Assembly: GCA_944320285.1 (NCBI GenBank)
Contig: CALUGX010000127.1
Span: forward strand, 14,941-78,940
DNA length: 64,000 nucleotides
Source of the DNA: an uncultured Prevotella sp.
GTDB taxonomy: Bacteria; Bacteroidota; Bacteroidia; Bacteroidales; Bacteroidaceae
Direction: 5' to 3'
The translations under genes were made by a program, and so were the position numbers. Each line of letters opens with the position of its first letter. The stretch's first letter is position 1. The notes beneath the pieces were generated by a model that did no database searches, had not been told where the DNA came from, and saw only the letters and a program-made list of their open reading frames with translations. Positions 1 through 64,000 of this stretch are shown piece after piece.

Positions 1-640
1 ACACACGGCCGAGAGCAAGAATCAAGCCTGTTATGATATTAGGCATGGCCATCGGCAGTATGACACGGCGTATGGTCTGTAGCTTTGTCGCACCAAGGGC
101 GAGACTGCCTTCACGGAAACTGTCAGGTATTGCTTTGAGGGCTTCCTCCGTTGTACGTATCACAAGTGGAAGGGCAAGCAACCCAAGCGTGAGTGAACCG
201 GCCAGAATACTGTCGCCAAAGCCGAAGAAATTGACGAACAGCGACATTCCGAACAGTCCGAACACTATCGATGGTATGCCGGCAAGGTTATTTGTCATCA
301 TGCGTATGAAACCTATCAGACGGCCGCTTTTAGCGTATTCGTGCATATATATACCGCTCATTATTCCCAAAGGAAAGGCAAACAGCGCACTGCCGACCAT
401 CAGGTAAAATGTGCCTATGATGGCGGGCCAGACGCCGCCACCCTTCATACCGTCAGTTGGCGGTGTCGTAATGAAGTCCCAGCTGAGCACGCTTGCGCCT
501 TTAACGATGATGAACGCAAGAATGATAAAAAGTATAGTAACTATCACGCAGCTAAGGAATTTAAACACTCCGAAGGCTATCTTTTCTTTGACAATCTTAC
601 TCCGATGGTTTCCGGCTTTAAGTATTTGTAAACTATCCAT
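1..640 (-). CDS. pstA: Phosphate ABC transporter permease PstA (3' end runs off the window)
   Basis: Manual translation from ATG at 640: MDSLQILKAG...NNLAGIPSIVFGLFG...LPLVIRTTEEALKAIPDSFREGSLALGATKLQTI (EAA loop). Lies directly downstream of pstC. Absent from the ORF track because it is truncated. Confidence 0.95.
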   Translation of the reverse strand, partial: MDSLQILKAGNHRSKIVKEKIAFGVFKFLSCVIVTILFIILAFIIVKGASVLSWDFITTPPTDGMKGGGVWPAIIGTFYLMVGSALFAFPLGIMSGIYMHEYAKSGRLIGFIRMMTNNLAGIPSIVFGLFGMSLFVNFFGFGDSILAGSLTLGLLALPLVIRTTEEALKAIPDSFREGSLALGATKLQTIRRVILPMAMPNIITGLILALGRV

Positions 641-744
641 TGTTTGATTATTTATCATTATTAGTCTTTAGCCGACAAGTCCACAGTTACGAGCCGACAA
701 GGATATTTGCCTTGTCACTAATTGTTACTGGAAGTACTTGCTAC

Positions 745-1944
745 TCATTTATTTGCTTTCACCTTATTCTTTGAGGATATGTATTCAACGCTTGAGTTGA
801 TAATCAGCGTTATGAAGAAAAGCACCACACCGAGCAAAAAAAGCGACTGGTAATGAGGGCCTCCGGCCGGAGCTTCCCCCAGTTCGGCAGCTATCGTGGC
901 TGGTATTGTCCTCAACGGGTCGGTTATTGAAAGTGGTATCACTGCGGCGTTGCCCGTTACCATGAGCACGGCCATAGTTTCGCCGAAAGCACGCCCAATA
1001 CCTAACACCACGGCAGAGGTAATACCTGAAACAGAGTAAGGCATAACCACCTTATATATAGTCTGCCACTTCGAGGCGCCAAGGGCAAGACTGGCTTCGC
1101 GTTGTGAACGCGGACAGTTTAGCATAGCGTCTTGGCTGACGGTTATTATCGTGGGCAATGCCATTATGGCCAACACTATCGCACCGGCCAAACCGCTCTC
1201 GCCGACAGGCAGTCCGAAAACGTCTTGCAACAACGGAACTATAACAATAAGTCCGAAGAAACCGTAAACCACCGATGGAATGCCATTCAAAAGCTCGATT
1301 ACAGGTTTCAGAATCTTACGCATACGCTCGCTCGCTACCTCGGACATATATATCGACACGGCCAAACCGAACGGCAAAGCGAAAAGTATTGCGAACACCG
1401 TAACCCACACAGTGCCAAGCACCAACGGCATAAAACCGAACTGCGCAGCGGGCGTGGCCGTTGGGAACCATTCGCCGCCGAAGAACACCTCCGACATTGA
1501 CACGCGATGTTCTTTAAGAGGTTTCACGGCCTTGCTCTCCTTGATAAACGCTTCCGGCACAAAAGCCACAATACCCTTATTGCCACTGACAAGTGTCTCT
1601 ATGCACTTGTCTGCATTTTCGTAGTTGGCACCAAGCTGTTCGTCAGAAAAATATTTCTGCATATCGTCAAACCTGAACACCGTTATCCGTTCGTCTGCGC
1701 CACCCAAGTTTTTCCAGTTGGTGACGTCTTCGTCGAATACCGCCTTTATCTGCTTGGCGTCAAGCTCGTCAACAGGGTTATCAGGGTTGACAACGAGCGC
1801 GTAGCCTTCCTCTATCGTCCTCTGTGAAAAAAGGCCGAAACCTTCAGAGAAAAGGAACAGCACGATGAGCAAGATAATTACGCTCGTTAGGAAACCACTG
1901 CAAGTGATTACACCTGTGACAATCTTCTCAAGTAACTTTTTCAT
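745..1944 (-). CDS. pstC: Phosphate ABC transporter permease PstC with an N-terminal extracytoplasmic PBP-like domain
   Basis: ELLNGIPSVVYGFFG, EASLALGASKWQT and GRAFGETMAV motifs; pst context. Confidence 0.95.
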   Translation of the reverse strand: MKKLLEKIVTGVITCSGFLTSVIILLIVLFLFSEGFGLFSQRTIEEGYALVVNPDNPVDELDAKQIKAVFDEDVTNWKNLGGADERITVFRFDDMQKYFSDEQLGANYENADKCIETLVSGNKGIVAFVPEAFIKESKAVKPLKEHRVSMSEVFFGGEWFPTATPAAQFGFMPLVLGTVWVTVFAILFALPFGLAVSIYMSEVASERMRKILKPVIELLNGIPSVVYGFFGLIVIVPLLQDVFGLPVGESGLAGAIVLAIMALPTIITVSQDAMLNCPRSQREASLALGASKWQTIYKVVMPYSVSGITSAVVLGIGRAFGETMAVLMVTGNAAVIPLSITDPLRTIPATIAAELGEAPAGGPHYQSLFLLGVVLFFITLIINSSVEYISSKNKVKANK

Positions 1945-2111
1945 GTCGATATTATTTTTATTATTGATAAGTTCTCAGTTGAACCGACAAGGATATTTAC
2001 CTTGCCGTTAGCCCGTTTGCCAATCATCTACACGTTTCTGTCTGTTTACCTGCTAACAGTTCGTCTGATGCTTATCGCTGGCAAAAGTACGGCGCGGCGG
2101 TTAAGGACACA

Positions 2112-2186
2112 TTACACAGGTATTACATTCAAGTTACAACCACAAAGACGCGACCGTTGTAACCCGAATGTAACCTCCGTGTAACC
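2112..2186. promoter_or_regulatory. Two inverted arrays of three 11-bp-spaced half-sites (Pho-box-like) between divergent pstC and pstS
   Basis: TTACA at 2112, 2123, 2134 and TGTAACC at 2158, 2169, 2180. Confidence 0.7.
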
Positions 2187-2235
2187 ATACTGAAAATACG
2201 AAACTGTTATTTCGCAGCGGAAATAAGACAAAGCA

Positions 2236-3153
2236 ATGATGAGAACAGATATGGAGACATTAAAACATGAATTTTATTCCACGTTTTTCACATTCGGCAA
2301 AATAAGTAAACATTTTTTGCCAACGTTTAATATTGTAATCTTCGCCTTCATGGTGATGGTAGCCACAAACGTGTCAGCACAGAAAATCAAAGGCAGTGAC
2401 ACGGTGTTACCGGTGTCGCAAGAAGGAGCTGAAATGTATATGAAAAACAATCCCCAAGCCCGCGTAACGGTGACAGGCGGAGGATCAGGTGTAGGTATTT
2501 CAGCACTGATGGACGGCACGACAGATATCGCTATGGCTTCGCGTTCGATTAAGTTCGGAGAAAAGATGAAATTAAGGAAAGCAGGAAAACTGCTACGTGA
2601 AGCCGTCGTTGCGTATGACGCCCTTGCTGTTATCGTAAACCCGCAAAACCCGATAACGCATCTTACACGTACACAACTCGAAGCGATATTCCGCGGCAAA
2701 GTGACGAACTGGAATCAAGTGACCGACCCCGTTACTGGAAATCGCGGCCCCGACCTGAAAATAATAGTCTACTCACGTGAGACCTCTTCAGGCACATACG
2801 AATTTTTCAAGACAAGTGTCCTCCATGAAAAGAACTATATGGCTGGCGTGCTATCAATGCCTGCCACGGGAGCGGTAATCCAGTCCGTCAGCCAGACACG
2901 CGGCGCAATAGGATACGTCGGCATGGCATACGTCAACAAATATGTAAAAGCCTTGAAGGTGTCTTACGACGGCCGCCACTTCGTCTATCCAAATATGGCC
3001 AACGGACGCAACCACACTTACCCTATAATCCGCGAACTTTACTATTATTATACGGCTGACAAAGCCAAGACCGTAGAACCGTTCATACGTTTCTTGCTGT
3101 CACCCGAAGGCCAGCAGATAGTAATGAGAAGCGGATACGTACCGGCTAAATAA
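2236..3153 (+). CDS. pstS: Phosphate ABC transporter substrate-binding protein PstS (start codon uncertain, possibly 2251)
   Basis: IKGSDTV, GGGSGVGI, IAMASR and SRETSSGTYEFF motifs of the PstS family. Confidence 0.95.
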   Translation: MMRTDMETLKHEFYSTFFTFGKISKHFLPTFNIVIFAFMVMVATNVSAQKIKGSDTVLPVSQEGAEMYMKNNPQARVTVTGGGSGVGISALMDGTTDIAMASRSIKFGEKMKLRKAGKLLREAVVAYDALAVIVNPQNPITHLTRTQLEAIFRGKVTNWNQVTDPVTGNRGPDLKIIVYSRETSSGTYEFFKTSVLHEKNYMAGVLSMPATGAVIQSVSQTRGAIGYVGMAYVNKYVKALKVSYDGRHFVYPNMANGRNHTYPIIRELYYYYTADKAKTVEPFIRFLLSPEGQQIVMRSGYVPAK

Positions 3154-3180
3154 CTACCGGCAAACCAAAGATTTTTAATG

Positions 3181-3357
3181 AGGGTGTGTCAAAATCCATT
3201 TTTTGAAAACATGAACTTATAATTTGAAATTTGATCACCCTAAAAGACTAAAAAAGGCCGTATCAAACTCTGTATTGAGTAATGATGCGGCCCTTTTAAG
3301 TATTATGGTTATAATATGTAACTTTTGAGAGTAGTCATTTCAGTTTTGACACACCCT
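3181..3357. mobile_element. MITE-like 177-bp non-coding element with 14-bp perfect terminal inverted repeats
   Basis: AGGGTGTGTCAAAA (3181-3194) and TTTTGACACACCCT (3344-3357), plus an internal imperfect hairpin. No ORF. Sits between convergent pstS and pgk. Confidence 0.65.
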
Positions 3358-3358
3358 T

Positions 3359-4606
3359 TTACTCGTTGATAGCTGCCACTCCGGGAAGCACTTTGCCCTC
3401 AATGGCTTCGAGCAATGCGCCGCCGCCGGTAGAGATGTATGACACCTTATCGGCCATACCGAACTTGTTGATGCAAGCCACGGAATCACCACCTCCTATG
3501 AGCGAGAACGCACCCTCGGCCGTGGCGTCGGCTATGGCATCGGCTATGGCCTTTGAGCCGCCGATGAAGTTGTCAAACTCAAACACGCCGGCAGGACCGT
3601 TCCAAAGTATAGTCTTCGCACCCTTGATTGCTGCGGCAAAAGCCTTACGCGTTTCAGGACCGGCGTCCAAGCCTTCCCATCCGTCAGGAATATCGTTGGC
3701 GGGGCACACCTTGGTGTTGGCGTCGTTAGAGAAGTCGTCAGCTGCTATGCAGTCTGTACCGAGTACGAGGTTCACACCGTTCTCCTTGGCCTTCTTGATT
3801 ACGTCGAGAGCAACGTCGAGTTTGTCGTCCTCGCAGATTGACTTGCCAATCTTACCACCTTGTGCCTTGGCGAAGGTGTAAGTCATACCGCCGCAAAGTA
3901 TGAGGTTGTCCACCTTGCCGAGCAAGTTTTCGATGATGCCTATTTTGGTTGACACCTTTGAACCACCCATTATGGCCGTGAAGGGACGCTTGATGTTGCC
4001 CAGTACGTTGTCAACGGCTGTCACCTCTTTTTCCATGAGGTAGCCCAGCATCTTATGGTCTTTGTCGAAATATTCGTCTATGACGGCTGTAGAGGCGTGC
4101 TTGCGGTGAGCTGTGCCGAAAGCGTCCATAACGTAGCAGTCAGCGTAAGAGGCGAGCTTCTTGGCAAACTCCTTCTGGCGGACCTTCATTTCCTTTTTAG
4201 CTTCGTCGTATTTCGGATCTTCCTTGTCTATGCCTACGGGCTTGCCTTCCTCTTCGGGATAGAAGCGCAGGTTCTCAAGCAGCAGGGCTTCGCCTGGCTT
4301 AAGAGCGGCAACCTCGTTGTCGGCGTCGGCGCAATCAGGAGCGAACTTCACCTCCACGCCGAGATGCTCTGACACGTTCTTGACAATCTGGCTGAGCGAG
4401 AGTTTCGGGTTCACCTTACCTTTGGGCTTACCCATGTGGCTCATCATGATGACGCTACCGCCGTCAGCCAGCACTTTTTTCAGTGTGGGGAGGGCACCGC
4501 GTATGCGGGTGTCGTCAGTCACATTTCCGTTTTCGTCAAGAGGCACGTTGAAGTCAACGCGCACGATTGCCTTTTTACCGGCAAAGTTGAATTGGTCGAT
4601 TTTCAT
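3359..4606 (-). CDS. pgk: Phosphoglycerate kinase
   Basis: [22 protein letters not shown] and STGGGALLE motifs. Start moved to MKIDQF at 4606. Confidence 0.98.
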
Positions 4607-4706
4607 TTTTACCTTAAATTTATATATTAATACTTGTCTGTCCCAATGTGCTGCACGCAACCCTGCAACCGGCTTACGGTTGTAACGCATTGAGCATCTA
4701 ACCGAA

Positions 4707-4716
4707 TGCAAAGTTA
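4707..4716 (-). promoter_or_regulatory. Bacteroidota -7 promoter element for pgk
   Basis: TAACTTTGCA on the minus strand matches TAnnTTTG, about 100 nt upstream of the start. Confidence 0.6.
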
Positions 4717-5514
4717 ACAATTTTGGCTGAACGGAACAACGCAGCCATGATAATTTAATCATTTTTGATGCGATTGCAACCGTTATGCAAAGTCAAGTTG
4801 ACAAAAGGTAAAGATTAAAAACTGTTTTTAATCTTTGTAGAGTTTGTGTTTGTATGAAATCACATTATATATGTTCGCAATGCTCTCTGTCAAAGGAAAC
4901 CTCTCCAGGCTTCCACAAATGTCAAAATTATCATCGTTGACAGATTGACCTACAAACGGAAAAATTACTTTCAAGGTGATTTTCATTTTAACATTATAAA
5001 TCGCATTGACGAAAATTTTTCCGCCTCGGACAAGAATAAGCCTCATTTTTGCGTGCAAACGCAAGAACCTGATATTATGGCAGATACGCCATTTTTTATC
5101 CAAGTGTGCAATCAGACATATCGTTTTAACAATTTTTGTGGTAGAATCCACAAGCAATTATCGCTGTATCCGCTATCAACAACCATCATGTCAGCACGTA
5201 AATTCAACGCAAATGATGCCTTTTCACCGTGAAATATACCATATTTTGCACCACAAAATGCCACGTTTCACGGTTTCAAATGTTCTTTTGGACCTCTCAA
5301 TTTTCTATTTCATTCACATTCAACAACAAAATCCATTTGACATTTCGACATATATTTTCACTGAAATGGTTACAAAATGTTTTACTGTCATGAATATACA
5401 TAAAGCTCCGTGTGCTTGTCAGAAGTCAATAAAACTTACGGTCAAATACGAACATTAGGTGTGAATAAAAGCCCATTTTATCAGATTTTATTTTATACTT
5501 CACCCGATTTGCAT

Positions 5515-5524
5515 TATCTTTGCA
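5515..5524 (+). promoter_or_regulatory. Bacteroidota -7 promoter element for the 5622-7896 operon
   Basis: TATCTTTGCA. Confidence 0.6.
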
Positions 5525-5621
5525 TATAGGAAGCCGTAAACGGCAATGTGCACGGACGGCCACACAAACCAAACAATCCGTCTTACGGACAATAATTTGT
5601 AAAATTAAAAATATAGATAAT

Positions 5622-5957
5622 ATGGAGAAATATAAAATACAGACCAACGCGTCGGGCACAAGGAGCATGACGGTGACTGACGGACATCTAAAAACCATAA
5701 AGAAATATTCGCTGCTTGACGGTATCGTTGACAGCAACGGAATCATAGACGAAAGCGTACTCGACAAGCTGAAACTGAACGTGAGGGCCATGCTCGAAAC
5801 ACGCCATGAGACGGACAAGGAACTGCTCGACCTGTGCCTTGACGTAATCTATAACAACAACATGAAGGCGTTTGGGCTAAATCGCCTCATGGAACTTTAC
5901 TTGAAATGGAAAGTCTCGGAAGCTGATAATGACGTAAAGGATGCCGACGGTGAATAA
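5622..5957 (+). CDS. Hypothetical protein (111 aa)
   Basis: ATG after an A-rich leader, protein-like composition, stop overlaps the start of the next gene. Confidence 0.75.
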   Translation: MEKYKIQTNASGTRSMTVTDGHLKTIKKYSLLDGIVDSNGIIDESVLDKLKLNVRAMLETRHETDKELLDLCLDVIYNNNMKAFGLNRLMELYLKWKVSEADNDVKDADGE

Positions 5958-7896
5958 AGACGGCATGGCAGCCGGACAAGACGAGTTGCGCAGGAGCGCA
6001 TGGCTGCCAACGACGAAAAAGGAAGTGGAGTTGCGCGGATGGGACGGGCTTGACGTAATTCTGTTCTCAGGCGATGCGTATGTAGATCATCCGTCATTTG
6101 GCGCAGCCGTAATAGGGCGTGTACTTGAGGCCGAAGGGCTGCGAGTGGCGATAGTGCCGCAACCCGACTGGCACGGCGATTACCGCGATTTCAAGAAATT
6201 AGGCCGCCCGCGCCTGTTCTTCGGTATCGCCCCAGGCTGTATGGATTCGATGGTCAACAAGTACACAGCCAACAAGCGCCTACGCTCGGAAGACGCCTAC
6301 AGCCCCGACGGGCGGCATGACTGCCGGCCGGAATACCCAACCATAGTTTACAGCAAGATACTGCGGCAGCTTTACCCCGACGTGCCGATTGTACTCGGAG
6401 GCATAGAAGCGTCAATGCGGAGGCTGACACATTATGATTATTGGCAAGACGAACTCAAGCGTTGTATTCTGTGCGATGCGGGTGCCGATATGATAATTTA
6501 CGGCATGGGCGAACGGCCTGTCACGGCACTGTGCCGCGAGATGATGAAAGGCAGGAAGATCAACGAAATACGTGAACTGCCGCAGACCGTCTACCTAAGC
6601 CGTGAAGAAGAGATTCCGGAGGGCATCACGGCTGATGACATCTTGCTGCATCCGCATGAAGAATGCGTGCGCAGCAAGAGAGCTCAAGCCGAAAACTTCA
6701 GACATATCGAAGAGCAGTCGAATATGATGCACGCACACCGCTTGATCCAAGACGTCGGCGGACAGTATGCAGTGGTGAACCCGCCCTACCCTCCGATGAC
6801 GACGGATGAGATTGACAAGTGCTATGACCTGCCTTACACACGCCTGCCTCATCCTAAGTATAAGGGCAAGCGCATACCGGCGTATGAGATGATAAAACAC
6901 TCGGTAAACATCCACCGGGGATGCTTCGGCGGATGTGCCTTCTGCACTATCAGTGCCCACCAAGGCAAGTTTATCACCTCGCGCAGCAAGCGGAGCATTG
7001 TTGACGAAGTGAAGAAGATTGTCGCCATGCCTGACTTCAAGGGCTATCTGAGCGACCTCGGCGGACCGTCAGCCAATATGTATGCTATGGGCGGTAAGGA
7101 TAAAAAGATTTGTGAGAAATGCAAACGGCCGTCGTGCATAAACCCGAAAATCTGCCCCAACCTCGACACCGACCACTCAAAACTGCTTGAGATATACCAC
7201 GCCGTTGACGCATTGCAAGGCGTGAAAAAGAGTTTCATAGGCAGCGGCGTGCGTTACGATTTGCTCCTCAACAAAAGCGGAAACGAGAAATGTGACGCTG
7301 CGGCGAGGCAATACACACGCGAATTGATATGCCACCACGTAAGTGGAAGACTCAAGGTGGCTCCCGAACATACGTCAGACAACGTGCTAAGACTTATGCG
7401 CAAACCTCCTTTCAGACTGTTTGAGGAGTTCAAAAAAATATTCGACGACATCAACCGGCACGAAGGATTGCGACAACAGATAATACCCTACTTCATAAGC
7501 AGCCACCCCGGATGCCACGAAGAGGATATGGCCGAACTTGCCGTGATAACAAAAGGACTTAACTTCAAGCTCGAACAGGTGCAGGACTTCACGCCAACGC
7601 CAATGACTGTGAGCACGGAGACATGGTACACTGGTCTCGACCCATACACTCTTGAACCTGTATTCTCAGCCAAGACTCAACGGGAAAAGCTGGCACAGAG
7701 ACAATTTTTCTTCTGGTATAAACCCGAAGAAAGGAAGTCTATAGAGCGCGAACTGATTAGAATCGGTCGCCAAGACTTAATAAAGAAACTGTATTCGAGT
7801 GTCCGTACAACCAAAAGCCGAACAAGGGATGATAACAATAATAGAACAAAAAACGGAGGGAAAGGTAAGCCCGGAAGTGTGCGAAGACGGCATTGA
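5941..7896 (+). CDS. YgiQ/UPF0313 family radical SAM protein
   Basis: GDAYVDHPSFG N-terminal motif, RGCFGGCAFC radical SAM CxxxCxxC, PYFISSHPG and QVQDFTPTP. Confidence 0.93.
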   Translation: MPTVNKDGMAAGQDELRRSAWLPTTKKEVELRGWDGLDVILFSGDAYVDHPSFGAAVIGRVLEAEGLRVAIVPQPDWHGDYRDFKKLGRPRLFFGIAPGCMDSMVNKYTANKRLRSEDAYSPDGRHDCRPEYPTIVYSKILRQLYPDVPIVLGGIEASMRRLTHYDYWQDELKRCILCDAGADMIIYGMGERPVTALCREMMKGRKINEIRELPQTVYLSREEEIPEGITADDILLHPHEECVRSKRAQAENFRHIEEQSNMMHAHRLIQDVGGQYAVVNPPYPPMTTDEIDKCYDLPYTRLPHPKYKGKRIPAYEMIKHSVNIHRGCFGGCAFCTISAHQGKFITSRSKRSIVDEVKKIVAMPDFKGYLSDLGGPSANMYAMGGKDKKICEKCKRPSCINPKICPNLDTDHSKLLEIYHAVDALQGVKKSFIGSGVRYDLLLNKSGNEKCDAAARQYTRELICHHVSGRLKVAPEHTSDNVLRLMRKPPFRLFEEFKKIFDDINRHEGLRQQIIPYFISSHPGCHEEDMAELAVITKGLNFKLEQVQDFTPTPMTVSTETWYTGLDPYTLEPVFSAKTQREKLAQRQFFFWYKPEERKSIERELIRIGRQDLIKKLYSSVRTTKSRTRDDNNNRTKNGGKGKPGSVRRRH

Positions 7897-8668
7897 GGTC
7901 AACGCACACTTCGTGGCCGTTATTGATGGCAGTACGAGCAAGGCACGTTTCCGCATAAATCCGGACATGACGAACGGCCGTTATTGTATGCTCCTTATAA
8001 AGAAATACATATCCGAAATGCCACAAGACATCAACTTCGATAGCTTTTGCAAAGGTGTTACGGGGTATGTAAGAAATGAATACAAGGCATCGGACTGTGA
8101 CTTTTCGCTGCTCGAAAGACATCCTGAAGAACGCATGGCGGCAAGTGTGGCTGTTTATTCCGATTACTATAAGCAGGTGTGGATGATCGGAGACTGTCAG
8201 TGCTTGGCCAATGGCAGGCTTTATGAAAATCCGAAACCGTATGAAGAAAGGCTTGCCGCTAAGCGTGCCGAATATCTTAAACACGCTTTAGAAAACGAAC
8301 TTGGCATTGAGGAAGTGCAAATATCCGACCCTGGACGCGCATCGATTATCAACGAATTACGAGCCACCTGCAAAGAGCAAAACGTTTTGTTCTCCGTGGT
8401 TGACGGCTTCGATATTCCACGAGAAAAGACAAAAGTAATTGACATCGACGACTCTACAAGCAAAATCGTGTTAGCTTCAGACGGCTATCCGTTCTTAAAA
8501 GACACGCTGGAAGAAAGCGAAAACGCCCTCGCCGCGTTGCTATACGATGACCCGCTCTGTATTGACAAGTTTAAGGCGACGAAAGGATGGATGAGTGGTA
8601 ACAGTTCTTTCGACGACAGAAGTTATGTCAGGTTCTCGATTATCAGTCGCCAACCTTTATTACAATAG
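7829..8668 (+). CDS. PP2C/PPM-like phosphatase-fold protein
   Basis: AVIDGS, IGDC, LASDGY and FDDRS acidic motifs in PPM order. Start taken at MITIIE. Confidence 0.6.
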   Translation: MITIIEQKTEGKVSPEVCEDGIEVNAHFVAVIDGSTSKARFRINPDMTNGRYCMLLIKKYISEMPQDINFDSFCKGVTGYVRNEYKASDCDFSLLERHPEERMAASVAVYSDYYKQVWMIGDCQCLANGRLYENPKPYEERLAAKRAEYLKHALENELGIEEVQISDPGRASIINELRATCKEQNVLFSVVDGFDIPREKTKVIDIDDSTSKIVLASDGYPFLKDTLEESENALAALLYDDPLCIDKFKATKGWMSGNSSFDDRSYVRFSIISRQPLLQ

Positions 8669-9674
8669 ACTTAAACCAGTCTTTAAGCACGCCTTTGTAT
8701 TGATTTTGCGAGTCGCTTACCAATATCAGCACCCTGTCACCGTCGGCAAGCGTCGGGCCCAAACACATACCTTCGTAGTTGGCAATTGACCGGTTGAAAA
8801 GCCCAAGTTGTGTCTTAAACGAATACACTAGCCGCTTTGGTAAAAACTTTGTAGTGCCAGCTAATATCTCGTCTTTCAATAATGCCAACTCTTTATCAGG
8901 CTTTATCTCATATAATTTGCATTGTACGAAAGCACCGATTTTCAACTTCGGAATAAAAAACTCACGTTCCAATACGAGCAACCGCCCATCGCCCAACGCC
9001 GCTATTTCACTTACGCCCATTGCGTATTCGGCAGACTTTGAGTGTGCAACAGGCGCATCCATAATGTAAGCATATTGGCGCAAAGGTAGCATATCGTCAC
9101 CAAAAGATTGTAATCTCAACACGTTACGGACATTGTTCTGCGACGTGGCACGCTCTCCGTCACCTTCCAACGTGCTCTCGTTCATCGTCCAAAACGTGTG
9201 TTCACTCTCATCGTATGCCAACGCTTCAAAACCGTAATTACCCATCACTTTTTTATAAACACCGGGAAGTTCAAGTCGTCCACCGGTAAGTTTTCCTTCT
9301 GTTGAATACTCCACGATTTCAGAATCGGCTTCACGGCTGATAAACAGCGTACCAGATGAAGGCCTGAAAGCTATCCCTTCACAATCACCGCAACGTAAAC
9401 TATCGCCTCTGAAGCCTTTGTTCTTCACGTCGATTATGCCACCTGATACCGTGTCAACTTCAATCTCAAAAACGAAAAAGCCGTCGTTTGATGACTTGTC
9501 AGACACTACGGCATATTCGTTACCGTGCAAATAAGTGATCCCGCTATAGTTTCCGGCAGGTACAGACTTCCCGAACGACACTTGACCACAGTCCCTTACA
9601 ACCGTCGCTTGGGCGTTGCAAAGCACACTAAACACAGTACAGCACATAACAGACAATAATGATTTGACTGACAT
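8643..9674 (-). CDS. Esterase-like/phytase-like family secreted protein
   Basis: Signal peptide, YSGI, DCEGIA, GFEALA, GVSEI, LVLER, NYEGM and LVSD beta-propeller-type motifs. The track ORF was extended across the tRNA, so the start is moved to MSVKSL. Confidence 0.8.
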   Translation of the reverse strand: MSVKSLLSVMCCTVFSVLCNAQATVVRDCGQVSFGKSVPAGNYSGITYLHGNEYAVVSDKSSNDGFFVFEIEVDTVSGGIIDVKNKGFRGDSLRCGDCEGIAFRPSSGTLFISREADSEIVEYSTEGKLTGGRLELPGVYKKVMGNYGFEALAYDESEHTFWTMNESTLEGDGERATSQNNVRNVLRLQSFGDDMLPLRQYAYIMDAPVAHSKSAEYAMGVSEIAALGDGRLLVLEREFFIPKLKIGAFVQCKLYEIKPDKELALLKDEILAGTTKFLPKRLVYSFKTQLGLFNRSIANYEGMCLGPTLADGDRVLILVSDSQNQYKGVLKDWFKSIVIKVGD

Positions 9675-9717
9675 TGGAAAACAAAACTTACATTGAAATA
9701 TAACATGATGATATAAA

Positions 9718-9752
9718 AAAAGGGATGCGCCGCGATCGGCTTCATCCCTTTT
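9718..9752 (-). terminator. Intrinsic terminator after tRNA-Pro
   Basis: AAAAGGGATG ... CATCCCTTTT inverted repeat with A/T tails. Confidence 0.7.
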
Positions 9753-9753
9753 G

Positions 9754-9827
9754 TCGGGGCGACAGGATTCGAACCTGCGACCACCTGGTCCCAAACCAGG
9801 CGCGCTACCGGGCTGCGCTACACCCCG
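9754..9827 (-). tRNA. tRNA-Pro (anticodon TGG)
   Basis: CGGGGTGTAGCGCAGCCCGGTAGCGCGCCTGGTTTGGGACCAGGTGGTCGCAGGTTCGAATCCTGTCGCCCCGA: cloverleaf with TTCGAA T-loop. CCA is not encoded. Confidence 0.97.
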
Positions 9828-9959
9828 AACGGACGCACCTTTGTGCTTTTGCGAGTGCAAAGATACGTTATTTCCGTTGAACCTGCAAATTTTTAATTCA
9901 CAAATCGCATTTATACCGCAACCATAAGGTCTGACATGACGTCTCTATGTATGTCGCAG

Positions 9960-11969
9960 TCACTGTCTGGTATTTTTCTTAGGATAATTCAACGTTTGCT
10001 GGTGACGCACCATTACCTCGGCACATTGCAACATTGAGAATGCGTAATTTTTCATATCACGGAATATCATATCGTCTTGCGCCGCCTTCACTTGTCTGCC
10101 ATTAGTAAAATAACGCAACTCTTGACGCGTGCCGGGGAAGTAGATATAAAGGCGTGACGCCCCCCTTACTCCGATAAGGTTGTCGCTCGTAAAATACATA
10201 TATGGCCTCTTTTCCTTCAGCAGATTGATACCGAAACCGTTTTGCACATATCCGTATCCAAGAAGTCCCAGCAACGTAGGCATCAAGTCAACCTGCCCAC
10301 CCACGCTGTCAACAATCCTAGGCTCTATGCCTTTTCCAAATATTATTAACGGAATATGATTGTATGACAATGGGCTTTCACACTCCGGAGTGCCTACCAA
10401 TTTACCGTGGTCTGCCATCAATACGAATATGGTATTATCCGCCCACGGCTTCTTTTTTACCTCCGTAATGAAATTGCGAATAGCCCAGTCAGCGTATTCA
10501 ACTATCTGCTCCTCTGTCTTGTGACTACGCGGATGAAAGTAATCAGGCACTACGTATGGCGGATGGTTGCTTATAGTTAACAATACACTGAAAAACGGCT
10601 GCCCTGATTTAGCGTGCCTGTCAAGCACAGGCAATGCGTACTGGAACAGGTAGTCATCAGACACGCCAAAGCCGTTAACAACCTTGTCGGCCGGATAGTT
10701 CTCCTGAGAATATATTTCATCGAAACCGTTGGTACGGAAAAAAGCGTTCATGTTATCATACTGTGACTCGTGCGTCATGAAGAACATATTACGGTAACCT
10801 TTTTCCTTCAATATCGTGGGCAGGCCCGAATATATGGGTATGACGGATCCTTTCATCGCATTACGCTTCATCACTGCCGGAAACGAATATAACGCAGAGT
10901 ACATTCCCTGGTTAGTGTGTATGCCAGAAGAATAGAAATTACTGAAACTGAGCGAATGCTTGTAAAGACTGTCAACGAAAGGTGTAAGGTTATGTTTGTT
11001 ACCGAACGACTGCATGAGGCTGGCAGACATCGATTCCATCAATATTATAACGACATTCTTACGTCCATGCGCCACACTTGAGTCGGCTTCAACCACCCGT
11101 GCCAACGGCGATATTCCGTCTATGCCGTGCCTTGACAGCAGTTTCTGTGCATTGGCTACTGCCACATCGGTAGGCATCAGTTTCAATTCTTGGTTTTCCT
11201 TACGGCTGTCGTCAAGTGCACTTTTCATCAAACTGAATACTGGTGCCACGCCAACCTGATTGAGGAAAGGATCCGTACAATAATACGCTTGGCTAATTCT
11301 TATGGGGTTGCGTCCAGTGCGCCCTCGGATACCGAAAAAGCACAGTCCGACAACTACCCCCCCCACAGCAAAAACAGCGTAAGTCTGCCTACGAACCCAT
11401 GCGCGGGCAGGAGACGGCACAGTCATCTTATAGAATAGTTTTGACAGTTTGCAAACTAAATAGCCAAACAGTGCTATCATGGCAATGCCCAGCAGCAAAG
11501 TAAGATAATAAGACGCCTCGCCAAACACCATCCCTGCCGTTGTGCCGGCATAATCAAACCAGTTGAAGATAGACGAATTTATAGGCTTGAAGAAGTAATT
11601 GAAATACGGAATATTTGCCGCAGAAATGATGAAACCCAGCGAATACAACACGATGAAATACACCGTAACCGAACGATAGAGCCATTTCGATACACATCCG
11701 AACAATCCGGCTACCCAGAACACTACCAACGGCAATGCCGTAATGTAACAGGCTACCACGTTGTCAAACCAAAGACCACGCACAAAAGCTACAGCATACA
11801 ATCCATAATCACCGGCTATGCCCTTGGGAAAACTGTAATCCGTTGCTACGAAAAGCACAACACGGAATAGTGAAAAAAACAAAAGTGCCATAACGTGCAC
11901 GCTGAGTAAGAAGCCCAATGAGGCTACGCCGTTCCTTACTGCTGCATTTGTATTCTTAAGACGATCCAT
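9960..11969 (-). CDS. LTA synthase family / sulfatase-like membrane protein
   Basis: N-terminal transmembrane segments, then ILMESMS, HTNQG, TISNHPPY, YADWAI and ADHG alkaline-phosphatase-superfamily motifs. Confidence 0.9.
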   Translation of the reverse strand: MDRLKNTNAAVRNGVASLGFLLSVHVMALLFFSLFRVVLFVATDYSFPKGIAGDYGLYAVAFVRGLWFDNVVACYITALPLVVFWVAGLFGCVSKWLYRSVTVYFIVLYSLGFIISAANIPYFNYFFKPINSSIFNWFDYAGTTAGMVFGEASYYLTLLLGIAMIALFGYLVCKLSKLFYKMTVPSPARAWVRRQTYAVFAVGGVVVGLCFFGIRGRTGRNPIRISQAYYCTDPFLNQVGVAPVFSLMKSALDDSRKENQELKLMPTDVAVANAQKLLSRHGIDGISPLARVVEADSSVAHGRKNVVIILMESMSASLMQSFGNKHNLTPFVDSLYKHSLSFSNFYSSGIHTNQGMYSALYSFPAVMKRNAMKGSVIPIYSGLPTILKEKGYRNMFFMTHESQYDNMNAFFRTNGFDEIYSQENYPADKVVNGFGVSDDYLFQYALPVLDRHAKSGQPFFSVLLTISNHPPYVVPDYFHPRSHKTEEQIVEYADWAIRNFITEVKKKPWADNTIFVLMADHGKLVGTPECESPLSYNHIPLIIFGKGIEPRIVDSVGGQVDLMPTLLGLLGYGYVQNGFGINLLKEKRPYMYFTSDNLIGVRGASRLYIYFPGTRQELRYFTNGRQVKAAQDDMIFRDMKNYAFSMLQCAEVMVRHQQTLNYPKKNTRQ

Positions 11970-11974
11970 ATATC

Positions 11975-12002
11975 AAAAAACTGCCCTCTGTAATGAGGGC
12001 AG
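11975..12002 (-). terminator. Intrinsic terminator-like hairpin downstream of spt
   Basis: CTGCCCTC-N6-GAGGGCAG followed by T6 on the minus strand. Confidence 0.7.
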
Positions 12003-12056
12003 AAACTATATATAATTAAAATATATAAAATCTATTTTTAATAAAGTGTGGGGAAT

Positions 12057-13244
12057 TTACTTGATAATGCCTTGTTCCACAAAAATTTTCTTCAAGGCCT
12101 GCACACCACGTTCTACCTGTTCCTTAGTGTGAGTAGCCATGAGGGCGAAGCGCACCAGAGTGTCTTGCGGAGCACAAGCCGGAGGTATCACGGGATTGAT
12201 AAACACCCCGGCATCGAACGCAAGTTTGGTCACAAAGAACGTCTTGTCAACATCTCTGACATACAGCGGAATGATTGGGCTCTCGGTATCACCTATCTCA
12301 AAACCTTCCTCCTTGAAGCGCTTAAGTGCATATTTGGTAACTTCCCACAGACGTTCTATACGCTCAGGTTCGCTCTTGAGTATGTGCAAAGCCTCCATTG
12401 CCGCAGCAGTAGCCGCAGGAGTATTGGACGCACTGAAGATGTAAGTGCGGCAAGTGTGCCTCAGATAATTGATGGTATCCTTGTCGCCGGCGATAAAACC
12501 GCCGATGCTGGCAAGGCTCTTAGAGAACGTACCCATAATAAGGTCTACTTCATCGATGACGTCGAAATAGTCGCAAACACCGCGGCCGTCTTTGCCGAAC
12601 ACTCCCAATCCGTGAGCCTCGTCAACCATCAATGACGCATTGTATTTCTTCTTCAGGCGTACTATTTCAGGCAGGTTAGCCAAGTCGCCCTCCATTGAGA
12701 ACACACCGTCAACAACAATCAGCTTTACCGCCTCAGGTCGGCACTTCTGCAACTGCTTTTCAAGGTCGTCCATATCGTTGTGCTTGTATTTCAAACATGT
12801 GGCGAACGACAGCCTACGGCCATCTACAATGCTCGCATGGTCACGGTCGTCACAAATGATGTAATCCTCGCGTCCACAAACTACGGCCAACACACCAGCA
12901 TTGACTGAAAAACCTGTAGAGAAGCACAGGGCATCATCCTTCTGCTCAAATTCGGCAAGCTCTTTTTCCAACTGCACGTGCAAGTCGAGTGTGCCGTTCA
13001 AAAAACGGCTACCAGCACAACCTGTGCCATACTTGTCGAGCGCAGCCTTCGCCGCAGCCTCTACGCGCGGATCGCCAGTAAGACCGGTATAAGCGTTGGA
13101 ACCGAACATCAGAACGTCGTGTCCAGCCATATGTACCTCGGTACCCTGCTTGCCCGTGATTTCACGAAAATAAGGGTAAACGCCCGCCTCCATGAACTTC
13201 TGCGGCTCACGGTAATTCTTGTATCTCTCTTGTAATTGTCCCAT
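12057..13244 (-). CDS. spt: Serine palmitoyltransferase (alpha-oxoamine synthase family, PLP)
   Basis: FGSNAYTGL, GSRFLNGTLDLH, VDEAHGLG and GTFSKSLASIGG motifs. N-terminus YPYFR typical of Bacteroidota SPT. Confidence 0.85.
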   Translation of the reverse strand: MGQLQERYKNYREPQKFMEAGVYPYFREITGKQGTEVHMAGHDVLMFGSNAYTGLTGDPRVEAAAKAALDKYGTGCAGSRFLNGTLDLHVQLEKELAEFEQKDDALCFSTGFSVNAGVLAVVCGREDYIICDDRDHASIVDGRRLSFATCLKYKHNDMDDLEKQLQKCRPEAVKLIVVDGVFSMEGDLANLPEIVRLKKKYNASLMVDEAHGLGVFGKDGRGVCDYFDVIDEVDLIMGTFSKSLASIGGFIAGDKDTINYLRHTCRTYIFSASNTPAATAAAMEALHILKSEPERIERLWEVTKYALKRFKEEGFEIGDTESPIIPLYVRDVDKTFFVTKLAFDAGVFINPVIPPACAPQDTLVRFALMATHTKEQVERGVQALKKIFVEQGIIK

Positions 13245-13376
13245 AATGAAATTTGTTGTGGGCGCGTCGGCAAACTACCAGTAAAAATCTTTATCGCCTG
13301 CGGCGGCCGCATAAGCCCCGCAAGGCGCATGGCACGAACGCCCCCATTATGACTTCATTGCTTTTTTCAATCAGGC

Positions 13377-13386
13377 TGCAAAGATA
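13377..13386 (-). promoter_or_regulatory. Bacteroidota -7 promoter element for spt
   Basis: TATCTTTGCA on the minus strand. Confidence 0.65.
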
Positions 13387-13495
13387 CAAAAAATTGCGAA
13401 AACGTAACTCTATTTCATAGAAAAGTGTCTTAAAAGTAAAAATATTACATTTGTTAAAAAGACCTATACTAAAATATTATTACATTTGCAGCACG

Positions 13496-14533
13496 ATGAC
13501 TGACAAGGAGAAAATATTATTCATAATGAACCCCGTTTCAGGCACGCTTGAAAAGACCGGCGTGGCGAAGATTGTTGAAAGCACCATCGACAAGGAGTTT
13601 TACGACTTCGAGATACAACAGACCCGCTACAGTGGCCACGCCTACGAGATGGCCCGCAACGCGCGCGAGTGCGAATACTTTGCCGTCGTAGCCGTTGGTG
13701 GCGACGGTACGGTGAACGAAGTGGCAAAGGCCTTGACTCATTCCAACACCGCTCTCGGCATCATCCCATGCGGATCGGGCAACGGACTGGCCCGCCATTT
13801 AATGCTGCCTATGGACGTGCGTCGCTCCGTAGAAACAATCAACGCCCATACAGTGCACACGCTTGACTACGGGGTGATTAACGATACACCTTTCTTCTGC
13901 ACCTGCGGCATGGGCTTTGACGCCTTTATCAGCATGAAGTTCGCCGAGGCTGGGCGGCGCGGCCCTATCACCTACTTGGAGAACATCCTGCGAGAAGGCT
14001 TACGCTACAAGCCCGAAACCTACGAAATCATCTACGACGGCCACACCCATGTGCACCGCGCATTCCTCATTTCTTGTGCCAACGCATCTCAATACGGCAA
14101 CAACGCCTATATAGCCCCACAAGCATCAATGAGCGACGGACTGCTTGACGTCACAATAATGCAGCCTTTCGATATGATAGAAGCGCTACAGCTCGGCATA
14201 GACCTATTCAACAAGACTATCGACAAAAACCCGCGCATACAGACATTCAAGACGCGCCACATCCATATAAAGCGCGATAAGCCAGGCTTCATCCACTATG
14301 ACGGCGACCCCATAATGACCAGTGCCGATGTTGACATACGCATAGAACCGCGTGGTATCAACATTATCGTGAACCCCCTCGCCCATAAGGAACGGCGCCA
14401 ACCATCAGCCATGCAGACAGCCTATAGTGTGTTTGTCAATGATATTCTCGCCACATTGGCTGGCAAGCACAAGCTGAAAACTCAAGCCGGAAAAATGTTT
14501 TCGCGCAACAAAAAAGACCAAACGGACAAATAA
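13496..14533 (+). CDS. YegS/diacylglycerol kinase family lipid kinase
   Basis: NPVSG, GGDGTVNEV, GSGNGLARHL, QYGNNA and DGLLDV motifs. TACATTTG promoter motif at 13481. Confidence 0.92.
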   Translation: MTDKEKILFIMNPVSGTLEKTGVAKIVESTIDKEFYDFEIQQTRYSGHAYEMARNARECEYFAVVAVGGDGTVNEVAKALTHSNTALGIIPCGSGNGLARHLMLPMDVRRSVETINAHTVHTLDYGVINDTPFFCTCGMGFDAFISMKFAEAGRRGPITYLENILREGLRYKPETYEIIYDGHTHVHRAFLISCANASQYGNNAYIAPQASMSDGLLDVTIMQPFDMIEALQLGIDLFNKTIDKNPRIQTFKTRHIHIKRDKPGFIHYDGDPIMTSADVDIRIEPRGINIIVNPLAHKERRQPSAMQTAYSVFVNDILATLAGKHKLKTQAGKMFSRNKKDQTDK

Positions 14534-14740
14534 AAACTAAATGAATTATGCAAAGCTCCCATTTATCAGTAGTTAAAGCTGTTTTTCGCTTTGCTCAAGG
14601 GAACTTCGCTCTCTACGGTCGCTAAGTAGTTAAAAACATTAGTTTCGTTAAATCACACCTGTCTGACAATAGTAGGATAATTGCGGATATTCATAAAAAC
14701 TAATTCAAATATTGTTTTATTCGACAAGCCACTTAACCAT

Positions 14741-14845
14741 CTGCATATCAATACATTATAAAAGGCCACGTTTTGCACAGCAAAACGTGGCCTTTTAACA
14801 TCCAAAACACGGCTATTTACAATATAAAACGACACGAACGGTAAT
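14741..14845. repeat. Degenerate 22-bp-period intergenic array with an embedded perfect palindrome
   Basis: (T/C)AAAA at 14759, 14781, 14803, 14825. AAAGGCCACGTTTTGC-ACA-GCAAAACGTGGCCTTT. Confidence 0.6.
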
Positions 14846-14899
14846 AAACTTAATATCAAGCAACCGGTCAAAAAACAATTACCCAAAATCGGCAATACG

Positions 14900-14933
14900 A
14901 AAAGCGGGGGAAGGCTCAACACCTTCCCCCGCT
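14900..14933 (-). terminator. Intrinsic terminator of carB
   Basis: AGCGGGGGAAGG / CCTTCCCCCGCT 12-bp stem, T tract on the minus strand. Confidence 0.8.
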
Positions 14934-14990
14934 GAATTTATCCCGTAAGATAGCATTTACTACAGTATTTTTTAAATTCCACGTCTACAC

Positions 14991-17900
14991 TTATTTATAC
15001 TCGCCCCAAGGCTTGATGTCAATGTCTTCAAGCCTTACGCGACAGAAAGCATTAATAAACGCCGTGGCCAAACGACTGTTTGTGATAAGAGGCACGTTAA
15101 GGTCGATAGCCGCGCGACGTATTTTATAGCCGTTTGAGAGTTCGTTTACTGTAAGGTCTTTGGGAATGTTGACAACAAGGTCTATTTCATGATGGTGAAG
15201 CATATCAAGTGCCTGTGGTTGCTTGTCAGCATCTGAAGGCCAGTAAACAAGGGTGTTATCAACACCGTTCTCTGTCAGGAACTTCGACGATCCCACAGTA
15301 GCGTAAAGTTTGTAGCCACTCTTTACGAGCTGGCGGGCGGCGTCGAGCATCTCAGCTTTCTGCTTTGGGCCGCCGGTTGAAAGCAGAATATTGCGTTCCG
15401 GAATGCGGTGACCAACAGAGAGCATACTCTTGAGCAACGCAGTGTTGGTGTCATCACCAAGACAGCCCACCTCACCAGTAGACGCCATGTCAACGCCCAG
15501 CACGGGGTCGGCCTTTTGCAAACGGCTGAACGAGAACTGGCTGGCCTTAATGCCGACATAGTCAAGGTCGAAGAGATTTTTACTTGGTTTTTCAACAGGT
15601 AGTCCGAGCATAACTTTTGTGGCCAACTCAATAAGGTTGATCTTAAGCACTTTGCTGACAAATGGGAACGAGCGTGACGCACGCAGGTTACACTCTATCA
15701 CCTTTATGTCATTGTCGCGGGCGAGGAACTGAATGTTGAACGGGCCGCTGATGTGCAGTTCTTGGGCGATCTTGCGACTCACACGCTTGATGCGGCGTAT
15801 GGTCTCGCAATAGAGCTTCTGCGGCGGGAACTGGATTGTGGCGTCACCTGAATGAACTCCGGCGAACTCGATGTGCTCGCTTATGGCGTAGGCTATTATT
15901 TCTCCGTCACGAGCCACGGCGTCCATCTCTACTTCCTTAGCGTGCTCAATAAACTGGCTCACAACGACGGGATGGTCTTCAGACACGTTGGCTGCCAACT
16001 TAAGGAAGCGTTCCAATTCATCGTTGTTGGAACATACGTTCATTGCGGCACCTGACAACACATAAGACGGACGTACAAGAACGGGAAATCCCACGCGGTC
16101 TATGAATTGCCGGATGTCGTCCATCGACGTCAGCGCGCTCCATTCGGGCTGGTCTATACCGTTGCGACCCAGCATCGAAGAGAACTTGGCACGATCCTCG
16201 GCATTGTCAATGTCGCGCGCAGATGTCCCGAGTATTGGCACTCGCATGGCATCGAGTCGCATAGCAAGGTTGTTGGGTATTTGGCCGCCGGTGGAAACTA
16301 TTACGCCGTGTGGACACTCAAGGTCGATGATATCCATTACGCGCTCGAAAGTCAGTTCGTCGAAATAGAGACGGTCGCACATATCATAGTCTGTCGAGAC
16401 AGTCTCAGGGTTATAGTTAATCATGACACTGCGCCAGCCTTGCCTGCGTATCGTCTCCAAGGCCTGCACGCCGCACCAGTCGAACTCTACGGAACTGCCT
16501 ATGCGGTATGCACCTGAACCAAGCACGATAATCGAACGCTTGTCACGCTCAAAAGTTATATCGCTCTTGACGCCAGCATATGTGACATACAAGTAATTGG
16601 TCTGCGCCGGATATTCGGCGGCGAGGGTGTCTATCTGTTTAACTACTGGCAGTATGCCGTAGTTCTTACGCAAACGGCGAATGGCAAGACCCGCCTCGGC
16701 CATATTACCAAGCTCGCTTTCAAGTCCTACGGCGCGAGCTATCTGGAAGTCAGTGAAACCGTACACTTTGGCAGTACGCAGAAGTTCCTTGTCTAACACG
16801 TTGACACTCTTGCAACGTTTGAGCGTCTCGTCAATATCGATGATGTGCTTTAACTTGTACAGGAACCATTTATCAATTTTCGTAAGGCTGTGTATTTGGT
16901 CGATGGTATAACCACGATGCATGGCTTTCGATATGACGAATATACGGTTGTCTGTTGGGTCGCGTAATGCTTCATCGATGTCAGCTATCTCAAGCTCTTT
17001 GTTCTCTACAAAGCCGTGCATCCCCTGCCCTATCATACGCAGACCTTTCTGTATGGCCTCCTCGAAATTGCGACCTATGGCCATAACCTCACCTACAGAC
17101 TTCATAGACGAACCGAGCTCGCGGTCTACACCGCGGAATTTGCTGAGATCCCAGCGAGGAATCTTACATACAACGTAGTCCAAAGCCGGTTCAAAGAATG
17201 CACTTGTAGTCTTAGTCACAGAGTTTTTCAACTCGAACAACCCGTAACCAAGCCCCAGCTTGGCGGCGACGAACGCCAATGGGTAACCCGTGGCCTTGGA
17301 TGCCAAGGCCGAACTACGGCTCAAGCGGGCGTTCACCTCAATGACGCGGTAATCCTCGCTCTTGGGGTCGAAGGCGTACTGAACATTACACTCACCTACA
17401 ATACCTATGTGACGTATGATTTTTATAGATAAAGCGCGGAGCTTATGGTACTCACTGTTTGTCAGCGTCTGTGACGGGGCAATAACTATACTCTCACCCG
17501 TATGTATTCCAAGCGGGTCGAAGTTTTCCATGTTGCAGACTGTGATGCAGTTGTCGTAACGGTCGCGCACTACTTCATACTCAATCTCCTTCCATCCCTT
17601 AAGGCTCTTCTCCACCAAGACTTGCGGCGAGAATGAAAAAGCCTTCTCCGCCAAGCGGTCAAGCTCTTCCTCGTTGTCGCAAAATCCGCTGCCAAGCCCT
17701 CCAAGGGCGTATGCGGCACGGATGATGACAGGATAACCGAGTTCAGCAGCAGCCTTACGCGCCTGCTCGATGTTCTCGCAGGCTTCGCTCTTTATCGTCT
17801 TGACATCTATCTCATTAAGACGGTCTACGAAAAGTTCCCTGTCCTCAGTATCCATTATGGCCTGTACGGGCGTGCCAAGCACGCGCACGCCGTATTTCTC

Positions 17901-18221
17901 AAGCACTCCACTCTTGTACAGCTCCACGCCGCAGTTCAGTGCTGTCTGGCCTCCAAACGACAGGAGGATGCCGTCGGGACGCTCCTTCTCGATAACGCGC
18001 TCTACAAAATAAGGCTGCACGGGAAGGAAATATATCTGGCCGGCCACGCCTTCCGATGTCTGCACCGTGGCGATGTTGGGGTTGATAAGCACAGTCTCAA
18101 CGCCTTCTTCCCTCAATGCCTTTAACGCCTGCGAACCTGAATAGTCAAATTCGCCGGCCTCACCTATCTTCAACGCTCCAGAACCGAGGAGCAGCACTTT
18201 CTTTATATCATTGTATTTCAT
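14991..18221 (-). CDS. carB: Carbamoyl-phosphate synthase large subunit
   Basis: GEAGEFDYSGSQA, duplicated ATP-grasp domains, EVNARLSRSSALASKATGYP, C-terminal MGS domain. Confidence 0.98.
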   Translation of the reverse strand: MKYNDIKKVLLLGSGALKIGEAGEFDYSGSQALKALREEGVETVLINPNIATVQTSEGVAGQIYFLPVQPYFVERVIEKERPDGILLSFGGQTALNCGVELYKSGVLEKYGVRVLGTPVQAIMDTEDRELFVDRLNEIDVKTIKSEACENIEQARKAAAELGYPVIIRAAYALGGLGSGFCDNEEELDRLAEKAFSFSPQVLVEKSLKGWKEIEYEVVRDRYDNCITVCNMENFDPLGIHTGESIVIAPSQTLTNSEYHKLRALSIKIIRHIGIVGECNVQYAFDPKSEDYRVIEVNARLSRSSALASKATGYPLAFVAAKLGLGYGLFELKNSVTKTTSAFFEPALDYVVCKIPRWDLSKFRGVDRELGSSMKSVGEVMAIGRNFEEAIQKGLRMIGQGMHGFVENKELEIADIDEALRDPTDNRIFVISKAMHRGYTIDQIHSLTKIDKWFLYKLKHIIDIDETLKRCKSVNVLDKELLRTAKVYGFTDFQIARAVGLESELGNMAEAGLAIRRLRKNYGILPVVKQIDTLAAEYPAQTNYLYVTYAGVKSDITFERDKRSIIVLGSGAYRIGSSVEFDWCGVQALETIRRQGWRSVMINYNPETVSTDYDMCDRLYFDELTFERVMDIIDLECPHGVIVSTGGQIPNNLAMRLDAMRVPILGTSARDIDNAEDRAKFSSMLGRNGIDQPEWSALTSMDDIRQFIDRVGFPVLVRPSYVLSGAAMNVCSNNDELERFLKLAANVSEDHPVVVSQFIEHAKEVEMDAVARDGEIIAYAISEHIEFAGVHSGDATIQFPPQKLYCETIRRIKRVSRKIAQELHISGPFNIQFLARDNDIKVIECNLRASRSFPFVSKVLKINLIELATKVMLGLPVEKPSKNLFDLDYVGIKASQFSFSRLQKADPVLGVDMASTGEVGCLGDDTNTALLKSMLSVGHRIPERNILLSTGGPKQKAEMLDAARQLVKSGYKLYATVGSSKFLTENGVDNTLVYWPSDADKQPQALDMLHHHEIDLVVNIPKDLTVNELSNGYKIRRAAIDLNVPLITNSRLATAFINAFCRVRLEDIDIKPWGEYK

Positions 18222-18284
18222 CTTCTATTATCCTTGAAAGTTAAGATTTAAGAAACGCCTGTAACTAAGTCTTTAACGCCCGTA

Positions 18285-19361
18285 TCACTTTAATGCGTCT
18301 ACGAACTTGTCGAACATGAACTCCGTGTCAACCGGCCCGGAGCAAGCCTCCGGGTGGAACTGGCTGGAGAACCAAGGGTTAGTCTTGTGGCGGATGCCCT
18401 CGTTGCTGCCGTCGTTCATGTTGATAAAAAGTTCTTCCCAATCATTGCCAAGCGTGGCTCCATCAACGGCATAACCGTGATTTTGGCTCGTCACATAACA
18501 ATGCTCCGTACCCACAAGGCGTACCGGCTGGTTATGTGAGCGGTGGCCGTATTTCAACTTGTAGATCTTCGCGCCTCCCGCCTTGGCCAACAGCTGGTTG
18601 CCCATACAGATACCACATATCGGTTTCGTTGAGATGTTCATCTGCTTCCGTATCACAGCCACGGCGTCCTCGCACATATCGGGATCACCTGGGCCGTTGG
18701 CAAGGAACAGGCCGTCAAAGTCCATAGCCGTATAATCATAATTCCAAGGCACACGTATTACCTCGACGCCCCGACGCACAAGGCACCTTATAATGTTGTT
18801 CTTGACTCCGCAGTCAACAAGCACGACTTTCTTACCGGCCCCTTCGTTGTACCGGATTATTTGCTTGCAACTCACCTGGTCTACAAAGTTCACACCTTCA
18901 TAGTCGGCCGAAGGTATGTTGTCAGGCTCGTCGTCAAATATTATCTTGCCCATCATGACACCATGTTCACGCAACACCTTGGTGAGCTCACGGGTGTCGA
19001 TGCCCGTCACTCCCGGTACGTGCTCGCGCTTCAGCCAGTCGGCAAGACTTTCCACTGCGTTCCAATGACTGTATTGCTCACTGTAATCGGCAACGATTAT
19101 AGCCGACGCATATATCTTGTCGCTTTCCATGAAAGTGGCTATCCCGTCAGGTTCAACCGTAAACGGCGGCACTCCGTAATTGCCTACCAACGGATAAGTG
19201 AGAACCATTAATTGCCCGGCGTATGATGGATCCGTAAGGCTTTCAGGATAACCCATCATCGCCGTGTTGAACACCACCTCGCCAGCCACAGGGCTGTCAT
19301 AGCCAAACGACTTACCTTGGAACTTCGTTCCGTCTTCCAAGACTAATGTTACGTTTCTCAT
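18285..19361 (-). CDS. carA: Carbamoyl-phosphate synthase small subunit
   Basis: GEVVFNTAMMGY, NGPGDP, GICMGNQ and QFHPE motifs. Start moved to MRNVTL. Confidence 0.97.
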   Translation of the reverse strand: MRNVTLVLEDGTKFQGKSFGYDSPVAGEVVFNTAMMGYPESLTDPSYAGQLMVLTYPLVGNYGVPPFTVEPDGIATFMESDKIYASAIIVADYSEQYSHWNAVESLADWLKREHVPGVTGIDTRELTKVLREHGVMMGKIIFDDEPDNIPSADYEGVNFVDQVSCKQIIRYNEGAGKKVVLVDCGVKNNIIRCLVRRGVEVIRVPWNYDYTAMDFDGLFLANGPGDPDMCEDAVAVIRKQMNISTKPICGICMGNQLLAKAGGAKIYKLKYGHRSHNQPVRLVGTEHCYVTSQNHGYAVDGATLGNDWEELFINMNDGSNEGIRHKTNPWFSSQFHPEACSGPVDTEFMFDKFVDALK

Positions 19362-19476
19362 TTTTTGTCGTGCTTTATAGATTTTGTGCATTGCAAGCAT
19401 ACGGCTTGCAATCCGCTTATTTTCCTTGAAAAAGCCCGAAGCCGACACAAAGGCCTGCCGCGGGCTATGGTGTTTA

Positions 19477-21372
19477 TCAAAATTTTTGTTCGTATTTGTA
19501 AACGTCCTCAATATACTTCACAAAGGCTCGGTTGACTAACTTGACACCTCCCGGAGTTGGATAATTCCCAGTGAAATACCAATCACCCTTATGACCCGGT
19601 ATCGCCTCATGCAACCCTTCTATCGATTGAAACACAAGCTCAACCGGAGTTGTCATGCCGTCAGGACGCAGTATCTCAACAATCTTCCGGTTAATTTCCT
19701 CAACTGTGAACGGTTTGTAGATGTCACGAACATAATTAACCATATTTTCTTTGGGTTTCTTCAACTCATCCTTACACTTATTATATGTGTCTTCAATGAG
19801 TTGGTACATTCCCTTTTCTTTCAACAGTTCGATAGTCGCACGGAATACGCAAAATTCTTCCAGGCTCGGCATATCTATTCCGTAATAATCGGGATAACGT
19901 ATCTGCGGAGAACTGCTGACTATTACTATCTTCTTGGGATGCAAGCGGTCGAGTATCTTTAATATGCTTTCTTTCAATGTCGTTCCACGCACGATGCTGT
20001 CATCAATTATTACAAGGTTGTCCTTGTGCGGTTCCAATGACTCGTAAGTAACATCATAAACGTGTGACGCCAAATCGTTACGCGAAGCTCCTTCGGTTAT
20101 GAAAGTGCGCAGCTTGATGTCTTTCCAAGCTATCTTCTCGCTCCTGACATATTGGTGCAACACCGAGCAAAGTTCTTCGTAAGAAGGTTTATGGTCCATT
20201 TCCATTATGGACTTTATTTTCTGCTCGTTAATGTAATGCTTGAAACCTCCCAGCATTCCATAAAAAGCCACTTCAGCTGTGTTGGGAATGAACGAGAACA
20301 CCGTGTGGTCCATATCATAGTCCACAGCTTTAAGTATCGTAGGTGTGAGTTGTTCGCCAAGTTTCTTGCGCTCTTTATAAATGTCACGGTCTGAACCACG
20401 GCTGAAATAAATCCTTTCAAACGAACATTTTGCATCACCACGTTGTGCCAAAATACGTTCGGTAAAACTTTCCCCGTTCTTCCTTACGATTAAGGCACAG
20501 CCAGGATCTAACTCCTTGATTTCATTACATTCCAAATCAAACGTTGTTTGAAGCACCGGACGCTCACTGGCAACAACAACAATTTCATCATTCTTATACC
20601 AGAATGCCGGGCGTATTCCCCAAGGGTCGCGCATTGAGAACATTTCACCGCTGCCGGTTATTCCGCACATCACATAGCCTCCGTCGAAATCAGCCATCGT
20701 TGACTTTAAGACATTGCTCATCTTGATATTATCCTCAATGTAGCGTGTTATCTTTTGATCCCTCAAACCTTTAGCACGTCCGCCAATGAAATTGCGTTCA
20801 ACTTCACGGTCAAGCCTATGCCCCATCAGTTCCAAAGTAATATAACTATCGCTGTATATTCTCGGCGACTGCCCCTGCCTTACAAGTTTGTCGAAAATTT
20901 CATCAATATTCGTCATATTGAAATTTCCGCACAGACACAAGTTTTTAGCTCTCCAGTTGTTCCTACGCAAAAAGGGATGTACATATGAAAGACCACTTTT
21001 ACCTGTTGTGGAATAACGTAGATGCCCCATATACAATTCCCCAGCAAAAGGCAAATTTCTCTTTGCGTAATCAACGTCGGCTAACTGGTGGGCAGATAAT
21101 CCCTTGAACTTTTTTTGCACATTGCCGAATATCTCGGTAATGGCATTTGAGCCCTCGGCACGTTCACGAAACATATATTCCGAACCTGGAACGGCGTCAA
21201 GATTGACACAAGCCATACCTGCTCCTTCCTGTCCCCTATTATGTTGCTTCTCCATCATGAGATAGAGCTTATTCAGTCCGAACATCCATGTTCCGTACTT
21301 CTGCTGATAGTAGTCCAATGGTTTGAGCAACCTCACCATCGCAATACCACATTCATGCTTCAATGGTTCCAT
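19477..21372 (-). CDS. purF: Amidophosphoribosyltransferase
   Basis: HECGI N-terminal nucleophile, HNRGQEGAG, GHLRYSTTG and IIDDSIVRGTT PRT motif. Start moved to MEPLKHEC. Confidence 0.92.
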   Translation of the reverse strand: MEPLKHECGIAMVRLLKPLDYYQQKYGTWMFGLNKLYLMMEKQHNRGQEGAGMACVNLDAVPGSEYMFRERAEGSNAITEIFGNVQKKFKGLSAHQLADVDYAKRNLPFAGELYMGHLRYSTTGKSGLSYVHPFLRRNNWRAKNLCLCGNFNMTNIDEIFDKLVRQGQSPRIYSDSYITLELMGHRLDREVERNFIGGRAKGLRDQKITRYIEDNIKMSNVLKSTMADFDGGYVMCGITGSGEMFSMRDPWGIRPAFWYKNDEIVVVASERPVLQTTFDLECNEIKELDPGCALIVRKNGESFTERILAQRGDAKCSFERIYFSRGSDRDIYKERKKLGEQLTPTILKAVDYDMDHTVFSFIPNTAEVAFYGMLGGFKHYINEQKIKSIMEMDHKPSYEELCSVLHQYVRSEKIAWKDIKLRTFITEGASRNDLASHVYDVTYESLEPHKDNLVIIDDSIVRGTTLKESILKILDRLHPKKIVIVSSSPQIRYPDYYGIDMPSLEEFCVFRATIELLKEKGMYQLIEDTYNKCKDELKKPKENMVNYVRDIYKPFTVEEINRKIVEILRPDGMTTPVELVFQSIEGLHEAIPGHKGDWYFTGNYPTPGGVKLVNRAFVKYIEDVYKYEQKF

Positions 21373-21456
21373 CGTATGCAAATTTAAAAGCTCGCAATAA
21401 ATCCTTTTACCAAAATGGCACACGGATATTACCACACGGCTTCCATTTATTAAAAA

Positions 21457-23301
21457 TTACTCTACTGTTACTGATTTAGCAAGGTTTCTTGGCTGATCAA
21501 CATTTTTACCCTTACACACAGCTATATGGTAAGCCAACAACTGCAAAGGTATAGTTGCCAGCAACGGCTCCAAACATTCGTGTGTGTCAGGCAATTCTAT
21601 TGTCTCATCAACTATCTTATTTATCGTTTCATCACCTTTCGTAACTAAAGCTATTACTTTTCCCTTTCTTGCTTTTATTTCTTGAATGTTGCTTAACACC
21701 TTCTCATACATAGAATTACGTGTCGCTATTACTACCACAGGCATATCAGAGTCTATCAGGGCGATAGGGCCATGCTTCATTTCAGCAGCAGGATAGCCTT
21801 CAGCGTGTATGTAGCTGATTTCCTTCAGCTTTAATGCCCCCTCCATAGCAACCGGATAATTATAGCCACGCCCAAGGTACAAGAAATTACGTGCGTATGT
21901 GAATATTCTGCTCAATGAGGCAATCCGTTCATTAAGTTCCAAAGTCTCTTCTATTTTCTTAGGTATGAGGCTCAATTCCTTAACTATGGCATAATACATT
22001 TCATCCTCAATCAAACATTTTTCCTTAGCCAAAGCCAATGCAAGCATTGTCAAGACTGTAACTTGGCCTGTAAATGCCTTTGTCGAAGCCACACCTATTT
22101 CTGGCCCCACGTGTATATACGAACCGGTGTCGGTAGCACGAGGAATGCTCGAACCTATAACGTTACAAATTCCATAAATAAAAGCTCCACAGCTTTTTGC
22201 CAACTTAACAGCGGCCAAAGTGTCCGCAGTTTCCCCACTTTGGGATATGGCAATCACCACATCGTCTTTTTTTACGACAGGATGCCTATATCTAAATTCA
22301 CTTGCGTATTCAACCTCTACAGGTATTCGGCAGAGATTTTCTATTATTTGCTTACCAATAAGGCCGGCGTGCCAAGACGTGCCACAACCAACTATGATTA
22401 TTCGCTTTGCAGCCAATAATTGTTTTTTATAGTCGATTACGGCACTCAGTGTTACATTTGTGGCCTCAACATTCACGCGCCCCCTCATGCAATTAGTAAG
22501 GCATTCAGGCTGTTCGAATATCTCCTTAAGCATAAAATGAGGGAAACCACCCTTCTCAATCTGTCCCAAATCCAAATCAACGGTTTGGATTTTCGGGCAC
22601 AGCTCACGGTTCAGTATGTTCACAACCTTAAGGTCTTCACCTTTTCTCATCACTGCAATACTGCCATCTTCAAGATAAACAACCTTGTCTGTGTACTCAA
22701 CTATCGGACTTGCATCCGAAGCAAGAAAAAACTCATCTTTTCCGACACCAATCACTAACGGACTTTGCCGGCAAGCAGCGATTATCTGGTTGGGCTCACG
22801 TTTGTCAAGTAAAGCCACTGCGTATGCACCTATGACTTCATGCAAAGCCAGCTGCACTGACGTTAGAAGATCAAAATTCTTCTTCGTCTGTATATATTCT
22901 ATCAACTGGACTAACACTTCCGTATCAGTATCTGAGCGGAATGTCAATCCCTTAGCCTGCAACTTTTTTTTCAGGTCCGCATAATTCTCAATTATGCCAT
23001 TATGTATTATCGCAAGATTTTTTGATTCAGAATAATGCGGATGCGCGTTAATTGACGATGGCTCGCCATGAGTGGCCCACCGCGTATGTGCTATTCCGAC
23101 AGTGCCGGACACGTCCTTATCCTTACAAAAATAATCAAGGTCGGCAACTTTTCCTTTTGTCTTGTAAACGCTCAGACCACCGCCAACATTAAGCAAAGCC
23201 GTCCCCGCACTGTCATATCCACGATACTCAAGACGGTTAAGCCCCTTTATCAGGATAGAATAAGCCTCTTTGTTACCAATATACCCAACAATGCCGCACA
23301 T
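21457..23301 (-). CDS. glmS: Glutamine--fructose-6-phosphate transaminase
   Basis: MCGIVG, LEYRGYDSAG, HTRWATHG, SQSGETAD and PRNLAKSVTVE motifs. Confidence 0.99.
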   Translation of the reverse strand: MCGIVGYIGNKEAYSILIKGLNRLEYRGYDSAGTALLNVGGGLSVYKTKGKVADLDYFCKDKDVSGTVGIAHTRWATHGEPSSINAHPHYSESKNLAIIHNGIIENYADLKKKLQAKGLTFRSDTDTEVLVQLIEYIQTKKNFDLLTSVQLALHEVIGAYAVALLDKREPNQIIAACRQSPLVIGVGKDEFFLASDASPIVEYTDKVVYLEDGSIAVMRKGEDLKVVNILNRELCPKIQTVDLDLGQIEKGGFPHFMLKEIFEQPECLTNCMRGRVNVEATNVTLSAVIDYKKQLLAAKRIIIVGCGTSWHAGLIGKQIIENLCRIPVEVEYASEFRYRHPVVKKDDVVIAISQSGETADTLAAVKLAKSCGAFIYGICNVIGSSIPRATDTGSYIHVGPEIGVASTKAFTGQVTVLTMLALALAKEKCLIEDEMYYAIVKELSLIPKKIEETLELNERIASLSRIFTYARNFLYLGRGYNYPVAMEGALKLKEISYIHAEGYPAAEMKHGPIALIDSDMPVVVIATRNSMYEKVLSNIQEIKARKGKVIALVTKGDETINKIVDETIELPDTHECLEPLLATIPLQLLAYHIAVCKGKNVDQPRNLAKSVTVE

Positions 23302-23309
23302 AAACCACG

Positions 23310-24107
23310 TTATCTTATCACGTTAACAACCAACGACGCCACAGAAGTAACAACACTCAGCACAGAAAACCAGATTGTAACACTGGAACCGATAGCTGAG
23401 TTCTGTGCCTGCACCTTGTTAGGCTCAACATAAACATAATCGTTCTGCTGAAGATAATAATACGGTGAGTTTATAATATTGGCATCATTAAGGTTCAATC
23501 TGTGAAACGACTTCATACCTGTAGAATCCTCACGTATGAGCAAGACGTTTTCACGCCTACCATAGATTGTCAAGTCACCGGCTCGTGCCAAGGCCTCAAT
23601 TATACTGATTTTTTCTTGGTCTACGTTAAAAACACCGGGAGATTTCACCTCTCCGGCAATGGTTACTTTAAAGCTCGCCATTTTTACCGTCACAATCGGG
23701 TTCTCTGTCTTCGACATATATGGCAGGATTTTCTCCCTGATGTAACTTTCACACTGGCGTTTAGTCATACCGCCTACTTTCAACTGCCCTACTACCGGGA
23801 AATTGATAAATCCGTCATTGTCTACAAGGTAAGTCTGTAACGATCCGGCTCCAGTGTATAACGTACCTGTTGAATTAAGTGTATTGGTTACTGACAGGTT
23901 AAACGGCGTCGCTGCCTTCGGATCCGTTGTACTTACTGTAATTGTGAGCAAATCTTTAGGCATAATCCGGGCGTCAAACAATCCTTTTGAAGCGGAAACA
24001 TTAACCGAGTCTGTGTTTTGGAAATACGCAATGTGTTTGCTGCTTGCGCAACTGCCCATCAAAATACACACCACGGCTCCAAACGCCGCATACAGGATTT
24101 TCTTCAT
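23310..24107 (-). CDS. Polysaccharide export outer-membrane lipoprotein (Wza/Poly_export + SLBB)
   Basis: Lipobox LMGSC, D.L.ITV, YLVDNDGFINFPVVG, GEVKSPG, GDLTIYGRR and LQQNDYVYVEP motifs. Confidence 0.9.
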   Translation of the reverse strand: MKKILYAAFGAVVCILMGSCASSKHIAYFQNTDSVNVSASKGLFDARIMPKDLLTITVSTTDPKAATPFNLSVTNTLNSTGTLYTGAGSLQTYLVDNDGFINFPVVGQLKVGGMTKRQCESYIREKILPYMSKTENPIVTVKMASFKVTIAGEVKSPGVFNVDQEKISIIEALARAGDLTIYGRRENVLLIREDSTGMKSFHRLNLNDANIINSPYYYLQQNDYVYVEPNKVQAQNSAIGSSVTIWFSVLSVVTSVASLVVNVIR

Positions 24108-24197
24108 AATCAAGTTTTATTGTAATGAAATCGTAAAACTTTGCAAAAATACTCTTATTTTCCGAGACTTACAAATATTTCAAAAATTAAATGACGA

Positions 24198-24240
24198 AAA
24201 AGCCCCTCTTGTTTGCTTTATAGCTTACAAGAGGGGCGTC
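24198..24240 (-). terminator. Intrinsic terminator of uxaC
   Basis: GCCCCTCTTGT / ACAAGAGGGGC 11-bp stem. Confidence 0.7.
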
Positions 24241-24246
24241 AATCAT

Positions 24247-25650
24247 TTAGAACTTAAAATAATTCTTTGCGTTGTAATAGCTGATGTCTTCAACCATCCT
24301 GTATAATGTTTCCTTGTCGTCGGGGAGCAATCCTTTCTCTACGTCGTTACCAAGAAGATTGCAGAGCAAACGACGGAAATATTCATGACGCGGATAAGAA
24401 AGGAACGAGCGGCTGTCTGTAAGCATACCAACAAAGCGACTAAGAAGGCCGAGCACTGACAATGCGTTCATCTGCCTTGTCATTCCGTCAAGCTGGTCGT
24501 TAAACCACCATCCGCTACCAAACTGTATCTTGCCTGGGCACGAGCCATCCTGGAAGTTCCCAAGCATCGTTGCTATCACTTCGTTTGCACACGGGTTCAA
24601 CGTATATAATATGGTACGCGTTAATTTTCCTTCTGCGTTCAAGTGGTCGAGGAAGTGGCTCATGGCCTTGGCCGTATTGAACTCGCCGATTGAGTCAAAA
24701 CCTGTATCCGGGCCAAGTTTCTTGAACATAAGACTATTGTTGTCGCGTATGGCACCGTAATGGTATTGTTGTGTCCAGTCGCTTTCATGGTCCATCTCTG
24801 CAAATACAGTCAACATACAATGCTTAAACTGGCGTATCTCAAGCTGCGAAAGGTCTTGCCCCCTCATGGCTTTCTCGAAGATAGTCTCTATCTGGCTGTC
24901 GGTGTACGGTTCATCATAGAACTCCTCTATTCCGTGGTCTGACAGACGGCAACCGTTCTCATTGAAGAAATCATGACGTTTTTGCAAAGCGTCTACCAAG
25001 TCTTGGAACTTTGAAATTGTAACCCCTGCAACTTCTCCCAGCTTAGTAACGTATTCAGCAAAATTCTTGGCGTTGTCAACGGCCATCGCCTTGTCAGGAC
25101 GCCATGCCGGTATCATCTTTATCTCGAAGCCGCTCTCTTTTGTCTGCTTGTGGTACCTCAAGTCATCAACAGGGTCGTCCGTCGTGCAGACACATTCCAC
25201 ATTGTAATGACGCATGAAGCCGCGTGCTGTATAACCGGGCTGTTGTAGTTTTTCATTACACTCATCATAGATTTCCCTTGCCGTTTTCGGGCTCAGCAAC
25301 TTATCAATGCCGAAAGCCGTTTTCAACTCAAGGTGAGTCCAATGGTAAAGAGGGTTGCGATATGTATAAGGAACCGTCTCAGCCCACTTCTCGAATTTCT
25401 CCCAGTCGCTTGTTTCCCTGCCGGTGCAATATTTCTCATCAACGCCGTTAGTGCGCATCGCACGCCACTTATAGTGGTCACCACCCAACCAAAGTTCTGT
25501 AATACTTTTAAATTTATGGTCATTAGCGACCATCTCCGGTATCAGATGGCAGTGATAATCAATGATAGGCATTTTTGCCGCATGATTATGAAATAAGTCC
25601 TGTGCTGTTTCCGTTTCCAACAGGAAATTTTCATCCATAAATTTCTTCAT
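24247..25650 (-). CDS. uxaC: Glucuronate isomerase
   Basis: IIDYHCH, GDHYKWRAMR, WWFND and TDSRSFLSYPRHEYFRR motifs. Confidence 0.98.
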   Translation of the reverse strand: MKKFMDENFLLETETAQDLFHNHAAKMPIIDYHCHLIPEMVANDHKFKSITELWLGGDHYKWRAMRTNGVDEKYCTGRETSDWEKFEKWAETVPYTYRNPLYHWTHLELKTAFGIDKLLSPKTAREIYDECNEKLQQPGYTARGFMRHYNVECVCTTDDPVDDLRYHKQTKESGFEIKMIPAWRPDKAMAVDNAKNFAEYVTKLGEVAGVTISKFQDLVDALQKRHDFFNENGCRLSDHGIEEFYDEPYTDSQIETIFEKAMRGQDLSQLEIRQFKHCMLTVFAEMDHESDWTQQYHYGAIRDNNSLMFKKLGPDTGFDSIGEFNTAKAMSHFLDHLNAEGKLTRTILYTLNPCANEVIATMLGNFQDGSCPGKIQFGSGWWFNDQLDGMTRQMNALSVLGLLSRFVGMLTDSRSFLSYPRHEYFRRLLCNLLGNDVEKGLLPDDKETLYRMVEDISYYNAKNYFKF

Positions 25651-25779
25651 GATTGTTTTTCTTTTAAATAGTTAAGTTATATGCTGTAGTTCATTCTTTT
25701 AATTTATGCAAATATACGGCATTTTTTTTGATTTAAGACGATTTTAAGCTATATTTGCACAAAATAAAATACATAAACG

Positions 25780-26838
25780 ATGTTAACCACCGCTCACACT
25801 ACAAAAAAAAGAAACAACCGTGTCCTGTTGATATATACCGGCGGTACTATCGGTATGGGAAAAAATCCCGAAACCGGGGCACTGGAACCTCTCGACTTAA
25901 ACCATTTGGTCAGTTGCCTGCCTGAGTTCTCAATGATTAAGACTGGCATAGAAACTTATCAATTCACCCAGCCGATTGACTCAAGCGATATGTCACCACG
26001 CCTTTGGTCACAATTGGTAAGGATTATCGCCGAACGATACGACCGTTACGACGGTTTCGTAATCCTGCACGGCACGGACACTATGGCATACACGGCCTCG
26101 GCATTATCATTCATGCTTGAAAACCTTACAAAACCTGTAATCCTGACAGGCAGCCAGCTGCCTATCAACCAGCTACGCACCGACGGAAAGGAAAACCTGA
26201 TAACAAGCATAGAAATAGCATCGGCCGCGCACGATGACGGAACAGCCATTGTGCCGGAAGTGTGTATTTATTTCAGCGGGAAACTGTTGCGCGGCAACAG
26301 GGCCACAAAAAACAACGCAGACGGTTTCAATGCTTTTGAATCATTCAACTTTCCACATCTTGCCGAGGCGGGGGTAAACATTATTTACCATGAAGAATAC
26401 ATCCTTAAGCCTGATTTTGACAAACCAATGACGCCGCACACGGCGATAGACCCCAACGTCGTGGTGTTCTCGCTCTTCCCTGGACTGCAAGAGCAAATCA
26501 TCCACCACGTACTCGATGCTCCGGAACTAAGATCGATTGTAATGAGGAGTTTCGGCAGTGGCAACGCCCCAAAGCGTCCGTGGCTCATAAGACTGCTGCA
26601 AAAAGCCAATCAGAAAGGCGTAACCATAGTCAACATTAGCCAGTGTCTCGCCGGCAGTGTAGAAATGTCGCGTTACGACACGGGCTACACGCTCAAGTCC
26701 ACCGGTGTTATAAGCGGCTTTGACAGCACTGTTGAATGTGCTGTAACAAAACTGATGTGCCTGCAAGGACGTTTTACCGACAATAAACAGGTAAGGAACT
26801 ATATGAGCAGGGCACTTTGCGGGGAAATTACGATTTGA
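25780..26838 (+). CDS. ansA: L-asparaginase type I
   Basis: YTGGTIGM, HGTDTMAYTASALSF, LTGSQLP and FGSGN motifs. Confidence 0.95.
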   Translation: MLTTAHTTKKRNNRVLLIYTGGTIGMGKNPETGALEPLDLNHLVSCLPEFSMIKTGIETYQFTQPIDSSDMSPRLWSQLVRIIAERYDRYDGFVILHGTDTMAYTASALSFMLENLTKPVILTGSQLPINQLRTDGKENLITSIEIASAAHDDGTAIVPEVCIYFSGKLLRGNRATKNNADGFNAFESFNFPHLAEAGVNIIYHEEYILKPDFDKPMTPHTAIDPNVVVFSLFPGLQEQIIHHVLDAPELRSIVMRSFGSGNAPKRPWLIRLLQKANQKGVTIVNISQCLAGSVEMSRYDTGYTLKSTGVISGFDSTVECAVTKLMCLQGRFTDNKQVRNYMSRALCGEITI

Positions 26839-26881
26839 CAAAACAACATTTGACGCTTACCGCTTGTAAACCAATAATTAC

Positions 26882-26921
26882 AATAAATAAAGGCCTGCTT
26901 GAAGGTAGGCCTTTATTTATT
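26882..26921 (+). terminator. Intrinsic terminator of ansA
   Basis: AATAAATAAAGGCCT / AGGCCTTTATTTATT 15-bp inverted repeat. Confidence 0.75.
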
Positions 26922-27123
26922 GTCTGCAAAAGATTAAGCCAAAATTCTACTTAAAATATAATAAAAAGGAGCGTTATTTTACGCCTATTCGATTAAATTA
27001 TGTATTTTTGCAGTAAACAAAGCCAAAGGCTTATTATACGGCAAGTGACATAAGACTTCACAGTCGTAAAAATGCGATAGGCTTTTAATAATTAACTAAC
27101 ATATCAAAAAAAGCAAAAACATC

Positions 27124-27663
27124 ATGGAACTGAAAGGAACAAAGACCGAGAAAAACCTGCAAGAGGCATTCGCAGGTGAGTCACAGGCACGCAACAAGTA
27201 CACTTACTTTGCTTCAAAGGCAAGGAAAGACGGATACGAGCAGATCGCCGACCTGTTCGAGGAGACAGCACGCAACGAGAAAGAGCACGCTAAACTGTGG
27301 TTCAAGTATCTTGAGGGCGGCGACATCAAAGACACCGCAAGCAACCTTGAGGCAGCCGCCGCTGGCGAAAACTACGAGTGGACTGATATGTACGACCGTA
27401 TGGCCAAGGAAGCCGAAGAGGAAGGTTTCAAAGAAATTGCAGCCAAATTCCGTATGGTGGCTGCCATCGAGAAATCTCACGAGGAGCGTTACCGCAAGCT
27501 GTTGAACAACGTAAACGAGGCCAAAGTGTTTTCAAAGGACGGCGAGTGCGTATGGGTATGCGCTAACTGCGGCCACATCGTTATCGGCAAGAAAGCCCCG
27601 AAGATCTGCCCCGTTTGTAATCATCCGCAGAGCTTCTTCCAGGTTAAAGCTGAGAACTATTAA
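27124..27663 (+). CDS. rbr: Rubrerythrin
   Basis: [20 protein letters not shown] and C-terminal CANCG...CPVC rubredoxin domain. Confidence 0.96.
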
Positions 27664-27685
27664 TTTACTTTGTTGTAAATAAAAA

Positions 27686-27724
27686 GAAAAAGACGGACGT
27701 GCTGTGTGTACGTCCGCCTTTCTT
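27686..27724 (+). terminator. Intrinsic terminator of rbr
   Basis: CGGACGT / ACGTCCG stem with A/T flanks. Confidence 0.65.
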
Positions 27725-27743
27725 GTTTTGTAAACTTTAAACC

Positions 27744-29533
27744 TTAATAATACATATCTATTTCATATAAAGTTTCCCTACAAGAATTTAACAAATCTTC
27801 TCTTGATCGATCCCCTTGTTTTTCAGCCGCCTCATACCATTCACAAGCCTTGCGAAGATAATTTTGATATTTTACAGCATTTTTTACACTATTCTTTGAT
27901 AATGCAGTGTATTTGCCCAACAATAATCACCCATCCAATTTTGCGCATAAACCTCTCCTGCATTTGCTGCTTCAAGATACAAACTGAGAGCTTTTTCTTT
28001 ATTTTTCTTTACGCCTTTGCCTTGATCATAGCAGAAAGCCAAGAGACTTTTAGCTATAACATGGCCTTGCTCTGCCGACTTTGAGAACAATGACACAGCC
28101 TTTGAATAATCTTGTTTCACGCCTCCTTTTCCTAAAAAATAGCTTCCGCCCAAAATGTACTGACTATTTGCATATCCCTGCTCTGCAGGATTAGTCGCCC
28201 ACTTTACTGCTTCAGAAAAATTGCCTTCTTGATAATATATATCAGCAAGCCTGTCCTGCGCATACAAATCTCCTTGCTCTGCTGATTTTGTCCACCAATA
28301 AACGGCAGTTGAAATATCCTGCTTCACGCCTTTACCATAGAAATAGCACTCGCCTAAATCATTGTAGGCCAGAAAATTCCCTCCTTTAGCCGCATTAGTA
28401 AGCCAATAAACTGCTTTGGAGTAATCTTTCTCCACCCCCTCTTCCATTATAATAACAATCAGCCAAAAGCACATGAGGTATATATGAAAAATGATTTTGT
28501 TCTACAGCTTTAGTCAATGTACTGCCTTTGAATAATCCAAAGGCAATTCAGTGCCCAAATAATACATTTCACCCAACCTCTTTTGCGCTAATGCATTGCC
28601 CTGTTCTGCCGCTTTTGTCAGCCAATATTCCGCTTTTTGAGCATTTTCGTATATATTAATATTACCTAATATCCTTTGTGCTTCTGAGTTTCCGGCTTCC
28701 GCAGATTTTGTCAACCAGTTTACAATCTGTAACGAATCCAGTTGTACTCCTTCACCTTCCATATAACAATAGAACAGCTCTAATTGTGCCTCGACATTTC
28801 CGCTTTCAGCCGCTTTCGTATAATAAGATACGGCCTTTGAATAATCTTGCTCAACACCTTTACCATAATAATAACTATTTCCCAGCGTGTTTTGAGCTGC
28901 AACATTACCTTGCTCTGCAGCTTTGGTAAACCAATATATTGCCTTTGATGAGTCTTGTGTAGCGTATTGGCCTTTGGCGTAAAAAACTCCCAACTTACGC
29001 TGAGCACAAGTGTCGCCACGCTCCGCCACCTTAGTCAACCAATATATGGCCTTTACTGTATCGCGCTGAGTGCCTTCGGCTGAATAGCAATTCCATAAAT
29101 AATATTGAGCATCAGCGTTTCCACCGTCTGCCAATTTCGTAAACCACTGAATGGCTTTTGCATAATTTTGATTTAGCCCCTTACCCTTATAATAATTGAG
29201 GCCTAATTCAAACTGGGCCGTTGTATCACCGTTCTCTGCGGCCTTTACATACCAGTATTCATAATTTTGAATATCATTTTTCTTCAAATAATAGTCCCCG
29301 ATAAAAATTTGCGCAGGAGTATAATTTTCTTCCGAAAGCTTCAGCATCTTTTTGCAGGCCTTAAGATAATCTTTATCAGACTTTCCAGACCCTTGCAAAT
29401 CCAACAATATTTTATTATACTTATTTTCAAGTTTAGCCAAATCTTTTTCGCTCTTCACCGATTGAGATAAAGACGAAACACAAACGCCAAACATCAATGC
29501 AATGATGTTAACAACTAATAAAAAACGTCTCAT
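27744..29533 (-). pseudogene. Sel1-repeat exported protein gene (~596 codons) interrupted by three frameshifts
   Basis: Signal peptide, then many AQ..LG..Y..G.GV.QDY.KA..W..KAAEQG repeats. Repeat-like text continues across frame changes near 28515, 28437 and ~27895 to TAA at 27744. Confidence 0.8.
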
Positions 29534-29564
29534 AGTATTTCCTTTCCATTATAAAAAAACTTTT

Positions 29565-30518
29565 TCATTTAGCCTTGGCCTGTTTCTGCCAATATGCAGC
29601 TTCAGAATAACTTTGCCTGACACCGTGGCCTTTCAAATAGCATATACCTAAGTTGTACATGGCAGACAAATGTCCTTTTTCCGCAGCCCGTCTATACCAT
29701 CGCACTGCCTTTGAATAATCTCTTTTTATTCCATGCCCACCTAAGTCGTAACACACACCTATGGCAAACTCGGCATTCACATCACCTTGTTCTACGGCTT
29801 TTTCAAACCAATATATGGCTTTTGGGAAGTCTCTTTTTATACCATAGCCGCCTTTGTGAAATAAATATCCAAGATTATAAAAGGCATTCGCATCACCATG
29901 CCCGGCAGCTTCAGTAAACCAAGTGACAGCCTTCGAGTAATCTTTTGGCGTTCCGGCATCAATTCCATAATAACGTCCGAGATTATTTTGCGCCTTCACA
30001 TTGCCTTGTTCGGCGGCTTTCATATACCAATTAACTGCTCTTGATTTATCTTTTGCGACACCGTTGCCTAAAGAATAACATGAACCCAAGTTATTTTGAG
30101 CGTCAGCATATCCTTGCTTTGCCGACTTCTCAAACCATTGTACGGCTTTCTCGTAATCCTTCTTTACGCCGTTTCCCCAATAGAAGCAATTTGCCAATTT
30201 ATATTGGGCTTCCGCATTACCAAGCCCGGCTGCGCTCGTATAATATTTTACAGCCTTACCATAATCTTTTGGCAGTCCACGGCCATGATAGCAGCAATCA
30301 CCCAAACGGGTCATGGCGATGGCCGAGCCGTTGTTTGCCGCCTGCTCATACTTGCTTACCGCTTCTTTATAATTATTTGCCTTATAACAACTATCAGCAT
30401 ACGCGCAAGTGTACAAATTGACATCTTTCTGTGACGGCTCTGAACTGCAAGCTGACAGCCCATAACACAATGCAGCCACAGAAATCACATGAACGAAAGA
30501 TTTTTCTATCTTTTTCAT
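29565..30518 (-). CDS. Sel1-repeat lipoprotein
   Basis: Lipobox LSAC and about 7 Sel1-like repeats. ATG at 30518. Confidence 0.9.
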   Translation of the reverse strand: MKKIEKSFVHVISVAALCYGLSACSSEPSQKDVNLYTCAYADSCYKANNYKEAVSKYEQAANNGSAIAMTRLGDCCYHGRGLPKDYGKAVKYYTSAAGLGNAEAQYKLANCFYWGNGVKKDYEKAVQWFEKSAKQGYADAQNNLGSCYSLGNGVAKDKSRAVNWYMKAAEQGNVKAQNNLGRYYGIDAGTPKDYSKAVTWFTEAAGHGDANAFYNLGYLFHKGGYGIKRDFPKAIYWFEKAVEQGDVNAEFAIGVCYDLGGHGIKRDYSKAVRWYRRAAEKGHLSAMYNLGICYLKGHGVRQSYSEAAYWQKQAKAK

Positions 30519-30728
30519 TTCCAAAAGGTCTAAGCCAGATTAAAAATGCTATCGAACTATAAATTACCTTGCACACTATTTCAGACTGTTTTCCAACAAC
30601 TCATCGGTCGTTTATCCTCTTGGCCTTGAAAAACATCTCTGAAATAGCGCACAACTTGATAAGAATTAATTTGTGGCGTCCACTTAAATTAATCCTTATG
30701 ACTTACTTATAAAGTTTCTTTTTTATCT

Positions 30729-31212
30729 TTATTTATTAGACAAAAACTCTTTCAACTTCTCTTTTACCACTTCCAAATCTTTGTCATGGTTACGCACAAG
30801 TTTCTTACTTGTTCCAAAATCCGAATAAGATATTATAACAAGGTTTATGCCGTGCTGTGGCAGTATATTCCGGCGGCGTTCGTCATAGTTTCTACGCTGT
30901 TCGCCACGCGAAACGCCACTTACGGTTGGCTTGTTATCAAACAATGGTACGGCTTCAGTGTGCTGACATTCGTGGTATTCAACAACAAGTTTCAATTCTT
31001 CATAATATGCGTCAACAGGGAGTTTTCGCCCTGTATCCCCTTTCAAGAAATCGAAACGGTGTTGGCGACTTGCCCTTAGTCCGAGAACTTCATCGCAAAG
31101 ATTTATGACATATTCCTCGTCACGACCTTTCCGACTGCTGCCAGATTTCAACATATCCAACACATTTTTACTAAGGCCCAACTCCTCCAATTTTTTTATT
31201 CAAGTCTGTCAT
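30729..31212 (-). CDS. Vsr/DUF559-like PD-(D/E)XK nuclease-fold protein, with a +1 slip in an A7 run just after the likely ATG (or a TTG start at 31190)
   Basis: LPVDAYYEELKLVVEYHECQH and YDERRR resemble the Vsr-like D.y.p...lvvE.dg..H / ..D..r. pattern. Confidence 0.6.
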
Positions 31213-31216
31213 AATA

Positions 31217-31471
31217 TCACATATTTAAATGGTTATACAAGTCGTTTATCACTTGATTTTCAGCTCCGTTGATTTTCTTACCTTTGGCGGCCTCATATCC
31301 GAGCTTCAGTTTTGCTTTTTCCACAGTGTTAAGATCCTCCGCGTCACTTACGCCAAGTCCTTTCAAGAACGACATTACTTTGGTAAGTGCATTATACCTG
31401 CATTGCGCAATGCCTTTACACTGGTATGTCAACTGCACCTTTTCATACAATTCATCTAAACTCATAATCAT
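31217..31471 (-). CDS. Hypothetical protein (82-84 aa)
   Basis: ATG after an A-rich leader, helical amphipathic sequence, 4-nt gap to the next ATG. Confidence 0.7.
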   Translation of the reverse strand: MIMSLDELYEKVQLTYQCKGIAQCRYNALTKVMSFLKGLGVSDAEDLNTVEKAKLKLGYEAAKGKKINGAENQVINDLYNHLNM

Positions 31472-31489
31472 GATTTTGTTTTTCGCCTC

Positions 31490-31760
31490 CCATTAGGCTC
31501 CGATAAGGTTGGCAAGGTTAGTAAACGGAAAGTGTGGAGCCTGGTGCTTGCAATCTCATGGAGGCTCTGGTAAAACCTTTGGACGTTACAAACAACAACC
31601 CCACACTTGTATATTCCCGGCGGCAAGTTGCCGCATGGGAATACCAAGCAGTGAGCGTCGTAGCCGCATCCCCGTCCAAATTGAAATTTACCAGATTTCC
31701 ATGAGGGAACGAAAGCATGACACTTTCACCGATATGTCTCGCCCTGTGCAAGGGCGTATG
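31490..31760 (-). ncRNA. Candidate structured leader RNA (nested stems, alternative pairings)
   Basis: Five nested complementary segments plus two 5' hairpins between a clear promoter and the first ORF. Coordinates given under findings. Confidence 0.55.
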
Positions 31761-31761
31761 G

Positions 31762-31795
31762 TGCAAATATACGGATATTTTACCATAGTGACAAA
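31762..31795 (-). promoter_or_regulatory. Bacteroidota sigma-A promoter (-33/-7) for the leader and downstream genes
   Basis: TTTG (31792-31795), 20-nt spacer, TATATTTGCA (31762-31771) on the minus strand. Confidence 0.7.
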
Positions 31796-31864
31796 TTGTA
31801 GGGTTGTTTTTTATATAAAGTTTTGCGTAGGTTTTATTTTTCATTTTGCCGCGCCTCGTAAAAC

Positions 31865-31965
31865 GCTGACTGTCAACTGGTTTGCAACAGGTATCCTTTT
31901 ACGTTGCAAAAGGTATCCTTTCGCGCTGCCGTTTGTATCCTTTCGCATTGCGATAAGTATCGGTC
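31865..31965. repeat. Degenerate 22-bp-period array
   Basis: GTATCC at 31891, 31913, 31935 and GTATCG at 31957. Confidence 0.7.
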
Positions 31966-32014
31966 TGGGGTTACGCCCGGCACCGGCGTATGCGCGCAAG
32001 GCCGCGACATGGCG

Positions 32015-32929
32015 TCATGAATTGCGCTTCAAGGCCTCCTCATAAATCTTGCGGACGCGCTCGCGAAGATACTGTGGCTTGATGACTTCAAGTGAACGGC
32101 TACGCGAAAGCAGCTCCATCACGAAGTCGTTGGTGATGCGCAGACGGAGGGAGATACGCAGTTCGTCGGGCGTGTCGGCAAGTATGCGTTGCGAATGGTG
32201 TATAGGGTCTGACTTGACAAATCGGCCGTCAAGGGCGTCATAGCGCAGTTCGATGTCCTCTACGGGCATAGCCGTGTCGTTCCACAAGCCGTAACAGTCG
32301 CGGAACAGTTCGGCCACATCAATATCGGTATGCCGCTTGAACGTGCACGTGTCGTCCACACGCAAGTTGCGTATGCGGTCGATGCCAAACGTCTTCATCA
32401 CGCTGCCGTCGTATGCCAATAGGTACCAGCGGCGGTTTGACTCCTTAAGGTAATGCGGCAACACGCTGAACGGCTTTTCGGTGCAGTCGTTACGGTAGTT
32501 AACGTAAGTGAACGACACCGGGTGCAGATCACGGATGGCTTTCACCAAGGGCATTATCCACTCGCTGTAAACGGGGCGGTGATGCTCGGCGAGGACGAAC
32601 GACGAGAGGTTGTTGTCGCTGCCGAGGGCGTTGAGAAGGTCGAAATTCATCATCAGCTCGGCTATCCGTTCGTCATATTCCATGTAATCCTCGCTAATGT
32701 AATATCCCTGCCGGGAACGGTCGAACCGTATTTCAACGCCGAAAAGGCTGTCGATGTCGGCTATGTCACGCTCAAGCGTGCGTGAGCTTATCGCCGCAGC
32801 GTCATACTATGTATCCATCTGCTCGTTGACAAACTTTAGCAGTTCGTCTTTGGGCACAAACTTTCCGCCGTGCCTCACTTTATTTAATATAAGGAGCAGC
32901 CTCCTTATTCCGTCTTTCTGTTTGCTCAT
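32015..32929 (-). pseudogene. HTH-WYL-WCX transcriptional regulator with an in-frame TAG at codon 41
   Basis: Frame from ATG 32929: MSKQKDGIRRLLLIL...QMDT*YDAAAISSRTLERDIADIDSLFGVEIRFDRSRQGYY (wHTH), then RRWYLLAYD...KTFGIDRIRNL (WYL). Only one stop, at 32807-32809. Confidence 0.85.
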
Positions 32930-32953
32930 GATATGTACGTTTCGCGTTTTTCA

Positions 32954-32989
32954 TGCAAATATAAGAAGCGGTAACGACAAAACTTGTCG
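32954..32989 (-). promoter_or_regulatory. WYL gene promoter (-7) with an adjacent palindromic operator-like site
   Basis: TATATTTGCA at 32954-32963 (minus). CGACAAAACTTGTCG palindrome at 32975-32989. Confidence 0.6.
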
Positions 32990-33159
32990 CCGGGCGTATT
33001 ATTTTCAAAAAATAAGAATGAATGTCAGCAATTACTCTAAAATGCCATAAAACTACGTTTTGGTTAAATTACTTTAACGTCTATAACAACACGTTTTATT
33101 TGGTGCTTAAAGCGAATTTCGCTAACTTTGCATATTGGAAACGACAATAAAAAAACAAA

Positions 33160-33465
33160 ATGGCATTACACTTTACAGGAATAATCATTGCTGCGGCGTG
33201 CTTTTTGGTAATCGGCCTGTTCCATCCGATAGTCGTAAAAACAGAATACCATACGGGCACACGCTACTGGTGGGCATTCCTCGTAGGTGGAGTGGCCTGC
33301 ATTGCTGCGGCCCTGTTTGTGGCCGACGCCATAATATCCGCTGTGTTGGGCGTAATCGGGGCGTCGGCACTATGGTCGATAAAAGAGCTTTTTGAACAAC
33401 GCGACAGGGTGCTGAAGGGATGGTTCCCGATGAATCCGAAACGAAAAGAAGAATACGATGAATAG
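33160..33465 (+). CDS. DUF4491-family small membrane protein
   Basis: IGLFHPIVVKTEY and WSIKELFEQRDRVLKGWFPMNPKR, recognised from memory of the Bacteroidales family. Confidence 0.75.
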   Translation: MALHFTGIIIAAACFLVIGLFHPIVVKTEYHTGTRYWWAFLVGGVACIAAALFVADAIISAVLGVIGASALWSIKELFEQRDRVLKGWFPMNPKRKEEYDE

Positions 33466-33556
33466 TTGACAAGAGACAAGCAGACAAGTAGACAAGAGAC
33501 AAGGGACGAGTTGACAAGCAGACAAGTTGACAAGGGATGAGTGGGCAAGTGACAAG
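33465..33556 (+). repeat. Tandem 7-8 bp GACAAG-core repeat tract (about 12 units)
   Basis: gttGACAAGaGACAAGcaGACAAGtaGACAAGaGACAAGgGACGAGttGACAAG... Confidence 0.9.
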
Positions 33557-33605
33557 ACCAATATTCTTGTCTGCCCGTAACTGTGAACTTGTAAACCGAA
33601 ATAAC

Positions 33606-34076
33606 ATGAAACTAACACTCCTACTCGTAGGCAAAACTGACGGCAAGCTGTACGCTGAAGCTATTGACGACTACGCCAAACGCATCGGGCATTACGTACC
33701 TATTAATATAAAGGTGATACCTGACTTGAAAAACAGTAAAAGCCTAAGCGAAAAACAACAAAAAGAAAAGGAAGGCGAACTAATCCTGAAAAGTATCGAA
33801 GCCAGAAACCTCGTAGTGCTGCTTGACGAACGTGGGAAAGAGATGCGCAGCGTGGAGCTTGCGGCATGGCTTGAAAACAAGCAACTCACAGGCCGGGATG
33901 TCACCTTCATTATCGGCGGGCCATACGGTTTTTCAGAAGCAGTGTATGCACGCTCAGATTTCAAGTTGTCGCTGTCACGCATGACGTTCTCACACCAGAT
34001 GGTGAGACTTGTGTTCATCGAACAGATTTACCGTGCCTGCACAATAATCAAAAACGAACCTTACCACCATGAGTGA
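33606..34076 (+). CDS. rlmH: 23S rRNA (pseudouridine1915-N3)-methyltransferase RlmH
   Basis: LDERGK, FIIGGPYG, SLSRMTFSHQMVRL and EQIYRA...PYHHE motifs. Confidence 0.97.
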   Translation: MKLTLLLVGKTDGKLYAEAIDDYAKRIGHYVPINIKVIPDLKNSKSLSEKQQKEKEGELILKSIEARNLVVLLDERGKEMRSVELAAWLENKQLTGRDVTFIIGGPYGFSEAVYARSDFKLSLSRMTFSHQMVRLVFIEQIYRACTIIKNEPYHHE

Positions 34077-34173
34077 CAACCGGCAACAAACAATGCCAAG
34101 GCATATATTCCTTTCTGTTTGTGATAATGAACATTTCAACTAAATAAATAACTACTAACACTAAATATATACA

Positions 34174-35349
34174 ATGGAAAAAACATGGAGATGGTTTGGC
34201 AAGAACGACAAAATAACCCTTGCCATATTAAAGCAAATCGGCGTAGAGGGCATAGTAACGGCCCTGCACGACGTGCCTAACGGTGAAGTGTGGACGCGCG
34301 AGAAAATCCGCGACTTGCGCGAATACATAGAAAGTTACGGCATGAGATGGAGCGTAGTGGAAAGCCTGCCTGTGTGCGAAAGCATCAAGTATGCAGGGCC
34401 TGACCGCGACCAACTAATCGAGAATTACAAGGAGAGTCTGAAGAACCTCGGACTTGAGGGTGTTCACACCATCTGCTACAACTTCATGCCCGTACTCGAC
34501 TGGGCACGCACAGACCTGGCACACCCCAACCCCGACGGCACAAGCAACCTTTATTTCAGCCACGCGCAGTTCGCTTACTTCGACTGCTGCATACTGAAAC
34601 GCGAGGGAGCGGAAAATGACTACAGCGCAGAGGTGATGGCCGAGGTTGAAAAGCTGAAACAAACAATGACACCGGAGGACAACCACAAACTCGTGGAAAA
34701 TATCATCGTGAAGACACAGGGCTTCGTAAACGGCAACATCACCGAGAACGACGAGCACCCCGTGGAACTTTTCCGCCAACTGCTCGACCTCTACAAAGGT
34801 ATCACAAAGGAGCAACTCCGCGAAAATATGCGTTATTTCCTTGCCGCAATTATGCCCACGTGCAACGAATACGGGATGTATATGTGTGTACATCCAGACG
34901 ACCCACCCTTCCCTATCCTCGGCCTACCTCGCATCGTGACTTGCGACGAGGATATTGAATGGTTCCTGAAAGCAGTAGACGACCCACACAATGGTCTTAC
35001 CTTCTGTGCCGGCTCGCTGTCTGCCGGTGCGCATAATGACGTGCCCGCGCTTGCACGCAAATATGCCGACCGCACGTGGTTCGTACATATGCGCTCATGC
35101 AAAGTGTTCCCCAACGGTGACTTTACCGAAGCATCTCATCTCGGCGGACGAGCCGACCTCATCGAACTGGCACGCACCTTCGAGAAGGTGAATCCGAAGC
35201 TGCCCATGCGCGTTGACCACGGACCAAATATGCTTGGCGACGAAGACCGCGGCTACAATGCCGGATACACATTCCTCGGGCGTATGTTTGCAATGGGGCA
35301 GGTTCAGGGCATTCTCGCAACGGTAGACCGTGAGCTGGGCATTAAATAA
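34174..35349 (+). CDS. uxuA: Mannonate dehydratase
   Basis: TWRWFG, VVESLPV, CYNFMPVLDWART, HPDDPP and RVDHG motifs. Confidence 0.96.
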   Translation: MEKTWRWFGKNDKITLAILKQIGVEGIVTALHDVPNGEVWTREKIRDLREYIESYGMRWSVVESLPVCESIKYAGPDRDQLIENYKESLKNLGLEGVHTICYNFMPVLDWARTDLAHPNPDGTSNLYFSHAQFAYFDCCILKREGAENDYSAEVMAEVEKLKQTMTPEDNHKLVENIIVKTQGFVNGNITENDEHPVELFRQLLDLYKGITKEQLRENMRYFLAAIMPTCNEYGMYMCVHPDDPPFPILGLPRIVTCDEDIEWFLKAVDDPHNGLTFCAGSLSAGAHNDVPALARKYADRTWFVHMRSCKVFPNGDFTEASHLGGRADLIELARTFEKVNPKLPMRVDHGPNMLGDEDRGYNAGYTFLGRMFAMGQVQGILATVDRELGIK

Positions 35350-35452
35350 ATTAAAAATTAAGAGTTAATAATTAAGAAAAATACCATTGTCTTATAGGGC
35401 GCATCAGACTAATAAGTCACATTTGCCTTATTATAAAATTTAAACTGGAACA

Positions 35453-36265
35453 ATGAACAGCTTATTCAACATCAAAGATTACGTAGTCGTAATCACTGGC
35501 GGTACGGGAGTACTTGGCCGAACAATAGCAAAATACCTCGCCTTAAACGGTGCACAGGTAATCATCCTTGGAAGAAAAGAAAATGTTGGTAAGGAAATCG
35601 TAGACGACATCGTCAAAGAAGGAGGCAAGGCCGAGTTCATGAAAACGGATGTGATGAACCAAGTTGCCGTGCAAAAAAACTGTGACGACATAATCGCCAA
35701 ATACGGGCGCGTGGACACATTGCTCAATGCTGCAGGAGGCAATATGCCCGGTGCGGTAATATCCCCGGAAGGAAACATATTCGACTTAAAGGTTGAAGAG
35801 TTTCAAAAAGTACTCGACCTCAACCTCACAGGTACTGTAATACCTACGCAGATATTCCTCAAACCGATGGTTAAACAAGGCAAAGGCTCAATAATCAACT
35901 TCTCGTCTATGGCCGCTTTCCGCCCCATCACGCGCGTCTGCGGGTACGCAGCAGCAAAGGCTGGTATCAGCAACTTCACGGCTTTCATGGCCACAGAGTG
36001 CGCAAAGAAGTTCGGAGAGGGTATTCGTGTAAATGCTATCGCTCCCGGCTTCTTCATCACAGAACAGAACCGAACACTTCTGACAAACCCCGACGGGTCT
36101 TACACGCAGCGTGGCAATGACGTTATACACCAAACTCCTTACGGACGCATGGGAGCCCCGGAGGAACTTTGCGGCACTATCCATTACCTTATGAGCGACG
36201 CTGCTAAGTTCGTAACAGGAACTGTCGCCGTCGTTGACGGAGGTTTCAACGTCTACGCCATGTAA
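35453..36265 (+). CDS. SDR oxidoreductase, probable D-mannonate oxidoreductase (UxuB-like)
   Basis: TGGTGVLG, NAAGGN, YAAAKAG and NAIAPGFF motifs; follows uxuA. Confidence 0.85.
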   Translation: MNSLFNIKDYVVVITGGTGVLGRTIAKYLALNGAQVIILGRKENVGKEIVDDIVKEGGKAEFMKTDVMNQVAVQKNCDDIIAKYGRVDTLLNAAGGNMPGAVISPEGNIFDLKVEEFQKVLDLNLTGTVIPTQIFLKPMVKQGKGSIINFSSMAAFRPITRVCGYAAAKAGISNFTAFMATECAKKFGEGIRVNAIAPGFFITEQNRTLLTNPDGSYTQRGNDVIHQTPYGRMGAPEELCGTIHYLMSDAAKFVTGTVAVVDGGFNVYAM

Positions 36266-36374
36266 ATGTACGCAAACCTTTACGTATTTTTCACACAGCA
36301 GAGGAGTACACTGTATTGAATAAAACTGTAATTTTGCAACCAGAAATAAGAAAAACAATTTTAGTAAACAAATC

Positions 36375-37823
36375 ATGAAAAAATTACAAGCTCTAAACAA
36401 AAGGACTGCGCCTAAAAGCGTAATGCCGGAGAAAATCATTCAGTTTGGTGAAGGCAACTTCCTTCGTGCGTTTGTTGATTGGATCATCTACAACATGAAC
36501 CAGAAGACAGATTTCAATGGCTCTGTTGTCGTTGTACAACCTATAGAAAAAGGTATGGTTGACTGGCTCAACGGTCAAGACTGCCTGTATCACGTCAACC
36601 TGCAAGGTCTTGACGAGGGACAGCCCGTAAACAGCTTGACACGTATCGACGTTATCAGCCGCGCCCTGAACCCTTATACACAAAATCAGGCATTCATGGC
36701 TCTCGCCGACCAGCCTGAAATACGTTTCGTTATCTCAAATACAACCGAGGCCGGCATAGCCTTCGACCCAAACTGCAAGCTCGACGACGCACCTGCAAGC
36801 TCATATCCAGGCAAGCTCGTTCAGTTGCTTTATCGTCGTTATCAGACATTTAACGGCGATCCTACCAAGGGACTCATCATCTTCCCATGCGAGCTTATAT
36901 TCTTGAATGGACACGTTCTGAAGGACTGCATCTACAAATACATCGACCTGTGGAATCTCGGTGAAGACTTCAAAAAATGGTTTACCGACTGCTGCGGCGT
37001 TTACGCTACATTGGTTGACCGCATCGTTCCGGGCTTCCCACGCAAAGAAATTAAAGATATCCAGCAGAAGATTTGTTACGAAGACAACCTCGTAGTACAG
37101 GCTGAAATCTTCCATCTCTGGGTTATCGAAGCTCCTAAAGAGATAGCAGAAGAGTTCCCGGCAGACAAGGCAGGACTGCACGTTTTGTTTGTTCCGTCAG
37201 AAGAGCCCTACCATGAGCGTAAAGTTACACTACTCAACGGCCCGCATACTGTGCTGAGTCCGGTTGCATTCTTGAGCGGCATCAACATCGTTCGTGACGC
37301 TTGCAAAGACCCTGTTGTCGGCAAATATATCCACAAAGTACAGTTCGAGGAACTTATGGAAACCCTCAACCTGCCGAAAGACGAATTACAGAAGTTCGCA
37401 AGTGACGTTCTTGAAAGATTCATGAACCCGTATGTTGACCACCAGGTGACAAGCATTATGCTCAATTCATTCCCCAAATACCAGACCCGCGACCTTCCCG
37501 GCGTAAAGACATACTTGGAGCGCAAAGGCGAACTGCCACAGGGACTTGTGTTTGGTTTGGCTGCAATCATCACTTATTACAAGGGTGGAAAGCGCGCCGA
37601 TGGAACAGAAATTGTACCAAACGACTCACAGGAGATCATGGACTTGCTGAAGAATTTGTGGGCTACCGGCGACACTCAGAAAGTCACTGATGGCGTACTT
37701 TCTGCTACACAAATCTGGGGCGAAGACCTTAACAACATTAAGGGCCTTAACGCTCTCGTAAAGAAAGATCTCGACCTCATCCAGGAAAAAGGTATGCTTG
37801 AGGCTGTTAAGACAATTCTCTAA
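36375..37823 (+). CDS. uxaB: Tagaturonate reductase (altronate oxidoreductase)
   Basis: QFGEGNFLRAF, SNTTEAGI, PCELI, TLVDRIVPG and LLNGPHT motifs. Confidence 0.95.
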   Translation: MKKLQALNKRTAPKSVMPEKIIQFGEGNFLRAFVDWIIYNMNQKTDFNGSVVVVQPIEKGMVDWLNGQDCLYHVNLQGLDEGQPVNSLTRIDVISRALNPYTQNQAFMALADQPEIRFVISNTTEAGIAFDPNCKLDDAPASSYPGKLVQLLYRRYQTFNGDPTKGLIIFPCELIFLNGHVLKDCIYKYIDLWNLGEDFKKWFTDCCGVYATLVDRIVPGFPRKEIKDIQQKICYEDNLVVQAEIFHLWVIEAPKEIAEEFPADKAGLHVLFVPSEEPYHERKVTLLNGPHTVLSPVAFLSGINIVRDACKDPVVGKYIHKVQFEELMETLNLPKDELQKFASDVLERFMNPYVDHQVTSIMLNSFPKYQTRDLPGVKTYLERKGELPQGLVFGLAAIITYYKGGKRADGTEIVPNDSQEIMDLLKNLWATGDTQKVTDGVLSATQIWGEDLNNIKGLNALVKKDLDLIQEKGMLEAVKTIL

Positions 37824-37929
37824 TATCCTTTTATAGGACAATAGCAAAAAGACAAGCAGGCAAAGGTCTTAAACTTTGTCTGCTTGTTTATTATATACAC
37901 CAATCAAATCATATTCATGTCACTATCAA

Positions 37930-38667
37930 ATGGAGAACATCAGCACTATTTTGCGACAATATGCCGAACGTTACGAAACGGAAGACTTCCTACCTTCAGA
38001 TCCAAGTTGGTTTATGCACCAAGTTGACGGTAAAGAGAATAAAGAGACAACGGCGTTCATATCTTCATGCCTAAGTTATGGAAGCAGAAAACAATTCATG
38101 CCAAAAATCCAGTCGATACTGGACTATGCGCACAAAGATGTGTACAGATGGGTGGTTAACGGAGCGTTCGCAAGCGACATTCCCGATGACAACGACACTT
38201 GCTTCTACCGCCTTTACACCTGCCACACAATGCACTCTTTGCTCACCGCACTGCATCAGATGCTAACAGAATACGGCAGCATAGGGAACTATGTGAAGGC
38301 AAACTCAAGTGACGGCTTCACGGCTGTAAAAGCCATAACAGACTACTTTGCAAGCAAAAACATAGAAACTATCATCCCCAAAAACACCACATCCGCCTGT
38401 AAACGAATTTGTATGTTCTTACGCTGGATGGTAAGAGATAATTCACCTGTAGACCTTGGATTATGGAGCGATTACATTGATAAACGCACATTAATAATTC
38501 CGATGGATACTCACGTACTGCAAGAGGCCAACCACTTAGGACTGATTAACAGCAAAACAACATCAATGGCGGCTGCACGTAAACTAACTGCAAGACTTGC
38601 CGAAATCTTCCCCAACGACCCACTGAAAGGCGACTTCGCTCTGTTTGGATACGGAGTCAATAAATGA
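37930..38667 (+). CDS. TIGR02757-family protein
   Basis: SDP, LSYG, SACKRICMFLRWMVR, VDLGLW, IPMDTHV and DPLKGDFALFG motifs. Confidence 0.85.
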   Translation: MENISTILRQYAERYETEDFLPSDPSWFMHQVDGKENKETTAFISSCLSYGSRKQFMPKIQSILDYAHKDVYRWVVNGAFASDIPDDNDTCFYRLYTCHTMHSLLTALHQMLTEYGSIGNYVKANSSDGFTAVKAITDYFASKNIETIIPKNTTSACKRICMFLRWMVRDNSPVDLGLWSDYIDKRTLIIPMDTHVLQEANHLGLINSKTTSMAAARKLTARLAEIFPNDPLKGDFALFGYGVNK

Positions 38668-38690
38668 TGACAACAAAAGAGGGTGTATCA

Positions 38691-38741
38691 AAGCGATCTG
38701 CACACAAAAGTTTTTTGGTTACTTTTGTATGCAGATCGCTT
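38691..38741. terminator. Long hairpin between convergent genes (probable bidirectional terminator)
   Basis: AAGCGATCTGCACACAAAAGT / ACTTTTGTATGCAGATCGCTT, 20 of 21 complementary. Confidence 0.7.
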
Positions 38742-38756
38742 CTTGTTTATTAAACA

Positions 38757-39998
38757 TTATCTATTCTTATGCGCAATATACCATTTCCTTGTAAACACAG
38801 CATACATCAATAATGAAGCAAACGAAAGTCCCAAAGCAAGCCTTGCCGTATAACCATCATAACAAGGCTGCATAAAAGAAGCGATAAATACTCCGGAATA
38901 AAGCCCAAACTCCCATGACAGGAAGAACGTACTCTGAGCCGTACCACGCCTGCAATGCGGGCTCAGCGTAATGAACAACGCCAAAAAACGCGTCCCTGTC
39001 AACCCAGCACCGCAACCCAATACCAACGGCATACATAATGTGGCGAACGTTCCACCAAGAAATAACATTAAGACTGAGATAAGAACAAGGAACACACCCG
39101 ACATAGCCACCACAGAAGCTCCGGCATTAAGAAGCACAGTACGCTCAACTATCAAAGCAAGCAAAAGTCCAAAGGTGAGGAAAACAAAAAACTCTATCGT
39201 GCTGCCAACAAATAGGAGCATACCGACGGATGCCATGACAACCGCCAGATTGACAAAAAGCCACTTGCCCTGCGTAAGGAAAAAGCGGTCGGTAGATATA
39301 TGGGGCACAATGTCTTCAGGAGCCTTGAACGGGAACTTAACAGACATGACAAGTGCTGCTGCAACAACACACAACGCCGCCGAAACCAACGTGACAGCCC
39401 TGAAAGCGAACCCCACGGCGTCAACATAACCACTCCCACCGGCGTCAATACCCACCGCTGCGACAAAACGCTCCCTATACCTGAACAAAGCCATTGCCAG
39501 CATAGGGCCGAACGCCAACGCAAAACGTGCCAACCAAGCCGCTGTCTGGTTGGCAACCGTTCGCCGGGGCGACAGGCAAGTATCTATCACCAATGTACTT
39601 GACAACACCATTTGAGCCAAGCCGAACACTGCGCCTTGCACAAAACGCACGGCAAACAGAACGAGCCATCCCGCTCCACCGTCAGCAGAAGCAAAAATGC
39701 GCAGCCTCAACCCTATGGGAGTTTCAACTGTCACAGTAAGATAAAACAAAGCGTATGAACACAACGCCAGTGCAATCAATGACGCTATGCAAACCATGTT
39801 GCGCCTGTAATGCTGCACAAGAAAAGAGCTGAAACAGCCTAATGCAAAAACACCTACACCTGGCACAGCCGCAACAGCTGCCACTTGAACGGGCGAATAT
39901 GAAGGTGCTACACATTCCAGCAACATCGGCAGCAACGGCAGTTGTGCATACATTGCAACGGTGACCAGCAGGCACGAAACAAGCAACTTGTAATTCAT
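38757..39998 (-). CDS. MFS-type transporter
   Basis: About 12 hydrophobic segments, RFVQGAVFG and RRGTAQSTF...EFG MFS-like motifs. Confidence 0.8.
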   Translation of the reverse strand: MNYKLLVSCLLVTVAMYAQLPLLPMLLECVAPSYSPVQVAAVAAVPGVGVFALGCFSSFLVQHYRRNMVCIASLIALALCSYALFYLTVTVETPIGLRLRIFASADGGAGWLVLFAVRFVQGAVFGLAQMVLSSTLVIDTCLSPRRTVANQTAAWLARFALAFGPMLAMALFRYRERFVAAVGIDAGGSGYVDAVGFAFRAVTLVSAALCVVAAALVMSVKFPFKAPEDIVPHISTDRFFLTQGKWLFVNLAVVMASVGMLLFVGSTIEFFVFLTFGLLLALIVERTVLLNAGASVVAMSGVFLVLISVLMLFLGGTFATLCMPLVLGCGAGLTGTRFLALFITLSPHCRRGTAQSTFFLSWEFGLYSGVFIASFMQPCYDGYTARLALGLSFASLLMYAVFTRKWYIAHKNR

Positions 39999-40105
39999 AA
40001 AACGATTTTAGAAGTTAAGAATTAAGAAAATATCTAGGTCATGTGAATTTCACTACGACAGAAAAACATATTTTCCTAATCCTTAACTCTCAATTCTTAG
40101 ATATT

Positions 40106-40927
40106 TTAATAAGATTCGCTTTCGTTGGGGAATGTATTATCCTTCACATCGGCAACATATCGCCCTATTGCGTCTGTCATCACAGTGTTAAGGTCGGCAT
40201 AACGGCGTAAGAAACGCGGGCTGAATCCCTTGGTCATACCGAGCATATCTCCCACTACGAGTATCTGTCCGTCCGTGCCGCCACCCGCACCGATGCCTAT
40301 CGTAGGCACGCTAAGCTCCTTTGTAACTTCGGCGGCAAGTTTTGCCGGAACTTTCTCCAACACAACGCTGAAGCACCCAGTCTCGTCCAGCAAGCGTGCG
40401 TCGGCCATCAACTTCTCAGCCTCAGCTTCTTCCTTGGCGCGCACGGCGTAAGTGCCGAACTTATTGATACTCTGCGGCGTCAACCCAAGATGCCCCATCA
40501 CGGGGATACCTGCGTCGAGGATACCTTTCACGGTGTCTATTATCTCAGCGCCTCCCTCAAGTTTCAAGGCGTCACATCCGCTCTCTTTCATTATCTTCAC
40601 GGCATTCTTAACACCTTCCTTGCGGTCTACCTGGTAACTGCCGAAAGGCATATCACATACCACGAGTGCACGCTTTACGCCATTCACCACGGCCTTGGCA
40701 TGGTAAATCATTTGTTCCACAGTCATGGGCAGCGTGGTTGTGTTGCCTACCATCACGTTTGATGCAGAGTCTCCTATTAAGATGCCATCCACACCGGCAC
40801 AGTCTACAATGCCCGCCGTGGTAAAATCGTATGATGTAAGCATTGAAATCTTTTCGCCTCGTTGTTTCATCTCTATGAAACGGTGAGTTGTAACTTTCCT
40901 TGTGTCACTAACTAAATATCCAGACAT
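40106..40927 (-). CDS. panB: 3-methyl-2-oxobutanoate hydroxymethyltransferase
   Basis: [35 protein letters not shown] and IGIGAG motifs. Confidence 0.97.
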
Positions 40928-40996
40928 TTTTTTCGTTTTAAAATTCAATCCATAAACAGAAAAACAGTCGTTACCGCTCCCATTATGAATTGTGAA

Positions 40997-41614
40997 TTAC
41001 AAAAAATCTTTTATCACCTTGTCACAATATGGTCTGATGTCCTCCTCTGCGTTGGTCGTAGCCAGCCCTACAACAGTCATTCCGGCCGCACGCCCTGCAC
41101 GCAAACCATTGAAACTGTCCTCAAACACTACACACTCTCTCGGCTCAAGACCGAACAGCGCAGCACCTTTCAGGTAACAATCCGGATCCGGTTTGCTGCG
41201 CTCAAAGTCCTCAGCCGTAAGTATGGCGTCAAACAGTTGTCTAAATTCGTCATGAGCTGCATATACGGCTTCCATCTTTACCTTGTTTGAACTCGTCACC
41301 ACAGCTGTCTTCACGCCACCGACCCGCAGCCTTGTAATAAAATCAAGAAAACCAGGCACATACTCAAACTTCATGCTACGCTCAAACTCATCAAGCCGAG
41401 CCACAATCTTCGCCTGTTCCTCTTCCATACCTGCGAAATATTTGTCGAAAATTTGCACCAGCGTTTGCCCTTTAATCTTATTCTCAAGCCCAGGTTCTTC
41501 GGGGTGATAGAACCGGCATTGGTTACCCCAGAATACGGAATACTGGCTCTCGGTGTCGAACACGACCCCGTCCAAATCAAACAAGGCCGCACGTATATTA
41601 TCTTCTAATACCAT
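40997..41614 (-). CDS. HAD-family phosphatase (beta-PGM-like)
   Basis: FDLDGV, VTSS, KPDPD and FEDS motifs. Confidence 0.9.
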   Translation of the reverse strand: MVLEDNIRAALFDLDGVVFDTESQYSVFWGNQCRFYHPEEPGLENKIKGQTLVQIFDKYFAGMEEEQAKIVARLDEFERSMKFEYVPGFLDFITRLRVGGVKTAVVTSSNKVKMEAVYAAHDEFRQLFDAILTAEDFERSKPDPDCYLKGAALFGLEPRECVVFEDSFNGLRAGRAAGMTVVGLATTNAEEDIRPYCDKVIKDFL

Positions 41615-41999
41615 ATTATAATATTGTCAATGCCCATGAACGGCGGTGCAAAATTAATCATTTTGTTCAACATAACGTAACTTACCGTAAGTTTTCCATC
41701 ATTTCCCGCTATTTTTTTAATTGGAATAAAAAATCAAATTTCATCTAAAACAGTTGTTTGGGTAGCAAAATGTCATTAAAAAATATCGGTAAAAAATCAT
41801 TGAAACAGGCTTTTTCTGATGTGTCTTGGCTGTCATGCGTACCGTTTGATAGCTTATTATGGTGCGTAAGAAGCCTTTTATGTTGCAAAAGGATACGTTT
41901 TACACTGCGATTGATGTTTTTTGCCAAACTTTTCGATGTATATAAAACCCTTAATCATTGTCTTTAAAATACTAAAGAACGTATCCGCAACCAGAGACC

Positions 42000-42040
42000 T
42001 CTGCAAAACTTCCTCGCTTTCTATGAGGAAGTTTTGCAGA
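42000..42040. repeat. 16-bp perfect inverted repeat in a long intergenic region
   Basis: TCTGCAAAACTTCCTC-N9-GAGGAAGTTTTGCAGA. Confidence 0.85.
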
Positions 42041-42159
42041 AGTCTCAATATATGGAATAATTCTGTTACCTATTGGCGATTTATTTGCGCCTCGTCATGG
42101 AGACTGCTTACGGTTTGTTACATTTTAATGGTTTTTATTTACTGTTTTCATTTGCTTTC

Positions 42160-42260
42160 GACAAGTTTGCAAGAGGCATCCTTTTACCATGTGAAAGATA
42201 GTCTTTCAAAAGATGAAAGGCCATATCTTGCAGACTGAAAGGACGCTGTTTGAAAATGTA
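42160..42260. repeat. Degenerate 22-bp-period array
   Basis: GAAAG at 42193, 42215, 42237. Confidence 0.6.
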
Positions 42261-42411
42261 ACTATCACCGTGCCTCTCAAAATAATTCCGCCAACGGGTA
42301 TTCTATTGGACATTGTACGTTAACATTTTGACACGGTTTTAAAGGGATGAAATAAGTTTAAATCACTTCATTACTTTTATTCAGTGTTCATTTTTTATTC
42401 ATGACTTATTC

Positions 42412-43029
42412 TTATTTCATCCCCTCATCGTGAAGATGCGGTAAAGATATGTGATATTTTACGGCCATCAGACGCACAACAACAACAACCAAGAAACTGA
42501 TTATTACAGTAACTTCAACGTTCGCATCCAATACATGACAAACGTAATAAGCCAAACCACCGACAATGCAAGCTATGGCGTAAATCTCCTTTCGGAAAAT
42601 CAGGGGCACCTCGTTTATTAACACATCACGGATCACTCCGCCCGCAGCTCCGGTAATACAACCCATTATTATGGCCACCCAGAACGGGAAACCTTCATAC
42701 AGCGTCTTCTGCAATCCGGCAACTGTGAATAATGCCAAGCCGAGAGTATCGAACAAGAACCATGTGTTCGTAAATTTCACTATAAGTTTCTTGAATGCTA
42801 TCACAGTCAGTAAGGCGGCAGCCGTACAAATCATATACACAGAGTTAGTCATCCAAAACGGTGTAACGCCAAGCATGACATCCCTTATTGTTCCACCGCC
42901 AATAGCCGTAGCCAACCCGACAACGTAACCGCCAAACCAATCAAAATCCTTTGACGCAGCCCAGCGGATTCCGGAAATTGCGAAAGCGAATGTACCAAGA
43001 AACTCGATAACAAGCTGTATCGTCTCCAT
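42412..43029 (-). CDS. TRIC/UPF0126 family membrane protein
   Basis: Duplicated G..AFA.SG / TAIGGGTIRD and DTLGLALF / TGAAGGVIRD motifs. Confidence 0.92.
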   Translation of the reverse strand: METIQLVIEFLGTFAFAISGIRWAASKDFDWFGGYVVGLATAIGGGTIRDVMLGVTPFWMTNSVYMICTAAALLTVIAFKKLIVKFTNTWFLFDTLGLALFTVAGLQKTLYEGFPFWVAIIMGCITGAAGGVIRDVLINEVPLIFRKEIYAIACIVGGLAYYVCHVLDANVEVTVIISFLVVVVVRLMAVKYHISLPHLHDEGMK

Positions 43030-43982
43030 CAGCTTACCACATTTTCAGGTGAGCCGCAGGCAAAGGCCTTGACATTAGCAGCAGCCACGGCAATAAGACG
43101 TTTACGGGCTGCTGTCGTTGCCCATGCTATATGCGGTGTGATGTATACGTTCGGAACGGCAAACAGGGGGTTGTCTGCCAATGGTGGTTCATCCAGCATT
43201 ACGTCAGCTCCATATCCTCCAAGCTGTCCGGTTTCAAGGGCAGCAGCAATGTCGTTCTCGTTGACAAGTCCGCCACGCCCGGTGTTCACCAGCAACGCCC
43301 CCGGTTTCATGCGCCCGATTGTAGTCTTGTTTATCATTTCGTGCGTTTTGGCCGTAAGCGGACAATGAAGCGTCAATATGTCACTAATGCCAAGCAAACC
43401 ATTAAATGTAGTTTTCTGTATCCCCGCCGGAAGGTCGGCTGAGTTTTTGCTTGTACAAGCGAATACATCCATGCCAAATTCACGGGCTATGCAAGCGACT
43501 TTATAGCCAATATTACCCAAGCCTACAACTCCAAGCGTGCGCCCCGCCAGTTCGTCAAGAGGTGTATCCCAATAACAAAAGTCCGCAGCCCCACTCCATT
43601 TACCATCACGATTCTCACGGGCGTAATGCTCTACGCGGTTAGTCATGTTGAGAATATGGGCAAAAGTCATTTGTACCACACTATTTGTACTATATGCTGG
43701 CACATTAGTTACCACGACGCCTCGCGTCCTTGCTGCGTCGATGTCAACAACATTGTAGCCCGTGGCCAGAACTCCGACATATTTCAGTTTTGTAAGGTTT
43801 GACAAGACATCTTCTGTAATTAAAACTTTGTTCGTCAATATTACGTCAGCGTCTTGTGCCCTTAGCACCACATCACCGGCCTCGGTACGGTCGTAAACAG
43901 TCACCTCCCCACATTCTTCAAGCGCGTGCCATGACAAGTCGCCAGGATTCACGCTGTAGCCATCCAATACAACAATCTTCAT
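43029..43982 (-). CDS. D-2-hydroxyacid dehydrogenase (glycerate dehydrogenase/HprA-like)
   Basis: GLGNIG, LHCPL, NTGRG, DV and ITPHIAW motifs. Confidence 0.92.
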   Translation of the reverse strand: MKIVVLDGYSVNPGDLSWHALEECGEVTVYDRTEAGDVVLRAQDADVILTNKVLITEDVLSNLTKLKYVGVLATGYNVVDIDAARTRGVVVTNVPAYSTNSVVQMTFAHILNMTNRVEHYARENRDGKWSGAADFCYWDTPLDELAGRTLGVVGLGNIGYKVACIAREFGMDVFACTSKNSADLPAGIQKTTFNGLLGISDILTLHCPLTAKTHEMINKTTIGRMKPGALLVNTGRGGLVNENDIAAALETGQLGGYGADVMLDEPPLADNPLFAVPNVYITPHIAWATTAARKRLIAVAAANVKAFACGSPENVVS

Positions 43983-44055
43983 AGATTTAAAAATATTTAT
44001 AAGTTAGGAAATTATAATTATAGAAGAAAACCAGCATCTTCTGTTTACTTTTAAT

Positions 44056-45330
44056 TCACTTTTCATACCTTTTTCCCCAGCAAGTCAGCATTCGTTGATA
44101 TAACTTCTCTTCGGCAGGCGAATGCTGTGCGCGCCATATACGTTCCTCTTTCAGGGCGTCAGGAAGATACTGCTGCTGAACAAAATTGTCAGGATAATCA
44201 TGGGCGTACTTGTAACCATCATGATACCCTAAGTCAACCATCAGTTTTGTCGGTGCGTTGCGCAGGTGCAAAGGTACAGGCTGGTTGCCGGTTTTTCTCA
44301 CTAAGGCCAACGCTTCGGCTATGCCGTTATACGCAGAATTACTCTTTGCGCTTGTCGCCAAGTAGACCGTTGCTTCTGCCAGTGGTATGCGTCCTTCGGG
44401 CCATCCTATCTTACTAACAGCGTCAAACGCAGCATTGGCAAGCAACAAAGCGTTAGGGTTTGCCAATCCCACGTCTTCAGCGGCACTTATAACCAACCGT
44501 CTTGCTATGAACTTCGGGTCTTCTCCTCCCTCAATCATTCTTGCCAGCCAATACAATGCTGCGTCAGGGTCGGAGCCCCTAATGCTCTTTATGAATGCTG
44601 AAACTATGTCATAATGCATTTCCCCATCTTTGTCGTAAGCCAACGGGGTCTGCTGCAAGCATTCCTCCACCGCCTCGTCTGTTATCTCCACAGGCCCACC
44701 GTCAACCGCGTTCACCACAAGTTCAAGCGTATTTAGCAACTTGCGAGCGTCACCACCACTATATCTCAACAGTGCTCCAGTCTCTTTCAAGCGTATGTCG
44801 AGTTTTTTCAACTCAACGTCCTGTGTTACAGCACGATGCAACAATCCAAGCAAATCATCTTTGTCTAACGGTTTAAGTACATACAACTGACAACGCGACA
44901 ACAACGGTCTTATCACCTCAAACGATGGATTCTCCGTCGTTGCACCGATAAGTGTTACGACACCTTGTTCCACAGCCGCCAAGAGAGAGTCTTGCTGGCT
45001 TTTGCTGAAACGGTGAATTTCGTCGATGAATAATATAGGTGCATTGCTGTTAAAGAAACCTGAACGTTTGGCCTTGTCGATAACTTCTCTTACGTCTTTC
45101 ACACCGCTTGAAACTGCACTTAACGTATAAAACGGCACTTTCAATTCGTTAGCTACAATCAATGCCAACGTAGTCTTGCCGACACCCGGAGGACCCCATA
45201 ATATAAATGACACCACCCTGCCAGACATTATCATGCTGCGCAAGACGGAACCTTCGCCCACAAGATGCTTTTGCCCAACATATTCGTCGAGTGTTGCGGG
45301 CCGTAACCTTTCAGCCAACGGTTTAACCAT
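44056..45330 (-). CDS. rarA: Replication-associated recombination protein A (MgsA/RarA)
   Basis: PLAERLRP, WGPPGVGKTT, DEIHRF, ATTENPSF, SAFIKSIRGSDPDAA and HLRNAPT motifs. Confidence 0.96.
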   Translation of the reverse strand: MVKPLAERLRPATLDEYVGQKHLVGEGSVLRSMIMSGRVVSFILWGPPGVGKTTLALIVANELKVPFYTLSAVSSGVKDVREVIDKAKRSGFFNSNAPILFIDEIHRFSKSQQDSLLAAVEQGVVTLIGATTENPSFEVIRPLLSRCQLYVLKPLDKDDLLGLLHRAVTQDVELKKLDIRLKETGALLRYSGGDARKLLNTLELVVNAVDGGPVEITDEAVEECLQQTPLAYDKDGEMHYDIVSAFIKSIRGSDPDAALYWLARMIEGGEDPKFIARRLVISAAEDVGLANPNALLLANAAFDAVSKIGWPEGRIPLAEATVYLATSAKSNSAYNGIAEALALVRKTGNQPVPLHLRNAPTKLMVDLGYHDGYKYAHDYPDNFVQQQYLPDALKEERIWRAQHSPAEEKLYQRMLTCWGKRYEK

Positions 45331-45452
45331 AATGATATTGCAAAATTAAGAAATATATCGTATTACACAAAAATTATCACTCAAAAACTTGTCGTTAACA
45401 GATAATGTATTACTTTTGCAACACCCATATCTAAACCACATCATTGCAAGGC

Positions 45453-46220
45453 ATGAAAATAACCATACTACAGATGGACATCAAATGGGCACGCCCGTTG
45501 GACAACATCACCGAGGCCGAAGCCATGATAGCCACCGCCCCGCAAACGGATCTTTATGTTCTTCCTGAGATGTGGGCCACTGGGTTTGCCGCCACCAGTC
45601 CGGCTATGGCCTGCCACGAAGCCCCACTGCAATGGATGCAGCGGACAGCTAACAATCTTGGTGCAGCCGTCTGTGGAGGCATCGTTGTGAGAGAGACAGA
45701 TGGAACATTCCGCAACAGACTCTGCTTCGTGTCACCATGCGGGCACATAACACATTACGACAAGCGACACCTGTTCACCTACGGCGGCGAACATCTGCAT
45801 TACACCCCTGGCAGCCGTCGTGTAATAGCCACGTACGGCGGGCTCAGGTTCCTGCTGCTAATGTGCTACGATCTGCGCTTCCCTGTATGGGCACGTTACC
45901 GTGGCGACTACGACGCAATCATCATCGCCGCAAACTGGCCCGAAAGTCGCCAAGGCGCATGGCGGACATTGCTACGGGCGAGAGCAATTGAAAACCAATG
46001 TTATGTAATCGGAGCCAATCGTACAGGAAGCGACCCTGTCTGCAAATATGCTGGGCAAAGTGCCATAATTGATCCAAAGGGTGATACGTTGGCCGAAGCA
46101 GAAGGCCCATCACAACAATGTCTCACGGCCGACATCAGTGCAGAATGCTTACTGGTGGCAAGGAAGAAGTTTCCTGTACTCAAAGATCGTGATACCATAA
46201 GTAATAGTAATATAGAATAA
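45453..46220 (+). CDS. Nitrilase-family amidohydrolase (YafV/omega-amidase-like)
   Basis: LPEM, YDKRHLF, CYDLRFP and ANWP catalytic-triad motifs. Confidence 0.92.
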   Translation: MKITILQMDIKWARPLDNITEAEAMIATAPQTDLYVLPEMWATGFAATSPAMACHEAPLQWMQRTANNLGAAVCGGIVVRETDGTFRNRLCFVSPCGHITHYDKRHLFTYGGEHLHYTPGSRRVIATYGGLRFLLLMCYDLRFPVWARYRGDYDAIIIAANWPESRQGAWRTLLRARAIENQCYVIGANRTGSDPVCKYAGQSAIIDPKGDTLAEAEGPSQQCLTADISAECLLVARKKFPVLKDRDTISNSNIE

Positions 46221-46342
46221 TAAGGTTATACGTTTTTTACAGTTATGCAATCTTTTTTTTTGGGGGGGGATATGTCGAATGGCGCCACCTCGCAATCGTA
46301 AGAGCACATAGCCATAACACTGAAACATAATAAACAGGATAT

Positions 46343-47143
46343 ATGAAAATCAACGACAAAAAATCACTCACGCTAAAAACGCTCAACAAGAGCAACGTCT
46401 GGGATTTGCAGGAGAGCGACATCCTAAGAATGCTTGAAGCTGCCGGCAAGGACGCCGATGCAAAAGACAATATTCGGCATTACACCGATATTATAAAGAG
46501 CGCATTCGAAGTTGAAACGCTCACGGCTGATCGTCCCGAAATAGTGAATAAATACGAAGACCGTGGCTTTACGACCGGCACAATGCGTACAGCCGAAGGC
46601 CACGAGGCACACATAGCGTTGAAGAAACGCCCGATAATGCGCGTAACAGACTTGACATACGAAAACATACGGCACATCACGGCTGAAAAGCTCGTGGAAG
46701 TACTGGATCGCAACTTCGGCGGAGGATGGGAATCACTCTCACAGAGCATACAAGACATCATCTTGACCGGCTTTGACATTAGCACCACCACACTGCCCAA
46801 GGATCGCTTGCACAAACCTGGAGGAATGTATGAGAAGAAGTTGGCCGACGGTTACGCAGTACTTGAAATAGCCAAGGGAGCATGGACGGAGGCCATCTTC
46901 GCCAAACTAAAGCCTGAAACAGAAAAGCCGCACATCAAGTATACCGATGACGACACTCGTAAATATGATGGTGACGAAGAGGAAGAAGACCTACCTGAAG
47001 AACGCGACACTTACGGAGATGAAGAAGAAGACGACTTCGACGACGACAAGTTAACCGAAGAAAGCTATCGCACCACTATTGAGGAAAATCCTGAAGACCT
47101 TGACCTCGCAGCCGAAGATGTTGCCGAGGACGATGACTATTAA
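46343..47143 (+). CDS. Hypothetical protein with a long acidic C-terminal tail
   Basis: 266-aa ORF with normal coding character; D/E-rich last ~65 aa. Confidence 0.85.
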   Translation: MKINDKKSLTLKTLNKSNVWDLQESDILRMLEAAGKDADAKDNIRHYTDIIKSAFEVETLTADRPEIVNKYEDRGFTTGTMRTAEGHEAHIALKKRPIMRVTDLTYENIRHITAEKLVEVLDRNFGGGWESLSQSIQDIILTGFDISTTTLPKDRLHKPGGMYEKKLADGYAVLEIAKGAWTEAIFAKLKPETEKPHIKYTDDDTRKYDGDEEEEDLPEERDTYGDEEEDDFDDDKLTEESYRTTIEENPEDLDLAAEDVAEDDDY

Positions 47144-47195
47144 CGACAACACTGTCGCCGACATACGGCGTAAACATTCAAACACACGATTTTTC

Positions 47196-47243
47196 AACCG
47201 TTGCCCGCAGGGAGAGACTCCAGCCCGGCAGACAACGGTTTTC
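47196..47243 (+). terminator. Terminator-like hairpin
   Basis: AACCGTTG / CAACGGTT stem with an inner GGAG-AGA-CTCC hairpin and a T tract. Confidence 0.5.
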
Positions 47244-47639
47244 TCATTAAGCCATTACGTATGCGGATTGAACACGCGTATAACCGAGTTGCTCAGTTGT
47301 ATCAAGTCATTTTCAACATACTGAAACAAAAATTTGTATTGATTGTCAATCTCAATACATAACCGATTTCCATTACCATCCGTTTTGCCATAATAATTTT
47401 ATTATTTAATTAAACCGGATTTATCCTAATATTAGGGCAACCGGATTTATTTGATTCTATGACAAACCACCATTTTTTACAGCCATAAATATTTATGACA
47501 AAAGCGAATTTACAAAACATTAACACACAAGTATTAATGGCAATTAGTTTAGGATACTTATATAGAAAAACAAGGCGTAGGCAATAAAATAAGGAGATCT
47601 ATATAATAGGAACATCTGAAAGCGATAAAATAAAATGGC

Positions 47640-47670
47640 GACAAGCTGCTTGATATTCAAGCAGCTTGTC
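47640..47670. terminator. Perfect 14-bp hairpin, probable terminator
   Basis: GACAAGCTGCTTGA-TAT-TCAAGCAGCTTGTC. Confidence 0.75.
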
Positions 47671-47768
47671 AATATGCCATAAACGGCATTGCGAAAGAAC
47701 ACAATTCGCAGTGCAAACTGTGCCCTTTTACAATGGTAAAAAGTACCTTACTGTTATTCTGGTAGTCA

Positions 47769-49349
47769 TCATAAAGTGTGAGTGGAGATGTATGTCTGCA
47801 CGGCATCGGCGCACCTTTCGCCGTCAACAGCGGCCGAGACTATGCCGCCTGCGTAGCCTGCGCCCTCGCCACAGGGGAAGAGACCAGACAGACGAATATG
47901 CTGCAGAGACACCGGGTTGCGCAGTATGCGCACTGGAGCAGATGTGCGCGTCTCGGCAGCTACGAGTACGGCGTCGTTGGTGAGAAAGCCACGACTCATG
48001 CGTCCAAAGGTCTCAAAGGCTTGTTGCAGACGCCTAACCACTGCCTGCGGCAGCCAGAAATGGAGAGGACTGGAGATTAGTCCAGGCGCATAAGAACTGC
48101 GGGGCAGGTCGTAACTAAGACGCGAGCGGATAAAGTCTGCCATACGCTGGGCGGGTGCAGTCTGACGCATATTGCCTTGCTGCCAGCAGTCATGCTCAAT
48201 GCGCTCCTGAAAAGCCATCATGCAGAGGGCGTCGTCCGGGGCACCGCCGGAGTCTTCGGGGCGCACCTCAACTACCATGCCGCTATTAGACCATTGCGAG
48301 CCACGGTTGCTGGGACTCATACCATTGACAACAATCTGCCCAGGGCCTGTAGCAGCTGGGATGACAAAGCCTCCGGGACACATACAGAATGAATATACAC
48401 CGCGCCCGGATACTTGCGTTACAAAGCTGTATTCGGCTGCCGGCAACCAACGGCCGCGTCCGTGGGGGCTGTGATATTGTATGCGATCAATGAGTTCGGC
48501 GGGATGCTCCAAGCGTACGCCTACGGCCAAGGCCTTGGGCTCCATCTCTATACCGGCAGTGTGAAGATAGCGGTAGACATCGCGTGCTGAATGTCCCGTG
48601 GCAAGAATCACCGGCCCGCGGAACTCGCGCTCTGTCCCCGTTGTTAAATCGATTGACAAGATGCCCGCCACGCTATCACCCTCGGTTATTAACGCGGTCA
48701 TTTTCGTACAAAAGTGCACTTCACCTCCGCAGCGGATTATCGTCCCCCGCATATTCTCTATGACACGTGGCAGCTTGTCGGTTCCTATGTGAGGATGAGC
48801 GTCGGCAAGGATAGTAGTAGAGGCCCCATGTTGGCAAAGCACATTGAGGATTTTACGCGTGTCGCCGCGCTTCTTGCTACGAGTATAGAGTTTCCCGTCT
48901 GAATAAGCCCCGGCCCCGCCTTCACCAAAGCAGTAGTTGCTTTCGGCATCTACTTTCTGCGTTTTCGTTATCGCAGCTATGTCTTTTTTGCGCTCGTGCA
49001 CATCCTTGCCGCGCTCTATCACTATGGGACGTAACCCTAATTCGATAAGACGCAATGCGGCGAACAAGCCGCCAGGACCAGCTCCTACCACCACCACGTC
49101 CTGCGCCTGGGACACATCGCGGTAAACTGTGGGTTCATATTCGTCGTCTTCGGGCGTCTCATTTATATACACACGCACTTTTAGGTTGACATAAACCGTG
49201 CGCTGGCGGGCGTCTATGCTCCGCTTCAAAATTCGCACAGCAGTTATTGTGCGAAAGTCAACCCCTTTTTCACGTGAGACGTATTCTTTTATCGTCTGCT
49301 CGCAGGCTGCCTGCTGCGGTAGCAAGCGTAACTGATATTCGTATGTCAT
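47769..49349 (-). CDS. FAD/NAD(P)-dependent oxidoreductase (uncharacterised COG2509-like)
   Basis: VGAGPGG, GEGGAGAYSDGKL, PHIGTDKL, FCMCPGG, GEGAGYAGGIVSAAVDG motifs. Confidence 0.88.
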   Translation of the reverse strand: MTYEYQLRLLPQQAACEQTIKEYVSREKGVDFRTITAVRILKRSIDARQRTVYVNLKVRVYINETPEDDEYEPTVYRDVSQAQDVVVVGAGPGGLFAALRLIELGLRPIVIERGKDVHERKKDIAAITKTQKVDAESNYCFGEGGAGAYSDGKLYTRSKKRGDTRKILNVLCQHGASTTILADAHPHIGTDKLPRVIENMRGTIIRCGGEVHFCTKMTALITEGDSVAGILSIDLTTGTEREFRGPVILATGHSARDVYRYLHTAGIEMEPKALAVGVRLEHPAELIDRIQYHSPHGRGRWLPAAEYSFVTQVSGRGVYSFCMCPGGFVIPAATGPGQIVVNGMSPSNRGSQWSNSGMVVEVRPEDSGGAPDDALCMMAFQERIEHDCWQQGNMRQTAPAQRMADFIRSRLSYDLPRSSYAPGLISSPLHFWLPQAVVRRLQQAFETFGRMSRGFLTNDAVLVAAETRTSAPVRILRNPVSLQHIRLSGLFPCGEGAGYAGGIVSAAVDGERCADAVQTYISTHTL

Positions 49350-49606
49350 TTTTTATTGTTTAACGATTATGTACAGGTTGTGAGATTTTACGGTTATGAG
49401 ATTAAAGCGTTCAGCCGTATTAACCTCACAACAGAAGAACCATACATCCGTAATACCTTATAACATTTTAGTCATATTTCGTGCAAAATTAGCAATTTAG
49501 TGTAAATTTATATTGCAATAATGAGTATTTTTGTTATATTTGTCGGCAATTTTAACAGAGAATAAGCCCCGTTTGTATCGTGGCTCTCGAAATTTACAAT
49601 CAAAAA

Positions 49607-52042
49607 ATGAAAGTATTAAAGTTTGGAGGAACATCCGTAGGTTCCGTGAAAAGCATCTTGTGCTTAAAGAGAATTGTTGAGAAAGAGGCTAAGAAACAGC
49701 CTGTGATAGTAGTGGTGAGCGCGCTCGGAGGCATTACCGACAAACTGCTGGCCACGGCGCAAATGGCTCTCAAAGGTGATGAGCGTTACAAGGCAGAGTT
49801 TGACGAGATGGTGAAACGTCACCACAAGATGATTGACACGGTTATCAACGACACCAAACGGCGAGAGGACGTGTTCAATGCTGTAGACGCACTGTTCGAC
49901 CAACTGAAGAGCATTTATTATGGTGTCTACCTAATCCATGACCTTAGCAAAAAGACCCAGGATGCCGTAGTGAGTTACGGTGAGCGCTTAAGTTCGAACA
50001 TCGTAGCCGCCTTGATAAAGAACGCCAAATTGTTCGACGCGAGAGATTTTATCCAAACTGAATACAAAGGCTGCAAACACGTACTTGACAGTGAACTGAC
50101 CAGCAGGCTCGTAATCGGAACGTTTGCCGAACTATCGCGCATTTCGGTTGTGCCGGGATTTATCAGTCGCGACAAGAACACTGGCGAGACGACCAACCTC
50201 GGACGTGGAGGAAGCGATTACACAGCTGCCATCATAGCGGCTGCGCTTGACGCCGAAGTACTGGAAATATGGACCGACGTCGACGGATTTATGACGGCAG
50301 ATCCGCGCGTTATTCGCACAGCATATACAATCAGTGAACTAAGCTATAAGGAGGCGATGGAGCTTTGCAACTTCGGCGCAAAGGTAATCTACCCACCTAC
50401 GATATACCCTGTGTGTGTGAAGAACATACCAATAAAGGTGAAAAACACGTTCAACCCAAACGCCACAGGCACTATCATAAAAGAAAAAACAGACAACGAC
50501 CAAAGGGCCATCAAGGGAATATCGAGCATCAGCGACACTACGCTCATAACGGTAACGGGCCTGTCGATGGTAGGAGTCATCGGAGTGAACCGCCGCATAT
50601 TCACAGCACTTGCGGATAACGGTATCTCAGTATTCCTCGTCAGCCAAGCCTCGTCTGAGAACTCCACGTCAATCGGCGTGAAAGACACCGACGCCGCAGA
50701 AGCGGTAAGCGTGCTTAACGAGGAGTTTTCAAAGGAGATAGAGACAGGAGCAATGTTTCCCATGCATGCCGAAAGCGGCCTGGCCACAATCGCCATAGTA
50801 GGTGAAAACATGAAGCACACACCAGGCATAGCAGGAAAGCTCTTCGGCACACTTGGCAGAAGCGGCATCAGTGTAATAGCCTGTGCGCAAGGTGCATCAG
50901 AGACGAACATCTCGTTCGTCATCAACGGAATGTATTTGCGGAAGTCACTCAACGTGTTGCATGATTCGTTCTTCCTCTCAGAATACAACGTGCTCAACCT
51001 TTTCATCTGCGGTGTTGGCACTGTGGGAAATAAACTGATAGAACAAATCAAATCGCAATACGAAGAACTGAAACAGAACAGAAGGCTAAAGCTCAACGTG
51101 GTAGGCATTGCCAGCAGCCACAACGCAATATTCAACCGTGACGGATTGGACTTGGACAACTACCGTGAACTGCTGAAGCAATCAGAAGCAAGCGACACCG
51201 CGAGGCTGCGTCGTGAAGTTATAGGCATGAACATATTTAACAGCGTGTTCGTTGACTGTACGGCAAGCCACGAAGTGTCAGCTTTATATCAAGACTTTCT
51301 CGAACACAACATATCAGTAATTGCAGCAAACAAAATTGCCGCGTCATCAGACTATGGCAGCTATATAAAACTCAAACGCACGGCATTGGCACGCGGAGTA
51401 AAGTTCCGTTTTGAAACAAATGTAGGTGCCGGGCTGCCAATCATCGGAACTATCAACGACCTGCGCAACTCCGGAGATAAGATATTGAAAATCGAAGCAG
51501 TGCTCAGCGGTACGCTTAACTTTATCTTCAACGAGTTGTCAGAAAGCGTTACGTTTTCTGAGGCGGTGAGACGTGCAAAGGAGCAAGGCTACAGCGAACC
51601 GGACCCGCGCATAGACCTCAGCGGCACGGATGTGGTTAGAAAATTGATAATACTTACTCGCGAGGCAGGATATAAGATAGAACAAGAGGACGTAAAGAAA
51701 CATTTGTTCGTACCCGACGATTATTTCAAAGGTTCAATAGAAGACTTTTGGGCAAAACTGCCGCAACTTGACGATGACTTCGAGACTCGCCGTAAACACT
51801 TGGAAGAGCAAGACAGCAGATGGCGGTTCGTGGCAAAAATGGAAATGGGAAAGGCCTCCGTATCTTTGCAAGAAGTCAGCAAAGGCCATCCGTTTTACAC
51901 TCTTGAAGGCTCTAACAATATCGTAATGCTGACAACAGAACGTTATAAGGAATATCCGATGCTCATCCAAGGCTACGGAGCAGGAGCCAGTGTAACGGCC
52001 GCCGGAGTGTTTGCCAATATTATGAGTATAGCCAATATATAA
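49607..52042 (+). CDS. thrA: Bifunctional aspartate kinase / homoserine dehydrogenase I
   Basis: KFGGTSVG, LGRGGSDY, WTDVDG, two ACT domains, ETNVGAGLP and GAGASVTAAGV motifs. Confidence 0.97.
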   Translation: MKVLKFGGTSVGSVKSILCLKRIVEKEAKKQPVIVVVSALGGITDKLLATAQMALKGDERYKAEFDEMVKRHHKMIDTVINDTKRREDVFNAVDALFDQLKSIYYGVYLIHDLSKKTQDAVVSYGERLSSNIVAALIKNAKLFDARDFIQTEYKGCKHVLDSELTSRLVIGTFAELSRISVVPGFISRDKNTGETTNLGRGGSDYTAAIIAAALDAEVLEIWTDVDGFMTADPRVIRTAYTISELSYKEAMELCNFGAKVIYPPTIYPVCVKNIPIKVKNTFNPNATGTIIKEKTDNDQRAIKGISSISDTTLITVTGLSMVGVIGVNRRIFTALADNGISVFLVSQASSENSTSIGVKDTDAAEAVSVLNEEFSKEIETGAMFPMHAESGLATIAIVGENMKHTPGIAGKLFGTLGRSGISVIACAQGASETNISFVINGMYLRKSLNVLHDSFFLSEYNVLNLFICGVGTVGNKLIEQIKSQYEELKQNRRLKLNVVGIASSHNAIFNRDGLDLDNYRELLKQSEASDTARLRREVIGMNIFNSVFVDCTASHEVSALYQDFLEHNISVIAANKIAASSDYGSYIKLKRTALARGVKFRFETNVGAGLPIIGTINDLRNSGDKILKIEAVLSGTLNFIFNELSESVTFSEAVRRAKEQGYSEPDPRIDLSGTDVVRKLIILTREAGYKIEQEDVKKHLFVPDDYFKGSIEDFWAKLPQLDDDFETRRKHLEEQDSRWRFVAKMEMGKASVSLQEVSKGHPFYTLEGSNNIVMLTTERYKEYPMLIQGYGAGASVTAAGVFANIMSIANI

Positions 52043-52154
52043 TAATTAAAGCAAAAGGCAGACAGTAAACAAACGCCAGTCATGGGATAAAGCATAACGG
52101 CAATAGCGTCTAAACGCCTTATCCATTATGCAAATAATCATTTAAGCACTCAAA

Positions 52155-53384
52155 ATGAAACATATCATCATACTCGGTGACGGTATGGCCGACCACCTGA
52201 TAGAACGCTTGGGCGGGAAAACACCTTTACAATACGCCAATACCCCCGGCATGGACTTCATCGCACGCAACGGCAAAACAGGACGGCTGGCAACAATACC
52301 CGAAGGCTTCCAGCCCGGCAGCGAGGTTGCCAACACGGCCATACTCGGCTATGACTTAAACAAAGTCTACGAAGGACGTGGCCCGCTCGAAGCTGCAAGC
52401 ATCGGCTACGACATGGCCGAAGACGACCTCGCACTGCGTTGCAACATAATAACCCTCAACGGCGGTGTGATAAAAAACCACCACGGAGGACACATGACGA
52501 CGGAGCAAGGCGACGTACTAATCAAAAGGTTGAACGAAGCATTGGGTGGTGAAGGTGTGAAATTTTACACCGGGACGCAATACCGCCACCTGCTGATAAT
52601 TAATCGTGGCAACAAACACATCACCTGCGCACCGCCTCACGATCATCCCAACGAACCCTGGAAAGAACTACTCGTAAAGCCTGAGGCGGGCTGGGAAGAC
52701 AAGAATGACAATCAGCACATGACTGCCGGCGAGACTGCCGACCTGATAAACAGCCTAATCATTAAGTCGCAAGAAATACTTAACGACACCGAGGCTGGAA
52801 CCAACGACCGTGACATCCTTAGCGTATGGCCGTGGGGAGGCGGATACCGCCCTGCCATGAAGACGCTGACTGAAGTTTATCCGCAAATAAAATCAGGCGC
52901 GGTGATTTCCGCAGTAGATTTAATCAAGGGCATCGGACACTACGCCGGCCTTAAGGTTATCAACGTTGCCGGAGCTACGGGACTGGCCGACACAAACTAT
53001 GAGGGGAAGACAGAGGCCGCACTTACCGCTCTAAAGACATCCGACTTTGTGTTCCTGCACATAGAAGCGAGCGACGAAGCCGGACACGACGGCGACTTAG
53101 AACTAAAGCTCAAGACCATAGAAAACCTCGACAAACGCGTGGTAAGCCCGATATGTGAAGCATTGCAGTCGTGGCAGGGCGAGCCTGTAAGCGTTGCGCT
53201 CCTGCCGGATCACCCCACCCCTGTAGAGGTAAGGACGCACGTTGACGAACCTGTGCCTTTCGCCATCTGGCACAAAGGCATAACCCCCGACGGCGTAGAG
53301 GCATTCGACGAGGTGAGCTGCGTCAGCGGCAGTTACGGATTACTACGCCTTGGAGAATTCATGAGAGAGTTCATGAATGCTTAA
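52155..53384 (+). CDS. Cofactor-independent phosphoglycerate mutase (ApgM)-like protein, proposed homoserine kinase family
   Basis: GDGMAD, GSEVAN, HIEASDEAGHDG and DHPTP...H motifs; located between thrA and thrC. Confidence 0.85.
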   Translation: MKHIIILGDGMADHLIERLGGKTPLQYANTPGMDFIARNGKTGRLATIPEGFQPGSEVANTAILGYDLNKVYEGRGPLEAASIGYDMAEDDLALRCNIITLNGGVIKNHHGGHMTTEQGDVLIKRLNEALGGEGVKFYTGTQYRHLLIINRGNKHITCAPPHDHPNEPWKELLVKPEAGWEDKNDNQHMTAGETADLINSLIIKSQEILNDTEAGTNDRDILSVWPWGGGYRPAMKTLTEVYPQIKSGAVISAVDLIKGIGHYAGLKVINVAGATGLADTNYEGKTEAALTALKTSDFVFLHIEASDEAGHDGDLELKLKTIENLDKRVVSPICEALQSWQGEPVSVALLPDHPTPVEVRTHVDEPVPFAIWHKGITPDGVEAFDEVSCVSGSYGLLRLGEFMREFMNA

Positions 53385-53428
53385 ATCATACCAAGTAATT
53401 AAACAAAAATCAAAGAATAATACAGACA

Positions 53429-54748
53429 ATGAAATACTACAGCACGAATCACAACACCCGGCCTACGAGCTTGGCTGCGGCCGTCACCACCGGGCTTGCT
53501 CCGGACAGTGGCTTATATATGCCCGAACAGATAAGGCCGCTACCCGAAGATTTCTTCAATGACATACAAGATATGACATTCCGGCAAATTGCCTGCCGCG
53601 TGGCCGAAAACTTCTTCGGCGACGACATCAGCAAAGACGACTTGCACAACATTGTGTGTGACACGCTGGCTTTTGACTGTCCGGTTGTAAATGTTGGCGG
53701 CAATATCTGGAGCTTGGAACTGTTCCACGGACCAACACTTGCATTCAAGGATGTCGGCGCACGTTTCATGGCACGTATGCTGGCGTATTTTTCAAAAAGC
53801 GAACCCGACACAGGCACGGTCGGTAACGTAAACGTGCTCGTGGCCACAAGCGGCGACACCGGCTCCGCCGTGGCCAACGGCTTCCTCGGCGTAAACGGCG
53901 TACACGTATTCGTGTTGTACCCTAAAGGGAAAGTCAGCCCGATACAAGAATGCCAGTTCACCACGCTTGGCCGTAATATCACCGCACTGGAAGTAGACGG
54001 CACATTCGACGATTGCCAGGCTCTCGTCAAGGACGCTTTCGCCGACGACGAATTGAATGGAAAATTGCGCCTGACATCAGCCAACTCAATAAACGTGGCC
54101 CGCTTCCTGCCGCAATCATTCTATTATTTCAACGCTTACGCACGGATGAAAGAGCGTGGCCTTGCCGGTAACTTGGTAATATGCGTGCCGAGCGGTAACT
54201 TCGGCAACATCACTGCCGGCCTGTTCGCCCACCGCATGGGGCTGCCCGTAAAACGATTTATCGCAGCCAACAACGCAAACGACGTGTTCCTGCAATACCT
54301 CAATACTGGACAATACTCACCGCGTCCAAGCGTCAGAACAGTGGCTAACGCTATGGACGTAGGTGCGCCGAGCAACTTCGCACGCATACTCGATATGTTC
54401 GGCAATTCACATGAAGACATCTGCAAGATAATCAGCGGTGCGGCTTACACCGACGGCGAAATCGTCAACGCCATAGCAGACTGCCACAATCAATACGGAT
54501 ACACGCTCGACCCCCACGGTGCGTGCGGATGGCTTGCGCTGCGCGACAACCTGAGCGAAGACGAGACAGGCGTATTCCTCGAAACGGCGCATCCTGCAAA
54601 ATTCAAAGACACCGTGGAACGGGCAACAGGCGAAAACTTGGCGATGCCTGAACGTCTTGAGGCGTTTACCCGCGGCGAGAAACAATCCATAGCCATGACT
54701 ACAGAGTTCTCCGACTTCAAGCGTTATCTCTTGAACAATGCCGAATGA
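53429..54748 (+). CDS. thrC: Threonine synthase
   Basis: GLAPDSGLY, LELFHGPTLAFKD, ATSGDTG, SANSINVAR, PSGNFGN and ETAHPAKF motifs. Confidence 0.98.
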   Translation: MKYYSTNHNTRPTSLAAAVTTGLAPDSGLYMPEQIRPLPEDFFNDIQDMTFRQIACRVAENFFGDDISKDDLHNIVCDTLAFDCPVVNVGGNIWSLELFHGPTLAFKDVGARFMARMLAYFSKSEPDTGTVGNVNVLVATSGDTGSAVANGFLGVNGVHVFVLYPKGKVSPIQECQFTTLGRNITALEVDGTFDDCQALVKDAFADDELNGKLRLTSANSINVARFLPQSFYYFNAYARMKERGLAGNLVICVPSGNFGNITAGLFAHRMGLPVKRFIAANNANDVFLQYLNTGQYSPRPSVRTVANAMDVGAPSNFARILDMFGNSHEDICKIISGAAYTDGEIVNAIADCHNQYGYTLDPHGACGWLALRDNLSEDETGVFLETAHPAKFKDTVERATGENLAMPERLEAFTRGEKQSIAMTTEFSDFKRYLLNNAE

Positions 54749-54940
54749 CACAAACTCCATAAAAATATCACATTGAAAAATAAAATCGAAAACCGCTGAC
54801 ACTTTGATTTTCAATGACGCTCTACAACGGCCTTATTTCTGGAAATAAATCTTTTGGACGGAAATAAGACCGTTTTTCGTGTGCAAATTTAACTCCCTGA
54901 TATTGTAGCATTTGAATGCTACAACAAACGATGTGTGCAA

Positions 54941-55135
54941 TATCAATGCCCCTTTCCTGCCTTAAAAGGCATCACTGACACCATTAAAGGGCACCTTTAC
55001 CATTCGTAATGATGCCCCTTACTATCTTTAAAAGCCGTCATTACAGTCCTTTTCAACGGTCTTTACTACCTTTAAAGACCGTCATAAAGTGGCCAAATGA
55101 CGGTTATCGCGAGTAAAAAGGGCGGTTACGGCCAT
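54941..55135. repeat. Degenerate 22-bp-period tandem array (about 9 units)
   Basis: Units start at 54963, 54985, 55007, 55029, 55051, 55073, 55095, 55117. Confidence 0.7.
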
Positions 55136-55382
55136 TCACATTTTCTATTTCAACAAAAAAGACAGACATTCCCGAATTGACACACTGCTATATAAAAGCC
55201 AATAAAAGATGACAAAAAGGAAGTTGGGTCTTGTCGCTCAGTTTCTACAGAAGCACTGCTTTAAACCACGATTCAAGCACAAAACAATCAAGCAAAAAGT
55301 TAACACATCAGATAAGATGGAGACATTTCAGAGATAATTTATTTTGAAATTCGCCCGAAAATGACTACTTTTGCCAGTGGAA

Positions 55383-55748
55383 TGCAGTGCCACGGTCTGT
55401 CGCCGGCGTCGCTAAAGGCGCGGGAGGAAAGTCCGGGCAGCACAGGACGCTCCACTTCTGAAAATGGAAGCTGTCGGTGACGGCAGGATTAGGCAGAAGA
55501 AAACAACCGCCTGCACTATGTTGCGGGTAAGGGTGAGAAGGTGGTGTAAGAGACCACCGGCCGTCAGGCGACTGGCGGGCCGTGCCGTCTGGAGGCTGCA
55601 AGTTCATGTAAACCGTCGTCCGAGGGTTGTCCGCCCGATTTTCACAACGACGGAGGGTAGAACGCTTGAGCCATGAAGTGATTTATGGCGTAGATAAATG
55701 ACAGGCACCGCTTCGACGGAACAGAACCCGGCTTACAGGGGCACTGCA
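55383..55748 (+). ncRNA. rnpB: RNase P RNA (type A)
   Basis: GAGGAAAGTCCGGGC near the 5' end, ACAGAACCCGGCTTA near the 3' end, P1 helix TGCAGTGCC/GGCACTGCA. TACTTTTG promoter at 55366. Confidence 0.97.
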
Positions 55749-55858
55749 TTCTTTTTAAAGACGCGGGGCAAGTATTGGATTTAATTCCACGTTTTCCACA
55801 CTCGGCAGAATAAGTAAAAACTAACCTTATCTCCTGCTTAATCAAAACCTTGAATTTC

Positions 55859-57181
55859 ATGAAAAAGCAAATATCCGAAATCATCAACTTTTTTAAAGTG
55901 GGCATCTGGCACGTAAAGCGGTGCGACGTGTCGCCTTGGCTTTACTTCATCTACGGCGTTGTAAAAAAGCTGCTGCTGGCCATAGAGCGCGCCACAACAA
56001 AGCGGATGATTAACTCTGCGTCGGCCCTAACCTACTCCACCCTGCTCGCCATCGTGCCGATAATGGCCGTGGTTTTCGCCATAGCACGCGGCTTCGGGTA
56101 CAACAGATACATCGAGGAATGGTTCCGCGAGGCGTTGGCCAGCCAGCCACAGGCAGCTGAAATAATAATCGGTTTTGTCAATTCATACTTAGTGCACACC
56201 AAGAGCGGCGTGTTCCTCGGTATAGGTCTTATATTCATGCTTTGGACTGTGATTATGTTGATCAACAACATAGAATTGACATTCAACTACATCTGGCAGG
56301 TAAAAAAGCCGCGAAGCCTTTTCCGTACGATAACCGACTATATGGCGATGTTTCTACTCGCACCGATGATAATCGTAATAACGTCGGGTATCTCCATTTT
56401 CGTGGCTACCATCTCCGACAGCATTGAAGGCTACGCACTGCTCGCCCCCGTAATGCGGTTCTTTATCGACTTGCTGCCCTACATATTCATGTCTGCCGTG
56501 TTCGTAGCCCTATATGTCTTCATGCCTAACACAAAAGTGAAGTTCAGCTGTGCAGTGGTGCCAGGCATCCTGGCCGGCGTAGCCATGCAAGGCTTGCAAC
56601 TCGTCTACATACATTCACAGATATGGGTGAGCAGTTACAACGCCATTTACGGCTCGTTCGCCGCCCTGCCGCTGTTCATGCTGTGGGTGCAGATATCGTG
56701 GACGATATGTCTGTTTGGCGCCGAACTATGCTATACGAGCCAAAACCTCGAAGATTACGCCTTCAGAGCCATCACAGAGGACATTAGCCACCGTTACAGG
56801 TTGATGCTGAGCGTGATGCTGGCCGGCCTGATATGTAAACGCTTCGAGGATGGAGGACGCCCGTACACCGCACTTGAACTGAAATTAGAAACGGGCATAC
56901 CCGTCAGGATTGTCAACGACTTGCTGTATGACTTAACACGGGTGCACATAATCATTGAAGTGACAAGCGACGAAAAGGGAGAGATAAGTTGTTACCAACC
57001 GGCCGAACCCACATCACGACTTAGCGTGGGACTGCTGATAGACAGGCTTGAGTCACAGGGCAAATGGGCTCTTGAGCTTGACCTGCACAAGTTGGGCTCT
57101 AACAGCTGGAAACACATCATAAAATCCCGCTCTGACTATCTTGACAGCCAACGCGGGATACTTTTAAAAGACATATTTTAG
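55859..57181 (+). CDS. YihY/virulence factor BrkB family membrane protein
   Basis: ASALTYSTLLAIVP, IELTFNYIW, YNAIYGSFAALPLFMLW and LFGAE motifs. Confidence 0.92.
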   Translation: MKKQISEIINFFKVGIWHVKRCDVSPWLYFIYGVVKKLLLAIERATTKRMINSASALTYSTLLAIVPIMAVVFAIARGFGYNRYIEEWFREALASQPQAAEIIIGFVNSYLVHTKSGVFLGIGLIFMLWTVIMLINNIELTFNYIWQVKKPRSLFRTITDYMAMFLLAPMIIVITSGISIFVATISDSIEGYALLAPVMRFFIDLLPYIFMSAVFVALYVFMPNTKVKFSCAVVPGILAGVAMQGLQLVYIHSQIWVSSYNAIYGSFAALPLFMLWVQISWTICLFGAELCYTSQNLEDYAFRAITEDISHRYRLMLSVMLAGLICKRFEDGGRPYTALELKLETGIPVRIVNDLLYDLTRVHIIIEVTSDEKGEISCYQPAEPTSRLSVGLLIDRLESQGKWALELDLHKLGSNSWKHIIKSRSDYLDSQRGILLKDIF

Positions 57182-57249
57182 TGAGGAGTTGATGATTAAG
57201 AGTTAAGAGTTTAATGGTAAGGCAAATTAATTCTTCACTCTTAACTTTT

Positions 57250-57642
57250 TTAGTCCTTATATGACAATACTGCTTCAATGTATTCCTCGACATCTGCATT
57301 ATACATCCTTTTAATTTTTATATTGTCAACCAAACGCATAACCGCGTAATACAGCAGGGCAAGCACAACACCAAAGGCCACCCCGAAAAGAAGCAATGTG
57401 GTGCCGTCGCCGAAATAAGACAATATTATAACAGGCATGACAAGCAGAATGCCGGGAATTACAAGATTCTTTTTACGCTCTTCGTCACGGTCGAGGATGC
57501 GCTGCTTGTCGTAAGTATAGTCTTTCACTTCGGCTTCTGTGGTGTTATAATCTTTAGGTTCGGGAAAACCGGCGACGCCCTTGTTGCGCTCCATCTTTTC
57601 AATAACAGTGTGTTCCCAATCAGCAACTGATTTCTTATCCAT
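57250..57642 (-). CDS. Hypothetical membrane protein
   Basis: 130-aa ORF with two hydrophobic segments. TATCTTTG promoter motif upstream on the minus strand. Confidence 0.8.
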   Translation of the reverse strand: MDKKSVADWEHTVIEKMERNKGVAGFPEPKDYNTTEAEVKDYTYDKQRILDRDEERKKNLVIPGILLVMPVIILSYFGDGTTLLLFGVAFGVVLALLYYAVMRLVDNIKIKRMYNADVEEYIEAVLSYKD

Positions 57643-57815
57643 AAATCACATTAATTTTTATTATCGGGCAAAGATAACGTAAATCAAATGAAATGCAAAA
57701 TAATTGCACACGAAACGGGCTTTTAAAATGTCTAAAAATGAAATAAATTTGGATGGCATGAAAATAATTGCTACTTTTGTGCCAAAATTAAAAACACATT
57801 AAAACCTTACGGATT

Positions 57816-58205
57816 ATGAATTTACCAGATTTCATGTCATACTCCAATAAATTCACTGCAAGTGACTTTATTGAAAAAATCTCAAAGATAGCCAAAAGGG
57901 CCGGAGCGAAGTTAGTGTATGCAGCGTTCGTTCTTTATTATACGTTGCAAAGCGACAAGATTTCAATCAAGGACAAAGCCATTATCGTTGGCGCACTGGG
58001 TTATCTTATCAGTCCGCTCGACGTCATACCCGACGCAATCCCCATAGCCGGCCTCGGCGATGACCTTGCCGTGCTGGTGTATGTGCTCAACAAGGTGTGG
58101 GGCAATGTGTCTGACGACATCAAGGAAAAGTCAAAAGCCAAGTTGTCAAAATGGTTTGACGAAGACGAGATTAAGGAGATAGATACATTGTTCGACAAAG
58201 AATAA
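57816..58205 (+). CDS. YkvA/DUF1232 family protein
   Basis: ALGYLISPLDVIPDAIPIAGLGDD motif. Confidence 0.92.
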   Translation: MNLPDFMSYSNKFTASDFIEKISKIAKRAGAKLVYAAFVLYYTLQSDKISIKDKAIIVGALGYLISPLDVIPDAIPIAGLGDDLAVLVYVLNKVWGNVSDDIKEKSKAKLSKWFDEDEIKEIDTLFDKE

Positions 58206-58217
58206 CAGGAAATAGCG

Positions 58218-58562
58218 ATGATTATAAATTTTGAAGAGATTGCCGAGAGCAGCGTGATTGCTTTCAAAGGAGGCAAAGGCGAACTGCTGTCACGAAATTA
58301 CGACGACGGCAAATGCAAAATAATGATGAGCTGCCTGAAACCCGGAGCGTCTTCGGGACTACACACACATGAAGGTAATTGTGAAATAGTTTATGTGATT
58401 AGCGGTGTAGCGACATTCCATTATGACGGAAATACAGAAACCACCAGAGCCGGCCAAGTGCATTACTGTCCTGAAGGGCATTCGCATTATATGGAAAACA
58501 ATACAAACGAGGATTTGCGTTACCTCGCAATCGTTCCTGTGCACCAAGTAGCGACAAAATGA
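58218..58562 (+). CDS. Cupin-domain protein
   Basis: GLHTHEGNCEIVYVISG ... CPEGHSH cupin motifs. Confidence 0.9.
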   Translation: MIINFEEIAESSVIAFKGGKGELLSRNYDDGKCKIMMSCLKPGASSGLHTHEGNCEIVYVISGVATFHYDGNTETTRAGQVHYCPEGHSHYMENNTNEDLRYLAIVPVHQVATK

Positions 58563-59473
58563 AAAAGCAAGCAGTCAAGAATAACAACAAGATGCAGCGC
58601 AAAGAAGAATGTCTGACATACAACGTTGCCGTACAAAGGCCTCTGCTTGAATTTCTGTTGGAAAACATAAAGGGCAAGAGTCAGACTAAAATCAAAGCTA
58701 CGCTCAAAGGACGCGGTGTCAAGGTTGACGGCAAGACAGTAACACAATTCGACTTTGCCTTGCAACCGGGCATGAAAGTTAGTGTTAACAAGAGTAAACG
58801 TGACGACAACACATTGAAAAGCCGGTATGTAAAGATTGTTTATGAAGATAGGTATCTCGTAGTAATTGAAAAGAACATCGGCGTATTGTCAATGGCAGCC
58901 GGGCACAGTTCGCTTAACGTGAAATCCATATTGGATGATTATTTCCATAAAAGCCACCAACGCTGTACGGCCCACGTTGTTCACCGTCTTGACCGTGACA
59001 CCAGCGGACTTATGGTATATGCAAAAGATATGGAGACCGAACAGGTATTGGAACATAATTGGCATGAGATAGTTTACGACAGGCGTTACGTAGCCGTGGT
59101 CAGTGGTGAAATGGAAAAAGACGGAGGAACTATAACCAACTGGCTCAATGATAATAAAGCCTATATAACTTATTCATCGCCGGTTGACAACGGAGGCAAA
59201 TATGCTGTCACCCATTTTCATACCTTGGCCAGGACGACAGATCACAGCCTCGTAGAATACAAACTTGAGACCGGACGTAAGAACCAAATCCGCGTTCATT
59301 CGGCAGATATGGGACATCCTGTATGCGGAGACATAAAATACGGTAACGGAGACAATCCGCTTAACCGCCTCTGCCTCCACGCATATCTGTTATGCTTCTA
59401 TCATCCTGTGACAGGAGAACAAATGGAGTTTGAAACACCCATACCCACTACATTCAAACGGTTGTTCAAATAA
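58559..59473 (+). CDS. RluA-family pseudouridine synthase
   Basis: S4-like N-terminus, HRLDRDTSG, ETGRKNQIRVH, GDIKYG and LHA motifs. Confidence 0.95.
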   Translation: MKKQAVKNNNKMQRKEECLTYNVAVQRPLLEFLLENIKGKSQTKIKATLKGRGVKVDGKTVTQFDFALQPGMKVSVNKSKRDDNTLKSRYVKIVYEDRYLVVIEKNIGVLSMAAGHSSLNVKSILDDYFHKSHQRCTAHVVHRLDRDTSGLMVYAKDMETEQVLEHNWHEIVYDRRYVAVVSGEMEKDGGTITNWLNDNKAYITYSSPVDNGGKYAVTHFHTLARTTDHSLVEYKLETGRKNQIRVHSADMGHPVCGDIKYGNGDNPLNRLCLHAYLLCFYHPVTGEQMEFETPIPTTFKRLFK

Positions 59474-59514
59474 CAGCAGAAGCATATTGTTCAACAATAA
59501 AACAAAGAAATGAA

Positions 59515-59673
59515 ATGATGGAAAATATTGCATATTACATATTCTGCATTGTCGCTTTCATTATTGCTGTGGTCGTGCTCAAAAAAGTGGCAGGCTGTCT
59601 GCTGAAAACAGTTTTGATTGGAGGAATTATAGCTTTGCTCTTTGCAATTTATTATCTGTATTTTAAGGGATAA
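59515..59673 (+). CDS. Small two-helix membrane protein (52 aa), missed by the ORF track
   Basis: MMENIAYYIFCIVAFIIAVVVLKKVAGCLLKTVLIGGIIALLFAIYYLYFKG. A-rich start, followed by a hairpin at about 59704-59744. Confidence 0.75.
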   Translation: MMENIAYYIFCIVAFIIAVVVLKKVAGCLLKTVLIGGIIALLFAIYYLYFKG

Positions 59674-59927
59674 AAAATGCAATTTTTACATTTATTCATA
59701 AATACGCCTTGCTTAACCGCCATAATGGTTAAAGCAAGGCGTAATTGCTGTTATGACATTTCAAACAAATGTAAAATTATATCCGTTTCACACTAAGAGC
59801 CGTTAACGGTGATATTTTTTGTGTTAAAAGAGGACAAATATGTAAGACAAAATGACAGATTAACAAATATTGCGTCTAAATTTGCACTCACCATAAACAG
59901 AATGAAAGTATCAATTTTAAATAAACA

Positions 59928-61388
59928 ATGAATATGAAAAAGTTATCCAACTATTTCGTTTATGCGTTCTGCATCATTGCAGTGGCGTTTTCCGCAGGAG
60001 CTTTTATCAAAGCGAACGCTAAAACCAACAACCTGCCGGCAGCACAACCGGTAGACTTGACTTATGCTGCAGAGAAAGCATTACCAGCCGTTGTGCACAT
60101 TAAGTATTTACAGAACAGCAAAATACAGACTGTAGAAATGGATCCGGGACCTTGGGGCTTTGACCCGTTTGAGTTTTTCTTTGGTAACCCCGGTAACGGA
60201 GGTAGACAACAACGCAAAATACAAACCCCGAAGAAAGAGGGCTCCGGTTCAGGTGTCATTATATCTTCTGACGGATATATTGTAACCAACCACCATGTAG
60301 TAGACGGAGCTGACGAACTGACAGTAACGCTTGATGACAACCGTGAATTTTCGGCACGCATCATCGGAACCGATAAGACTACGGACCTTGCACTCATAAA
60401 GATTGACGGCAACAACTTGCCGGCCATCACCATTGGCGACAGTAACAACCTTAAAGTAGGTGAATGGGTTTTGGCTGTAGGCAATCCGTTCAACCTTAAA
60501 TCTACAGTTACTGCAGGCATTGTAAGTGCTAAAGCTCGTTCAATAGGTGCCAACAGTATAGAAGCGTTTATCCAAACAGACGCCGCCATTAACCCTGGCA
60601 ATTCAGGCGGAGCACTTGTCAACACCAAAGGTGAACTTGTTGGAATCAACGCAATGCTCGTGTCACAAACAGGAAGTTTTACCGGATACGGATTTGCAAT
60701 ACCTACAACCATAATGAATAAAGTCGTTGCAGACCTGAAACAATATGGAACGGTCCAAAGGGCCATGATTGGCGTAAGTGGTACTGATGTCAACAAATAC
60801 TTTGACATGATGAAAGAAGAAGGTAAGGATGTTGACCTCGGAACAATGGAAGGCACTTATATCGACTCTGTAGAAGATGGAAGTGCAGGTGCTGAAGCCG
60901 GACTGCAAAAGGGTGACGTCATTACTGCTATAGACGGAAAGAAAATCACAAAAATGGCCGAACTCCAAGAATACCTTGCAAACAAACGTCCTGGTGATAA
61001 GGTGACGATAACTTACTTGCGTGACAAGAAGAAAAAGACTGCCACACTTACGCTCAAGAACCAACAGGGCAACACAAATGTTGTAAAACATGCAGACCTT
61101 GACGTTCTCGGTGGCAACTTCCGTGAAATAAACGACTCCGAAAAACAGCAGCTTAACATAAACACCGGTCTTGTTGTAATAAAAGTCAACAACGGAGTAC
61201 TTAAAGACGCCGGCATCACAAAGGGCTTCATTATCCAGAAAGTCAATGATGAGCCGATGAGCACCATTTCTGACCTGCAGAAGGCTGTAAAAGACGCTTC
61301 AACAAGCAAAGATCCTGTGCTTTACATCCAAGGAATTTATCCCACTGGTAAGAAAGCATATTTTGCCGTACCTTTGCAAGACCAATAA
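59928..61388 (+). CDS. degP: Do/DegP (HtrA) serine endoprotease
   Basis: GSGSGVII, TNHHV, DLALIK, QTDAAINPGNSGG and two PDZ domains. Confidence 0.93.
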   Translation: MNMKKLSNYFVYAFCIIAVAFSAGAFIKANAKTNNLPAAQPVDLTYAAEKALPAVVHIKYLQNSKIQTVEMDPGPWGFDPFEFFFGNPGNGGRQQRKIQTPKKEGSGSGVIISSDGYIVTNHHVVDGADELTVTLDDNREFSARIIGTDKTTDLALIKIDGNNLPAITIGDSNNLKVGEWVLAVGNPFNLKSTVTAGIVSAKARSIGANSIEAFIQTDAAINPGNSGGALVNTKGELVGINAMLVSQTGSFTGYGFAIPTTIMNKVVADLKQYGTVQRAMIGVSGTDVNKYFDMMKEEGKDVDLGTMEGTYIDSVEDGSAGAEAGLQKGDVITAIDGKKITKMAELQEYLANKRPGDKVTITYLRDKKKKTATLTLKNQQGNTNVVKHADLDVLGGNFREINDSEKQQLNINTGLVVIKVNNGVLKDAGITKGFIIQKVNDEPMSTISDLQKAVKDASTSKDPVLYIQGIYPTGKKAYFAVPLQDQ

Positions 61389-61413
61389 TATAAGGTAAAA
61401 TATTTTTTTAAAC

Positions 61414-61466
61414 AATATAAAGTCTCGCGTACTTCAATTTATAAAATGTACGTGAGACTTTTATAT
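61414..61466 (+). terminator. Hairpin between degP and rpoD
   Basis: AATATAAAGTCTCGCGTAC / GTACGTGAGACTTTATATT. Confidence 0.7.
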
Positions 61467-61559
61467 TATGAACATTTTAATTCTTTTTTCAAGAAAATAT
61501 CAAAAAACATTTGTTATTTAAATAAAAAACGATTAAATTTGCAAATACTTTAAATTTAT

Positions 61560-62429
61560 ATGCTAATGAGACAACTGAAAATCACAAAATCAATTACCAA
61601 CAGGGAAAGCGACTCGTTGGATAAATATCTACAAGAAATAGGTCACGAAGAGCTTATTAGTGTAGAAGAAGAAGTAGAGTTGGCTCAACGTATAAAAAAA
61701 GGAGACCGAAAGGCTCTTGAAAAACTAACAAAAGCCAATTTGCGTTTTGTCGTTTCCGTGGCAAAGCAATATCAAAATCAAGGCCTTAGTTTACCCGACT
61801 TGATAAACGAGGGCAACTTGGGGTTGATTAAAGCCGCCGAGAAGTTTGACGAGACCAGAGGATTCAAATTCATATCATACGCTGTTTGGTGGATTAGGCA
61901 AAGCATTTTACAAGCCATTGCCGAACAGAGCCGTATAGTGCGTTTGCCGCTTAATCAAGTTGGCTCGGTAAACAAAATCAACCGTGTATTAAACAAATTC
62001 GAGCAAGAACATGAACGCAGGCCCAGCATTGACGAAATAGCCGACAACGTTGACATTCCACAAGAAAAGATAGAAGAGGCAATGAAGGTTAACAGCCGTC
62101 ATGTTTCTGTTGACGCTCCATTTGCTGACGGCGAGGACAACAGCCTTCTTGATGTACTGCCCAACAATGATTCACCAATGGCAGACAAAAAACTTGTTTT
62201 GGAGTCATTACGCGAAGAAATAAACAGAGCCTTGCAAACTTTGAACGAACGTGAACGCAATATAATCGAAGCCTTTTTCGGAATAAACCAACCCGAAATG
62301 ACTCTCGAAGAGATTGGCGACAAGTATGGTTTAACAAGGGAACGTGTGCGACAAATCAAAGAAAAAGCCATCAGAAGGCTTCGCCACAATACCCAAAACA
62401 AGTTACTCAAGTCATATCTCGGCCAGTAA
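61560..62429 (+). CDS. rpoD: Primary sigma-70 factor (Bacteroidota RpoD, no region 1.1)
   Basis: [45 protein letters not shown] and [13 protein letters not shown] motifs. Confidence 0.96.
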
Positions 62430-62471
62430 CAATATAAAATCAACATCATCAAATAACTACAAAATTAAGAC

Positions 62472-62909
62472 ATGAAATTGTCAAAAACAACATTTGCAAT
62501 CATCATATTCGCCATGATTGGCGGTTGTTTCATCAAGGCTACGGCAAAAATCAAATGCGTTCCCAAGATATACGCTTTCGGTTTTGCAGCATCTTTCAAT
62601 GATTCAACGGTATATTTTACCGACATTCAAGAGATTGACAGTGCATGGATAAATGATAAAAACGGCTTTCTTATAAGTCGCGACAATTATTCCTACCAAT
62701 TAAAAAACTATCTCAGCGGTATTGGTCTTGAACATCGTACCTGTATAATAAGTTTCGCTCTTGAACGTAAGGATATAGAAAAGAAATATCAAAAGATGAA
62801 AAATAAATACGTAAAAGCGGGGAACTTCTTGATAAAAGGCATTAACGATAGTGATTTCCATTTTAGTGCTATCAAGCCTGATAATTACTTGTTAGAAAAC
62901 AACAAATAA
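62472..62909 (+). CDS. Hypothetical exported protein
   Basis: Signal-peptide-like N-terminus, 145 aa. Confidence 0.8.
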   Translation: MKLSKTTFAIIIFAMIGGCFIKATAKIKCVPKIYAFGFAASFNDSTVYFTDIQEIDSAWINDKNGFLISRDNYSYQLKNYLSGIGLEHRTCIISFALERKDIEKKYQKMKNKYVKAGNFLIKGINDSDFHFSAIKPDNYLLENNK

Positions 62910-62934
62910 GAAACCAGCACCAGTACGCTTTTAT

Positions 62935-62978
62935 AAAATAGGGTGATGAACATACAAAATTGTTCATCACCCTATTTT
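62935..62978. terminator. Bidirectional terminator
   Basis: AAAATAGGGTGATGAACA / TGTTCATCACCCTATTTT 18-bp perfect inverted repeat between convergent genes. Confidence 0.85.
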
Positions 62979-62979
62979 T

Positions 62980-63450
62980 CTATTGCACAACCTTGAAGCG
63001 TATCCTGAACGAATGTTTCTCTTCATCCCAGTTAGTGCCGAGCATCTCAAACCTGCCAATCTGTGATGTGGAACGCACATGCTTCCCGATACACGGGCAA
63101 ACATCATAATCTCCAATGCGTACTAATCGCAGAGTGTCAGAAGCATCATCAGGCAACTTATCCAACGAAACGCCTTCGGGAACATTATCACGTGTTACAA
63201 ACTCAAATGTTACCGGCAAGTCCTCTTCAATAAGTTCATTCATGCGTTTCTCGATAGCCTTTTCTTCCTGACGCGACGGTTTGTGGTCGAGAATGTAACT
63301 TATTTTACTTTTCTTCCGTTCAATATGTGCATTGCTTGAACGTTCACACCCAAACATCTTTATCATTGTCTGGTTTAGCAAGTGTTCAGCCGTATGCGCA
63401 GGTGGAAATTCTTCTTTATTATGGGCGTTAAGACTGTAATTATCTTCCAT
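62980..63450 (-). CDS. Stand-alone AlaX-like tRNA editing domain protein
   Basis: HTAEHLL (HxxxH), RLVRIG and CIGKH (CxxxH) zinc motifs. Confidence 0.8.
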   Translation of the reverse strand: MEDNYSLNAHNKEEFPPAHTAEHLLNQTMIKMFGCERSSNAHIERKKSKISYILDHKPSRQEEKAIEKRMNELIEEDLPVTFEFVTRDNVPEGVSLDKLPDDASDTLRLVRIGDYDVCPCIGKHVRSTSQIGRFEMLGTNWDEEKHSFRIRFKVVQ

Positions 63451-63480
63451 CAGTACCATGAGATTTTCTTGAAAATCGTT

Positions 63481-64000
63481 TCAAATAATAAATTTATATA
63501 CTTTGCAGCCATTAGCACTTACATTCACCTTGACATTGCCGTCAGTTTTAAGTTCCATAGACTCCGGATGCCCTGTTGAGAGCAGGTCGATTGCTTTAAC
63601 AGTCGTCTCAGGTAACCCAAGGACGTCAAAAGCATGGGCTGGAATATGCACTTCACATTCTACGTCAACGTCCGAAAAATTGGCGACAACGAAAATAACT
63701 TCATCCCCGTATTTACGCAAAAAAGCATAATGCCTGTCAGGATTGAAGCCGTAACTTCCGTTGTTGGCATACATGAGATCAAAGAATTGACCGTCACTCA
63801 CCGCCTTCTCGCTCACTGCTACGTTGAGCAGTTTAGTGTAAAACTTTTCCAACGCCTTTTCATTCGGCGTCAGCTTTTTACGGTCTACGTAGCCACTATA
63901 TAACGAATTAACCGTCCAATAATCAAAGATTGTCGTGCGGCCGTCACGCCCACTGAAGCCTTCCTTGTCCATTCCGCGCTCGCCAAATTCCTGACCTGCG
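63481..64000 (-). CDS. Alpha-amylase (GH13) family protein, C-terminal part (5' end outside the window)
   Basis: AGQEFGERGMDKEGFSGRDGRTTIFDYW ... YAFLRK ... FVVANFS, typical of a GH13 C-terminal region. Confidence 0.75.
   Translation of the reverse strand, partial: AGQEFGERGMDKEGFSGRDGRTTIFDYWTVNSLYSGYVDRKKLTPNEKALEKFYTKLLNVAVSEKAVSDGQFFDLMYANNGSYGFNPDRHYAFLRKYGDEVIFVVANFSDVDVECEVHIPAHAFDVLGLPETTVKAIDLLSTGHPESMELKTDGNVKVNVSANGCKVYKFII

Follow-up and report, generated by a model that had tools for sequence, protein, structure and literature searches.

The rbr/DUF4491 interval

The question raised by this locus is whether a WYL regulator, a leader RNA, a small protein, a nuclease and two Sel1-repeat genes act together as one system or are neighbours by chance. 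The five genes are co-directional on the minus strand between rbr and DUF4491, within a 64-kb stretch of DNA from a gut Prevotella-type bacterium that was analysed as a whole (the window). This arrangement had been reported in a preliminary description, as had two promoters, a palindrome and a structured leader, and all of these features were recovered, the promoters being of Bacteroidota type. The AT-richness of the four downstream genes was likewise confirmed (GC ~35–45% vs. ~55% for the WYL gene; ~47–52% in the flanks), and no integrase or transposase ORF lies within 27.7–33.0 kb. The locus is best read as an island with a decayed nuclease cassette that is headed by WYL.

In a sister species, the rbr/DUF4491 site is occupied by two GmrSD genes or by an ars-type cluster, which shows that the interval is a strain-variable hotspot. 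The fallback offered previously, that cassettes had simply piled up at a hotspot, is therefore also true in part. Decay of the locus was also correctly recognised, as seen in a shifted nuclease start, a Sel1 gene with three frameshifts and WYL lesions in two strains. Lesions were claimed for three genes and are indeed present in the WYL, nuclease and second Sel1 genes, but that of the nuclease is restricted to the window's assembly. With an amber codon in the N-terminal region of WYL, an out-of-frame nuclease start and a Sel1 gene broken three times, the window copy of the system is largely inactive, so that any function at this locus would be vestigial.

The WYL regulator and its candidate operator

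The regulator is a pseudogene of 304 codons plus stop (32015–32929, minus strand). Its WYL and WCX domains are established by Pfam matches (4.3e-10 and 3e-08, respectively), and it matches the PADLOC WYL model at 7.5e-27. Sequence matches in the PDB are weak (E ~1e-3) and comprise several WYL-domain regulators, including PafBC (6sj9). A wHTH presumably occupies the N-terminus, where no Pfam HTH model matches. An in-frame TAG at 32807–32809 replaces CAG at codon 41. In L044, a strain at 98.8% identity, codon 41 is CAG and a 1-nt deletion is found ~5 codons further on, i.e., the N-terminal lesions in the two strains are independent.

The Bacteroidota −7 consensus is TAnnTTTG. By sequence reading, the WYL promoter has the −7 box TATATTTG (32956–32963, minus strand), and the TATCTTTG/TATATTTG column is conserved across WYL promoters (alignment A11). 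The palindrome CGACAAAACTTGTCG (32975–32989), of the form CGAC-N7-GTCG, lies 11 nt upstream of this −7 box and is a candidate operator for WYL. It occurs once in the window against 0.72 expected copies, a count that is not significant alone. The motif (CGAC..TTTTGTCG) is invariant in 8/8 WYL promoters compared, drawn from various species and sites, with exactly one copy per locus, and in the loci compared it is absent from the first 600 nt downstream of the WYL stop codon and from the leader promoter. Invariance at the one promoter and absence from the other point to autoregulation of the WYL regulator through this candidate operator. Were WYL to control the cargo, transcription would have to run on from its own promoter, or a further site would have to have escaped notice. 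Direct control of the nuclease by WYL, as one form of the transcriptional control proposed earlier, is therefore not supported.

The leader RNA

The leader promoter (31764–31795, minus strand) was read as a −33 element TTTG at 31792–31795 and a −7 box TATATTTG at 31764–31771, and it is conserved in 5 WYL-linked loci (alignment A3). It precedes a structured 5′ leader RNA of ~285 nt (31472–31757, minus strand), which contains the invariant 20-mer GGAAATCTGGTAAATTTCAA at 31681–31700. The fold was obtained with RNAalifold on 5 sequences and on 64 sequences. It has a closing helix (31720–31727 with 31528–31535) and a crossing helix (31536–31542 with 31495–31501), with 93.1% of cells paired and double changes in 22/46 pairs, compared with 0/500 for shuffles and 41–47% for slid controls. 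Covariation in these alignments thus supports the predicted rod and crossing helix; for an alternative fold, no covariation support was found. The leader probably gates transcription or translation of the downstream gene, with switching as a putative mode.

The leader is not private to the system. The 20-mer is present in at least 119 species records of Bacteroidota and the leader has no match in Rfam 15, which identifies it, as judged from sequence, as a member of a portable, Bacteroidota-wide RNA family uncatalogued in that release. WYL lies upstream in only 8/93 copies; the ~90% of copies without WYL mostly stand in front of signal-peptide or surface-protein genes unrelated to one another, and the leader serves an integrase element as the place of insertion. 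By function, the family would be closest to attenuator- or riboswitch-type leaders. Its members have their own −33/−7 promoter ahead of unrelated accessory genes, a ~200-nt rod with invariant loops, a helix that crosses the closing stem just 5′ of the start codon and, in most copies, a U-run after the closing stem. However, this U-run is interrupted (CCACACTTTCCGTTT) in the WYL-linked Prevotellaceae copies.

The nuclease and its 84-aa partner

The nuclease gene (30729–31212, minus strand) has 160 codons in intact alleles and more than 1095 homologues. In the window, the natural ATG (31212) is out of frame because of an A7 run at 31191–31197, and a 153-codon ORF from TTG 31190 remains; the L044, L045 and L036 alleles have A6. 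Foldseek with an AF2 model (pLDDT 84.5) returned AbaSI chains and E. coli Vsr as top matches (probability 0.99–1.0; query-normalised TM 0.42–0.48), so the model agrees with the Vsr-like fold predicted earlier. Residues D67, E78, E81, Q83 and H84 are invariant. The best fold matches (4par, 1cw0, 1vsr) are thus to Vsr and to modification-dependent restriction enzymes of the PvuRts1I/AbaSI type, and the combination of a small nuclease domain with a separate DNA-recognition part is shared as well. In contrast to these enzymes, the window nuclease belongs to neither Pfam Vsr nor DUF559, has no adjacent cytosine methylase and has no SRA-like domain, its partner being the 84-aa helical protein or another N-terminal head.

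This 84-aa protein (31217–31471, minus strand) is predicted to have five helices (AF2, pLDDT 93.9). It has no match in Pfam, NCBIfam, PADLOC or PHROGs, and its model has no significant fold match in the PDB. PADLOC models match neither this protein nor the nuclease, in keeping with the earlier remark that no named system with this layout is known. The domain forms 16 representative clusters, 2/16 of which are fusions, to a GIY-YIG-like enzyme (P0122) or to UDG (P0125), and this occurrence in fused form speaks against its earlier treatment as an independent component. The adaptor upstream of UDG at two loci (L050, L127) has a motif in common with the N-terminus of long nucleases. These sequence relationships mark the 84-aa protein as a detached, swappable adaptor domain that belongs to the N-terminus of the enzyme encoded behind it. 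Adaptors and catalytic domains would form a combinatorial family with exchangeable members, in which at least 3 types of adaptor pair with Vsr-like, GIY-YIG or UDG domains, fused or split.

The small gene directly precedes the nuclease gene, with 4 nt between them in intact alleles. This position would also suit a type II toxin–antitoxin pair, with the 84-aa protein as the antitoxin that neutralises a toxic nuclease and WYL as an additional regulator. The out-of-frame start of the window nuclease could then be a detoxifying mutation, and HipBA adjoins the module at one site (L176). However, covalent fusions join the 84-aa domain to GIY-YIG-like or UDG enzymes, and the nuclease in turn occurs fused to adaptors of other types, as fits a functional subunit rather than an inhibitor; short nucleases without an 84-aa partner exist (L174, L172), and no known antitoxin fold was found for the protein. 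A toxin–antitoxin pair is accordingly considered very improbable.

The module in other genomes

The co-occurrence of WYL, leader, small protein and nuclease, postulated from the window, was found at other sites in other genomes. The co-linear order of WYL, gap and short nuclease recurs at 6 different chromosomal sites in Prevotellaceae (window/L044, L036, L046/L050, L048, L176 and L174), WYL is linked in 7/8 short-nuclease clusters examined, and the adjacency is kept at nuclease identities down to ~60%. Leader and small ORF are present at 5/6 sites, both being absent from L174. The many leaders without WYL, together with this WYL–nuclease pair without a leader, show that WYL, leader and nuclease are separable.

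The Sel1 genes had been tied to the system. The first (29565–30524, minus strand) encodes a lipoprotein with 7 Sel1 repeats (Pfam Sel1, 2.2e-69) and an LSAC lipobox. The second (27744–29533, minus strand) encodes a signal peptide and was recognised by three-frame reading and by Pfam Sel1 matches on its pieces; three frameshifts divide it into ORFs of 339, 40, 196 and 59 aa, which represent one long gene rather than several, and gene calls in L045, which comes from another sample, show a comparable split. Elsewhere the nuclease is followed by LRR_5, Band_7_1, UDG or PDC-M33 genes (at L174 by PDC-M33A/B/C), and this variation places the Sel1 genes outside the module. By this comparison they appear to be separate neighbouring cargo, of the kind that the leader family commonly heads.

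Such variability raises the possibility that there is no system and that unrelated cassettes share a hotspot, the nuclease being a selfish endonuclease of the homing type whose DNA-binding heads can be exchanged, WYL often just travelling with it and the leader a device that expresses whatever lands behind it. Consistent with this are the unrelated cargo at the same site in the sister species, matches of the nuclease domain to phage HNH/homing endonuclease families (phrog_559 and phrog_9084, E ~1e-7), long fused nucleases that stand alone in unrelated contexts, the leader's unrelated downstream genes and its use as an integration site, and the lack of the operator at the leader promoter. However, WYL–nuclease adjacency persists across the six sites despite the divergence of the nuclease, and neither an intein or intron nor the target-gene setting usual for homing enzymes was observed. 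Moreover, with a single exception among the loci checked, WYL is followed by a DNA enzyme (Vsr-like, UDG, GIY_YIG_2 or Mrr_cat), a strong bias that sets this cargo apart from the rest of the leader family. The absence of any system is thus judged unlikely.

Enzymes of the UDG, Vsr-like and GIY-YIG types also have classical roles in repair. The module could accordingly be a DNA-damage repair regulon, in which a PafBC/DriD-like WYL protein senses ssDNA and induces accessory enzymes (a Vsr-like nickase, UDG/MUG and a GIY-YIG nuclease) that treat deaminated or mismatched bases of the host. The cargo folds are exactly those of base-excision and very-short-patch repair, the regulator's weak PDB matches include PafBC, and the module is rare in viral contigs. 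However, it is patchy and horizontally exchanged (any nuclease homologue in 6/61 relatives, the adaptor in only 1/61), lies at a strain-variable hotspot, shuffles its domains combinatorially, adjoins PDC-M33 and Mrr nucleases, has no dcm-like methylase close by and decays readily, all of which is atypical of repair genes and leaves a repair regulon rather doubtful.

A candidate defence cassette

The explanation we favour, at about an even chance, is a decaying, horizontally exchanged accessory island of the BrxR/CapW style, most likely defensive, whose module looks, from its sequence, like a small, unnamed defence cassette. Its core would consist of a regulator that has the architecture of the BrxR/CapW class and controls its own expression, with CGAC-N7-GTCG in its own promoter, and a two-part DNA enzyme made of the 84-aa helical adaptor and the Vsr-like nuclease domain; between them would lie the portable promoter and ~285-nt leader common before unrelated Bacteroidota accessory genes. 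BrxR-family WYL regulators bind inverted repeats in the promoters of their own genes and are found alongside defence islands of diverse kinds (PMC9122601), and ssDNA releases CapW from DNA (PMC11662680). By analogy, a WYL dimer may sit on the palindrome until freed by phage- or DNA-damage-derived single-stranded DNA, and its release may increase transcription through the island. The leader would act as a second gate at the RNA level, and the adaptor would direct the nuclease to foreign, possibly modified DNA or regulate its action there.

As in BrxR/CapW loci, the regulator has ~300 aa with WYL and WCX domains, its gene comes first and is transcribed in the same direction as the cargo, an inverted repeat is conserved in its own promoter, and the cargo is a mosaic with defence candidates (PDC-M33, Mrr; GmrSD at the same site). 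In contrast to them, the window regulator is only weakly similar to solved WYL-domain proteins (E ~1e-3) and has no N-terminal Pfam HTH match, the palindrome has 4+4 bp with a 7-bp spacer rather than arms of 10–11 bp around a 5-bp spacer, an additional promoter and a long structured leader stand between regulator and cargo, and the cargo is neither BREX nor CBASS. UDG-superfamily enzymes, which stand in for the nuclease behind WYL and the same adaptors, may resemble Brig1, a defensive DNA glycosylase of the UDG superfamily.

Adjacent features

Defence genes also occur in the surroundings, with the PDC-M33A/B/C genes at L174 and the GmrSD pair, related to type IV restriction, at the shared hotspot in the sister species. 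Not all of the 543-nt gap between WYL and the downstream genes is leader; its part at 31882–31961 is instead a TRF-detected repeat array with a 22-bp period and 3.6 units. This array was not found in the WYL–leader gap of L176 and is not module-specific: ~25 more copies of the repeat in the same genome mark it as a dispersed, genome-wide family, and similar arrays are present at the same hotspot in a sister species.

Organization and lesions of the locus

Between the rubrerythrin gene (rbr, 27124-27663) and the DUF4491 gene (33160-33465), which flank the locus on the plus strand, five genes are encoded on the minus strand, i.e., a WYL+WCX regulator gene (32015-32929), an 84-aa ORF (31217-31471), a nuclease ORF (30729-31212), a Sel1 lipoprotein gene (29565-30524) and a second Sel1 gene (27744-29533). 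The regulator gene has a GC content of ~55%, the four genes downstream of it 35-45%, and the flanks 47-52%. A gap of 543 nt separates the regulator gene from the 84-aa ORF; its upstream third holds a repeat array with a 22-bp period (AAAGGATACCTTTTGCAACG-like, 31882-31961), and its last ~285 nt, which are conserved above the level of the proteins, correspond to a structured leader RNA (31472-31757, minus strand). At the opposite end, a GC-rich hairpin that is followed by T-runs on either strand (27694-27716) separates the Sel1 array from the rbr stop; it is likely a bidirectional terminator that would mark the left edge of the island.

The lesions noticed in the preliminary description were found to be real in the assembled sequence, in which the WYL gene, the nuclease gene and the second Sel1 gene are each damaged. 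The WYL frame has a single interruption, an amber codon (TAG) at 32807-32809; an A7 run at 31191-31197, which is A6 in three other alleles, places the natural ATG of the nuclease (31212) out of frame; and the second Sel1 gene is one long gene with three frameshifts. A second strain of the same species (locus L044, 98.8% identical) possesses an intact nuclease and reads CAG at the amber position; its own WYL lesion is the loss of 1 nt five codons further on (compared over L044:1373-1395). Since the lesions differ between the two strains, the WYL N-terminal region has been hit twice, independently, suggesting that loss of the regulator is selected for or that constraint on it is relaxed. The copy in the window is thus broken and of small interest by itself. 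A frameshift within one original gene does not explain the separate 84-aa ORF and nuclease: a fusion by any single shift is precluded by stop codons in either frame (31217-31219 and 31200-31202), and intact alleles have two ORFs, 4 nt apart.

Parts that recur together

The genomic context was examined for eight clusters of the short form of the nuclease. A WYL gene (~300 aa) lies just upstream in the same orientation in seven of them, at six different chromosomal sites, i.e., rbr/DUF4491 (the window and L044), UbiA/DUF4494 (L036-L043, like all L numbers loci from other genomes or strains), a sigma-70 gene (L046, L050), GH97/esterase (L048), HipBA (L176) and gyrB (L174). At five of the six sites, the leader is present as well, together with a small ORF directly in front of the nuclease; L174 keeps the WYL gene and the nuclease without either. 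The genes 3' of the nuclease vary, being LRR_5 genes in L036, L046 and L050 and Band_7_1/GYF_2 in L048, and Sel1 genes were found behind it in the window's species only. The preliminary description had proposed the WYL gene, leader, small protein, nuclease and Sel1 genes as one candidate system; the first four do recur together in other genomes, whereas the varied genes behind the nuclease detach the Sel1 genes from the proposal. In L174, the WYL-nuclease pair is followed, in the same orientation, by PDC-M33A/B/C, a candidate defence system of PADLOC (L174:4497-8350; E values of 5e-96, 7e-53 and 1e-23), and a 94-aa ORF lies between the nuclease and these genes. The view that the locus is a collection of unrelated or selfish cassettes is considered unlikely.

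Where a leader copy has a close WYL homologue upstream, its cargo is a DNA enzyme everywhere but in L164, namely the Vsr-like nuclease, a UDG (L050, L127, L158, L169), GIY_YIG_2 (L071, L083, L117) or Mrr_cat (L098, L112), showing that the WYL gene tracks the type of cargo rather than the leader. Such an assortment of DNA enzymes could also be viewed as a damage-repair regulon, a reading that is considered improbable. The best-supported reading, to which about an even chance is given, is that the locus is a decaying mini defence island in the style of BrxR/CapW. Its core would consist of an autoregulated WYL regulator and a two-part Vsr-like nuclease, a portable structured leader would serve for expression, and the Sel1 genes would be unrelated neighbouring cargo. 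By analogy with CapW, which ssDNA releases from DNA (PMC11662680), the regulator may sense ssDNA through its WYL domain and derepression may follow; the leader may gate expression, and the nuclease may act on foreign, possibly modified, DNA.

The WYL regulator and its putative operator

The Pfam WYL domain PF13280 was detected in the protein of the window and in three intact homologues (E values of 2.5e-10 to 5e-12), and the C-terminal WCX domain PF25583 was likewise detected in the window protein and intact homologues (E about 1e-8). The N-terminus, where regulators of the BrxR/CapW class have a winged helix-turn-helix, is a conserved region of ~100 aa in an alignment of eight WYL promoters and N-terminal regions (A11), with no Pfam HTH match at E<=0.01. 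Comparison with PDB sequences gave weak matches to solved WYL-domain regulators, including PafBC. Distant WYL homologues (28-48% identity, L016-L034) were considered as carriers of the module and rejected, there being no leader within 1.5 kb of them; in L016 and L017, whose ORFs were read, the neighbours are unrelated.

The palindrome CGAC-N7-GTCG at 32975-32989 is by itself not significant in the window. It is invariant in all eight aligned WYL promoters, 10-11 nt upstream of the -7 box, and occurs as one copy per WYL locus. Autoregulation of the BrxR type acts through an inverted repeat (PMC9122601), and the present regulator resembles the BrxR/CapW class in combining WYL and WCX domains with an inverted repeat in its own promoter. 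The palindrome thus fits a putative operator for BrxR-type autoregulation of the WYL gene. A WYL operator at the leader promoter was rejected, since no palindrome was found up to 600 nt past the WYL stop with up to one mismatch permitted; direct control of the leader promoter by the regulator would be hypothetical. If the locus is defensive, the principle of WYL-gated defence islands known from BrxR/CapW would reach this phylum, with CGAC-N7-GTCG as a candidate operator.

The Vsr-like nuclease and its adaptors

The nuclease family comprises more than 1095 matches, in short forms of 135-170 aa and long forms of 225-268 aa with variable N-termini. Structural comparison of the AF2 model (pLDDT 84.5) by Foldseek retrieved AbaSI chains (4par) and E. 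coli Vsr (1cw0/1vsr) with probabilities of 0.99-1.0 and query-normalised TM scores of 0.42-0.48, and the model shows a predicted Vsr-like alpha/beta fold. Five residues, D67, E78, E81, Q83 and H84, are invariant across 38 homologues and are candidates for acidic/His catalytic residues like those of Vsr. The nuclease has no match in Pfam (E<=0.01), the Vsr and DUF559 models included, or in NCBIfam (E<=0.1), nor to any sequence in a PDB search. It is thus related to Vsr in fold and is not a member of that family; weak matches were obtained to phage families that carry an HNH or homing endonuclease annotation. The PADLOC check foreseen in the preliminary description was run (PADLOC-DB 2.0.0) and gave no match at E<=0.1 for the nuclease or the 84-aa protein, the WYL gene alone matching, to generic WYL models.

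None of the protein libraries searched contains a family that matches the 84-aa protein, and an all-against-all HMMER comparison placed its domain in only 16 representative clusters. An AF2 model shows a confident five-helix bundle (pLDDT 93.9), for which a fold search against the PDB returned insignificant SAM-like matches only. Two of the representative clusters are fusions, in which the 84-aa domain is joined to a GIY-YIG-like domain (P0122) or to a UDG (P0125), and a split version is found in L083, in which an 84-aa-type ORF is followed by GIY_YIG_2. Such covalent joining is unlike a separable inhibitor, and argues against a toxin-antitoxin pair, a very improbable explanation of the two ORFs, and for an enzyme built from an adaptor and a warhead.

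A second adaptor type, with the motif SKQKGIRAKIRKIGLYWSE, is part of the nuclease in long forms and stands free before UDG genes in L050 (L050:3839-4087) and L127 (L127:4261-4476). A third type, INKVLKEYF...GLPIRKLLRELD, forms the N-terminal head of other long nucleases (the fused forms were seen in clusters P0006, P0007, P0012, P0029 and P0050). In L172, an 84-aa ORF with a TSCPD domain precedes the nuclease. A broader and rather doubtful proposal is that the WYL gene, the leader and these 'adaptor plus DNA enzyme' cassettes make up a new defence system of Bacteroidota, in which the warheads are interchangeable and two checkpoints operate. A WYL repressor that senses ssDNA would be one checkpoint and an RNA leader with two states the other, and small helical adaptors would guide Vsr-like, GIY-YIG or UDG enzymes onto foreign or modified DNA. 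If defensive, the swappable adaptors with their Vsr-like, GIY-YIG or UDG partners, a family of more than 1000 members in metagenomes, would be an as yet unnamed addition to the effectors with which gut Bacteroidota defend themselves.

The structured leader RNA

An exact scan of species genomes located the 20-mer GGAAATCTGGTAAATTTCAA of the leader in at least 119 species records, ranging from Bacteroidales to Flavobacteriales (Bacteroides, Alistipes, Prevotella, Muribaculaceae, Flavobacterium, Capnocytophaga, Chryseobacterium and others; family copies at L053-L171), and further signature blocks are present in 99 of 120 copies with the 20-mer. Some MAGs hold two copies of the leader (L057 and L115; L079 and L107). 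When 241 nt of the leader were used in a BLAST-type search of 401 order-level genomes, in contrast, only its own genome was recovered, a difference tentatively attributed to sparse sampling or to the sensitivity of the first-look filter.

The rod and the helix crossing the closing stem are backed by covariation: 93.1% of their cells are paired across 64 sequences (slid controls, 41-47%), and double changes occur in 22 of 46 pairs, a result reached by 0 of 500 shuffles. The loops GGAAATCTGGTAAATTTCAA and TACCAGAGCC are invariant. For an alternative 1:2 / 3:4 pairing, 93% of cells could pair, which does not rise above shuffles because the columns are nearly invariant. A 6S RNA, tRNA, tmRNA or known riboswitch was ruled out: Rfam 15, which includes 6S/Bacteroidales-1 (the 6S RNA of Bacteroidales being RF01693; bioRxiv 10.1101/2024.04.05.588293), riboswitches and tRNA/tmRNA, gave no match in the window at E<=1 and none at the gathering score for 16 further leader copies, and ARAGORN found nothing on the leader.

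The leader is not specific to WYL loci, as WYL genes make up only 8 of 93 upstream neighbours and the rest are heterogeneous. Downstream of it are mainly genes for signal-peptide proteins (LRR_5 in 6 cases, BACON in 4, DUF4988 in 3 and Sel1 in 1). The locus offers a clean entry to a phylum-wide structured RNA that is not in Rfam. Flanked here by a regulator of the sensor type and an enzyme that may be toxic, the leader is well placed for asking whether it gates expression. An integrative element (L042:4155-5742), encoding a tyrosine integrase, HTH_17, AAA_25 and a Toprim primase, is inserted in a leader beside the invariant 20-mer, where it takes the place of the promoter and ~65 nt of the 5' part. 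Judged from this insertion, the conserved leader sequence seems to act as an attachment site in the manner of tRNA genes.

Insertion site and mobility

The module does not appear to be phage-borne, as 2.9 million viral contigs contained only 3 relatives of the nuclease and 4 copies of the leader. The rbr|DUF4491 junction is a strain-variable hotspot. A sister species (DUF4491 85% identical) has the same asparaginase-rbr | DUF4491-rlmH-uxuA junction with other contents, which are, depending on the strain, two GmrSD type IV restriction genes or an ArsR/DsbD/thioredoxin/ArsP cluster (L185:1720-5502, L186:2258-5426); in another species, the synteny around the junction differs. The arrays of 22-bp period occur ~25 times in the window's genome, always in intergenic positions, and form a genome-wide repeat family. 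They are found at the border of the hotspot in the sister species too, in the gaps upstream of DUF4491 in L185 and L186.

Follow-up and report, generated by a model that had tools for sequence, protein, structure and literature searches.

A conserved folded leader RNA with its own promoter ahead of accessory genes in gut Bacteroidales, and its candidate role as a bistable transcription switch

Attenuators assembled from a terminator, an antiterminator and an anti-antiterminator, and the expression platforms of riboswitches, are known from trp-type leaders, PyrR, T-box leaders and pbuE-type 'on' switches. The RNA described here, which lies in the window (the whole stretch of 64,000 nt from an uncultured Prevotella sp. 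that was analysed), has its closest working likeness among these attenuators and expression platforms, and no described family matches it. Like them, it is a leader that lies directly after a promoter, it has two to three mutually exclusive helices that share strands, and one of its states consists of a hairpin with a U-tract, both states being conserved by covariation. Unlike them, it has no match among known aptamer, T-box or leader-peptide families, its putative antiterminator (a 150-nt rod) is unusually long, a single tail is complementary to two separate boxes, and the leader is not tied to one pathway but precedes many unrelated accessory genes.

A second group of described RNAs comprises C4 of phages P1 and P7 and CI of P4. 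C4 RNA is processed from a leader to a stable RNA of about 77-79 nt in an RNase P-dependent manner. As in C4 and CI, boxes in the present leader have their complement at a target site farther along the same transcript, copies are found on mobile elements, the pairing is linked to premature termination (putatively, in the case of this leader), and box variants could give specificity. Unlike C4 and CI, the leader gives no match to the C4 covariance model, has no tRNA-like fold in its predicted structures, and has neither a prophage immunity region nor antirepressor or replication genes downstream, its cargo being surface proteins and nucleases. The first-pass annotation of this DNA had likened the leader to C4 and CI; that likeness holds for the complementarity between box and target, and fails for both the covariance model and the immunity-region context.

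Comparators for processive antitermination are JUMPstart/ops-RfaH, the UpxY leaders of Bacteroides capsule operons, put and EAR. With ops-RfaH, UpxY, put and EAR, our leader shares its being a conserved sequence before acquired surface and accessory operons that plausibly deals with termination. It differs from them in that there is no NusG paralogue among the Pfam calls beside the leader (loci L002-L012) and no match to an Rfam antitermination family, and also in its far greater size and bistable architecture.

A conserved leader with its own promoter

The promoter is of the Bacteroidota type and can be read directly from the sequence, with a -33 element TTTG at 31795-31792 and a -7 element TATATTTG (TAnnTTTG) at 31771-31764, spaced 20 nt apart on the minus strand, to which the coordinates of the leader, cargo and regulator features below refer. 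The -33 element is kept in Prevotella-clade homologues and the -7 element in homologues, TAnnTTTG standing at an equal distance before the first hairpin in almost every family member, divergent ones included; the full -33/-7 promoter that had been described earlier is thus conserved. We infer that transcription starts at about 31760-31757. From that start (~31760) to the ATG at 31471, the leader measures about 290 nt, which replaces the earlier figure of about 270 nt, and its placement between promoter and first ORF is identical in all homologues.

A 108-aa ORF (31844-31518, minus strand) overlaps the RNA and was rejected as coding. Indels shift its frame among homologues and three homologues contain stops, so the conservation is at the nucleotide level; no overlapping ORF of the leader was conserved in the homologue comparison. 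The helices contain many G-U pairs and the covariance model scores the sense strand at 233 bits vs 34 bits for the reverse strand, from which it follows that the sense strand is the promoter-bearing strand. The leader had no match in Rfam 15, either in a cmscan of the window at the gathering score or in one of positions 31100-32100 at E <= 10, which agrees with the earlier remark that no known family could be assigned, and no description of this RNA was found in the literature. The only Rfam matches in the window are an RNase P RNA (class A, 214 bits) at 55384-55751 and one tRNA at 9754-9827, both ordinary.

The ViennaRNA minimum-energy fold of the leader has an energy of -111 kcal/mol with z = -4.71, and none of 100 shuffles was as stable. 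It contains exactly the five nested stems that had been noticed on first reading, together with the 5' hairpin and the 7-bp hairpin close to the start codon, and the five stems covary in homologues; the leader is therefore, as had been proposed, a structured 5' leader driven by a conserved promoter. We call this structure fold A. It is a 150-nt rod (31705-31555) built from five nested helices (P-a to P-e) whose internal loops are conserved, its stems lying at 31705-698/31562-555, 31695-689/31572-566 and 31680-673/31585-578, with upper ones around 31645-31610 and 31634-31620, and it is dominant in the predicted ensemble. In an alignment of 34 distinct sequences to model R1, standard pairs made up 96.1% of the 1618 pair cells, as compared with 34-48% in controls in which the partner columns were slid, a comparison to be read with the knowledge that alignments fitted to a covariance model lean towards the structure of that model. 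Compensatory change was seen in 40 of the 50 pairs, and 0 of 500 shuffles reached the observed values. On this comparative evidence from sequence, the 150-nt rod is a real conserved structure.

Three smaller hairpins flank the rod. At the 5' end, P1 (CGCCC ... GGGCG, 31756-31740) shows strong covariation: almost every lineage has its own sequence here, yet the hairpin is always formed and retains G-U pairs, which points to an RNA rather than a DNA palindrome. This hairpin, too, had been proposed from the single sequence. P2 follows, a local hairpin of GGUGAAAG and CUUUCGUU at 31730-31708 that contains a segment which we call the 5' box (GAAAGUGU, 31727-31720). The 5' box is near-invariant among members retrieved with standard-type patterns, and one locus (L060) has GAAAGUGA; the 3' strand of P2 varies between lineages, yet it always pairs with part of the 5' box. 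On the other side of the rod, P-t pairs AGGCUCC (31542-31536) with GGAGCCU (31501-31495) and holds the conserved tail in its loop (31542-31495). P-t corresponds to the 7-bp hairpin that had been marked before the start codon; RNAalifold gives it as the consensus for the 3' region, two of its six pairs show compensatory change, and its predicted pairing probability is about 0.75.

Taken together, the leader is a real conserved folded RNA of about 290 nt that has its own promoter and stands before many accessory genes in gut Bacteroidales.

An alternative hairpin and three covarying boxes

When the 3' half of the leader is folded alone, the predicted consensus is another hairpin, hairpin T, whose 5' arm (31608-31586) and 3' arm (31553-31530) form two helices. 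In T1, the inner segment AAGUGUGGGG (31608-31599), which is paired inside the rod in fold A, pairs with CUCCACACUU (31539-31530); in T2, the internal-loop strand UGUUUGUAA (31594-31586) pairs with the linker UUGCAAGCA (31553-31545). In the resulting fold T, 93.1% of cells were paired (29 distinct sequences, model R2), as compared with 34-55% when columns were slid. In the upper helix, T2, seven of eight pairs have changed in a compensatory way, and in three divergent lineages the register of T2 is shifted by two columns with the pairing kept. The lower helix T1 covaries in two sequences, L064 and the second copy on contig L052; elsewhere T1 and the helix P0 described below are mostly invariant, partly since the retrieval patterns fixed them, and their covariation rests on those two sequences.

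Of the two downstream pairings that the first-pass annotation had drawn, the one between AAGTGTGGGG (31608-31599) and CTCCACACTT (31539-31530) is real and conserved, whereas that between TGCTTG (31650-31645) and CAAGCA (31550-31545) is complementary in the window and not in homologues; pairing of the CAAGCA linker is conserved instead with the internal-loop strand UGUUUGUAA at 31594-31586.

A U-rich tract, UUUCCGUUUAC (31531-31521), lies directly 3' of hairpin T, after CUCCACAC. In most lineages this tract is UUUCUUUUU, and in divergent members it is UUUCUUUUU(U/G), a classical terminator tract; in the clade of this window it is weak. A hairpin followed by a U-rich tract is the signature of an intrinsic terminator, and we regard hairpin T as a putative one. 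In 16 homologues, the best T1-constrained fold was 0.6-17 kcal/mol less stable than the minimum-energy fold.

T2 cannot coexist with P-a, P-b and P-c, because only 0-2 nt link it to the rod of about 23 bp. A reading of the pairing between internal loop and linker as a pseudoknot was rejected on the same geometry. From this geometry, we infer that fold T is an alternative to fold A, and the conservation of their pairings shows both folds to be under selection. P-t overlaps the CUCC of the tail, so P-t excludes hairpin T. The earlier claim of mutually exclusive pairings is upheld here, since the tail pairing overlaps an arm of the 7-bp hairpin and folds A and T both covary.

A third use of the tail concerns the 5' box. 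The tail ACACUUUC (31535-31528) is the exact complement of the 5' box GAAAGUGU (31727-31720), and the helix between them is P0; the 5' box GAAAGUGU and the inner segment AAGUGUGGGG are both complementary to the tail CUCCACACUUUC. In the two members with the tail ACGCUUUC, the 5' box is exactly GAAAGCGU or GAAGGCGU. Written out for all three boxes, the second L052 copy has the 5' box GAAGGCGU, the inner segment GCGUGGGG and the tail CCCACGCUUUC, and L064 has GAAAGCGU, GCGUGGGG and CCCACGCUUUC, as against GAAAGUGU, GUGUGGGG and CCACACUUUC in the other members. One tail position has changed jointly with both of its proposed partners in these two sequences. The second L052 copy was found by the covariance model alone, and no search pattern imposed the change in its 5' box, whereas L064 was retrieved by a pattern that fixed the inner segment and the tail, so that its independent evidence is its 5' box only. 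Extension of P0 into the 3' strand of P2 and the linker gave mixed signals. We also considered GGAAA of the 5' strand as a partner for UUUCC of the tail, and dropped this pairing because it did not covary consistently in the wider set.

Viral contig L052 carries two leader copies (2833-3015 and 11624-11804) of different box types (GCGU and GUGU), one before a lipoprotein gene and the other before a gene for a REase-ARP nuclease. One could picture the three boxes as a specificity code, with leaders or fragments of them acting in trans on cassettes of the same box type, an idea that we consider quite unlikely. Were it true, mobile elements and prophages of Bacteroidales would cross-regulate each other's surface and defence genes by RNA-RNA recognition, and the GUGU and GCGU types on one element would be orthogonal channels, like P1/P7 heteroimmunity. 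The window's own genome holds a single leader copy by BLAST, hence no trans target there.

Related to this is the possibility that the rod or part of it is processed, in the manner of C4 and CI, to a stable small RNA whose boxes GAAAGUGU and AAGUGUGGGG pair, in cis or in trans, with the tail of their own or of other cassettes and thereby bring about termination, an immunity-like control whose specificity would lie in the box sequences. Such a reading would be served by two separate segments being complementary to one downstream target with all three covarying, by the GUGU and GCGU types on one viral contig, which resemble orthogonal specificities, by the many copies on viral or mobile contigs that bear integrases, and by two RNA libraries (X6 and X7) with leader-core contigs only. 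We nevertheless hold it to be unlikely: alternative pairing in cis accounts by itself for the covariation, strain variation accounts for the contig ends (see below), and the points named at the outset weigh in the same direction, namely the absent match to the Rfam C4 model, the predicted structures with no tRNA-like fold, and a context with neither immunity region nor antirepressor gene.

A more modest alternative is that the leader is a static structure, which would stabilise the 5' end of the mRNA or, by way of P-t and the A-rich start region, adjust how strongly the first gene is translated, with no switch; the alternative fold would then be a folding intermediate or post-transcriptional. 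The 5'-terminal hairpin right at the inferred start, the dominance of fold A in the predicted ensemble, and the covariation of P-t just before the A-rich translation start region would all be expected of such a leader. It is hard to explain, if fold T has no function, why covariation should keep a fold that is incompatible with fold A, and the coordinated change of three boxes is similarly hard to explain; a conserved element of 290 nt is also far beyond the needs of stabilisation. We therefore think a purely static leader rather improbable.

Carriers, transcripts and cargo

The leader is known in Prevotella, in Marseilla, and in viral or mobile-element contigs. BLAST of the RNA against the genomes of 60 relatives recovered no copy other than that of the window, which makes the element sporadic, and no match was found in plasmid and phage collections. 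Contigs that encode relatives of the 84-aa protein described below carry leader copies 80-91% identical to this one, and a pattern scan of species genomes retrieved Prevotella MAGs and the isolate Marseilla massiliensis An824. A tail-motif scan of metagenome contigs yielded 18 loci, some of them divergent members that score 64-94 bits. Scanning viral contigs identified 14 loci, 13 with full-length matches (43-101 bits, 37-48% GC) and one contig with two copies, and many of the viral loci are near tyrosine integrases.

Integrative elements also touch the leader itself. Two different family members (L033:12294-12397 and L062:11165-11290) have lost the promoter, P1, P2 and the initial bases of the rod to the same element end, with an identical junction at GGA|AATCTGG, and in L062 a tyrosine integrase adjoins. 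Another insertion, in L047 near 3700-3720, lies close to that point, beside an uncharacterised ORF of 543 aa. The conserved 5' strand of the leader, with GGAAAUCUGG as the candidate, may thus be an attachment site for integrative elements, which appear to insert at the leader as others do at tRNA genes.

It might be asked whether the leader is chiefly a DNA-level element, an attachment site or recombination hot spot whose RNA structure is secondary. The shared junction in L033 and L062, the tyrosine integrase in L062 and the L047 insertion near the same point are what such an element would leave behind. However, the G-U pairs and compensatory changes that preserve its helices are confined to a single strand, and the promoter, together with the constant spacing to the start codon, points to a leader that is transcribed. 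Conserved RNA genes are common targets of integrases, and the two roles are compatible. As the chief explanation, a DNA-level role is highly improbable.

Leader sequence occurs in libraries that are labelled as metatranscriptomes. For run X2, contig depth is 14.4 over the leader vs 4.3 for the downstream genes, a drop that is no more than suggestive of termination, as these depths may sum strains or DNA carry-over, and in libraries X6 and X7 only a 183-nt leader-core contig is present. The RNA-seq data are assembled contigs, which do not define RNA ends. We considered whether contig ends at 31544/31726 and 31539/31721 could be those of a processed 183-nt species and rejected this, since they coincide with variable segments at which strains differ and are probably strain branch points rather than RNA ends.

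In the window, the first gene behind the leader (31471-31217, minus strand) encodes an 84-aa protein with no assigned family that is rare (9 clusters). It is 33-38% identical to an 88-aa protein encoded together with GIY-YIG_2 nucleases at sister loci (L009:3152-3418). The 84-aa and 88-aa homologues may be a common partner of different nucleases, for example a specificity or antitoxin-like subunit. The second gene (31212-30729, minus strand) encodes a Vsr-like nuclease, of a family with 1095 members, and is frameshifted by an A7 tract at 31191-31197; contigs of other strains in runs X1 and X2 have A6 instead and an intact 160-aa frame, and relatives in databases have the frame intact at 157-163 aa, starting with MTDLNKK. 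The AF2 model of the nuclease has a pLDDT of 84.5, and its best fold matches, which are weak, are AbaSI (4par) and Vsr (1cw0, 1vsr), with E = 2.5e-3 to 2e-2. Pfam, NCBIfam and PADLOC gave no match for the 84-aa and 153-aa proteins, and a PDB sequence search with the 160-aa form of the nuclease (P0001) likewise gave none. In most of the 1095 nuclease relatives (P0016-P0120), which are 225-255 aa in length, the conserved nuclease core is fused to unrelated N-terminal domains; one of these domains is a separate 86-aa ORF in L008 and L046. Three Sel1-repeat genes follow downstream of the nuclease gene.

Upstream of the leader lies a gene for a WYL/WCX regulator (32929-32015, minus strand; Pfam WYL and WCX). 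It has an amber codon, TAG, at 32809-32807 in the N-terminal HTH part; in a contig of another strain from run X2, G in place of A at 32809 turns the codon into CAG (Gln) and leaves the WYL protein intact at 304 aa, as in sister loci. The regulator and the nuclease are therefore both broken in this genome, in which the leader is intact, although an assembly error is possible. Between the WYL gene and the leader promoter, at about 31880-31925, are tandem units of 22 bp (AAAGGATACCTTTTGCAACGT-like), of which one strain has an extra unit; they belong to a dispersed repeat family, many unrelated contigs matching only 30-40 bases of them.

Across the family, the cargo varies at a fixed distance from leader to start codon, with the promoter kept. 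Apart from the 84-aa protein with the Vsr-like nuclease and the 88-aa homologue with the GIY-YIG_2 nuclease, it includes a UDG-superfamily protein, an uncharacterised protein of 180 aa and the REase-ARP nuclease; most often, in viral-contig and divergent loci, it consists of DUF4988/BspA-type LRR lipoproteins, other lipoproteins and Sel1 proteins. The WYL regulator was considered as an obligatory partner of the leader and rejected, for it is upstream in most Prevotella loci and absent from several loci. With cargo so varied and WYL absent from some loci, the RNA is not specific to toxic genes or to WYL. The idea, implied by the comparison with C4 and CI in the first-pass annotation, that the leader gates toxic genes does not hold in general, given that besides nuclease genes it also heads genes for BspA-type LRR/DUF4988 lipoproteins, Sel1 proteins and a UDG-family protein.

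Swapped cassettes in multi-gene accessory operons headed by one leader are also what one would look for if the RNA recruited RNA polymerase or a NusG-like factor for read-through in acquired operons, with fold T as the first terminator to be overcome, and the sequence-invariant segments suggest contact with a protein or the polymerase. Against processive antitermination of this kind, no NusG/KOW family occurs among the genes with Pfam calls in loci L002-L012, EAR and the other Rfam antitermination families gave no match, and the two exclusive folds and the conserved three-way box system would be left unexplained. We judge it improbable.

The proposed switch and its meaning

The explanation that we favour, and hold to be somewhat more probable than all others together, is that the locus is a portable promoter followed by a cis-acting bistable terminator/antiterminator leader, which would set transcription into the accessory genes behind it. 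In this scheme, P0, formed by the 5' box and the tail, would close fold A into one closed rod, and fold A with P0 would be the antiterminator. Fold T would be the intrinsic terminator, taking the 3' strand of the rod (AAGUGUGGGG and UGUUUGUAA) to pair with the linker and the tail. P2, which hides the 5' box, would act as the anti-antiterminator. The layout would therefore be one of successive exclusions, P2 against P0, P0 with fold A against T, and T against P-t.

Since fold A forms first in transcription and is energetically favoured, a factor is needed to reach fold T. The choice between the folds would be set by such a factor, and the best candidate for its site would be GAAAUCUGG-N-AAUUUCAA, a sequence-invariant segment of the 5' strand, together with the conserved internal loops. 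The conservation of the loops and of helix P-b appears to exceed the needs of a simple attenuator, which counts against the attenuator reading.

If the favoured reading is true, this would be one large uncatalogued RNA switch, carrying its own promoter, for many horizontally acquired genes in gut and rumen Bacteroidales. The genes under its control would include those for BspA-type surface proteins, Sel1 proteins, nucleases and DNA-glycosylase-like defence candidates. A cultured carrier of the family, Marseilla massiliensis An824, makes experiments feasible. The leader would then be a new class of large structured RNA in a phylum with poorly charted RNA regulation, and would offer a handle on the switching of newly acquired or mobile-element genes.
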